Assembly: GCA_050115555.1 (NCBI GenBank)
Contig: JASFQI010000003.1
Coordinates: 1 to 40,945 of the forward strand
Length of the DNA stretch: 40,945 nucleotides
Direction: 5' to 3'
Origin: Desulfobacteraceae bacterium
GTDB lineage: Bacteria > Desulfobacterota > DSM-4660 > Desulfatiglandales > HGW-15
Part shown: positions 1 through 40,945 of the stretch, one piece after another
Layout: every line of letters begins with the position of its first letter
How positions within the stretch are numbered: position 1 is the first letter of the stretch
Position numbers and translations under genes: made by a program
The notes under the pieces: model-generated
The model's database searches: none
The model's input: the letters and a program-made list of their open reading frames with translations, nothing else
Told to the model about the DNA's origin: nothing

Positions 1-1935
1 GAAATCAAGCCCCTCACCAAGGGCATGGCCCTGAGCCGCTACCACGAGCATACGATCGAGCCGGTGATAGGAAAATTGTCCGACCCGGCCGCGCCGGAGC
101 ACGTTCGACGGGCCCTGGCCGAGGGAGACGGCCACTTCCTGATCCTTGACGAGAAAGGCCGCGAAGAGGTCTTCAGCCTCCATGGCATCTGCCCTTCCTG
201 CGGGATCGGTCTGGAAACGCCCGATCCCAGGCTTTTCTCATTCAACTCCCGTCACGGGGCCTGTCCCGAATGCGAGGGTCTGGGCCGTATCGTTTCCGTG
301 TCAGGCAACGAGAGCCTCTGTAAAGCCTGCATGGGAAGCCGCCTTCGTCCCGAGGCGCTGGCCGTGAAGATCCAGGGGCACACCCTCTGGGACATCGTGC
401 GCCTGCCCGCAGATCAAGCCTATAAGGTCTTGCGCTCCTTTCGGTTCTCCCGTGATGAGGAGCCGGTGGCCGGTCCCGTGATGGAGGAGCTCTCTGCAAG
501 GCTCTCTTTTATGGTTCGCCTCGGGCTTGGCTACCTGGAGCTCTGCCGAAGCGGGGATTCTCTTTCGGGCGGTGAGACCCAGCGCCTGCGCCTCACCGCC
601 CAGCTCGGCTCCAATCTCACCGGGGCCTGCTACGTCCTGGACGAGCCCACCATCGGGCTTCACGTACGGGACCATCGTATGCTTCTCGAGGCGCTTTTCG
701 AGCTGCGCGATCGCGGGAACTCCGTGCTGATCGTGGAGCATGACGAGGAAACCGTTCGGGCTGCAGACCACATTGTGGATCTGGGCCCGGGTGGAGGGCC
801 TGCCGGAGGACGGCTGGTTGCATCCGGTACGCTGGACAACCTTCGAAAGATCCCGGAGTCTGTCACAGGGGCATGGTTCGACGGCCACTCCCATCACATC
901 ACATCCCGACTTCGGCCCTACCGGAAAAGCCCCGCTCTTCAGGTAGTAGGGGCTTCAGCCCACAATCTCAAGGAGGTCAACGCCCCCTTCCCCCTTCAGT
1001 CCCTTCTCTGCATCACGGGCGTCTCAGGATCGGGCAAATCCACGCTACTCCGGGATATTTTGTACCGGGGGTTGCGAAGACTGCTTTCAGGGAGGGGTGT
1101 AGAAGATCTTGCGGTTCGAGGATTTTCGGGATGGGAAACCCTGGAGCGAGTCCTGGAGGTGGACCATCGGCCCATCGGCAAGACGCCCCGCTCCATTCCG
1201 GCTTCCTACGTGGGTTTCCTGGCAGCGATTCGAAAATTGCTCGCGGGAACACCACGCGCCCGGGCGCGAGGGTTTGATCCCGGGCGCTTTTCCTTCAACA
1301 AGCCCGGCGGTCGATGCGAGGCCTGCAAAGGGCACGGCGCCGTCAAGGCCGAGATGAGCTTCCTGCCGGATGTCTACGTCCGATGTGAATCCTGCGGCGG
1401 ACGGAGGTTCAACACCGAGACCCTGGCCGTTCATTACAAGGGAAAGAGCATGGCCGACGTCCTGGACCTCACCTTTGACGAGGCGGCCCAGTTCTTCTCA
1501 GCCGTTCCCACCATTCGGCGCGCTACCCGCGTGGTCCGTGACATCGGGCTCGGCTACCTCCGCCTGGGTCAGCCGAGTCCCACCCTGTCCGGAGGAGAGG
1601 CCCAGCGTCTCAAGCTCGCCCAGGAGCTGGCCAAACCTAACAAGGGGCACACCCTGTACGTTCTGGATGAACCCACCACCGGACTTCACATGGCGGACAT
1701 CCGTCCCTTGATGGACGTTCTTCAGGCCCTGGTGGACCATGGGAACACCGTGGCCGTGATCGAGCACAACATGGAGGTCATCAAGGAGGCGGATTACATC
1801 CTCGATCTGGGCCCGGAGGGAGGAGATCACGGTGGGCACATTGTTGCCTCTGGTTCGCCCGAGGAGATTATTGCCCACACCGCGACGTCTCACACGGCCC
1901 GGGCGCTTCAAACCTACCTGGACTCGGCCTCTTGA
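1..1935 (+). CDS. uvrA: Excinuclease ABC subunit A, 3' part (gene starts upstream of the window)
   Basis: Open frame from the window start. CxxC Zn fingers, LFSFNS motif, LSGGE signatures twice, Walker A GVSGSGKS, Walker B LDEPT twice, IEHN, and DLGPEGG. Confidence 0.95.
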   Translation, partial: EIKPLTKGMALSRYHEHTIEPVIGKLSDPAAPEHVRRALAEGDGHFLILDEKGREEVFSLHGICPSCGIGLETPDPRLFSFNSRHGACPECEGLGRIVSVSGNESLCKACMGSRLRPEALAVKIQGHTLWDIVRLPADQAYKVLRSFRFSRDEEPVAGPVMEELSARLSFMVRLGLGYLELCRSGDSLSGGETQRLRLTAQLGSNLTGACYVLDEPTIGLHVRDHRMLLEALFELRDRGNSVLIVEHDEETVRAADHIVDLGPGGGPAGGRLVASGTLDNLRKIPESVTGAWFDGHSHHITSRLRPYRKSPALQVVGASAHNLKEVNAPFPLQSLLCITGVSGSGKSTLLRDILYRGLRRLLSGRGVEDLAVRGFSGWETLERVLEVDHRPIGKTPRSIPASYVGFLAAIRKLLAGTPRARARGFDPGRFSFNKPGGRCEACKGHGAVKAEMSFLPDVYVRCESCGGRRFNTETLAVHYKGKSMADVLDLTFDEAAQFFSAVPTIRRATRVVRDIGLGYLRLGQPSPTLSGGEAQRLKLAQELAKPNKGHTLYVLDEPTTGLHMADIRPLMDVLQALVDHGNTVAVIEHNMEVIKEADYILDLGPEGGDHGGHIVASGSPEEIIAHTATSHTARALQTYLDSAS

Positions 1936-1992
1936 TTTTCGCTCCCGTCCGTGAGAAAAAGGACCTACTTTGGAGTTCTGCCATATTTACGG

Positions 1993-2022
1993 TTGAATTC
2001 CTGGGCACGAAATGGCTATACT
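1993..2022 (+). promoter_or_regulatory. Possible sigma70 promoter for the 2101 ORF
   Basis: TTGAAT-N18-TATACT upstream of a GGAGG RBS and GTG start. Confidence 0.4.
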
Positions 2023-2100
2023 GCGTAGGGATCGGAACCGGGCGGGTCCGGAAAGTTCAGCCTCATACCGCCGGAATGACCGGTCCGGAGGAAGAAGGTC

Positions 2101-4200
2101 GTGGAAAAAAACAGCTCAAACGACTCCATTGAAAGCATTGTAGCCGAGCGCTTGGACAGCATCTTCGGAGACGACGAGGAGGAGGACTCTCCGCCTCCAG
2201 CACCGGCGAAACCTTCTCCGCTGAGAAAGATGCAGCAGGCCATGGAGGCGCTCAACACCGGCGTCACTCCGCGCACCGTGGACATGGTAGCTTCCGAAGT
2301 TCGGGCCCTGGGAACCGCCCTGGGGGAGGATGCCCTCTTTCGCCCGCTGCTCAAGATCGCCGGAATGCTGATTGGAAACCTGAAGACCGGGGGAGAAACA
2401 GCCCGCCAAGATGCAACAAAGACCCTGGCGTCCGTCGTTGAATGCATGAGAGCCCTTGCAGAGGACGATACACTTCCGATTACTCGGAAACGGGTCCTGG
2501 TGCAGCGCGAGATCGAAGCCTTCAGGGCCTTCCGCGAATCGCTTCAGGAAAAACCTTCCGTTCTCCAAGTCAAGGTTCCTCCGGGACCGGCTCGAGAAAA
2601 GGCTCCACAACCCACCCCTGCACCACCTCTTGAGAAAGCACCTGAAAAACCGGCACCCGAACCCAAACCTGCCCCACCCCTTGAGAAAGCACCTGAAAAA
2701 CCGGCACCCGAACCCAAACCTGCCCCGACCCTTGAGAAGGCACCTGAAAAACCGGCACCCGAACCCAAACCTGCCCCGACCCTTGAGAAGGCACCTGAAA
2801 AACCGGCACCCGAACCCAAACCTGCTCCGCCTCTTAAGAAAGCACCTGAAGAGCCGGCACCCGAATCCAGGACTGCTCCGACGCCTGCGGTTTCGATGGA
2901 TGACATTGTAGTTCTCCCTGAGGCTGAACCACGCTCTCCAGACACAGGCCTGTGGCAGGAGGCACTGCATGAACTCCAGACCTGGATCGGGAAAGCGGTG
3001 AGCGATGTGAAGGATCAGATTCAGGAGGTCAAGGCTGCCCTTCCCGACCGCTCCGAAACCCCGACGGATGATCACGAGGAACTCAACCAGCTTGCCGCGC
3101 ACATCAAGGACCTTTCGGGTGTTCCTCAATCACTCAAGATGCTTCAGACGCAAATGTTGGGTGCGCTCGTCTCTCTGAAAAAATCCATGGATGCTCTCCA
3201 AAAACGGCCGACCGAACAGGAGCCCGTTCGAGGAGCGGTCAGAGAGGAAATGGAATTGCTGAGGAAGGCATTGGAACCGGTCCTCCAAATTCCCTCCGCC
3301 GTTCAGAAGCTCGAAAAGGAAACCCACAATGCCTTGGAACAATTCGACAAAAAGGTCTCGAACCTGCAAAAGCATTTCGAGGACCTGCGGGACGCCATTC
3401 GGGCAACCCGCCTGGATTTGAACCGGCTTCGGTCCGTTGCCGAGGGCTCGGAAGCGCCTCTGTCGACTGAAGGAACAGGGCAACCCGAACTGGAGCCCTC
3501 TGTCAAAGAGGAAGGATTGCCTTCGGGTTCACTATACGGCCCTTGGGATTTGGATGAACCCGGATACAAGGGCTCGACAGACGAAGGCGTGGCAGAGGAC
3601 GGTTTCCGATTGAATGGATTCCCTGAACTGGAACTAGAGGATGACTTTGAGAGTGAAGCCGAACCGGCTCCTTACGCGGGAGCGAATGAAAAAGCCTTCC
3701 CAGATCCCTCCTCCTCTCTACCGTCCGGTCAGTACTTTCTATTTTACACTGGCGGCAGGAAGTATGCCGTTGATGCCCGCTACGTGGTCAAATCCACACG
3801 GATCGGAGGTGCGATCACTAAAAAAGCCCGAAACACTGGAACCCTGACCCTTGCCGATGTGAAATCCGTCCTGTCAAGCCCCCGGAAAGGCATCGAGCCT
3901 CCCTGGGAGAGGATCTCCGACGAGGAGATCAAACAGACGGCCTATTCACTCGTACCTGATTCTGCCATCGACGGTCTCGCGGCCACAAACGGCGGCGGCG
4001 CACTCTTCTTGAGAACCAATGAAAAGACCCTCTTGATCTTGTCGGACGAACCTGCTGTCAAGGCCACCCTGAACGAAGAGGACGAGATCCAGATGACAAC
4101 GGCATCGGACACATCCCAAAGCGCAACCTGCGGCTCGATCATGCGATCCGGGGAAGGCGCTGAGTTCTACCTCATCCTTGCGCCCGAGCGCCTTGGTTGA
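2101..4200 (+). CDS. Hypothetical protein: helical N-terminus, Pro-rich tandem repeat, coiled coil, acidic linker, possibly degenerate CheW-like C-terminus
   Basis: 699-aa ORF with RBS GGAGG. The C-terminal YFLFYTGGRKYAVDARYVVK resembles the first strands of a CheW fold (weak). Confidence 0.8.
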   Translation: MEKNSSNDSIESIVAERLDSIFGDDEEEDSPPPAPAKPSPLRKMQQAMEALNTGVTPRTVDMVASEVRALGTALGEDALFRPLLKIAGMLIGNLKTGGETARQDATKTLASVVECMRALAEDDTLPITRKRVLVQREIEAFRAFRESLQEKPSVLQVKVPPGPAREKAPQPTPAPPLEKAPEKPAPEPKPAPPLEKAPEKPAPEPKPAPTLEKAPEKPAPEPKPAPTLEKAPEKPAPEPKPAPPLKKAPEEPAPESRTAPTPAVSMDDIVVLPEAEPRSPDTGLWQEALHELQTWIGKAVSDVKDQIQEVKAALPDRSETPTDDHEELNQLAAHIKDLSGVPQSLKMLQTQMLGALVSLKKSMDALQKRPTEQEPVRGAVREEMELLRKALEPVLQIPSAVQKLEKETHNALEQFDKKVSNLQKHFEDLRDAIRATRLDLNRLRSVAEGSEAPLSTEGTGQPELEPSVKEEGLPSGSLYGPWDLDEPGYKGSTDEGVAEDGFRLNGFPELELEDDFESEAEPAPYAGANEKAFPDPSSSLPSGQYFLFYTGGRKYAVDARYVVKSTRIGGAITKKARNTGTLTLADVKSVLSSPRKGIEPPWERISDEEIKQTAYSLVPDSAIDGLAATNGGGALFLRTNEKTLLILSDEPAVKATLNEEDEIQMTTASDTSQSATCGSIMRSGEGAEFYLILAPERLG
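2617..2880 (+). repeat. In-frame 51-bp tandem repeat, about 5 copies (17-aa unit LEKAPEKPAPEPKPAP[P/T])
   Basis: Near-identical units CTT(G/A)AGAA(A/G)GCACCTGAA(A/G)A(A/G)CCGGCACCCGAA... start at 2629, 2680, 2731, 2782 and 2833. Confidence 0.95.
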
Positions 4201-4341
4201 GTTCGCCCCCTTTCCTGCATCTCATTCTTCTTTGAAAGGATACCCTCTTCCAGGGGGAACTCGAAAGAGGCCCTGCCCCGTTCCGGCCGCTCATTGTGCT
4301 CTTCCCAGTGCATTCCTTGTCCGTCCGGAACCCCAAATCGC

Positions 4342-4371
4342 TTGACAAAGAGGACCGAAACGGGTCATAAG
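4342..4371 (+). promoter_or_regulatory. Possible sigma70 promoter of sucCD
   Basis: Perfect TTGACA at 4342 with a weak -10 (TCATAA/CATAAG) 17-18 nt downstream. Confidence 0.4.
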
Positions 4372-4378
4372 AAACCCC

Positions 4379-4546
4379 TTTGAACGGGTATCGCTCGCGG
4401 TTCCTCCGGCTTGTTCCGGGAAAGCGTACGTATGTGATATACCGCGTTCCCTCTGGAGCGCAATGAGGTTCGAGCGCGCGCTGCAACGTCAGGGAGGCAG
4501 ATTTTTCATGACTCCATATCTCCCGGTCCTGCCCAAGGAACCGCAC
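4379..4546. repeat. Dispersed intergenic repeat, inverted pair forming a long hairpin in the sucC leader
   Basis: The reverse complement of 4379-4421 (CCCGGAACAAGCCGGAGGAACCGCGAGCGATACCCGTTCAAA) aligns with the 34769 copy. GCGGTTCCT (4397) pairs with AGGAACCGC (4536), and CCGGGA pairs with TCCCGG. Confidence 0.6.
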
Positions 4547-4572
4547 TTCCGGGAATAGAGGGGACAAAAGAC

Positions 4573-5742
4573 ATGAAGCTTCACGAGTACCAGGCAAAGG
4601 AGCTCTTTCGAAAACACGGTATCCCGGTTCCTGAAGGCCGGGTTGTGCAAACTGGTGAAGAAGCGCGTCAAGCGGCGAATGCACTGAGCGGACCGCCCTG
4701 GGTAGTCAAGGCCCAGGTGCATGCGGGCGGCCGGGGAAAAGGGGGCGGAGTCCGTTTGATTCGGAGCCCGGATGAGGTGGCAGCGGCCGCCGAGGCGATG
4801 TTGAAGAACCCCTTGGTCACTCCCCAGACCGGTCCGGAGGGAAAAACGGTCCACCGGGTGCTTGTTGAGGAGGGAGTGGACATCGACCGCGAGCTTTACC
4901 TCGCCGTAGTGATCGATCGGGGATCGTCAAAACCCGTCGTGATCTTCAGCCAGGAAGGCGGCATGGACATTGAGGAGGTAGCGGCGAAAACCCCGGAGAG
5001 AGTGTTGAGGCAGCTCGTGGAACCGGAGGCCGGCTGGATGCCTTTTTGCGGCCGCAACCTGGTTTATCGGCTTGACCCCCTCCCGCGCCCCGAGACCCTG
5101 AAATTGTTGATGGGCATGATCGCACGCCTGGTCAAGGTCTTTGAAACCGTGGATGGATCGCTTGTCGAGATCAACCCCCTGGTCATTACGAAGTCGGGAG
5201 ACGTCCTGGCCGTGGATGCCAAGGTGAACCTCGATGATAATGCCCTCTTCCGGCATAAAGATCTCGCTGCATGGGACGATCCCGAGGAAAAGGATCCTTT
5301 GGAACGAAAGGCGGCGCAGCACAACCTGAATTACATCCGCCTGGACGGGAATATCGGGGCCATGGTCAACGGTGCGGGCCTGGCCATGGCTACCATGGAC
5401 GTGATCAAGATGGCGGGAGCGGAGCCTGCCAACTTCCTGGATGTGGGCGGGGGCGCAAGCGAAGAGATGATCACCCGGGGTTTCGAGATCATCCTGGAGG
5501 ATAAGAAAGTCGAGGCCATCCTGGTCAATATTTTTGGAGGGATCCTGCGCTGTGATGTCCTGGCGCGGGGAGTGCTGGCTGCAGCGGAGAAGACGTCCAT
5601 CCAGGTGCCGTTAATCGTACGACTCGAAGGAACCAATGTGGAGGAGGGGCGTCGGATCCTGGAGGAGTCCGATCTGGAGTTCCTGGTGGCAAAGGACATC
5701 TCCGAGGCCGCCGAGCTGGTCACACGCCGGGCCCTTTCCTGA
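4573..5742 (+). CDS. sucC: Succinyl-CoA synthetase beta subunit (ADP-forming)
   Basis: MKLHEYQAKELF, KAQVHAGGRGKGGGV, EINPL, NGAGLAMATMD, ANFLDVGGG, NIFGGI, RLEGTN. Confidence 0.97.
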   Translation: MKLHEYQAKELFRKHGIPVPEGRVVQTGEEARQAANALSGPPWVVKAQVHAGGRGKGGGVRLIRSPDEVAAAAEAMLKNPLVTPQTGPEGKTVHRVLVEEGVDIDRELYLAVVIDRGSSKPVVIFSQEGGMDIEEVAAKTPERVLRQLVEPEAGWMPFCGRNLVYRLDPLPRPETLKLLMGMIARLVKVFETVDGSLVEINPLVITKSGDVLAVDAKVNLDDNALFRHKDLAAWDDPEEKDPLERKAAQHNLNYIRLDGNIGAMVNGAGLAMATMDVIKMAGAEPANFLDVGGGASEEMITRGFEIILEDKKVEAILVNIFGGILRCDVLARGVLAAAEKTSIQVPLIVRLEGTNVEEGRRILEESDLEFLVAKDISEAAELVTRRALS

Positions 5743-5779
5743 ACCTGAACAGAGCGCTGTAGGACACCCTTTTCGCACA

Positions 5780-5826
5780 TCCACTCGAGCGGGAATAGAA
5801 ACGCGCGAGCGGATCGTTTTAAAACG
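5780..5826 (+). repeat. Degenerate copy of the dispersed intergenic repeat between sucC and sucD
   Basis: GCGGGAATAGAAACGCGCGAGCGGATCGTTTT matches the family core GAATGCGCGAGCGAAGCATTTT. Confidence 0.5.
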
Positions 5827-5871
5827 GCGAGCAAGTTCATATTCAGGCAAGCCGAGGGGAGATGACGGAAC

Positions 5872-6756
5872 ATGAGCATCCTGGTTGATGAGAACACCCG
5901 TGTAGTTGTGCAGGGAATCACGGGTCGTGAGGGTACGTTCCACACGGAGCAGATGCTCCGTTACGGAACGACGGTAGCGGCCGGAGTGACTCCGGGAAAG
6001 GGAGGACAGAGCATCGAAGGCGTACCCGTCTTCAACAGCGTTCAGCAGGCCGTAGAGCAGGAAGATGTAAACGCCGCATGTATTTTCGTTCCCCCTCCGT
6101 TCGCCGCGGATGCGGTCATGGAGGCCGCGTCGGCCGGGATCGGGGTTACGGTCTGCATCACCGAGGGGATCCCCACGCTGGACATGGTCCGGGTGGCGAG
6201 TTTTCTGAAAACGCATGAAACCGTATTGATCGGGCCGAACTGCCCCGGAATCATTTCGCCCGGCAAGACAAAGGTGGGCATCATGCCCGGTCCGATCCAT
6301 CGTCCCGGAACGATCGGTGTCATCTCCAGAAGCGGAACCCTCACCTACGAGGTGGTCGATCAACTCACGCGTGCAGGCCTGGGCCAGTCCACATGCATCG
6401 GGATCGGGGGTGACCCGATCATAGGAACCTCCTTCATCGATCACCTTGGACGATTCGAGGAGGATCCCGATACCGAAGCCGTTGTCCTCATCGGCGAAAT
6501 CGGCGGATCCGCAGAGGAGGAGGCCGCCGAATACGTCAAGGCCGAAATTTCCAAGCCGGTCGTAGCGTTTATCGCAGGGCGTACTGCGCCGCCGGGCAAA
6601 CGCATGGGGCATGCGGGTGCGATTATTTCAGGGGGAAAAGGCCGGGCCGAGGACAAAATCGCGGCCCTTGAATCGGCCGGGATTCCCGTGGCCCACAACC
6701 TCGGCACACTGGGGGAAACGGTACTGGAGGTCCTTAACGAACGCCGAGGAACATGA
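5872..6756 (+). CDS. sucD: Succinyl-CoA synthetase alpha subunit
   Basis: [36 protein letters not shown], and the phospho-His motif MGHAGA. Confidence 0.97.
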
Positions 6757-6793
6757 CAAAAGGAACCCGACCTTCGAACGGGAACTGCCCGTC

Positions 6794-6822
6794 TTGACTT
6801 GCCCGAAGTGCAGTGATATCCT
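6794..6822 (+). promoter_or_regulatory. Probable sigma70 promoter
   Basis: TTGACT-N17-TATCCT with an extended TG. Confidence 0.55.
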
Positions 6823-6925
6823 TTGAAGAAAATTTTCAGTTTTATTAAATTATTAGAACGCGTTGAGGGTGCACGATGCGGAACTTCCGCTATCTCGTGC
6901 TTTATCCCTTGAGGAATTTTTCTGT

Positions 6926-7318
6926 ATGGACAACGTGGTCGACATTCAGGAAAGGATCCATCGGCGTCGCCACGGACGGCAACTGGAGCAGTATCGGGCA
7001 AAGATTCAGGCCCTTCAAAAGGTACTTCAATGCTCCTGCTGCCATTACAGGTGTGCCATGTGCGGTCATCAGCTCAGCCCGGAGGCGTCCTCGTCCACCC
7101 CGGAGCCCGGTCCGCTCGGGTATGTGTTTTGTGAGAGTTGCCGAGGTGAATTCGAGGACTTCCTCGCCATCTCCGGCGGGAAGAAGAAGGCCGACGTGTT
7201 TTGGCACAACAAGGCATGGCTGGAGATGTGGTCCTCCTGGCTGAGCCACCAGCAGGCCATCCAGCGATTTATGCATTCGCCCGAATTCAAGCTCCTGCTT
7301 TCGGAACTCAAGACGTAG
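6926..7318 (+). CDS. Cys-rich hypothetical protein, putative Zn-binding
   Basis: Start refined to ATG 6926 (GAGGA RBS). Contains [12 protein letters not shown]...CESC. Confidence 0.75.
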
Positions 7319-7462
7319 CATGAAATCGCAGGCTTCGGATTTCAGTGACCCTTACGGCCTGGTGGAAACGTGAGCGCCAACAAAGAAACGGCCGTGTTTA
7401 CGCCTGAGCCCTGTCCCCGAAGGGGCTCAAACGAATAACGTCAGGTATTGTGGAGGAAATCC

Positions 7463-7672
7463 ATGTTTGGAATCGGCATGCCCGAACTGATTATCATCCT
7501 GATCATCATCCTGATCATTTTCGGGGCGGGGAAATTGCCCGAGATCGGGAGTGGTATTGGTAAAGGGATTAAGAACTTTAAAAAGGCTACCACGGAAAAG
7601 GAGGAGATTGAGGCTCCGGACGAAGAAAGCATGAACAAAAAGGAAGAAGAATCGGACGATAAAAGCACATAA
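7463..7672 (+). CDS. tatA: Twin-arginine translocase TatA/E subunit
   Basis: [38 protein letters not shown], with a GGAGG RBS before ATG 7463. Confidence 0.95.
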
Positions 7673-7714
7673 AAACCTTAGCTTTACCATCCCTCACCCA
7701 CTTCTCCGCTCCGG

Positions 7715-8143
7715 TTAGAACGGGATATCGTCGTCCGGTGGGGTGAGAGGGCCTTGATCTTGCGTAGCGCCGTTATCCCGGGGAGACATATCCCTCTGAG
7801 ACTCCCTGCCTACGGGGCCCAGCATCTGCATCTCCCTGGCCAACACTTCAGTCGTATAGCGGGTGTTTCCGTCCTTATCTTCCCACGAACGCGTCTGAAG
7901 GCGCCCCTCGATATAAACCTGTTTCCCTTTGTGCAGAAACTCTCCACAGATCTCGGCAAGGCGCCCAAAGGCCACAATTCGGTGCCACTCCGTGCGGCTC
8001 TGGCGATCTCCGGAGTTCTTATCCCGCCACTCCTCACTCGTAGCGATTCGGAAATTTGCCACCGCCGATCCACTCGTGGTGTAGCGCACTTCCGGATCGG
8101 CACCCAGATTCCCAATCAGGATAACTTTGTTCAAACCCGCCAT
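7715..8143 (-). CDS. ssb: Single-stranded DNA-binding protein
   Basis: [34 protein letters not shown], and the C-terminal DDIPF tail. Start refined to 8143. Confidence 0.97.
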
Positions 8144-8225
8144 GTTGGTTTCTCCTCTTTTTCTTCCCCGTCGCAGAACATGTTCAATGATGTCGGGGAA
8201 AAGGGACTCAATAACAATGATCCGC

Positions 8226-8323
8226 ACCGTATCACGAAGGGAAAAATGAAATCAAGGGCATTCCCCGTACTCTGAAAAGCCGGGTGATTCCCTATTGACT
8301 GCTCGTCACTAAAAAAGTAAGGT
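8226..8323. promoter_or_regulatory. Divergent sigma70-like promoters for ssb (-) and RNase J (+)
   Basis: Plus strand: TTGACT(8295)-N17-TAAGGT. Minus strand: TTGATT-N18-TACGGT with an extended TG. Confidence 0.45.
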
Positions 8324-8403
8324 TCCGTTAATTCAAATACATACCTCAGGCTGCCATGCACAGCGAAACGGCTTTCACCGCGGGTGAGCCGGGGAGACAA
8401 TTC

Positions 8404-10053
8404 ATGCTTAAGGTGATCCCCCTGGGGGGACTGGGAGAAATCGGGCTGAACATGATGGTCCTGGAGTTTGGGGACGACATCGTGATTGTGGACGCCGGTC
8501 TCATGTTCCCGGAAGAGTACATGATGGGTGTGGACGTGGTGATTCCCGACTTCCAATACCTTCGCGATCAGCGGGACCGCCTTCGAGCCATTGTCCTGAC
8601 CCACGGGCATGAAGACCACATCGGCGCCATGCCTTTCTTCCTTCGAGAGTTCCGCCTTCCCGTGTTTGGAACGAACTTCACCCTGGAATTGCTCCGGGAA
8701 AAACTGCAGGAGCACCAACTGGCCGATGACGCGGATCTAAGAAAGATTCAACCGGGAGAATCCATTTCCCTAGGCCCCTTTCGCATTGAATTCATTCGAG
8801 TGAACCACAGCATCGTGGACGGCGTTGGACTGGCCGTGCAGACACCCGAAGGAATCCTGATCCATTCGGGGGATTTCAAGGTGGACCAGGCGCCGGTGAT
8901 GGGCCAGGGAACCGACCTGGCCAGGTTTGCAAGGTACGGAGGAAAGGGTGTGCTCGCGCTGTTCTCCGATTCCACGAACGCGGAAAAAGACGGGTTCACC
9001 CCCAGCGAACGGGAGGTGGGTCAAACCCTGGAGAACATCTTCCGCGCATCCCCCGGGCGTGTGATTACCGCAGTCTTTGCCTCGAACATCGCGCGCATCC
9101 AACAGATCATCGACATCGCTCTTCACTTCGGCCGCATGATTCACTTCAGTGGAAAGAGCATGCGTTCCAATGTGCGTATTGCGCGGGAGCAGGGAATCCT
9201 TCGGGTCCCGGAGGACCGATTGATCGAGGAGCGACAGATCGCCCAGTTCCCGGACCATGAAATAGCCATGATCACCACCGGGAGTCAGGGCGAGCCCATG
9301 TCCTCCCTCAGCCGAATGGCTCAGAACCGCCACAAGCACATTCAGGCAAAACCCGGTGACACCGTTATCCTGTCCTCCCGTTTCATCCCTGGAAACGAGA
9401 AAGCCATCACCGCAATCATCAACAGCCTCTACCGTATGGGGGCTGAAGTGGTCTACGAGAAAGTTTCGGACATTCACACGTCCGGGCATGCCTATCGGGG
9501 GGAGCTCAAACTCATGATGAATTTGGTGCAACCCCGATATTTCATTCCCATCCATGGAGAGTACCGTCACCTGGTCAAACACATGCGCTTGGCCCAGGAA
9601 ACGGGTCTGCCCCCCGAGCGCACCCTGTTGGCGGAAAACGGGGACTCGATCTGCTTCCAGGACGGAAAAGGGTTCCTGGGCGAACGCGTGCCCACCGGAC
9701 GGGTTCTTGTGGACGGAAAAGGGGTGGGAGACGTGGGCGAGGTGGTGCTCCGAGACCGACGGCGTCTCTCCGGGGACGGGATGGTGATCGCCATACTTGC
9801 AGTCGATGAACAGACCGGAGATGTAGTATACGGTCCGGACATCGTGTCCAGGGGTTTCATCTTTGAAGATCAGCAAGGCAACCTGCTGGAGGAAGCCAAG
9901 GGCATCGTCCTGGAAATCCTTGATGAAATCGATCGTCCGGCCCGGCTGGACTGGACCGACATCGCGCCGGACATCAAGAAACGATTGAAGCGGTTTTTCT
10001 TCAGCGTTCTGGGTCGAAGCCCCCTCATTCTCTCGATCATCATCCCGGTGTGA
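8404..10053 (+). CDS. rnj: Ribonuclease J (metallo-beta-lactamase/beta-CASP)
   Basis: PLGGLGEIGLNM, THGHEDHIG, NHSI, SGDFK, SDSTNA, TTGSQGEP, HTSGHA, PIHGE. Start refined to ATG 8404. Confidence 0.95.
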   Translation: MLKVIPLGGLGEIGLNMMVLEFGDDIVIVDAGLMFPEEYMMGVDVVIPDFQYLRDQRDRLRAIVLTHGHEDHIGAMPFFLREFRLPVFGTNFTLELLREKLQEHQLADDADLRKIQPGESISLGPFRIEFIRVNHSIVDGVGLAVQTPEGILIHSGDFKVDQAPVMGQGTDLARFARYGGKGVLALFSDSTNAEKDGFTPSEREVGQTLENIFRASPGRVITAVFASNIARIQQIIDIALHFGRMIHFSGKSMRSNVRIAREQGILRVPEDRLIEERQIAQFPDHEIAMITTGSQGEPMSSLSRMAQNRHKHIQAKPGDTVILSSRFIPGNEKAITAIINSLYRMGAEVVYEKVSDIHTSGHAYRGELKLMMNLVQPRYFIPIHGEYRHLVKHMRLAQETGLPPERTLLAENGDSICFQDGKGFLGERVPTGRVLVDGKGVGDVGEVVLRDRRRLSGDGMVIAILAVDEQTGDVVYGPDIVSRGFIFEDQQGNLLEEAKGIVLEILDEIDRPARLDWTDIAPDIKKRLKRFFFSVLGRSPLILSIIIPV

Positions 10054-10233
10054 GGGCGGGCTGAAATGTACAGGGAACCGCGTCGGGCAAGCCGGAGAAA
10101 TACACGTGCATTCGACGATACTCATCCATACAAGGCTCTCTGACCTCTTGCTCGACGGGGGCTTGCGCATGCGGCTTCTGGAAACCAGCCCCTGGCGCAG
10201 GACCCTCATGACAACCCCTCGAGGACAATACAC

Positions 10234-12444
10234 GTGACCAGAAAAGGGAAGAAATCCCCTCCGAAACCTTCCGCCCCTTCGCCCATCCGCCGGGAAATTC
10301 GGGGCATTGTGTTCCTGCTCATCGCCCTGATCCTGGGTGTGAGCCTGTTCTCCTATCACCCGGGAGACCCGTTGCTCTGGAGCGCATCCCCGGAAGACGC
10401 AAAAAATGCACACAATCTCTTCGGCCCGCTGGGTGCACACCTGGCCGGCAGTCTATTCTTCGTCCTGGGATTTTCCTCCCTCTGGCTCGTGGCCGTTTTC
10501 CTGGCCACGGCCCTCTTTGCCTTCCTGAACCGATCCATGTCGTCTCCTCTGGTGAACGCAGGCGCCGTATTATGCCTCGTGGTGTCGTGCTCCGGCCTTC
10601 TGAATCTTCAGTTCCCGGGCTCCGTCCCCTTTCGCGGCGGCGAGGTGATCAGCGGCGGTCTGGTGGGACTTCACGTGGCCGGTGTCATGAGCGAGACGCT
10701 GAACGGATTCGGAGCGAACGTGCTTCTCGGCGCCGTGTTCCTCATCGCTTTGATGGTGACCACACGGCTTTCCTTCGGCCGTCTGTTCTCGCGGGTCTAC
10801 ACGGCCTTCATCCTCCTGGTGCGAGCCCTTCGGGAAATCATCGGGAAGCACCGGGAACGGAAGCGGAAAAAGCGGGCGCGAACGGCCACGTTGAAGAATC
10901 AGAAGGCGCGGTCGAGACGCAAGCTCACGATCGTGGAACCGCCCAAAGAGCCACCGAAGACGCCCGAGCAGGAGTCCTTCGCCTTCATGAAAACAGCCGG
11001 GGGCTTCACCTTGCCCGATCTCGATCTCCTCGACGATCCTCCGGAAAAAGAGGGCCGGGACATCGAGCGGGAGAGTCTGGAGATGAATGCGCGTCTCCTC
11101 GAGCGAAAGCTGGCAGACTTCAGCGTGGATGGAGAAGTCCAGGAGATCCTGCCGGGCCCCGTGATCACCATGTACGAGTTCAAGCCGGCGCCCGGCATCA
11201 AAATCAGCAAAATCGCCGGACTTGCCGACGATCTGGCCCTGGCCCTTCGGGCCTCCGGCGTCCGTATCGTTGCGCCCATACCGGGGAAAGCGGCCATCGG
11301 TATCGAGATCCCCAACAATCAGCGGGAGCCTGTCTTCCTCAAGGAAATCCTGTCCTCCCCGGCCTACAAGTCCTCCAAGCACCGCCTGACCGTCGCCCTA
11401 GGCAAGGACATCACCGGCGCTCCCGTGACGGCGGACCTCGCCCGTATGCCGCACCTGCTGGTGGCCGGTGCCACAGGCACGGGCAAGAGCGTCTGTCTCA
11501 ACGCCATGATCAACAGCCTTCTTTTCAAGGCATCTCCGGACATGGTCCGCTTCCTGATGATCGATCCCAAGCGTATCGAGCTGTCTGTTTACGGAGACAT
11601 TCCCCACCTCCTCCATCCGGTCGTCACCCAACCGGCGGATGCCACCAAGGCACTGCGCTGGGCAGTGGAAGAAATGGAACGTCGCTACGGTCTCCTTTCG
11701 GATCGGGGCGTGCGAAACATCGACGCGTACAACCGTCTGGCCCTCAAGACTCCGCCTTCGTCCCAGAATTTGGACGAGGGCATCACCAGGCCCCTTCCTT
11801 ACATCGTCGTGCTCATCGATGAATTGGCCGATCTCATGATGGCCGCCTCCAAGGACGTGGAAGACGCCATCATGCGGCTCGCCCAAATGGCCCGGGCCGC
11901 AGGCATTCATCTGATTATCGCAACCCAGCGGCCCTCTGTGGACGTTCTCACCGGGATCATCAAGGCCAACCTCCCCACACGGATCTCGTTCCAGGTCACT
12001 TCCAAGGTGGACTCCCGCACGATCCTGGACTCCATTGGAGCGGAGCACCTCCTCGGTGAAGGGGACATGCTTTACATGCCCCCGGGGGTCGGCCGACTGA
12101 CCCGCATCCATGGGGCGTTCATCTCGGAACAGGAGGTGAAAAGGGTCACGGATTTTCTGAGGGAGCAGATGAAGCCCGAGTACGATCCGGCCATCCTGGA
12201 AAAGATGGCCCAAGCCGACGAACCCGATGAAGCAGACATCGCGGAAATGGACGAGAAGTATGAAAAGGCCGTGGACATCGTGATCCGCACAGGCCAGGCC
12301 TCGATCTCCGGACTTCAGAGGAAGCTTCGGGTGGGATACAACCGGGCGGCCCGCATGATCGAGGTCATGGAGAGACAGGGCATCGTGGGCCCCTCGGACG
12401 GCGTGCGGCCCCGCGAGGTTCTCGGCCGCAGGGAGGAAGGATGA
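10234..12444 (+). CDS. ftsK: DNA translocase FtsK
   Basis: N-terminal 4TM region, MPHLLVAGATGTGKS, IDPK, IDELADLMM, ATQRPSVDV, and gamma domain LQRKLRVGYNRAAR. Confidence 0.96.
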   Translation: MTRKGKKSPPKPSAPSPIRREIRGIVFLLIALILGVSLFSYHPGDPLLWSASPEDAKNAHNLFGPLGAHLAGSLFFVLGFSSLWLVAVFLATALFAFLNRSMSSPLVNAGAVLCLVVSCSGLLNLQFPGSVPFRGGEVISGGLVGLHVAGVMSETLNGFGANVLLGAVFLIALMVTTRLSFGRLFSRVYTAFILLVRALREIIGKHRERKRKKRARTATLKNQKARSRRKLTIVEPPKEPPKTPEQESFAFMKTAGGFTLPDLDLLDDPPEKEGRDIERESLEMNARLLERKLADFSVDGEVQEILPGPVITMYEFKPAPGIKISKIAGLADDLALALRASGVRIVAPIPGKAAIGIEIPNNQREPVFLKEILSSPAYKSSKHRLTVALGKDITGAPVTADLARMPHLLVAGATGTGKSVCLNAMINSLLFKASPDMVRFLMIDPKRIELSVYGDIPHLLHPVVTQPADATKALRWAVEEMERRYGLLSDRGVRNIDAYNRLALKTPPSSQNLDEGITRPLPYIVVLIDELADLMMAASKDVEDAIMRLAQMARAAGIHLIIATQRPSVDVLTGIIKANLPTRISFQVTSKVDSRTILDSIGAEHLLGEGDMLYMPPGVGRLTRIHGAFISEQEVKRVTDFLREQMKPEYDPAILEKMAQADEPDEADIAEMDEKYEKAVDIVIRTGQASISGLQRKLRVGYNRAARMIEVMERQGIVGPSDGVRPREVLGRREEG

Positions 12445-13175
12445 GACAGGCGGAAGAAAGGCAAGCGACACGGGCAGATCGACATGGAATCATTACCCGG
12501 TTTCCCCTCTGGCTCGTTGGATGTTTTGCAGCGCTGATCGTGTCCGTTCCCGGTTCGAGTCCCGGGATCGCAGACCCGGCAAAGGAGGTCATCGATTGCC
12601 TGCGTGCGGAGTACGGCGATCTCAAAGGATTCAGTGTTTCCTACGAGCGCGAGATCCTTTCCTCCTCCATGGCACTCCTCGGCGGACCTACCGCCGGAGA
12701 CCGTGCTTCCGGGCGCATTTATTTCCGTCCGCCACACTTTTTAAAAATCTCGCAGGAAGTCCCAAAGCCCGAGACCGTGGTGACCAATGGAGAAACCCTT
12801 TGGTGGTACCTTCCTCACAAGCAGGAGGTGCACCGGTACCGCTCCGAGGACGTGGGACGCGAGCTCCACGCACTCGCGGACGTCTTTAGAGGACTGAAAG
12901 AGGTCTCGGAGAGCTTCGAGGTTCTCTGGGAGGGGCATACCGAACAGGGCGACCGAAAAATTCGACTTGTCCCGGACCCGCCCTGGGCCGAAACGGATCA
13001 CATCAGCCTGACGGTCACCACGGAATGCCGCCTCCGGGTCGTGGCCATCCACAACACCGTGGGCAACGTGACGCGCTTCATCCTGGGGCCCCTTGAGCCA
13101 CGGGAAGAGTTCGAGGAGGGGTTCTTCACCTTCTCCGTGCCCGAGGGCGTGCGGGTGAAGGACGAAACGCCCTGA
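12441..13175 (+). CDS. lolA: Outer-membrane lipoprotein carrier LolA family protein
   Basis: ATGA overlap with the ftsK stop, matching the conserved ftsK-lolA order. Signal-like hydrophobic segment, G.IYFRPP, VVTNGETLWWY, and C-terminal FTFSVPEGVRV. Confidence 0.85.
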   Translation: MRQAEERQATRADRHGIITRFPLWLVGCFAALIVSVPGSSPGIADPAKEVIDCLRAEYGDLKGFSVSYEREILSSSMALLGGPTAGDRASGRIYFRPPHFLKISQEVPKPETVVTNGETLWWYLPHKQEVHRYRSEDVGRELHALADVFRGLKEVSESFEVLWEGHTEQGDRKIRLVPDPPWAETDHISLTVTTECRLRVVAIHNTVGNVTRFILGPLEPREEFEEGFFTFSVPEGVRVKDETP

Positions 13176-13267
13176 TTCTGCCGACCCTTCCCACCCCTGT
13201 TTTCCCGAGGAAACGCCCTCTCCGGTTCATGCCGGAAGCGGAGACGATGTAGGAACCGTAAGGACGG

Positions 13268-13833
13268 CCGTGTTCGTGGTTCGTGAATCGTGTTCGTAAA
13301 AGATGGACACTTACCTCATTCAGCCGCCTGACAGAGCACCATGCCCTACTTGCACCAAAGCCAAGACAGAAGGCTATCGGTAGCCCCTGGAGCGGAGGCG
13401 GCGGGTGAACCGTCTCAAGGAGCGAGACGCAGAGGCCAGGAATCGACTCGGTCCGGCAATCCCTGGAGCCCCGGAACCGAAAGCGAGGCGTGTGTCGAAG
13501 CCCCCGTGGTGCAACTCCCCGAAGGGTGAAACGCCTTCCCGAACGCCGACGATTCCCGCTCAGGGCGGCCGATTCAGACGCCACCGTACTCTGGCGGAGC
13601 GACGGCGAGACGGTTTCTCCCGGTGCCGGAGCGGACCTGACTTCCGTGCTCGTGATTCGTGGTTCGTGTTCGTGACAACTCAAGACCCAAAAGAAGTCGG
13701 TCTCTTTCGCCCCTGGAGCGGACCCAGGTTCCGTGCTCGTGATTCGTGATTCGTGACTCGTGTTCGGGAAAGTCTAAATCGAGTGTGCGTACCGTGCCGC
13801 TCACGCGGGATCGAGTACGAGTACGAGCACGAT
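13268..13833. repeat. Blocks of 6/7-nt TCGTG-unit short tandem repeats plus longer direct repeats in a non-coding gap
   Basis: Blocks at 13268-13297, 13644-13675 and 13731-13766, and an inverted block TCGAGTACGAGTACGAGCACGAT at 13811-13833. GGAGCGGACC-N4-TTCCGTGCTCGTGATTCGTG occurs at 13628 and 13715. Confidence 0.85.
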
Positions 13834-13917
13834 CATTGGGAGGATTTCCACTCCCCTGGGCCGGGCCGATTGCATGGGCCGTTTTTCACGGGAAGAACCT
13901 GCCGGAGGGGAAAAAGC

Positions 13918-15117
13918 TTACGACTCGCGCAGCTCGCTTGCCAGGATGTGACCTGCACGGTTGAGGCGTCTCAGGCTGCTCACCGGAAGGTGATGGTGAA
14001 CGTACGGCAGGACCGTGTACATGCCCTTGAAAAGGGGAAGGCCCTCCGAATCCCCGGCAACGGGGTTGAGCCAGATCACCCGCCGGGCCTTTCGACGAAG
14101 GGTCGCCATTTCCCGGGCGAGCATGGCTTTGGCCCCCAGGTCCCAGCCGTCGCTCAGGATCACGACCACGGTACGGAGGTTTACCAGACGGTCGCAGAAG
14201 TCCCGGTTGAACTGGCTCAGCGAGTACCCGATCCGCGTCCCCCCGGACCAGTCTGGGGTTGCTTGGGATATACGGTCGAGAGCATCGTCTACATCGTAAT
14301 GCCGAAGGATCGAAGAAATGGGGGTAAGCGTAGTGGAAAAGACGAACACCTCGCTCCTCACACCGCTCCCCTTGATGCCCATGAGAAAGGGAAGGACAAA
14401 CCGGGCGTACCGATCCATGGAGCCGCTCACATCCGCAAGCAGGACCAGCCGGCGAAGGCGTTTTCGCTTCCGCCGGTAGTGCACCCGAAGGGGAATGCCT
14501 TCGGATTTCATGCTCTCCCGAACCGTGCGTCGGAAGTCCATGTGGCGCGGTTTTCGCGAGGGGCGCCTTCGACGCGAGGCAGCGAAACGGAACGGCGTGA
14601 TCATGTTCTTGAGGGCGAGGCGGGCGAACCGGAGGTCCTCAGGCCGAAGCCTCTCGAACGTCTGGGTTTCAAAGGAAGGCACAGGGCTGTAAATGGCCCC
14701 TTGCCGAGTCACCTGCTCCTCGAATCGTTCTATGTCCTCCTCGTCCCCGGATGCAATGGGGCCTCCGACCGGGAGCTCACGAAACACGGCATCACCAAGG
14801 GGGTTTTCCTTCAAGCCCTCCCCTTGGCCTGGTTGATCCGGGTACCCGAAAAGAGAAGCGTCGCTCCAAAACGTGTCGAAGAGCTCCGGAAAGAGCCTCC
14901 ACTCCAGGTCGGAATGGACGAGCGTCGCCCGAAGCCCGTGGAAAACGTCTTCCCGGCAGGTGATGTCCAGCGCATCCAGAGCCCGCACGGCCTCGGCCAC
15001 GGTGGAAGGAAACACGTTGAACCCGTGCCGTCTGAGAACCCCGGAGAAGTGTACGACACGGCGAACCAACCCGTCGTTCCTGTCTCCAGCTGATTTGCCG
15101 CGTGAAGACAGACTCAC
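13918..15117 (-). CDS. CoxE-like VWA domain protein
   Basis: MDFRRTVR, MIDAS DVSGSM, WSGGTRIG, ILSDGWD, WLNP. The GTG start overlaps the upstream TGA. Confidence 0.9.
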   Translation of the reverse strand: MSLSSRGKSAGDRNDGLVRRVVHFSGVLRRHGFNVFPSTVAEAVRALDALDITCREDVFHGLRATLVHSDLEWRLFPELFDTFWSDASLFGYPDQPGQGEGLKENPLGDAVFRELPVGGPIASGDEEDIERFEEQVTRQGAIYSPVPSFETQTFERLRPEDLRFARLALKNMITPFRFAASRRRRPSRKPRHMDFRRTVRESMKSEGIPLRVHYRRKRKRLRRLVLLADVSGSMDRYARFVLPFLMGIKGSGVRSEVFVFSTTLTPISSILRHYDVDDALDRISQATPDWSGGTRIGYSLSQFNRDFCDRLVNLRTVVVILSDGWDLGAKAMLAREMATLRRKARRVIWLNPVAGDSEGLPLFKGMYTVLPYVHHHLPVSSLRRLNRAGHILASELRES

Positions 15118-16034
15118 GCCCCGCCCCTCACATCCAGATAAGCGGCGCGCTCCTGGGGATCGTTCCAGATCTCCTCCTCGAAACGACGAATGTCATCCTG
15201 ATACTTCAGAATGCACCCGAGGGTTTCCCGAACCAAGTCCTCGTCCAGGCGGAAACGCTCCAGCGTCATGACTGCAGCGGCCCAGTCCAGCGTTTCCGCT
15301 ACCCCGGGTTGCTTCAGGAAATCCACTTCCCGAATCCGCTGCATGAATCCCGTGATCTGCGCGGCCAGCCTTTCCTCGATCCCAGGGAGTCTCTCGGTAA
15401 TGATGCGGATTTCCTTCTCGTAAGAGGGGTAGTCGATCCAGTGATACAAACAGCGTCGCTTCAAGGCGTCATGTACATCCCGGGTGCGGTTGGACGTCAC
15501 AACGACCATGGGCCGTTTGTTGGCCTTCAGCGTCCCGATCTCGGGGATGGTGATCTGGAAGTCAGCCAATACCTCCAGCAGGAAAGCCTCGAACTCCTCG
15601 TCTGCACGATCGATTTCGTCGATCAGCAGGACCGGAGACCGGCCGTTGGAAGCTGTGATGGCCTCCAGGAGAGGACGCCGGATCAGGAAATCAGATCCGT
15701 AGATCGTTCGCTCGATCTCATCATGGCCCTTCCCCTCCTGTTCCGCCATTCGTATGTGGAGAAGCTGTTTTGGGTAGTTCCACTCATAAAGGGCCGTGGA
15801 CGCGTCCAGGCCTTCATAGCACTGAAGGCGAATCAAGTCCGTGCCGAAAAGGTCTGCCAGGACTACGGCCACCTCGGTTTTTCCTACTCCAGGCTCTCCT
15901 TCCAGGAAGAGGGGTTTTTCAAGGCGATGGGCGAGAAAGAGCACCGTCGCCAGTGCCCGGTCCGCAATGTAACGGCCCGACTGCAAGGCATTCTCCACCT
16001 GGGCGGAAGATGCGAATTCAAGCTCCGATTCCAT
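15114..16034 (-). CDS. MoxR/CoxD-family AAA+ ATPase
   Basis: Walker A GEPGVGKT, RLQCYEGLD, LYEWNY, Walker B LIDEIDR, TSNRTR, ALKRRC, PGVAET. Start refined to ATG 16034 (GAGGT RBS). Confidence 0.92.
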   Translation of the reverse strand: MESELEFASSAQVENALQSGRYIADRALATVLFLAHRLEKPLFLEGEPGVGKTEVAVVLADLFGTDLIRLQCYEGLDASTALYEWNYPKQLLHIRMAEQEGKGHDEIERTIYGSDFLIRRPLLEAITASNGRSPVLLIDEIDRADEEFEAFLLEVLADFQITIPEIGTLKANKRPMVVVTSNRTRDVHDALKRRCLYHWIDYPSYEKEIRIITERLPGIEERLAAQITGFMQRIREVDFLKQPGVAETLDWAAAVMTLERFRLDEDLVRETLGCILKYQDDIRRFEEEIWNDPQERAAYLDVRGGA

Positions 16035-16192
16035 ATGATCTACCTCACTCCGGTTCCACTGAGTCACGGGGGCGCCATTGTACCACAAGGCAGAGACGAT
16101 TTCCCCTGACAGAGAAAAGGATATTCCATTTCCTTTTTTTACCGTTTTCGCGGAAGGAAAAACCCGGATGGACAAGGAATTCTACATGCATG

Positions 16193-16260
16193 AATATTGC
16201 TCGCTCAGCTCTCTCTCCCGCTTTAGCGGGATGAAGGATGCGCGAGCGGAAGGTTTCCCT
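16193..16260. repeat. Dispersed intergenic repeat copy with a short inverted partner
   Basis: CCCGCTTTAGCGGGATGAAGGATGCGCGAGCGGAAGGTTTC, preceded by TTGCTCGCTC (the inverted core). Confidence 0.55.
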
Positions 16261-16369
16261 GGGCAATCCGGTCAGCGCCCCTGCCGAATGATACCGGGAA
16301 AGGCTCAGAAAACGTCAGAGAAGTTCATGAAGAGCTGGTTGACCAGGGGCGTTTTCGAACTGCACGCGA

Positions 16370-16663
16370 TCACTTTTTCTTGAACAGCGCTTCCAGCGCG
16401 TCCATCGCATCCCCGCGAGCCTGCCCATATCCCCCGGTTCGTTTCATCTTGGTTCCTCGGGGCACGAAGAAGTCACAGAAATTCGCCCGCTCCTTGTCTC
16501 GAATCCTTTCGGCACTCACCTCCCGGCAATCGTTGTAGGCATGTGGATCGTAGTGAGCGCACTGCTTGCAACAGCGCAAATCCCGGCCGCACCGGGGGCA
16601 CGTATCTTTTCGACTCACCTTCCCGTGAAGGTCGACCCGAAATCCGCAAAAGGCGCAGTTCAT
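16370..16663 (-). CDS. Small Cys-rich hypothetical protein
   Basis: 97 aa with CAFC, CPRC, CCKQC, C and NFCDFF. A GAGGA RBS-like sequence lies upstream. Confidence 0.8.
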   Translation of the reverse strand: MNCAFCGFRVDLHGKVSRKDTCPRCGRDLRCCKQCAHYDPHAYNDCREVSAERIRDKERANFCDFFVPRGTKMKRTGGYGQARGDAMDALEALFKKK

Positions 16664-16847
16664 GACTTGCCGATCCTCCGTTTCTTATCGTTCCGCAGTC
16701 CCTTGATCTCCATCTTCGCGTGTCCTCCTTGTGTGCGTGAGCTTTACAATCCCGGTCGTCCGGCCTAGGATGGTTTTATACAGAAAAGGGCTTTTCCAGG
16801 GAACCTTCGGATGTTCTCCTTCGGGGTACGTTCAGGCGCTGAGGGCC

Positions 16848-17279
16848 ATGACCTCCAAACGCAGCCTACATTACGAACCCATCAATCACACGGCGGACCT
16901 GGGGGTGCGCCTCCGCGGAAAGACGTTAAAAGAGCTTTTCGTGAACGCCGCCAAGGCCCTGATGGAGCTTCTGGTCTCCTTTGACCCGTCGGAAAGCGGG
17001 CAGGTCGTGCCTCTGACCGTCTCGGGTGACGATACGATCGACCTGTTGGTCCGCTGGCTGGGAGAAATCCTTTACCTCTATGAGGGCGATTCCTTGCTGG
17101 TTACGGACGTGGTCATCGAAGACATGACCCCCGTCCGTGTGGATGCTTTACTGTGGACGCTTCCTTTGAATGAAACCTCTCATGAGTGTTTAACCGACAT
17201 CAAGGCCGTCACGTATCATCAGGCGAATGTAATCACCAAGGAAGACCACTGGGAGGCCTGCGTGATTTTCGACGTATGA
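16848..17279 (+). CDS. Archease (RtcB activator)
   Basis: N-terminal HTAD, C-terminal IKAVTYH and terminal FDV. Lies directly upstream of rtcB. Start refined to ATG 16848. Confidence 0.93.
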   Translation: MTSKRSLHYEPINHTADLGVRLRGKTLKELFVNAAKALMELLVSFDPSESGQVVPLTVSGDDTIDLLVRWLGEILYLYEGDSLLVTDVVIEDMTPVRVDALLWTLPLNETSHECLTDIKAVTYHQANVITKEDHWEACVIFDV

Positions 17280-17410
17280 AAATGCTCCATTCGCTCAACC
17301 CTCATCCGCCTGCGGCTGAAGTGCAGTGTCGGCGGGCAATACTCACGCAGCAGAATGTCTAATCCTTTTTTATCTCCCGTAGTCCCGCCGCAGGCGGGTG
17401 ATGAGAATCA
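17277..17410. repeat. Inverted pair of the dispersed repeat between archease and rtcB
   Basis: CCGCCTGCGGC (17306-17316) pairs with GCCGCAGGCGG (17387-17397). GAAAATGCT at 17278 is the inverted family end, and ATCTCCCGTAGTCCC resembles the 26945 copy. Confidence 0.65.
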
Positions 17411-17418
17411 ATCCTGCA

Positions 17419-18858
17419 ATGGACATTCGACTTGAAAAACTGGATGCCTATCGATGGCATCTCCCGAAAACCGGGAACATGCGCGTCCCTGGACGAATCT
17501 ACTCGAGCCCCTTCCTGATCGAAGCGGTCCGGAGGGATCAGAGCCTGGTTCAAGTGGCGAACGTGGCAACGCTTCCGGGCATTGTGGGCGCATCGATCGC
17601 CATGCCCGACGTCCATTGGGGCTACGGTTTCCCCATCGGCGGCGTTGCGGCCTTTCTTCCGGACGAGGGGGTCATTTCTCCGGGCGGCGTCGGGTATGAC
17701 ATCAACTGCGGCTGTCGCCTCATGACCACTTCCCTTCGCGCGAGCGAGATGAGGCCGCTTCTCCGTGAGCTCGTGAACGCCCTGTTTAGAGATATCCCGG
17801 CTGGTGTGGGGTCTACGGGTGCTATTCATCTGTCCCCCAAGGCACAGGCACGCGTGGCCTTGGAAGGGGCCGCCTGGGCAGCAAAAAACGGTTTCGGTTC
17901 GCGAGCCGACCTCGAGAGGACGGAAGACGGCGGCACCATGCAGGGTGCCGATCCCGGCGTACTGAGTGAGCGTGCCGTAAAACGAGGTCTGAACCAGCTC
18001 GGCACATTGGGCTCGGGCAACCATTTTCTGGAAATCCAGGCTGTAGACCGCATTTTCGACGAGGAAGCCGCCCGTGTTTTCCGACTCCGGAAAGGACAGA
18101 TCACTCTCCAGATTCACACCGGATCCAGGGGATTCGGCCATCAGATCTGTGATGATTTTCTCAAGGAAATGTCACACAGGGTCTCGTCCTATGGCATCGA
18201 GCTACCCGATCGACAGCTTGCCTGTGCGCCCCTCCGCTCCGATCTGGCCAGGCGCTACCTTTCCGCCATGGCCTGTGCCGCCAATTTCGCGTGGGCCAAC
18301 CGCCAGGTTCTCATGAGCCGCGCACAGGAAACCCTTCTGAAGACCCTGGGAATTCCTCCGAGCGAACTCGCCATGGAACTCCTTTACGACGTCTGCCACA
18401 ATATCGCGAAAGTTGAACAGCACGATGTGGATGGGAGTTCCGTCAACCTCTGTGTCCATCGCAAAGGAGCCACGCGGGCTCTTCCCCCGGGGCATCCGGA
18501 TCTCCCCCCTCTTTATCGTGAAACCGGCCAGCCCGTGCTCATCCCCGGAGACATGGGTACCTATTCCTTTGTCCTTGCGGGGGCGCCAGGCGCCATGGGG
18601 GAAACTTTCGCATCCACCTGCCACGGCGCCGGTCGGATCTTGAGCCGGGGGCAAGCCACAAAAAGGGCCAAAGGACGGGCAATCCATCGCGAACTGGAAG
18701 ACAAAGGCATCTTTGTGCAATCCAAGGGCAAAAAAACCTTGAAAGAAGAAATGCCCGAAGCGTATAAGGACGTTTCCCAGGTCGTTGAAGCGGTGCACCA
18801 GGCTGGTCTGGCACGCATGGTTGCCCGCCTGCGACCACTCGGGGTGATCAAAGGGTGA
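17419..18858 (+). CDS. rtcB: RNA ligase RtcB (3'-phosphate/5'-OH ligase)
   Basis: MPDVHWGYGFPIGG, GYDINCG, GTLGSGNHF, IHTGSRG, HNIAK, HRKGAT, IPGDMG, STCHGAGR, EEMPEAYKD. The metal and guanylylation residues are present. Confidence 0.96.
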   Translation: MDIRLEKLDAYRWHLPKTGNMRVPGRIYSSPFLIEAVRRDQSLVQVANVATLPGIVGASIAMPDVHWGYGFPIGGVAAFLPDEGVISPGGVGYDINCGCRLMTTSLRASEMRPLLRELVNALFRDIPAGVGSTGAIHLSPKAQARVALEGAAWAAKNGFGSRADLERTEDGGTMQGADPGVLSERAVKRGLNQLGTLGSGNHFLEIQAVDRIFDEEAARVFRLRKGQITLQIHTGSRGFGHQICDDFLKEMSHRVSSYGIELPDRQLACAPLRSDLARRYLSAMACAANFAWANRQVLMSRAQETLLKTLGIPPSELAMELLYDVCHNIAKVEQHDVDGSSVNLCVHRKGATRALPPGHPDLPPLYRETGQPVLIPGDMGTYSFVLAGAPGAMGETFASTCHGAGRILSRGQATKRAKGRAIHRELEDKGIFVQSKGKKTLKEEMPEAYKDVSQVVEAVHQAGLARMVARLRPLGVIKG

Positions 18859-18964
18859 GACTGACGCCACGCGTGCATTTCCGCACACAGCGTTGCCATA
18901 CTCTACCAGCCCTTCCGGCAAGGGTCAACTGAAAACCGGCGTGATAAAATGGAAGGGGGTTCCC

Positions 18965-19804
18965 TTGTCAACCTACTGCACGGCTGCTTCCGTCCTGTTC
19001 GCAGCAGGAAAAGGCAGTCGAATGGCTGAGCACAACGGCAATAAAACACTTCTGCCTCTCGAACCTGGACCCTCCCCATTTGAAGGGAAGCGTCCGATTC
19101 TTCTCCATATTCTCGAACAGCTCCCGTCAGGGCCCAAGGCTGTCGTGATTCATCATCGCAGGGAGGACGTGATCCGCGCCACGCGGCATCTCGGTCTCAC
19201 CTATTGCGATCAACCCTCCCTCAACGGCACAGGCGGCGCCCTTCTTGCCGCAAGACCGTTTCTCGAGTCCGTGGCAGAGGATCGCGTGATCATGACCATG
19301 GGGGACGTCCCTTTCGTCCGGCGCACGACGTACCGCTCTCTCCTTGAGCGCCTCGACGCGCATCCTCTTGCCGTCCTGGGGTTCGAACCCCTGGACCGGA
19401 AGCAGTACGGCGTGCTCGAAACCGAGGGGCCGGTAGTGCATCGAATCGTCGAGTGGAAATACTGGCATGGGTATTCAAAGACAGAACGCGATCTCTATCG
19501 TATCTGTAATGCCGGAATTTACACAGCGCACAGGCCGACCCTGCTTCGATACCTCGAGTCCCTGGAAAAGCGCCCCCACTCTGTTTTGAAGGATCGCAAC
19601 GGCCGGGCACAGGAAATCGAGGAATTCTTCATCACCGATCTCGTGGAGCTCATGGCGGCGGATGGTCTCCAGACCGGTTACATCCTGGCCGAAGATGAAA
19701 CCGAGGTCATGGGAATTGACGATGCAGACGCCCTTCTCAAAGCCCAACGCCTTTACTCAAAACGCCTTTTTATGCCGGACGCACCCCCGAGTGCTGCTCC
19801 CTGA
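18965..19804 (+). CDS. Sugar-phosphate nucleotidyltransferase, GlmU N-terminal-like, with no acetyltransferase domain
   Basis: AAGKGSRM..K, Q..LNGTGGA, GDVP, YG, IVEWK, CNAGIY, EFFITD, EVMGID. Probable TTG start 18965 after GGAAGGGG; start uncertain. Confidence 0.82.
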   Translation: MSTYCTAASVLFAAGKGSRMAEHNGNKTLLPLEPGPSPFEGKRPILLHILEQLPSGPKAVVIHHRREDVIRATRHLGLTYCDQPSLNGTGGALLAARPFLESVAEDRVIMTMGDVPFVRRTTYRSLLERLDAHPLAVLGFEPLDRKQYGVLETEGPVVHRIVEWKYWHGYSKTERDLYRICNAGIYTAHRPTLLRYLESLEKRPHSVLKDRNGRAQEIEEFFITDLVELMAADGLQTGYILAEDETEVMGIDDADALLKAQRLYSKRLFMPDAPPSAAP

Positions 19805-21200
19805 CACCTTCCTTCAATGAATCCGGACCATACTGCTCCTGTCTTTCCTCCGTCTCCCGATCCTCGGATTCCGCCAGCATGCCCCGAGGCATCCGGTCCA
19901 CAATCACGGGGAACTGATCGGCCCGAATGCCGATGCGTTCCAGCCTCGGACCCAGAGACGTTGTGTCCAGACGTTCCATCTCCTGTCCTGCCATGAACCG
20001 GGACATGAGCAGGTCCGCCAGGTACACGTGATGGGTCAGCTCGGGGTTCAGAACGGATTGCTCAGGCTGGTGATGGTAACGAATCGCATCCGTTAGGCTC
20101 TCAGGCAGGGACCACCGCTTGGCCAGAAGGCCCCCCGCCTCGTCGTGGGACACCCCAAAGGCCTCATGCTCCACGTCGATCAGCGCCATTCCGTCCACTT
20201 GCATACGGCGGTAAAAAAACGGCGTCACCTCGGAGATGTGCTGATCCAGAACCACCTTCCCGATATCGTGCAAAAGCCCGGCGGTGTATGCGATGTCCCC
20301 TGAAACGAGGCCAGTGAAGTTGGCCAGGCTCTCCGCCGTCATGGCGGTTCCCAGTGCATGCTTGTACAGCCCTCCCTTGCACAGGGAGTAACCTGTCTCC
20401 GATTCAGGGAAGAAATCATCCAGGGCCGCCGTGAGGATAAACTGAAGCAACCGTTTCTCCCCTACCATGACCAGGGCCCGGTCGATGGCATCCGTCTTCA
20501 TACCGAATCGCGCGGAATTGCACAAGCGAATGACCTTGGCGCTGATCACCTGGTCCCGCCGCGTCTGTTCGGCCAGATCCTCCATGTCATAGGACTGCTG
20601 GCGGATCATTCGAATGATCTTCAATGCGATCTGGGGGATGGGTCTCACTGCGTTCAGGGCTTCCTCCAAATCCTCCTTGTGCAGAGGCTTGCGTTTCAGG
20701 AGACCGGTCGCCAGCTTTGAGCCCAGCGGAGAAATGCGACTCTCCCACGTGTCCAGGTTGAGGCTCAGACGGCAGGTGAAAAAGCCGCCGGTCTCCTCAT
20801 CCCCGACAACAACGCCTTCTTTTCGAAGGATCGCTTCCACCACTTCAGCGGTTCTTCCGCCGATGTCGAGCTCCAGGTCGTGCTCGGAAAGCGGACCCAC
20901 AAGAGCGCCACCCGCTACACAGGCCTCGAGGCGTTCAATGGAGGCTCCTTCCTGAACCAGGGCATCCAGAAACCGCGGGAGGCCGGTTGCAGCATAGCAC
21001 TCGGCCTGCCATTGCCTGTCCATACCGACGGGCTCAGGAAGAAGGAAATGCCCCAACCCGCCTACGCAAGCCGCTCGATCGTAGAGAACTACCCCTACGC
21101 AGGAACCGAGGTAGGCTTCCAGAATCTCTTTGCTCCCCTTGCGGACGATGAACTGCCCGGACGGCACGGAGCGCCTGGGATAGCGGTATCCTCTTCCCAT
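19770..21200 (-). CDS. CheD-like deamidase fused to an HDOD domain
   Basis: LGSCVGV...GHFLLP (CheD Cys/His), GGA, IGGR, then HDOD features (PIPQIA, RDQVISAKVIRLCNS, AGLLHDIGK, WSLP..L..AIRYHH). Start refined to ATG 21200. Confidence 0.9.
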   Translation of the reverse strand: MGRGYRYPRRSVPSGQFIVRKGSKEILEAYLGSCVGVVLYDRAACVGGLGHFLLPEPVGMDRQWQAECYAATGLPRFLDALVQEGASIERLEACVAGGALVGPLSEHDLELDIGGRTAEVVEAILRKEGVVVGDEETGGFFTCRLSLNLDTWESRISPLGSKLATGLLKRKPLHKEDLEEALNAVRPIPQIALKIIRMIRQQSYDMEDLAEQTRRDQVISAKVIRLCNSARFGMKTDAIDRALVMVGEKRLLQFILTAALDDFFPESETGYSLCKGGLYKHALGTAMTAESLANFTGLVSGDIAYTAGLLHDIGKVVLDQHISEVTPFFYRRMQVDGMALIDVEHEAFGVSHDEAGGLLAKRWSLPESLTDAIRYHHQPEQSVLNPELTHHVYLADLLMSRFMAGQEMERLDTTSLGPRLERIGIRADQFPVIVDRMPRGMLAESEDRETEERQEQYGPDSLKEGVREQHSGVRPA

Positions 21201-21311
21201 AGCGGCTTCCTTTCCTTTTTTAAGGCAATAATACGTTTTTTCTATACCTTGACTTAGTATGCGGTTTCCCTTCTCAAGACCCTGCAAATCCTTGCCTTCT
21301 CTCTCATGTTG

Positions 21312-21328
21312 AGCAACAGTCGTGCCAA
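21312..21328 (-). promoter_or_regulatory. Sigma54 (-24/-12) promoter for cheD-HDOD
   Basis: The minus strand reads TTGGCACGACTGTTGCT, matching the TGGCACG-N4-TTGCW consensus with correct GG/GC spacing, about 110 nt upstream of the ATG. Confidence 0.8.
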
Positions 21329-21590
21329 TTCGCTCAGGATCCCCCCTCAGAATCTGCGAGCCCCCACCCCTAAGGATCCACTCCGGAAGAAACGCACGAA
21401 ATCGGGTCCATTGTACGCAGCAGATACGATCTTCCGTAAATTCGCGAAGCCTGGTGGGCGAATCTCCGTTGGGAATCGGTCTGGAACAGCAGCCGGCGCA
21501 TTCTAACGACATTCCATTGACGCTGGTCGACAAAAGACCGGCGGTCGTCGGTGTACGGACTGAATGCACACGATTCCCTGATCTCGGCGT

Positions 21591-22526
21591 TTATTTGATC
21601 GGCAGGATCAAACGAATTGCGCTCGGGATGAGATCGATCGCAACCGGGAGCTGACCGGGTTGCTCACCGTCCATGTCCAGGAGAACCCGCTCGGAGGAAC
21701 AGGCTTCAATCCTTCTTCCTCTTAGGGATTGAACCTTCTGGAGGTTTCCGAGGCGCCCGTTGTAGAGCTTGGGGAAGTGAAGAAACACCTCAGGAAGGGA
21801 AAAATCCCCGATAACGGTCACGTGGAACAGTCCGTCGTTCGGAACGGCATCCGGGGCGACCCACATCCCTCCCCCATGGTATTGTCCGTTGGCCACCACC
21901 ACGTTCCACGCGGACACCTCGAGCGGGGGCGCCTGATCCACGTACAGCCGTATCTGTTTTTTTCGATACAGAAGAACCGACATCAGCGTAGCCAGGATGA
22001 ATGAGAAAAAACCTCCGAGAGGTGCGGAACTCCGATTCACCCGCTCGTCCACCTCTCCTCCCAGTCCGAAGCTGACCACGTTGTGAAAGTACGCATGCCC
22101 GGCGGCGCCGTTCCTCCTTCGAAACATCAGGTGACCGATATCCATGGCTTGCGAGGGTCCATCGGACATGGCCACTGCCAACGCGTCTTCCGGACGTGCG
22201 GGAAGGCGCAGGGTCCTGGCAAAATCGCACCCTGTGCCGCACGGAACGTATCCGAGAACGACATCTCTTCGCCACTCAGGAAACGCCCGCATCACCCCGT
22301 TCACGACCTCGTTCAGGGTACCGTCTCCGCCCACGCACACCAACCGGCGGACCCATTGTTTCGCGGCCTTGCGCACCAGGATTTCGGCATCACCGGGTCC
22401 CTTGGTGAACCACACATCGTGTCCTGCGGCAAGCCTCTCTCGAGCCCGCTGAATCTCCGGCCAGTGCCTCGCTGCAAACCCGTGCCCCGCATTGGGGTTC
22501 ACGATGAACGCCGTTCCACTCAACAT
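21591..22526 (-). CDS. Diacylglycerol kinase-family lipid kinase (YegS/DagK-like)
   Basis: IVNPNAG, GGDGTLNEVVNG, PCGTGCDFAR, NGQYHGGG, DGE. Start is 22526 or 22541. Confidence 0.9.
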   Translation of the reverse strand: MLSGTAFIVNPNAGHGFAARHWPEIQRARERLAAGHDVWFTKGPGDAEILVRKAAKQWVRRLVCVGGDGTLNEVVNGVMRAFPEWRRDVVLGYVPCGTGCDFARTLRLPARPEDALAVAMSDGPSQAMDIGHLMFRRRNGAAGHAYFHNVVSFGLGGEVDERVNRSSAPLGGFFSFILATLMSVLLYRKKQIRLYVDQAPPLEVSAWNVVVANGQYHGGGMWVAPDAVPNDGLFHVTVIGDFSLPEVFLHFPKLYNGRLGNLQKVQSLRGRRIEACSSERVLLDMDGEQPGQLPVAIDLIPSAIRLILPIK

Positions 22527-22599
22527 CCCCTCACGAACCATCCTTTTTGAAAAATGATGAAATTGCAAAAAGCCGTGACCTGGAGATTTACCCCTGCGA

Positions 22600-22655
22600 T
22601 TTGAATCTCCCCGCAGCAAAATTGAGGAATGCGCGAGCGAAGCATTTTCAAGGCC
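22600..22655 (+). repeat. Dispersed intergenic repeat copy
   Basis: TTTGAATCTCCCCGCAGCAAAATTGAGGAATGCGCGAGCGAAGCATTTTCAAGG, nearly identical to the 34769 copy. Confidence 0.85.
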
Positions 22656-22874
22656 TTACAGCGTAGCCAACGCTGTCGAGCGGGTTTTTGCGAAACCGTC
22701 AAAAACAGGCTTGAGGCGGGCACATCCGCCCCCGCTATACGGCCCCTGTCTCAGGAGGCGACTTCTCATACCGCAGCGGTGAGCGGATGCGTGCACGTGA
22801 ATGCCGTCGAGCCAAGGGACCCCTGATCTCATTCAAGAGGGCGGTAAAGGGCCCCAAGCGAAGGATCCTTTTTA

Positions 22875-23903
22875 CTATTCTCCGGAAAGTACTGAAGCAA
22901 GTCTGCGGAGGTCATCGCTTTTTCCAAGGGAGATCAACGTGTCTCCGACCTCCACGCGGGTCTGGGACGATGGATTGAATTTCATATCGCCGTCTTTCTT
23001 TCGAATGGCGACGATAATCACATCCATGTCCTTGCGAATCCCCGAGTCCATCAGGGCAACGTTTTGAATTTTCGACTTCTCGCTGACCTCGATCTCCCCC
23101 ATCTCCAGACCCATGTCCTTGTTGTATAGGGCGAACTCGATGAAATCCGTAACCGCGGGCTTGGTGATGATCCGGGCCATCTTTCTTCCACCGATGATGT
23201 AGGGCATCACTACTTTGTTCGCCCCTGCCCTGAGCAGCTTCTTCTCGGTCTGCTCCTCATCGGCACGGGCAAGGATGAAAAGTTTCGGGTTCAGACCACG
23301 CGCCGTCATGGTGATAAAAAGGTTGTTGGCATCCGAGGCCACCACGCTGATCACACCCCTGGCCCGCTCGATCCCTGCTTCTATCAAGACATCCTCGCTC
23401 GTCGCGTCGTCGCTGATGTAGGGAATGTTCTCGTCATCCAGGGTGTGCCTCGCCTCTGGGTCCTTCTCGACGACCACCAAGGGGATCCCGTTGGCATGAA
23501 GCTCCCGACTGATCACCCTTCCGATTCGTCCGAACCCGCAAACGATGTAGTGGTTCTTCATGGACCTCATTTTTAACCCCAACTTCGTTCTGCCGATGAG
23601 CGATCTCATCTGGAAATCCACCATCACCTGGGCCGCCATACCCAGGATATAGGCGATGATGCCCATGCCAGAGAAGATGATGAAGATGGTAAACAGACGC
23701 CCGACGGGCGATACATTCCGCACCTCCCCGTATCCCACGGTGGAGATGGTGATCACCGTCATGTAGAGGGCATCCAGGAACTCCCACCCCTCGAGCACCA
23801 TGTACCCCATGGTTCCCAGGAGCAGGATGACGCCCAAAATCACAAGGCCTTTGAAGAGCTTGGATGAATCCCGCTTGGATATCCGTTTTTCGAATCGAAA
23901 CAT
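22875..23903 (-). CDS. Potassium channel protein (2TM pore + RCK/TrkA-N and TrkA-C)
   Basis: Selectivity filter TISTVGYG, Rossmann motif GFGRIG, and a TrkA-C C-terminus. Start is 23903 or 23915. Confidence 0.93.
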   Translation of the reverse strand: MFRFEKRISKRDSSKLFKGLVILGVILLLGTMGYMVLEGWEFLDALYMTVITISTVGYGEVRNVSPVGRLFTIFIIFSGMGIIAYILGMAAQVMVDFQMRSLIGRTKLGLKMRSMKNHYIVCGFGRIGRVISRELHANGIPLVVVEKDPEARHTLDDENIPYISDDATSEDVLIEAGIERARGVISVVASDANNLFITMTARGLNPKLFILARADEEQTEKKLLRAGANKVVMPYIIGGRKMARIITKPAVTDFIEFALYNKDMGLEMGEIEVSEKSKIQNVALMDSGIRKDMDVIIVAIRKKDGDMKFNPSSQTRVEVGDTLISLGKSDDLRRLASVLSGE

Positions 23904-23994
23904 GAGGTCCTTCACGAAAGGATCGAAAACACCATCCCACGCATCCGCGGGACAAATCCGCCCGAGGGTCTCTCGATTGGGAGAGCTGCGGGGG

Positions 23995-25086
23995 TCAGGA
24001 ATTCTGCCCGGGAGCAGAACTGACCGCTTCCACCGTGAATTCGCTGATGCTTTCCGGGAGTCCCTGAAATACCGCCATAAAGGGAATCGTGCCGCCGGGA
24101 GGAATGTTCACGTTGGTGTTGTCCTTACCCGTCCGCCTCTTCATGTCGGCTTCCAAGGCGTTGATGGGTTTCCCCCGCAACTCCCCTCCGGAAAACGCAT
24201 TACCGGCATACACCAGAAGAGAACGGACGGTCTGTCCTTTCCCATCTAGGATCTCCGTCTTGATTCGAACAAAGCTCCTTGGGCCGGAGTAGTTGTTCAC
24301 GACCGTTCCACGAACTACGAAGCGCCGCTTCCCTTGCTCCGTGCGAACAAAAGACCCTTTCACGCCTTCGAACGTTAACTTTCGCACCCCGGGGTCTTCG
24401 GCCTGCTTTTCTGCAGTCGGCTTTATAAAATCCAGGGAGTCCGGAATCACCCCCGGCGCGAAAAACAGGACCGCGGCTGCCCCGATCCCCAGCAACACAA
24501 GGAAGCCCAGAAGCACCGGCAGGAATGCCGATCTGCGGCCGGCCTTGCCAACCGGCTCTGTCGCCTCGGCGATCCATTCCCGGTCCACCGCCCCCTCTTC
24601 CTGCATGGAGTCGTCCCGGGTCAGCGACACCCGATCCTTCGGGGCGTGCTCCATCGCCTCCGCCCTTTCCTCGCGGGCCGCTTCCAGGGCAGGGAGATCC
24701 TCAGGCGATACCGCCACGATCTCTTGATCTCCCTCCTCCTCGGGGTTTTCCTCCAGATCCTGTTCCAGAGCAAAGTCAAATTCATCATCAAGCGCTTCCT
24801 CAGCGCCCGCCTCGGATCCGGAAAAGGAGGGGATTGATTCATCCGGCGATTCCATGCCGGCATCACTCAAATCCGTTGGAGAATCCAGAATCACGGTCTC
24901 TTCGGGCTCCTCAACGGGAGATGGCGTTTCCGGCTCCGCATCGAGCCATGACGAGGAGGTCTCACTGGGGGGGTAAGCTACGAACACATGGCGGCATGAG
25001 GAGCACCGAACTTTTGAACCGCCTTCTTTGAGAAGGGTTTCGTCGAGCCTGAACCTGGAATTACACTTCTCACACTGAACGATCAT
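23995..25086 (-). CDS. MJ0042-type zinc-ribbon protein with a TM helix and DUF3426-like C-terminal domain
   Basis: MIVQCEKC...KVRCSSCRHVF, an acidic linker, one TM helix, and a C-terminal beta domain ending I.PG...PFMAVF. Confidence 0.85.
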   Translation of the reverse strand: MIVQCEKCNSRFRLDETLLKEGGSKVRCSSCRHVFVAYPPSETSSSWLDAEPETPSPVEEPEETVILDSPTDLSDAGMESPDESIPSFSGSEAGAEEALDDEFDFALEQDLEENPEEEGDQEIVAVSPEDLPALEAAREERAEAMEHAPKDRVSLTRDDSMQEEGAVDREWIAEATEPVGKAGRRSAFLPVLLGFLVLLGIGAAAVLFFAPGVIPDSLDFIKPTAEKQAEDPGVRKLTFEGVKGSFVRTEQGKRRFVVRGTVVNNYSGPRSFVRIKTEILDGKGQTVRSLLVYAGNAFSGGELRGKPINALEADMKRRTGKDNTNVNIPPGGTIPFMAVFQGLPESISEFTVEAVSSAPGQNS

Positions 25087-25111
25087 GGCCCCCTCCTATG
25101 GATAGTGCCCT

Positions 25112-25690
25112 TCAATCCAGCGCATAGATGTCCGGCAGGTGCCGGTAGCGTTCGCCCCAGTCCAACCCATACCCCACGAGGAATCCACTTTCCACTCGAA
25201 ACCCGGTGTAGTCGATGTGGATTTCCTCCTGCCTCCGCTCCCGTTTGTCGATCAGGGCGCAAACACGGACCAGAGCGGGACTCTTCTGCTCAATCATCGG
25301 GAGGATGTATTTCAGGGTCAGGCCTGTATCCACGATGTCCTCCACCAGGATCAATGGCTTTCCGCGGACATCCAGCTCCATATCCTTGGTGAGGCGGACA
25401 TGTCCGCTCGAGATCTTTTCGCTTCCGTAGCTGGCTGCTTTGATGAAGTCGATCCTGCAGGGTATGGTCATCTCACGCACCAAGTCCCCTAGAAAGAAAA
25501 CCGCGCCATTCAGGACCCCTATGAATACCGGCTCCTTGCCCGCGAAGTCCTCGGAAATCTCCCTTGCCACCTCCCGGATACGTTCCCGAATGGTGTCCCG
25601 AGAAATCACCATCTGCCAGTGCACGTCTTTTTCCGTCACCGCACTTGTCCCCATTTCCATGGACTGAAGGCGTGAAGGATCAATGCTCAT
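25112..25690 (-). CDS. hpt: Hypoxanthine phosphoribosyltransferase
   Basis: GVLNGA..F..DL, SYG, PRPP-binding LVEDIVDTGLT, FLVGYGLD...YR.LP. Confidence 0.95.
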   Translation of the reverse strand: MSIDPSRLQSMEMGTSAVTEKDVHWQMVISRDTIRERIREVAREISEDFAGKEPVFIGVLNGAVFFLGDLVREMTIPCRIDFIKAASYGSEKISSGHVRLTKDMELDVRGKPLILVEDIVDTGLTLKYILPMIEQKSPALVRVCALIDKRERRQEEIHIDYTGFRVESGFLVGYGLDWGERYRHLPDIYALD

Positions 25691-25776
25691 TTTCCTCACC
25701 CGGCCGCCGGACCCGAGGGATCAGGGCGGCCCGTCCACATTCTCACTTGCAGCCAAGCAGGATGCGATGGACCGGT

Positions 25777-26184
25777 CTATTCCTTCGACTTTGGATGAGA
25801 CACTGTGTCCTTTTCGCCGACTTCGGCCTCCAGCGCGTTCAGCAATTGGGACAGGCGCTCGATGTCCTCCCGGGTGCAGACGGCATCCTCACGAGTCATA
25901 TGACGGATCTGCTCGTCGATCTGATCCACGAATTCCAGAAGCCCGGTACTGGGGCCGGAAACCCCTTCCGACGGGGCTCCACTGCGTCCCTTTCCCACAG
26001 CTCCTCCCTCGTTTCCGCCGTAGGCGTCACGCCCCTCCAGACGAGCGAAAATGTGATCCAATCGATCCGAAAGCCCATCCACCTCATCGGCCTTGGTCGG
26101 CGCGCCCTTTTTCTTGAGATCAGCGATCAGCCATTCCAGATGTCCAAGCATGTCCGCACCGCGCGTCAGGATCGACACTGCCAT
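25777..26184 (-). CDS. Hypothetical helical protein
   Basis: 135 aa, co-oriented between the thioesterase and hpt, with a GGAG RBS. Two amphipathic helical segments are joined by a Gly-rich linker. Confidence 0.6.
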   Translation of the reverse strand: MAVSILTRGADMLGHLEWLIADLKKKGAPTKADEVDGLSDRLDHIFARLEGRDAYGGNEGGAVGKGRSGAPSEGVSGPSTGLLEFVDQIDEQIRHMTREDAVCTREDIERLSQLLNALEAEVGEKDTVSHPKSKE

Positions 26185-26293
26185 TCCTTTCTCCCCGTGA
26201 ATAACAATACGTCGCCCTTGAAAATGCTTGTATCGTGGGTCATTGTGCTTCTTTCCTCACGGGCCATTTCTTCTCGAACCGGGGATGCGTTTC

Positions 26294-26743
26294 TCAAGAC
26301 CGCAGGGTCTCCTGCTCGTCCTCGCTCAAGAAGGGAAGCACACTCCCCTTCCGGTACGCCAAGGCCTGACACGATGCAAAAAGGGTACCGCGGTCGTCTG
26401 TCACCTTGATTTCGTATGTCCCCGTTTTCCGGCCTCGGTGGATCTCCCTGGATTCCGCCCGAATGGGCCTTCCCCATTCCGGAGACGCATGGAACGTCAG
26501 CGTCATGCTCAATGCGACGGCCACGGTTCCATGTGCGTTGCAGGATACTTGAAAGGCCTCGTCAATGAGAGAAAAAATGGCCCCACCATGCGCCATGCCG
26601 AAGATGTTCCCCATGTCTTCCCGGGGGATCATTTCCACGACTGCGCGGCCGGGCTCCAGCTCCAGCAGACGCATCCCGAGCTTGCGAGCATAAGGCTCCT
26701 GCTCCACCCTTCTAAAAATCGCTCCGATCGCGCTGTCCGCCAT
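26294..26743 (-). CDS. PaaI/PaaD-family hotdog thioesterase
   Basis: EPYARKLG, N.FGMAHGGAIFSLID. Start refined to ATG 26743. Confidence 0.9.
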   Translation of the reverse strand: MADSAIGAIFRRVEQEPYARKLGMRLLELEPGRAVVEMIPREDMGNIFGMAHGGAIFSLIDEAFQVSCNAHGTVAVALSMTLTFHASPEWGRPIRAESREIHRGRKTGTYEIKVTDDRGTLFASCQALAYRKGSVLPFLSEDEQETLRS

Positions 26744-26944
26744 TCCGTCTTCCCCTTCATCCCAAGGCTTCCGTATTCCGCTCACTGATTCAAGGGGCCC
26801 TCATGCATGCAGTCCCGCTCTTTCTAGCAAACGCCGGGTTCCGGATCAACCCAAAAGCCCAAATAGCAAGGTTCTCGAGAATTCCTCGCCTGCGTCAACC
26901 CCGTAGCCCTTCTGAAGCGGAACAGGGAATACAAGAGAGAATCA

Positions 26945-27010
26945 TTTGAATCTCCCCTCAGTCCCCCCAGAGGTGGGATGATGAATGCGCGAGCGAAGCA
27001 TTTTCAAAGG
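26945..27010 (+). repeat. Dispersed intergenic repeat copy (variant with an internal CCC..GGG hairpin)
   Basis: TTTGAATCTCCCC...GAATGCGCGAGCGAAGCATTTTCAAAGG shares both ends with the 22600 copy. Confidence 0.85.
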
Positions 27011-27040
27011 GCATCGCCCGGGCCTTTTGGCCCTTTCCCA

Positions 27041-29461
27041 TCATTGCTCACGGGACGGCTCGGTTTCGCCCTGGAAATCGCCCGTACGGCCGACGGTCTG
27101 AGATGCCGGCGGAAAATAGAGGGTAAATGTTGTCCCGCCGGATGCGTAGCAGTCTTCCTCCCGCTCACACCAAGGGCAACGGCGAATCTCTCCGGGACAA
27201 ATATCCTCGTCCAGTGGAATGAATCGGCAGCGGGTGGACTGCATCTCGATCTGAAAATCATACTGCTCCGAGAAGATCTTCATCCGCAGCAGATCGGCGC
27301 CTTTGCCTCCGGCATTGAAGTCAAAAGGCCGTTTGGACGAGTAGTTCATGGTATCCTGCGTGGCGAAGAACCCCTCGAAGATGCGACGCTGATTCTCCTC
27401 GGTAATTCCGACACCGAAGTCTCTGACTACGAGTTCACTGCCTTCACCCTTCCCGCGCACAGCGATCTCGATCCTTCCCTGATCCGGGGTGTTCTCCACC
27501 GCGTTTTTCACCAGCCCGTCCACCACTTTTTCCAGCACTTCCTTTGGAAGGTACAGGGGCGGCACCTTTTCCAGCCTGGGGTTCACACCCACGGCTCTGT
27601 GATCAAAACGGGGCGAAAGACGGTTGAGCCGCTCTTTAACAAACCGGTCCAGCCGAATCTCCTCCGGTCGTGTCTCCTTGGGGTGATAGGTCTCTTCAAT
27701 GCGTTCGCGAATGCGCTCAACCATCGGGCCCTCTCCCACCTCCTCCGCCACGAGCGCTTCCAGCTCATCCTTGCACTGGTCCAGTAGGGAGGAAACCAGG
27801 GTGTATGCCCTGTATTCCGTTCCCTTCATGATGTCCTCTACCTGGTACTGGATTTCCAGGAGCCGCTGAAGGTTCCTTTGGGCGCGTTCGATGGTGGGCT
27901 GCCACTGTTCCCTGGGAATGTCCGTAAGACGTTTGGTCAAAATACTCAAAGATGCGGAAAGAACCGATATGGGAGTCTTCAGCTCATGAGACAAGTGGTT
28001 GATCACGCGATCCTTGGCCCGGTTCAACCCGGTGACCTCCCGGTAGGCCTTTTTGATCTCCTCGGAGAAACGGGCATTCTCAATGGACAGCGCAACCGTG
28101 CCTGCAATCATGTTCAGGAGCTCCACATCCGTCTGATCGAAATCATTCTCCTTGTTGACCGCACAAAGGACCCCGATGATTCGATCGCCGCTTCTCAAGG
28201 GAACATCGAGCATGTTGCGGGTGGGGTACCCCATCTGATCGTCTATGACGGAGTAGAAATGGGGGTCCTGGGAAGTGTCGGGAACAATGATCGGCTCGCC
28301 CGTTCTGATGACGTGTCCGGATACACCCTTATCTGCTGGGTACCGGATCTTTTTAGCACGCCTTTCAGCCGAGGAATCCTCGTGGGCAACTCCCAAAAAA
28401 AACAACTCTTGCCTCTCTTCGTCCAGAAGAATGACCAGGGCCCCCTGAACGTCGAGGAGATGCTTGACCTCTGCGCTGATGAAGTCGAGGAGTTCCTCCA
28501 GGTCGGGATAGGCCGGCAGGGCCATGCTGATGCGCAGAAGGGCCTCGGTGTTTCGAGCCATGCGTTTTTCCCGGGTGACATCGCGAAGAAAGACGAGCTC
28601 CCCTTGGGGCTCTCCGTCGTCCTCCGTAACCATCGCAACCCGCATGATCGTATCAAGCACCCTGCCGTCCTTGGTCAGCCGCTTGCTCTCGTGACGCGAG
28701 ATGATCTTCTCTTTCAGGAGACGGCGAATGTTTTGCCGCGTCTCCTCCTGAAGGCCCGGAGGCACATAGGGAATTCGTTTGCCCTGCAGTTCCCCCAGGG
28801 TCCACCCGAAAACCTCTGTAAACGCCGGATTGAGATAACTGACTTTGCCCTCTGCGGTGAAGACGACCATCGGATAGGGGACGAAATCCAGCAGCCTCCG
28901 ATATCGCTGGGCCGATATTCTGCTCTCCTCGTACTGGCACTGGAGCTTGTACTCGGACTCCTGGAGGGCCTGCCTGGAACGGACCCGCTCCGTTACATCC
29001 CGCGCAATACCGCGAAATCCGACTTTTTCTCCGCTCCTGTTTGTGATCAGGCTGGCGGAGAGTTCGATGATTCGGGTGTTCCCGTCCCGGTCAATGATCT
29101 TCCAGACGAGATCGGATACGGGTTGGCCGGAACGAAAAATACGGTTGAAAACCTCGACGGCCTGCTGGGCATGCTCCTCATCCATGAAATGGCTGAAATT
29201 CCGCCATTGGATCTCCTCTCTTGCATACCCGAATGCACGACATAATGCGCTGTTGAAGTAGATGAAGTTCCCGTGAATATCCACTTCGTAGACGCCGTCA
29301 TTGATGCCTTCGATAAATGCACGGTACCGCTCGTCCGCAAGCCGCTCCGGGCCGGATTCGGGCTTTTCCGGGACCTGCTCGGGTTGGGCGCCTGACCCCT
29401 CACGAATCCCGGGAGTTTCCTTGTGCCGTTTCGGTCTTTCGTTTTCGTCCGCTTCCTTCAT
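27041..29461 (-). CDS. Cytoplasmic PAS-PAS-GAF sensor histidine kinase
   Basis: Two PAS/PAC domains (RDVTER, RDVTRE), GAF (IIGVLCAVNK..FDQTD), H box SHELKTP, N box KNAVE, G1 DFGVGI. No TM helix seen. Start refined to 29461. Confidence 0.92.
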   Translation of the reverse strand: MKEADENERPKRHKETPGIREGSGAQPEQVPEKPESGPERLADERYRAFIEGINDGVYEVDIHGNFIYFNSALCRAFGYAREEIQWRNFSHFMDEEHAQQAVEVFNRIFRSGQPVSDLVWKIIDRDGNTRIIELSASLITNRSGEKVGFRGIARDVTERVRSRQALQESEYKLQCQYEESRISAQRYRRLLDFVPYPMVVFTAEGKVSYLNPAFTEVFGWTLGELQGKRIPYVPPGLQEETRQNIRRLLKEKIISRHESKRLTKDGRVLDTIMRVAMVTEDDGEPQGELVFLRDVTREKRMARNTEALLRISMALPAYPDLEELLDFISAEVKHLLDVQGALVILLDEERQELFFLGVAHEDSSAERRAKKIRYPADKGVSGHVIRTGEPIIVPDTSQDPHFYSVIDDQMGYPTRNMLDVPLRSGDRIIGVLCAVNKENDFDQTDVELLNMIAGTVALSIENARFSEEIKKAYREVTGLNRAKDRVINHLSHELKTPISVLSASLSILTKRLTDIPREQWQPTIERAQRNLQRLLEIQYQVEDIMKGTEYRAYTLVSSLLDQCKDELEALVAEEVGEGPMVERIRERIEETYHPKETRPEEIRLDRFVKERLNRLSPRFDHRAVGVNPRLEKVPPLYLPKEVLEKVVDGLVKNAVENTPDQGRIEIAVRGKGEGSELVVRDFGVGITEENQRRIFEGFFATQDTMNYSSKRPFDFNAGGKGADLLRMKIFSEQYDFQIEMQSTRCRFIPLDEDICPGEIRRCPWCEREEDCYASGGTTFTLYFPPASQTVGRTGDFQGETEPSREQ

Positions 29462-29814
29462 GAATTCTTCCGTATTGCACGATCCGCGTTCCCTGCACTT
29501 CAACAGGGAATCGCTTGGAATGATCGAAAAAATGAATGAATTTTATTTATACCAAATCAGCATAAGTTGTCATTACAATTCTATTGTTATCCTCTTCTCT
29601 CCTGTGCTATGTTCTCGGAACTGGTGAGTCTTTTTCTCCGTCCCGACTGGGCATCCCCGGGTTCGTCGTTTCCACCAGCCCGGCTCGGGAGGCGGGAAAG
29701 CCGTTTCATTCAATCCTGGTATATTGCATACACGTTCCCGCCAGGGCGGAATGACGGATGCGGGAACGAGGACGTTTTCTCTCTGAAGCCCCTGACTGTA
29801 CTCGAGGTCTGGTC

Positions 29815-30456
29815 ATGGACAAAACACTGAAAATTCCCAAGGCGACAATCAAGAGGCTGTCGCTTTACTATCGTCAACTCGAACTCCTGGAGTTCGACGG
29901 GTACCGCATGGTCAGCTCGGAAAAAATGGCCTGGCTGTGCCAGGTGAACCCCGCTCAGGTCCGCAAGGACCTGGGATACTTCGGTGAATTCGGAGTCCGA
30001 GGCGTGGGTTATGACGTGCGCGAGCTCATGCACGAGATCAAAAAGATCCTCGCCGTCAACAGGACATGGAACCTGGGAATCGTAGGGCTCGGGCATCTGG
30101 GCACTGCACTCTTTCATCATCAGAATTTCCCCGCCCGCGGCTTCCAGTTCGTGGCTGCGTTTGACTCCGATCCAGAGAAAATCGGTCATCACATCGGGCC
30201 GGATCTCGTGATTCAGGACAGCAGGGATATTCCCGAGGTTTCTCGAAAGAGGGGAATCCAAATCGGCGTGATTGCAACCCCTGCCGCCGAGGCCCAGACT
30301 GTGGCCGAAGACTTGGCAAGGGGGGATATTCATGCGATTCTGAACTTCTCCCGCACACAAATTCAGGCGCCTGAGGACTGTATGGTGGAAGACATTGATC
30401 TGACCATCCGCTTGGACATCCTGACGTACCGCCTGAAACAGGAACTCGAGGCATAG
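29815..30456 (+). CDS. rex: Redox-sensing transcriptional repressor Rex
   Basis: IPKATIKRLSLYYR, QVRKDLGYFGEFGVRGVGY, GLGHLG, FDSDPEKIG, ILNF. Start refined to ATG 29815. Confidence 0.95.
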   Translation: MDKTLKIPKATIKRLSLYYRQLELLEFDGYRMVSSEKMAWLCQVNPAQVRKDLGYFGEFGVRGVGYDVRELMHEIKKILAVNRTWNLGIVGLGHLGTALFHHQNFPARGFQFVAAFDSDPEKIGHHIGPDLVIQDSRDIPEVSRKRGIQIGVIATPAAEAQTVAEDLARGDIHAILNFSRTQIQAPEDCMVEDIDLTIRLDILTYRLKQELEA

Positions 30457-30502
30457 GACAGGGTCGCAGGGACCTCACCGAACTGCCGGAGAAGGGCCGG
30501 AT

Positions 30503-31204
30503 ATGGAGCATAAGCTTATCGTATTGCTGTTTTGCATGTGCATGGCGGCCGTGCCCTACCCGTGCCTGGGCCAGACCGTTCAAGGGCCGAAAATCCTGAT
30601 TGAAGAGCCGGAGTTTGATTTCCATAAAGCGGATGAGGGCCAGGTCGTCTCACACGATTTCGTCGTGAGGAACCTGGGCAACCAACCCCTGGAAATCACA
30701 AGAGTGGCACCCGGTTGAGGCTGTGCGGTTCCGGAATTCGACCGGATCATCCCCCCCGGCGGGGAAGGGATCATCACACTGAAAGTCAATACCCGCGGGC
30801 ACCCCGGGATCCTTCGAAAAAGCGCCAGGGTTTATTCAAATGATCCGGTGAAACGTATCCGCAAGATAACGGTGACGGGGCGGGTTCACACTCCCATCGT
30901 GCTTTCTACGCCTTCTCTCTACTTTGTGGGCCTTTCCAACTCAAACGTCCAAAAAGCCGTAACAATTCATGCCAAAGAGGAAAAGCCGCTCCGCATTGAA
31001 GTCCTTTCATTTAATCTGGCGGACAAGCTGAGGTATCGAGTAGAGGAAGTGATTTCCGAGAAAGAGTTCCGTATAACCTTTCATACCATTCCAGATGTAT
31101 CAGGCACCTATTTAGGTGCTATGAAAATAAAAACAAATTACCCGAAAAAGCCTATACTGACCATCCATATACGAGGACGAATAAAGCAGGCCCCCGCTCC
31201 ATGA
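30503..31204 (+). CDS. Exported DUF1573-like Ig-fold protein, probable selenoprotein (Sec at TGA 30716-30718), 233 aa
   Basis: ORFs 30503-30718 and 30848-31204 share a frame with only one TGA between them. Read-through gives FDF...HDFVVRNLGNQPLEITRVAPG-U-GCAVPEFDRIIPPGGEG...VYSNDP, a continuous DUF1573-like domain in which U replaces the first C of the CGC motif. N-terminal signal peptide. Confidence 0.8.
30730..30746 (+). promoter_or_regulatory. Candidate bacterial SECIS hairpin
   Basis: The stem-loop TCCGG-AATTCGA-CCGGA begins 11 nt after the in-frame TGA. Confidence 0.55.
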
Positions 31205-31361
31205 GAGCAACCCGCCGTTGCAGGGATAACCAAATCCTATGGGATCAGGCAAGGCCTGTTGGCTTGCCGGGGACGGATCCTGTAAGAGGATGAAAAACGA
31301 GCCGTTAAGCGGTCGGGCGAGGATGGACCGCGACAGCAATGGAAACACGATGGAAACCGGA

Positions 31362-31811
31362 ATGGAACGAGATTCAAGGAATTGGGTGGAAATTTTCACT
31401 GACGGGGCCTGTAGCGGAAACCCCGGTCCGGGCGGATACGGGGCTATCCTGAAGAGGGGAAAGCATACCCGGGAGCTTTCAGGGTGTGCGGTTCAGACCA
31501 CGAACAACCGCATGGAACTCCTCGCCGTCATCGAGGCACTCCGTCTTCTCGAGTCGCCGTGCCGTGTCCGGATCACGACGGATTCCAATTACGTCGTGAA
31601 GGGAATGACGGAATGGATTTCCGGTTGGATACGCAGAAACTGGGTGAATGCCCAAAAAAAACCGGTTCTCAACCAGGATCTCTGGCAAACCCTTCTCCGT
31701 CTCAGCAAGCCGCACGACATTGAATGGCAGTGGGTTCGCGGTCACCACGGGCACCCGGAAAACGAGCGCTGTGACCAACTCGCCCGCGAGGCGATTCCGC
31801 GTTGTCTCTGA
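31362..31811 (+). CDS. rnhA: Ribonuclease HI
   Basis: [52 protein letters not shown]. Start is 31350 or 31362. Confidence 0.96.
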
Positions 31812-31848
31812 GGTCCGAATCGAATCCCGAGAACCTCTACCAAGAGAG

Positions 31849-31974
31849 TCACCCTTTGCAAAACCAATAACGGACAGCGTTCTTTTTTTTCTGGCACATC
31901 CAACAAGGTGTCCGGGAATAAAGGCAAGTATCCGAATAACGGTGGGACGATTGAAGACGATTGTCCTTTTCCAT
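31849..31974 (-). CDS. Putative 41-aa Cys-rich micro-protein (45 aa, ending at 31837, if TGA is read as Sec)
   Basis: GGGAGG RBS 8 nt before ATG 31974. Sequence MEKDNRLQSSHRYSDTCLYSRTPCWMCQKKKNAVRYWFCKG*. Confidence 0.35.
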   Translation of the reverse strand: MEKDNRLQSSHRYSDTCLYSRTPCWMCQKKKNAVRYWFCKG

Positions 31975-32211
31975 CACGAAGTCCTCCCATTCCATCCACG
32001 TCCTGCAGGAACAGAAACGAGGAAGGGCCCCTTCCACATCCATCTCCTCCTGCGCGAACCGGTCAAAAAATAACCATTGATCGAATACAAACTCTTGACG
32101 TATAGGAAATAATGTGTTATCAATTATAAAAAATTGTTACCAATTGTCGTAATACATGAGTACTCTTTCCATGATCCTCGAATTCGGATCTTTTCAATTT
32201 AGGAGTCAAAA

Positions 32212-33342
32212 ATGAAATGTCCCAAGTGTGGCTATGTCAGTTTTGACTACAATTCGACCTGCCCCAAATGCAACAAAGACATTACCGAAGAGCGGGATAA
32301 GCTGAACCTGCCGACGTATAAACCTTCCGTCCCGTTTCTGCTCGCGGCCTTGACCGGCGAGGCCGAGGAGTCGCCTCTGGATGTCAATATTGCATCTGCA
32401 AGCGGTCCGGCGATGGGCGTCGCGGCAGAGGCGTTGAGCTTCCAGGAAGAAGAAGAGGTCGCCGTCCTCGAAGAAGTAGAAGTGGATTCCGATGAAGAAG
32501 ACCTCGAGATCAGCTTTGAGGACGAGTGGTCGCCTGAAGGCGTGGAAGAGGAGCCGGTCGTTGCTGAAGACTTTGCCGAGCTGGGATCCGAGGAGGCCGT
32601 AAAGGAGGAAAGCATCTCTGATGATTTCTCCGAACTGGATCTTGAACTGGAAGGACCGGAAGAGACGGCAGAGCCGGTTGCCGAAGAGGAGGAATCGGTG
32701 ATCTCCTCGTTCGAGGAGGAGGAAACCGGAGAAAGCGAAGAAATCTCCTTCGACTTGGAGGATCTCGCATCCGAGGAACCCGCTCCCGAGGCGGTTGCGA
32801 CCGAGGTACCCCCCACCGCAGAAGACGACCTCTCGATCGACCTCGAGGCCCTGAGCCTGGACGAGGATGAATTCGAGGAAACCATCGACGCCGAGGACTC
32901 ATCCCCCACAGAGGAAGAGCCGGAGCCGGAGATCGATCTGGATTCCGTCGCATTGGACGAGGAGGAGGTATCCCCTCCAGAAGCGAAGGAAGAAGAGGTG
33001 GTCCTGAACCTGGATGACCTCAAGATCAATGAAACCGGCGAATTGGAAGTCGGTTCCCCGACTCCGGAGCCTTCTCCAGAGGACGCTGAGCTCGAGGAAA
33101 GCGATGATGAAACCCTTGACCTGGATGGGATCTCCCTCGACGAACCTGAGCCAGAGGATGAAGCGGCTCCCGAAATGGTACCGGTATCCGAAGGAGAGGA
33201 ACTGACGATCAACCTGGACGACTTGTCTCTTGACGACGAGATCACCGAGCTTGAGTCGGGCGGCGACGAAGAACTCCCGTTGGACCTGGATGATCTGGAC
33301 CTGGATCTGGATTTGGAAGAGGAGCCCGAGAAGACGTCCTGA
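32212..33342 (+). CDS. Zinc-ribbon protein with a very long Asp/Glu-rich disordered region
   Basis: AGGAG RBS. MKCPKCGYVSFDYNSTCPKC is followed by about 300 acidic residues with recurring (I/L)DL(D/E)xL motifs. Confidence 0.88.
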   Translation: MKCPKCGYVSFDYNSTCPKCNKDITEERDKLNLPTYKPSVPFLLAALTGEAEESPLDVNIASASGPAMGVAAEALSFQEEEEVAVLEEVEVDSDEEDLEISFEDEWSPEGVEEEPVVAEDFAELGSEEAVKEESISDDFSELDLELEGPEETAEPVAEEEESVISSFEEEETGESEEISFDLEDLASEEPAPEAVATEVPPTAEDDLSIDLEALSLDEDEFEETIDAEDSSPTEEEPEPEIDLDSVALDEEEVSPPEAKEEEVVLNLDDLKINETGELEVGSPTPEPSPEDAELEESDDETLDLDGISLDEPEPEDEAAPEMVPVSEGEELTINLDDLSLDDEITELESGGDEELPLDLDDLDLDLDLEEEPEKTS

Positions 33343-33356
33343 GCGGGATTTTCATC

Positions 33357-33385
33357 TTGACCTCCCCGGACCGGCAAGCTATAGT
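33357..33385 (+). promoter_or_regulatory. Sigma70 promoter of tRNA-Phe
   Basis: TTGACC-N17-TATAGT followed by a GC-rich discriminator. Confidence 0.75.
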
Positions 33386-33398
33386 GGCCGCGATTGCT

Positions 33399-33474
33399 GC
33401 CGAGATAGCTCAGTCGGTAGAGCAGGGGACTGAAAATCCCCGTGTCCCCAGTTCAATTCTGGGTCTCGGCACCA
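33399..33474 (+). tRNA. tRNA-Phe (GAA)
   Basis: 76-nt cloverleaf: acceptor stem GCCGAGA/TCTCGGC, D arm GCTCAGTCGGTAGAGC, anticodon arm GGGGA-CTGAAAA-TCCCC, T loop TTCAATT, encoded CCA. Confidence 0.98.
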
Positions 33475-33485
33475 TAGATACTATG

Positions 33486-33527
33486 AAAAGGAAGGCACGA
33501 GCATCATGGCGGGCCTTCCTTTTTTTT
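33486..33527 (+). terminator. Intrinsic terminator after tRNA-Phe
   Basis: AAAAGGAAGGC...GCCTTCCTTTTTTTT hairpin with a U tract. Confidence 0.8.
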
Positions 33528-33604
33528 CGGCCAGAAACCGTGAAAGTCGGAGCTGTGAAACGTGTCACTTGGTCCTGCAGAAGGCGAAGGGAGACGCATA
33601 ACCC

Positions 33605-34732
33605 ATGACCCTGACCATTCGAGAGGTATGCACTCCAAGAGACCTGAAGGCTTTTGTGAAGCTTCCCCACCAGATTCTCCACGCTTATCCGCAATGGGTT
33701 CCCTCACTTCTTCGCGATGAGTTCATCACCTTCAACCCTGCTCGAAACCCGTTTCACGAGAACGCTGAAACTCGTCTTTTTCTCGCCTTTCGCGACCGGC
33801 GTCCGGTGGGGCGAATCGCCGCCATCCTCAGCCACGCGGCCAATCGGAAGTACGGGACGCAAAACATGCGCTTCGGCTGGTTCGACACCCTGGAGGATTA
33901 CGACGCCGCCGAAGGACTCTTCAACGCCGTGTCGAATTGGGCCCGATCCATGGGAATGAAGAGCCTTACCGGGCCGCATGGCTTCTCGAATCTGGATCCT
34001 CAGGGCATGCTCATCGAGGGATTCGAGCACCTGGGAACCATCCACGCCCCCTACAACCCGCCCTATTACGCGGAATACGCAGAGCGCTATGGATTCGCAA
34101 AGGAGATCGACTACGTGGAGATGCGCTCCAGACCGCCTAAAAGCGGCCTGGACTCCCGATATCTGAAGATTCGGCAACGGCTGGAAAATTCAACCCGTGT
34201 GCGCCTTCTTCGACTGGAAAGCCGCGAGCAGACACGACGGCTGAGCAAGGGAATCTTCAGCCTCCTGGGGCAGACATACGAGTCCATCTATGGCGTGGTT
34301 CCCCTGTCGGACAGTCAAGTGGAATACGTAACCCGTAAGTTCCTGTCCATCATCGACCTGAAACTGGTGAACGTTGCCGTGGACAGAGAAGATCGCGTGA
34401 TCGGAGTGCTCATTACCATGCCAAGCCTGAGCCGGGCGTTTCAGAAGTCGGGAGGACGTCTCTTTCCGTGGGGATGGGTTCACATCATGTGCGGGATGAA
34501 AACCTCCCCTGTGCTGGATTTCCTTCTCATCGGCGTCAAGGACTCGTATCAGAAGTCAGGGCTCCCGATCCTTCTTCTCATCGACCTGGCCGAGCGCGCA
34601 CTGGCGTTGGGATATCAATCCAGTGAATCCGCCCCCATGCTGGAAAGCAACCTCATGGTCCAGTCCCTCCACAAGTACTTTGATACGGAAATCCACAAGC
34701 GAAGGCGGGTGTTTCGCCTGGATCCTCTGTGA
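33605..34732 (+). CDS. GNAT-family N-acyltransferase (YghO-like)
   Basis: FVKLP..I....WVPSL, NPF, VGRIAA, FGWFD, GP.GFSN, YNPPYY, G.LFPWGW, LESN. Confidence 0.8.
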   Translation: MTLTIREVCTPRDLKAFVKLPHQILHAYPQWVPSLLRDEFITFNPARNPFHENAETRLFLAFRDRRPVGRIAAILSHAANRKYGTQNMRFGWFDTLEDYDAAEGLFNAVSNWARSMGMKSLTGPHGFSNLDPQGMLIEGFEHLGTIHAPYNPPYYAEYAERYGFAKEIDYVEMRSRPPKSGLDSRYLKIRQRLENSTRVRLLRLESREQTRRLSKGIFSLLGQTYESIYGVVPLSDSQVEYVTRKFLSIIDLKLVNVAVDREDRVIGVLITMPSLSRAFQKSGGRLFPWGWVHIMCGMKTSPVLDFLLIGVKDSYQKSGLPILLLIDLAERALALGYQSSESAPMLESNLMVQSLHKYFDTEIHKRRRVFRLDPL

Positions 34733-34768
34733 AGGGCCTGCGATGAGGTATGAAGATCCGCCCGCGCT

Positions 34769-34822
34769 TTTGAATCCCCCCGCAGCAAGCTTGAGGAACG
34801 CGCGAGCGAAGCATTTTCGAAC
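34769..34822 (+). repeat. Dispersed intergenic repeat copy
   Basis: TTTGAATCCCCCCGCAGCAAGCTTGAGGAACGCGCGAGCGAAGCATTTTCG, between convergent genes. Confidence 0.85.
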
Positions 34823-34890
34823 TCTACCGGACCAACGGCAGGCTCCAGGAGGGAAGAATTATTCCCGCCGTGTCTCCACAAGGCGGGACA

Positions 34891-35313
34891 TCATCGAATC
34901 ACCAGGACCGGACAGGGTGAGGACTCCAGGACTCGGTGTGTCACGCTCCCAAGAAGGAGGCCTTCCAAATCGGTTCTACCACGAGAGCCCATCACCACCA
35001 GGTCGCATCCCTCGATTCGGGCGATTTCCACGATCGCCGCACCCGCCGGGCGTTCCAGGATCCTTTCGGAAAAGGAAACGCCGGTGTCCCTCAGGATCTG
35101 CCGGTAAGGCTCGAGAAGCTCGTTGGCGTCCTCGATGATCTCAGTAACGGCCTTCTGATAGTATGGTTCCCCCAGTACTGAAGGGAACCTTCGGTGGCAG
35201 TGTACCAGGAGGATGTCGGCACTCATGGCCTTGGCAAGATCCGCTGCATAGGCTGCGGCCCGCCGTGATGGTTCGGAACCGTCCACGGGGACCAAAATGG
35301 TTTGGAGTTTCAT
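34891..35313 (-). CDS. Universal stress protein (UspA family)
   Basis: ILVPVDGS, DLVVMGSRG, LLGSVT..VL...PCPVLVIR. Confidence 0.95.
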   Translation of the reverse strand: MKLQTILVPVDGSEPSRRAAAYAADLAKAMSADILLVHCHRRFPSVLGEPYYQKAVTEIIEDANELLEPYRQILRDTGVSFSERILERPAGAAIVEIARIEGCDLVVMGSRGRTDLEGLLLGSVTHRVLESSPCPVLVIR

Positions 35314-35446
35314 AGCTCCCTCCCCCCTTGCATTTCAAAGGATCCCCGGCACGGCATGCCGACGCTGACCGGTTTCCGCGCGTTCCGAATCGGAGGTCCG
35401 TCCTTAGCCAAGCGCCATCAATCACCCGGCAAACCAGTGCACCACA

Positions 35447-36925
35447 TCACTTCACAAACTCCAGCCTGTGCTCTTCGGGCGACAGCCCGGTTTCCGGGTG
35501 CAGCAGGATCTTCACATTGTAGCGCGTTTCGAGATCGAGCAGCTCTTTTCGCTTTCGGTTCTGAAGGTAGGAAGCCACCTCCACGGCCAGACGGCCGTTC
35601 ACCTGGCTGATGTCGCCCTTGGAAAGCCCGACCCAGATCCGTCGCATGACCGAGACTGCCGCCGACTCGACGGACATGACCATGCCCCTCCCCTGACAAA
35701 AGGGACAGGTCTGATACGTTTTCGACTCCAGGGATGGACGCAAACGCTGTCGGGAGAGTTCCATGAGTCCGAACTTGGAAAGAGGGACGGTATCGGTTTT
35801 TGCACGGTCCTTCTTCATCTCCTCCCGCAGGGTCTTTTCCACCTCCCGGTTGTGTTTCCTGTCCTTCATGTCAATGAAGTCGATGACCACCAGTCCGCCG
35901 ATATCTCGCAACCTGAGCTGCCGGGCGGTCTCCCTGGCCGCCTCCATGTTGGTCTGGAAAGCCATGCTTTCCACATCCTTGCCCACCTTGCCTTTTCCGG
36001 AGTTTACGTCAATGGAAATGAGGGCTTCGGTGGGGTCGATGACGATGCTACCGCCGGACTTGAGGTTCACGCGATTTCGATAGATGCTCTCGATCTGATC
36101 CTCGATCTCGTACCTGTCGAAAATGGGAACCTTGTGCTTGTGAAGGGTGACCCGCTTCTGATGCATGGGGGAGATGATCTTCATATAGTTTTTGATCTTG
36201 GTGTATGTCTCCCGATCATCCACCAGGATCTCGGACACATCGCTCGTGAAATAGTCCCTAAGAGTCCGCAGGCAGAGATCCTGTTCCTTGTGAATCAAAG
36301 ACAGTGAGGGGGCTTCGATCACCCTCTTCTTGATTTCCCGCCACATGCGGAGCAAGCGATTGAGGTCCTTGGAGAGCTCCCGCTTGTTTTGCCCGGCCGC
36401 CACGGTCCGAACGATGTAGCCGATCTCCTCGGGCAGGGTCATTTGACTCATGATCGACTTCAGGCGCTGACGTTCCTCCTCGTCTTCGATCTTCCTCGAG
36501 ACCCCGTTGATGATTCGGCCGGGAGTCAACACGAGGTACCGGCCGGCAAAGGAGATGTAGGTCGTGAGATGTGCGCCCTTCGTCCCGGGCATTTCCTTGG
36601 TCACCTGAACCAGAAGCTCCTGTCCTTTTTTTAGGGCCTTCTCGATAGAGGGGCTCCCTTTTCCATTCGCCTCGTCAGGCAGGGCGAGGAAGTACTCCGG
36701 GTGGATATCCCCGATGGGAAGAAATCCGTTTTTTTCGACACCGAAGTTCACGAAACACGCCTGCAGGCTGGGTTCCGCACGTTCGACAACACCCTTGTAA
36801 ACGTTGCCCACGCGCTGTTCCGCCATCGTTGTCTCAATATGGAATCCGTCCAGCATCCCATCCTTTGTAAACGCAACCCGGAACTCTTCCGGGTCCACTG
36901 CATTGATCAACATCTTTGTCGTCAT
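35447..36925 (-). CDS. Ribonuclease E/G family (catalytic domain only)
   Basis: S1 domain GNVYKG..V..SLQACFV, VQVTKE, catalytic IDVNSG and VIDFIDM, ELSRQR, Zn-link CPFC. Start refined to 36925. Confidence 0.93.
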   Translation of the reverse strand: MTTKMLINAVDPEEFRVAFTKDGMLDGFHIETTMAEQRVGNVYKGVVERAEPSLQACFVNFGVEKNGFLPIGDIHPEYFLALPDEANGKGSPSIEKALKKGQELLVQVTKEMPGTKGAHLTTYISFAGRYLVLTPGRIINGVSRKIEDEEERQRLKSIMSQMTLPEEIGYIVRTVAAGQNKRELSKDLNRLLRMWREIKKRVIEAPSLSLIHKEQDLCLRTLRDYFTSDVSEILVDDRETYTKIKNYMKIISPMHQKRVTLHKHKVPIFDRYEIEDQIESIYRNRVNLKSGGSIVIDPTEALISIDVNSGKGKVGKDVESMAFQTNMEAARETARQLRLRDIGGLVVIDFIDMKDRKHNREVEKTLREEMKKDRAKTDTVPLSKFGLMELSRQRLRPSLESKTYQTCPFCQGRGMVMSVESAAVSVMRRIWVGLSKGDISQVNGRLAVEVASYLQNRKRKELLDLETRYNVKILLHPETGLSPEEHRLEFVK

Positions 36926-37038
36926 ACGATACCTTGTCTGCGGCTGTGAAAACACACTGCACAGGCCGCTCTATCCCAAAAGCCCGACGCCTCGTTGGAG
37001 GCTTCCTTTCGAATTCGGAGCGAGCTCGCCGGATCGGT

Positions 37039-38406
37039 TCATTCGCTTTCCCCGCCCTTGCCCGGGTTGTTCCTCTTCTTGTGCTGGTGCGCCTGGTACA
37101 TAAAGGTCCGGACGGCGGCCTCACGGCCGGGCTGATAGGTTCCGTCGCACGGTGTATCCAGGTAGGGAAGCCTGTGACGGCTCACAATGGGCTTGATCAC
37201 AGCGGAGGTGATCGTGCTCGGCATGCAGGTAAAGGGGTACACGTTGACCACCCCGTTGTATCCCTCGCGCATGTACTCGAGGATGCCCGCGATACTCAGG
37301 CACGCTTCCGTACCCACCTCGAACGAAAACACGTCCCCTTGAAGTAAAACGTCTTCCAGCCTTCCGATTCGGTGGTCTTCGGGAAGATCGAGAAGGGGTT
37401 CCAGCCGCTTGTAAAGACGCTTCTGGCTCATTTGCTGGTATAGGAGCTCCCCACCGTAGGAAAAAATCTTTGAAGCGTACTCGCGAATTTTCTTGTACCT
37501 CAACAGCCTCAGATTCCTGGACAGCCCGATGCGAGCCTCGCGCAATCGATCGTACGCAGTGTAATTCACCCACTCCGCGATAGACGCATTGACCACCTCG
37601 GCCCCGTACTTCTCGAGCATGCGAATCACATCCTGGTTGGCCCGGTTGTGGGTCCTCAGATATATCTCTCCCACGATACCGATCAGGGGTTTCCGGGGAA
37701 TCGCCGGATCCATGAGGGACTTTCCTTCCTGCACCAGGGACTCCAGCTGGTCCAGAATCGCGTCAAATCCCTTGGCGGCGGCATGGCGCTCAAACGCCTG
37801 GGACAGGCTCGTGGTGGCCCGTTCAATAAAATCATCTGCGCTTCCCTTCTCCCGCTCGTAAGGTCGAATGCGCCAGAGAAGTCGATCCAAAATATCGGCC
37901 GCCACAACGGAAACATAGGCCGCCTTTCGAAAATCCGTGGTTCGTTCCGGATCGAGCATACCGGCCGGAGAGTAAGCGTTGTCCGAGGTCAACGATCCGA
38001 TCTTGAGCTTGCGCAGGCCCGAAAAGGAGTCGAGAACGATGCGCTGAAACTTGTTGTACATCCCGAATCGGCAAGGACCTCCAGCCTCGGGCATAAAGTA
38101 GATATAGTCTTCCGGATTGAACTGATCACCGAGTCTCTCCTGCTCCTCCTGCAGGAAAAGAAGAATGTCTCCCGTGGTCACCTGACACGGAAAGCACTCC
38201 TTGCCCGACGTGAACTCCCTTCCCAGGTCCAGGCCACGGTACGTATCCATGACCTTGGCCCGAATCCCGAACCCTCGAAAAGTCCCTGCAAGGAGATGGC
38301 ACCCGATGCGGTTCATCTGCGGAATCAGAAATGTCTTATCTCTGGCGTCGAAAGTCCCCACGGTTTGGGAGAGGCTTTCAAAGGTATGCTCGCTCTGCGT
38401 CTCCAT
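37039..38406 (-). CDS. Acyl-CoA dehydratase activase-associated protein (2-hydroxyacyl-CoA dehydratase-like subunit)
   Basis: SGKECFPC, GPCRFGMY, VGEIYLR, PFTCMP. Starts 7 nt after the activase stop. Confidence 0.82.
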   Translation of the reverse strand: METQSEHTFESLSQTVGTFDARDKTFLIPQMNRIGCHLLAGTFRGFGIRAKVMDTYRGLDLGREFTSGKECFPCQVTTGDILLFLQEEQERLGDQFNPEDYIYFMPEAGGPCRFGMYNKFQRIVLDSFSGLRKLKIGSLTSDNAYSPAGMLDPERTTDFRKAAYVSVVAADILDRLLWRIRPYEREKGSADDFIERATTSLSQAFERHAAAKGFDAILDQLESLVQEGKSLMDPAIPRKPLIGIVGEIYLRTHNRANQDVIRMLEKYGAEVVNASIAEWVNYTAYDRLREARIGLSRNLRLLRYKKIREYASKIFSYGGELLYQQMSQKRLYKRLEPLLDLPEDHRIGRLEDVLLQGDVFSFEVGTEACLSIAGILEYMREGYNGVVNVYPFTCMPSTITSAVIKPIVSRHRLPYLDTPCDGTYQPGREAAVRTFMYQAHQHKKRNNPGKGGESE

Positions 38407-38413
38407 GTCTCCC

Positions 38414-40945
38414 TCAGTTGGACACCTTCAAGTTGGGTGAAAGGCACCGATTCAGCGCATCCATGGCATTCTCGATCACGTTCTTGTAGGCCTCGAGGCG
38501 GGTCATCATGCCTGCCACGGCACTGTGCTCGTCGAGCTCCAGAATGAGGTAAGGCTTGTTTCCCATGATATGCTTGTAAAAGTGCTCCACGAAAGAGTCC
38601 GCCCCGCAGCTGAAGTTTGTGATGTGAAGCCCGAACATGTCGGGGTGCTGTCGAATGAACTTGGCCGTCCTGAGGATGGCCGCCCCTAGACCCCAGTACA
38701 TGGACGGAAAGTCTGAAAGATCGACGGCCTCCAGATCCAGAAAATCCATAGGCAGCGCGGACACCCCGATCTTGCTCAGGTTCTGCCCGAGCCTGAGGTT
38801 GAGGCGTTCATCATAGAGGTTGTACGGTCTTCCCGAGACCACGACGAGCGGCTCGGTCGGGTTGTGACGTTCTAGTCGTTCCCGCCCCGCCCGATGCATC
38901 TCCTGCATGAACGCCTCGGTCCCTTCGAGTCCGGCCTCCAGCGCGGTCCGAATCTCGGAACGGCTGCGTTTCAACGCCTTTCCGAGTTGGCTGTGGAGTT
39001 CCAGGGCCAGCATCCCGGGATCGTTTTTCAAGTGGACGATCGCATGCCAGGTTTTTTGGGTATCCAGGTCGAGTGCCATCTGAAGCATGTAGCGGTTGCT
39101 CTGCACCAAAGGGCAGAAGAACCCCCGCTCCCCCGGGTTCGGAGTAGGCATATCCACGATCGTGGGCAGGAAAAGGTATTCGGTTCGCCCGATAAGTGAC
39201 TCGACATGCCCGTGGGAAACCTTGATAGGATAACAGGTCTCGGCCATGACACTTTCAATGCCCTTACTCGAAATCGGTCCGGTCGTGGGCGGGGTCAGCA
39301 CCAGGCGGTATCCGAGACGATCGAAAAACCGGGCCCAAAGAATGCCGGTCTGGAACAGGTACAAGCCTCGCTGCATCCCCACCGTGGGTCGTCCGTCCAC
39401 GTTTCGAAGGACCGTATCCGTGTCGAGCGGTCTATAGAGACCCTCCATGTGGTGTTCCCAGATTTCATCCCGAAGGCGGAAGGCGTTTTCCGTCCTTTCT
39501 CCAGCCGTACGGCCCACTTCATATCGCCCGCACTCCCCGCCCCAAATGGCCTTTCGTCCGTCGAAGTCATAGACCTTGAGCTTGCACTGGTTGTGGCAGT
39601 TTGGGTCTGCGTGACAAACGATTTCCCGATGCTCCATCCGGTCGGAGATCGAACTCTCGAGACCGCGAAAGCGACTCTCAGCGGCTTTCTCGGCATGCAT
39701 TTTTTCCTGGACGCTGATGGCGGCACCGAACGCCCCCAGCACCTCCCTGTGCCGGGGAACAGTCACGCCACGTCCCAGGACGTTTTCGAACGCGCTTACA
39801 ACGCCCTTGTTCAGGGAAGGTCCCCCCAGAAACATGACCCGACGACCGATCTGCCGTTTTCCCACAACGCGGTTCAGGTAGTTGTGGACCACAGCATAGC
39901 AGAGTCCTGCGATGAGATCCGTGGTCTCGATGCCTTTCTGATGGTAGGAAACCAGGTCCGATTCCATGAACACAGTGCAGCGCTCGGCCAGTTTCACCGG
40001 GCTTTTTGAAGAAAGCGCAATGTCCTGAAACTCGCCTACGATGTTGATGCCGTACTTGTTTGCGAGCTCGTGGAGGAAGCTCCCGGTTCCGGCGGCACAG
40101 ACCTTGTTCATGTCAAAGTCCAGGGGATATCCGTTGGCGAGGGAGATGTACTTGGAATCCTGCCCCCCGATCTCGAAAATCGTGTCCACATCCGGGTCCA
40201 TCTCCACAGCGCCGCGTGCGTGTGCCGTAATCTCATCGATGATGAGATCCGCGTTGAGAAAAGTGCCCACAACATTTCGACCGGATCCGGTCGTGGCCAC
40301 CCCGCAAATGCGCACGCGATCCGACACCTCGTCTCGAACGGTTTGAAGGAGCTCCTGGGTCACCTCGATGGGCTTGCCCCTCGTGTGAACGTAGCTCTTA
40401 TGAATAATGTTCCGCTCCTCATCGATCACGGCGTACTTCGTTGTGGTGGATCCGATGTCGATTCCAAGGTATACCGGTGTCCCCGGTTCGAGAGGACGGC
40501 GATCCACGTCATTGTCCTCGGGAAAAACGGTCTCTTTCAGCCGAAGCGGCGCTGCCAGAGGCAGCTCGGCCGCCTCTCCGGCAATGGATCGATAGGCGTT
40601 CGCCGGGAAACGATTTTGAACGCCCTGATTCAAGGCCTGCAGTGCAACCCCCAAAGCCCCGAGGGACGTGTTGTAGGGCGGTACGATGAGGTTTGGAAAA
40701 TAGCTTCGAAAGGCTCGAACCTGAAGCTCGTTCATGGACAGGCCGCCCACGAAAAGAATGGGCTCCTTCAGGGTACGACTGGAAACGATAGTACTCATGT
40801 AGTTCCGGGCGTTGCCCACGTGGAGACCGTAGATGATGTCTTCCAGCGTTTCTCCCTTGTTCTGCAGGTGAATCATGTCCGATTTCGTGAACACCGTGCA
40901 GCGACAGGCCACATTGGCTGGACGCTCGCTCTGGAGGCCCAGCTG
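38414..40945 (-). CDS. Acyl-CoA dehydratase activase (BcrAD/BadFG-type ASKHA ATPase domains + DUF2229-like), 5' end outside the window
   Basis: CTVF twice, GIDIGSTTTK, EITAHARGA, IGGQDSK, MNKVCAAGTGSF, CYPIKVSHGH, FSCGAD, LDEHS. Confidence 0.88.
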   Translation of the reverse strand, partial: QLGLQSERPANVACRCTVFTKSDMIHLQNKGETLEDIIYGLHVGNARNYMSTIVSSRTLKEPILFVGGLSMNELQVRAFRSYFPNLIVPPYNTSLGALGVALQALNQGVQNRFPANAYRSIAGEAAELPLAAPLRLKETVFPEDNDVDRRPLEPGTPVYLGIDIGSTTTKYAVIDEERNIIHKSYVHTRGKPIEVTQELLQTVRDEVSDRVRICGVATTGSGRNVVGTFLNADLIIDEITAHARGAVEMDPDVDTIFEIGGQDSKYISLANGYPLDFDMNKVCAAGTGSFLHELANKYGINIVGEFQDIALSSKSPVKLAERCTVFMESDLVSYHQKGIETTDLIAGLCYAVVHNYLNRVVGKRQIGRRVMFLGGPSLNKGVVSAFENVLGRGVTVPRHREVLGAFGAAISVQEKMHAEKAAESRFRGLESSISDRMEHREIVCHADPNCHNQCKLKVYDFDGRKAIWGGECGRYEVGRTAGERTENAFRLRDEIWEHHMEGLYRPLDTDTVLRNVDGRPTVGMQRGLYLFQTGILWARFFDRLGYRLVLTPPTTGPISSKGIESVMAETCYPIKVSHGHVESLIGRTEYLFLPTIVDMPTPNPGERGFFCPLVQSNRYMLQMALDLDTQKTWHAIVHLKNDPGMLALELHSQLGKALKRSRSEIRTALEAGLEGTEAFMQEMHRAGRERLERHNPTEPLVVVSGRPYNLYDERLNLRLGQNLSKIGVSALPMDFLDLEAVDLSDFPSMYWGLGAAILRTAKFIRQHPDMFGLHITNFSCGADSFVEHFYKHIMGNKPYLILELDEHSAVAGMMTRLEAYKNVIENAMDALNRCLSPNLKVSN

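Follow-up and report, generated by a model that had tools for sequence, protein, structure and literature searches.

A predicted exported selenoprotein of the OS_HP2 family encoded next to rex in a Desulfobacteraceae bacterium

Whether an in-frame TGA marks a broken gene or a codon for selenocysteine (Sec) is the question raised by positions 30503-31204 (+) of the stretch of DNA analysed here (the window, 40,945 nt from a contig of a Desulfobacteraceae bacterium). Frame translation showed that this region is a single frame of 233 codons, which ends in a TGA at 31202-31204 and is interrupted only by the TGA at 30716-30718, with no other lesion. The ORF at 30503..30718 (71 aa) and the ORF that follows it share the same reading frame and yield 233 residues on read-through, and the context CCC GGT TGA GGC TGT reads directly as P-G-U-G-C; in these respects the initial annotation, which had seen two short ORFs as one frame interrupted by a single TGA, without further lesions and in exactly this context, was borne out. 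We conclude that there is strong support for one intact selenoprotein gene, neither two fragments nor a pseudogene, and its product is, on strong evidence from sequence comparison, predicted to be a genuine selenoprotein of the OS_HP2 family, with a DUF1573 domain that carries a Sec-x-Cys motif. This reading is supported by the OS_HP2 and DUF1573 matches, the column of Sec and Cys codons in relatives, the hairpin structure behind the TGA and the Sec machinery of the genome. Features of the locus are given in Table 1.

Table 1. Features at the rex-OS_HP2-rnhA locus (window coordinates)
Feature	Position	Strand	Basis
rex, redox-sensing transcriptional repressor	29815..30456	+	NF003993, 273.1 bits; Pfam Put_DNA-bind_N and CoA_binding
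Spacer, 46 nt, with purine-rich Shine-Dalgarno-like run GGAGAAGGG at 30488-30496	30457..30502	+	sequence reading
Selenoprotein gene, OS_HP2 / DUF1573 family (predicted)	30503..31204	+	233 codons plus terminal TGA
Hydrophobic signal-peptide-like N-terminus, residues 1-24 (MEHKLIVLLFCMCMAAVPYPCLGQ)	30503..30574	+	sequence; model helix at residues 2-15
Domain 1, DUF1573 Ig-like beta sandwich with U-G-C, residues 33-128	30599..30886	+	PF07610, PF22544, model
UGA codon 72, read as selenocysteine (predicted)	30716..30718	+	aligned TGA/Cys codons in relatives; DNA and RNA-library contigs
Cys74 codon (TGT), partner of Sec72 in U-G-C	30722..30724	+	invariant column in 42-sequence alignment A1
SECIS-like hairpin	30730..30746	+	11 nt after UGA; recoding tests, pair counts
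Second hairpin, in the I-P-P-G-G-E-G codons	30749..30771	+	C-run pairs with G-run; recoding, pair counts
Domain 2, second Ig-like beta sandwich, residues ~131-228	30893..31186	+	model strands 132-228; conserved in relatives
rnhA (RNase HI)	31239..31811	+	NF001236, 225.7 bits

A conserved TGA in an OS_HP2 family member

In a profile search with C substituted for U, residues 34-128 matched the NCBIfam model NF041425, "OS_HP2 family (seleno)protein", with 110.8 bits against a curated cut-off of 100, and a six-frame search in which the stop was left in gave 97.4 bits. The Pfam family PF07610 (DUF1573) matched residues 33-128 with E = 8.4e-21 and 74.3 bits (gathering score 26.1), covering positions 3-98 of the 98 in the profile, so that the DUF1573-like domain recognised at first reading is confirmed. 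Matches were found in 36 of 41 related genomes, at 54 places, 48 of them with exactly one in-frame TGA and 6 with none. The codon aligned to UGA72, located by tblastn at 53 of the 54 places, is TGA in 47, TGT in 4 and TGC in 2, and both flanks of this column are conserved, with a full-length identity across the TGA of 33-53%, the pattern that the initial annotation had proposed to look for. Among the named Desulfatiglandales/Desulfobacteraceae loci, which were retrieved with a 10-sequence alignment as query, TGA stands at this column in 80 of 80, counting one locus (L119) in which it lies one column later after a one-residue insertion. The motif of the Cys homologues is C-G-C in five of six and C-D-C in the sixth, in line with the CGC motif that the initial annotation gave as usual for DUF1573-like domains. 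In the 42-sequence alignment A1 the invariant residues are C72(U), C74, N57, P85 and T211. Judged by these aligned codons, Sec is strongly preferred over Cys at the UGA72 column in this lineage.

The TGA is also found in assemblies of other sequencing runs. A contig from DNA run X3 spans 30390-31062 with three differences, none of which affects the TGA, and a contig from the RNA library X5 spans 30592-30742, TGA included, with no difference. Together with its recurrence in relatives, these contigs argue against a private mutation or sequencing error, the outcome that would have undone the initial annotation. Cover by RNA contigs is absent at 30780-30923 in X5 and over most of the gene in X7, which counts neither way.

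Downstream hairpin and selenocysteine machinery

The SECIS of Escherichia coli fdhF is a stem-loop bound by SelB, with a minimal element that lies 11 nt after the UGA and a conserved G in its apical loop. In the present gene, UCCGG (30730-30734) can pair with CCGGA (30742-30746) to form a stem of 5 bp with the 7-nt loop AAUUCGA, and an extra G-C pair (30728/30748) lies beyond the stem across a U-U mismatch. The stem begins 11 nt past the A of the TGA, where the initial annotation had placed it, and this spacing is backed by the comparative data. Dinucleotide shuffling of a 75-nt stretch behind the TGA did not set the hairpin apart (z = +0.34); synonymous-recoding controls were used instead, and with these the hairpin region of the window itself gave z = -2.85. 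For the first hairpin, the mean z was -1.62 in a set of 43 Sec genes and -1.68 in a set of 65, compared with -0.48 for the six Cys homologues; mean MFE in this test was -7.64 versus -4.18 kcal/mol, and z fell below -1 in 31 of 43 genes and, in the replicate, in 48 of 65.

RNAalifold, applied to 43 gapless sequences, recovered the helix in the Pro/Gly codons alone, with no pairing over the first 40 nt. It missed the first helix because the register of the stem shifts among sequences (56 of the 108 have i+j = 46, the others different values), and pair counts in fixed register were therefore used. In these counts 79.4% of cells were paired at the first hairpin, compared with 35-57% in slid controls, and compensatory changes were seen: cells changed on both sides numbered 67 against 27.8 in shuffles, which ignore relatedness and of which 0 of 500 reached as high a count. 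The second helix was 91.9% paired, with recoding means of z = -1.24 and -1.03 in Sec genes and +0.82 in Cys homologues; its pairing largely follows from the Pro/Gly codons, and its role in decoding is uncertain. As far as synonymous-site comparison can tell, the analysis shows that the hairpin 11 nt downstream is kept beyond the amino-acid requirement in Sec and not in Cys genes, and its significance appears only against synonymous recoding and in comparative data. It resembles the fdhF element in its 11-nt spacing, in an apical loop that holds a G, supplied by an Asp codon, in 96 of 108 sequences and in structure at synonymous sites, but differs in that the stem is short and variable in register and that binding by SelB is a prediction. 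SelB carrying Sec-tRNA(Sec) would bind this hairpin as a SECIS and insert Sec at UGA72.

The initial annotation had looked to selA, selB, selC and selD in the genome for corroboration, and the last three were found: selB (TIGR00475, 328.7 bits in a profile search of the same genome), with a second selB fragment broken off by the end of contig C49, selD (382.5 bits), which itself contains one in-frame TGA, and two tRNA-Sec(tca) genes (selC). The fourth, selA, was unmatched by PF03841 and TIGR00474 in this metagenome-assembled genome of 460 contigs and 93.73% completeness; of 24 relatives, 22 carry it, and an assembly gap is the probable reason for its absence. None of the ORFs that flank selB on contig C98 is selA; they encode YqeB, a VhuD/MvhD-like protein, an activase and a double-cubane reductase.

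Seen in isolation, the gene amounts to two short ORFs with a weak hairpin, and with selA missing from the searched assembly one might suppose a pseudogene or an assembly error, in which the TGA is a true stop that leaves a 71-residue fragment or nothing functional. We consider this very improbable, given that a TGA at the identical column in the two sets of relatives is followed by strongly conserved sequence with no second lesion, that the TGA recurs unchanged in contigs from other runs, that NF041425 is curated as a selenoprotein family and that synonymous-site structure is confined to the Sec forms. A reassigned or generally read-through UGA (for example as Trp or Gly), with no SECIS-directed Sec, would leave the frame open just as well, yet nothing specific points to it and its probability seems close to negligible: the gene itself and many adjoining ORFs end in TGA, the column holds Cys in homologues and never Trp or Gly, tRNA-Sec, selB and selD are all present, and each gene has exactly one TGA, at a fixed column. 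Thus the explanation that we hold with high confidence as a whole is an OS_HP2 selenoprotein that would be decoded by way of a SECIS and exported, with a possible redox or soft-metal(loid) role in the periplasm and probable transcription in a unit with rex.

Predicted fold and the rex-rnhA neighbourhood

The N-terminus (residues 1-24) lacks a twin-arginine motif, and relatives have equivalent hydrophobic N-termini. It would direct export by the general secretory (Sec) pathway, putatively with cleavage at an N-terminal site, and the mature protein would consist of tandem Ig-like sandwiches in the periplasm. Domain 1 also matches PF22544 (E = 1.4e-07); domain 2 has no match to a Pfam family, and its conservation in relatives extends to the motif LKTNYPEKP. 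The predicted model (pLDDT 95) comprises two Ig-like beta sandwiches, and residues 71-73 form a turn, so that Sec72 and Cys74 are predicted to lie exposed, in a tight turn that joins two strands.

A sequence search of the PDB returned nothing at E up to 1, and Foldseek matched the model to ASH/HYDIN-type Ig domains (E down to 1.2e-12) and to 2qsv (E = 7.5e-10). The latter, a two-domain protein of Porphyromonas gingivalis W83, likewise has tandem Ig-like sandwiches of the ASH / HYDIN-VesB-CFA65 type, and the ASH/HYDIN Ig domains of the ciliary central apparatus share the same sandwich fold. However, identity to 2qsv and the ciliary proteins is 11-15% and whole-chain TM-scores are 0.33-0.46, low because the domains are oriented differently; as these proteins have no Sec and no known catalytic role, they inform on fold and not on function. 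Redox selenoproteins usually reside on the thioredoxin fold, with U/CxxC at the N-terminus of a helix. No thioredoxin fold is present in the model, which is all-beta with the UxC motif in a beta turn, and membership among thioredoxin-fold oxidoreductases was ruled out on this ground, though a redox-like function is possible.

Upstream, the stop codon of rex (30454-30456) precedes the ATG at 30503 by the 46 nt that the initial annotation had counted, and no terminator-like site was found on the + strand of this spacer. On the same strand, rex lies upstream in 12 of 53 relative copies and 28 of 80 named loci, and rnhA downstream in 16 and 35 of these, respectively; all 41 loci that have rex carry it on the strand of the OS_HP2 gene, at a median distance of 33 nt. 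The true start of rnhA in the window may be later than annotated, the RNase H domain beginning at residue 50 of the ORF. One RNA-library contig (30014-30501) stops 2 nt short of the selenoprotein ATG and none spans the rex junction by 31 nt or more; another (31172-31322) bridges the junction with rnhA, though RNA-library contigs may contain DNA and cannot prove a single transcript. The canonical Rex operator has the consensus TTGTGAA-N6-TTCACAA. With up to three mismatches this consensus, from which the Rex motif of the lineage may differ, had 0 matches in the whole window (1.16 expected by chance). Transcription of the gene in one unit with rex, a point that the initial annotation put too firmly, is in our view probable, and rnhA perhaps belongs to the same unit. 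In the portions of the literature available to us, no description was found of the rex-OS_HP2-rnhA order, recurrent as it is in many relatives.

Possible function and significance

The least certain part of our reading is what the U-G-C turn does, and we infer either a redox centre in the periplasm, based on a selenenylsulfide, or a site for soft metals or metalloids. In the first case the pair would cycle between selenolate/thiol and selenenylsulfide and serve the periplasm as a redox relay or a carrier of chalcogen; in the second it would bind a soft metal(loid). A CGC peptide is a mimic of protein disulfide isomerase, and mammalian thioredoxin reductase ends in Gly-Cys-Sec-Gly. As in such CXC or vicinal chalcogen motifs, two chalcogen residues with one Gly or none between them are here placed on an exposed flexible element, and by analogy a small-ring selenenylsulfide may be possible in principle; the scaffold, unlike that of protein disulfide isomerase or thioredoxin reductase, is an Ig fold and neither a thioredoxin fold nor a flavoprotein.

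The flanks of 74 relative loci without rex and rnhA were scanned, and the contexts found are those of paralogues and not of the rex-linked orthologue group to which the window belongs. Same-strand neighbours include an SBF/PF01758 transporter (12 loci), CDF cation efflux proteins (5), an ArsP_1 permease (2) and TerB (2), with a tight same-strand order SBF-OS_HP2-CDF in three loci (L107, L112, L115); we take the SBF/PF01758 family to include the ACR3 arsenite carriers. Genes fitting redox chemistry are also found, namely rhodanese (9 loci), MauE (3), thioredoxin (2), DsbD_TM (1) and MsrAB (1), and c-type cytochrome genes adjoin OS_HP2 paralogues as well. Paralogue neighbourhoods suggest metal(loid) transport as often as thiol redox.

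These transporter contexts lend some weight to the view that the protein, while a genuine selenoprotein, binds a soft metal or metalloid at the U-G-C turn and acts as a periplasmic chaperone or sink alongside efflux transporters, with As(III), Hg, Cd/Zn, Cu(I) and tellurite or selenite products as candidate ligands. Sec72 and Cys74 are the only invariant potential ligands in the 42 sequences, and among the selenoprotein families listed in the accessible text of reviews, several handle metals and have UxxC-type motifs. On the other hand, the contexts concerned belong to the paralogues, the same scan yields the redox-type neighbours, a pair of ligands at a distance of three residues leaves most metals with a low coordination number unless a dimer forms, and no metal-related gene adjoins the copy in the window. 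We therefore regard a dedicated metal(loid) site as possible, though not likely, within the broader reading of an exported OS_HP2 selenoprotein with a redox or metal(loid) role.

OS_HP2, defined by pfam07610 with a UxC motif, was first reported in 2007 by Zhang and Gladyshev from the delta-proteobacterial symbionts of Olavius algarvensis. In the available portions of these sources, the papers of 2007 and 2008 (PMC1976440, PMC2398784) list the family, as do reviews from 2022 and 2026, the motif is given as UxC or UGC, and the counts are 2 Sec forms and 0 Cys homologues in 2007 and 2 Sec and 354 Cys forms in 2008. The present protein agrees with these accounts in scoring above the curated cut-off, in having Sec first in U-G-C, in CGC among the Cys homologues, in its delta-proteobacterial (Desulfobacterota) host and in the stem-loop after the UGA, and nothing speaks against its membership. 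The selenoprotein is thus not the hidden one that the initial annotation took it for, nor need standard pipelines call it two fragments or a pseudogene, as the curated NCBIfam model lets current NCBI-style annotation name the gene. The find is correct but ordinary, and its discovery value is small because the family was described in 2007 and has its curated model. Four points go beyond the published accounts, as far as their accessible text extends: an architecture of two domains, the second of them Ig-like and conserved, a predicted signal peptide, synteny in the order rex-gene-rnhA, and Sec forms in large number; the text of the 2026 review holds nothing on periplasm, signal peptide, Desulfobacterota or unknown function.

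Our results indicate that the organism, a wetland or sediment member of the Desulfatiglandales-like Desulfobacterota, uses selenocysteine, and that OS_HP2 is a widespread, highly conserved and predicted-exported selenoprotein on an Ig-like scaffold. The preference for Sec, the second domain, the linkage to rex and rnhA and the clusters of paralogues offer handles for functional study in a cultured relative, for example NaphS2. In a more speculative vein, and we think it unlikely to hold as a whole, OS_HP2 could be the selenium-based working part, in the periplasm, of a hitherto undescribed chalcogen/redox or metal(loid) system of Desulfobacterota. If so, the orthologues would be fixed in the rex-OS_HP2-rnhA unit and their level would track the cytoplasmic NADH/NAD+ ratio through Rex, paralogues would be fixed in operons with SBF, CDF, rhodanese, MauE-like and c-type cytochrome genes, and the Sec-Gly-Cys turn on an Ig scaffold would represent a site of a new kind, for redox chemistry or chalcogen transfer on a fold other than that of thioredoxin.

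Reading frame, family and the TGA column

The gene lying between rex and rnhA is almost certainly a true selenoprotein gene of an already known family. It is read as one frame of 233 residues, with a sole internal stop in the context CCC GGT TGA GGC TGT (Pro-Gly-Sec-Gly-Cys), and on reading the sequence the frame 3' of this stop is free of other lesions up to the terminal TGA. The initial annotation had described a single TGA-interrupted frame with a P-G-U-G-C context close behind rex, and its coordinates all agree with the sequence. In the read-through protein, with C in place of U, PF07610 (Pfam DUF1573) matches residues 33-128 (E = 8.4e-21) and the NCBIfam model NF041425, "OS_HP2 family (seleno)protein", scores 110.8 bits, above its curated cut-off of 100; the flanking genes were identified as rex by NF003993 (273 bits) and rnhA by NF001236 (226 bits).

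Features at and around the selenoprotein gene
Feature	Position	Strand	Remarks
PAS-PAS-GAF histidine kinase	27041-29503	-	820 residues; divergent, upstream of rex
rex stop codon	30454-30456		46 nt to ATG of selenoprotein gene
Selenoprotein gene	30503-31204	+	terminal TGA 31202-31204
In-frame TGA	30716-30718	+	codon 72
Hairpin UCCGG/CCGGA	30730-30734 / 30742-30746	+	7-nt loop, starts 11 nt after TGA
ORF without Pfam match	32212-33342	+	376 residues
tRNA-Phe	33399-33474		follows the 376-residue ORF

The Olavius symbiont metagenome yielded six new selenoprotein families, OS_HP2 among them, with two Sec sequences and no Cys homologue then known (Zhang & Gladyshev 2007, PMC1976440), while the corresponding table row of the 2008 GOS paper reads OS_HP2 / pfam07610 / UxC / 2 / 2 / 354 (PMC2398784). 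The family match together with these papers thus places the protein exactly in the known OS_HP2 family. Its description as a "hidden" selenoprotein does not hold, since these papers already print the Pfam domain and the UxC motif and a curated NCBIfam model exists.

Searched in six frames with NF041425, 36 of 41 genomes (the window's own and 40 relatives from its family and order) gave matches, at 54 places, with exactly one in-frame TGA in 48 and none in six; the window's own genome has one copy. Some relatives harbor many copies, such as G003 with six places and G002 with three (two on contig C8), nearly all with TGA. Using domain 1 of the window's protein, tblastn placed 53 of the 54 copies (L062 was missed), and the codon aligned to U72 was TGA in 47, TGT in 4 and TGC in 2, with both flanks conserved; an alignment of Cys or TGA at this column was the check that the initial annotation had suggested. 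In the named GTDB collection a 10-sequence alignment found 193 confirmed relatives, of which the best 80 all had TGA at the Sec column, displaced in one locus (L119) to the following column by a 1-residue insertion; these 80 came from MAGs labelled Desulfatiglandales, Desulfobacteraceae/-ales, Thermodesulfobacteriota or "Deltaproteobacteria" and from the cultured delta proteobacterium NaphS2. Fourteen of the 79 in-register TGA contexts of this set (without L119) are identical to contexts of the first set. Homologues share 33-53% full-length identity across the TGA, with a nearly invariant block, PG-U-GC-x5-FDRxIPPGGEGKITL, and invariant columns N57, U/C72, C74, P85 and T211 in a 42-sequence alignment. 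At the level of aligned sequence the column pattern is the classic Sec/Cys signature, which rules out a private mutation at the TGA. A contig from another DNA run, of a wetland metagenome that may share a campaign with the source, spans 30390-31062 with three differences, none of them at the TGA, and an RNA-library contig spans 30592-30742, TGA included, with zero differences.

Putative SECIS element and selenocysteine machinery

The hairpin noted in the initial annotation behind the TGA is present at the 11-nt spacing given there. Taken alone it is unremarkable, since dinucleotide-shuffled versions of the 75-nt stretch are just as stable (z = +0.34). The codons that follow the UGA are free of indels, so folding energy from +9 to +39 was compared with that of synonymous recodings, whose codons were drawn from the same gene set, making the control conservative. 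The gene in the window gave z = -2.85.

Folding energy after the UGA compared with synonymous recodings
Group	n	Mean MFE (kcal/mol)	Mean MFE, recoded (kcal/mol)	Mean z	z<-1	z<-2
Sec genes, first set	43	-7.64	-4.18	-1.62	31/43	19/43
Sec genes, replicate of further unique contexts	65	-8.07	-4.40	-1.68	48/65	22/65
Cys homologues	6	-4.82	-4.00	-0.48	2/6	1/6

Pairs were also counted in a fixed register across 108 distinct sequences (columns 13-20 with 28-35, and a second helix on Pro/Gly codons), and 79.4% of cells were paired, against 35-57% when the 3' partners were slid by 1-3 columns; the dominant register is found in only 56 of the 108. Double-change cells numbered 67 against 27.8 in shuffles, none of 500 shuffles reaching as high, with a shuffle that ignores relatedness, and two-sided changes occur in seven of the eight pairs of helix 1. 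The apical loop is made of Phe/Tyr-Asp codons, with a G in the loop of 96 of 108. The I-P-P-G-G-E-G codons form a further hairpin, with mean z of -1.24 and -1.03 in Sec genes against +0.82 in Cys genes; it may have a role, but Pro/Gly codons force much of its pairing.

Of the selA, selB, selC and selD genes for which the initial annotation suggested a check, selB, selD and tRNA-Sec are present in the window's own genome, a MAG that totals 4.83 Mb over 460 contigs (completeness 93.73%, contamination 4.57%), but selA was not found in it with PF03841 and TIGR00474. As selA is above cut-off in 22 of 24 relatives and the other two are 72% and 83% complete, an incomplete assembly is the likeliest cause. 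In the relative G004, which has a normal selA elsewhere, a fragment resembling selA (C91:2337-2738; 119 bits, below cut-off) contains one in-frame TGA. The selB on C98 matches TIGR00475 with 328.7 bits, and a SelB C-terminal fragment runs off the end of C49. One of the two tRNA-Sec(tca) genes adjoins selB, in a group with yqeB (selenium-dependent molybdenum cofactor maturation, 273.5 bits) and a VhuD/MvhD-like gene. The tRNA-Sec and selB-like pieces are spread over C98:7312-10631 (the group itself), C17:973-1070 and C49:19987-20124, and the presence of two of each reflects either a real duplication or the contamination. The selD gene (C249:4744-5670, 382.5 bits) has one in-frame TGA of its own, thus SelD is probably a selenoprotein too.

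Gene neighbourhoods

Of the 53 first-set relatives, 12 have rex immediately upstream in the same orientation and 16 have rnhA downstream; among the named loci, the best 80 of 193, the numbers are 28 and 35. All 41 loci with rex and all 52 with rnhA have this neighbour on the strand of the OS_HP2 gene; these counts take in the window and the loci that occur in both sets, and the gap to rex has a median of 33 nt (range -11 to 296, to the first possible start). One of the Cys forms (L065) is likewise followed by rnhA. No terminator-like site was found on the + strand from rex to the end of rnhA, thus co-transcription of the three genes is plausible. RNA-library contigs cover the rex 3' end and the entire spacer (30014-30501), part of the selenoprotein frame (30940-31090) and the junction of its stop with the rnhA start (31172-31322); they mark presence in RNA libraries, neither one transcript nor an expression level, and DNA carry-over is possible. 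A canonical Rex operator, by the generally known consensus, was not found in the window, nor was a promoter-like site in the ~300 nt separating rex from the histidine kinase. In the 376-residue ORF an N-terminal zinc-ribbon-like CxxC...CxxC precedes a very acidic sequence of low complexity.

The 74 loci without rex or rnhA were taken as paralogue contexts and the longest ORF on each flank was scanned against Pfam, a choice that may miss small genes or take shadow ORFs (36 of 142 ORFs had no family). The scan found SBF/PF01758 transporters at 12 of the 74 loci, rhodanese at 9, methionyl-tRNA formyltransferase at 6, CDF cation efflux at 5, GGDEF response regulators at 4, MauE and LPG-synthase TM at 3 each, TauE, ArsP_1, TerB-DnaJ and thioredoxin at 2 each, and DsbD_TM and MsrA-MsrB at 1 each. 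At L107, L112, L114, L115, L118, L119 and others, paralogous Sec-DUF1573 genes stand in tight same-strand arrangements, with an SBF/PF01758 transporter upstream and a CDF exporter, rhodanese or MauE-like membrane protein downstream, which looks like a recurrent undescribed gene cluster. A distant DUF1573 subgroup in G003 (L063 on C129, L064 on C132) carries Sec in a T-U-A-C motif; one copy adjoins and follows a cytochrome c554-like ORF, and the other has two CxxCH haem-binding motifs upstream of the domain in the same open frame.

Protein model and putative function

An AlphaFold2 model built with the 42-sequence alignment (mean pLDDT 95, pTM 0.77) has an N-terminal helix at residues 2-15, a hydrophobic signal-like segment, and two beta sandwiches (31-129 and 132-228). 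Residues 71-73 (G-U-G) form a turn between strands 63-70 and 74-79, so that in the model Sec72 is at an exposed tip and Cys74 opens the next strand. Foldseek against the PDB returned ciliary central-apparatus proteins, by their ASH/HYDIN-type Ig domains (E down to 1.2e-12), and 2qsv, a two-domain Porphyromonas gingivalis protein of unknown function (E = 7.5e-10), matches that name the fold and not the function; a PDB sequence search gave no match. Nearly all relatives have a hydrophobic N-terminus and small residues, then a conserved Q/E-x-x-GPK start, the N-terminus lacks a twin-arginine motif, and we infer that export would proceed via the Sec pathway. Nine loci (L017, L027, L032, L038, L054, L056, L101, L105 and L110) encode ~320-340 residues with a third Ig-like repeat behind domain 2, thus the C-terminal repeat number is variable within the family.

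Taken together, these neighbourhoods place OS_HP2 in the company of periplasm-facing genes of thiol/persulfide redox and of metal(loid) exporters. The U-G-C turn may form a redox-active selenenylsulfide/selenolate centre, which would act as a periplasmic electron or chalcogen relay, the reading that we favour, tentatively, as possible if short of probable. CGC peptides are mimics of protein disulfide isomerase, thioredoxin reductase ends in GCUG, and DoxX-rhodanese complexes offer an analogy for the redox/chalcogen reading. The main rival, in which the turn would be a soft-metal(loid) binding site, seems rather unlikely. The synteny of OS_HP2 with rex and rnhA, the second domain, the putative export signal and the paralogue neighbourhoods, of which the text passages returned by full-text literature searches held no description, are modest additions to a known family.
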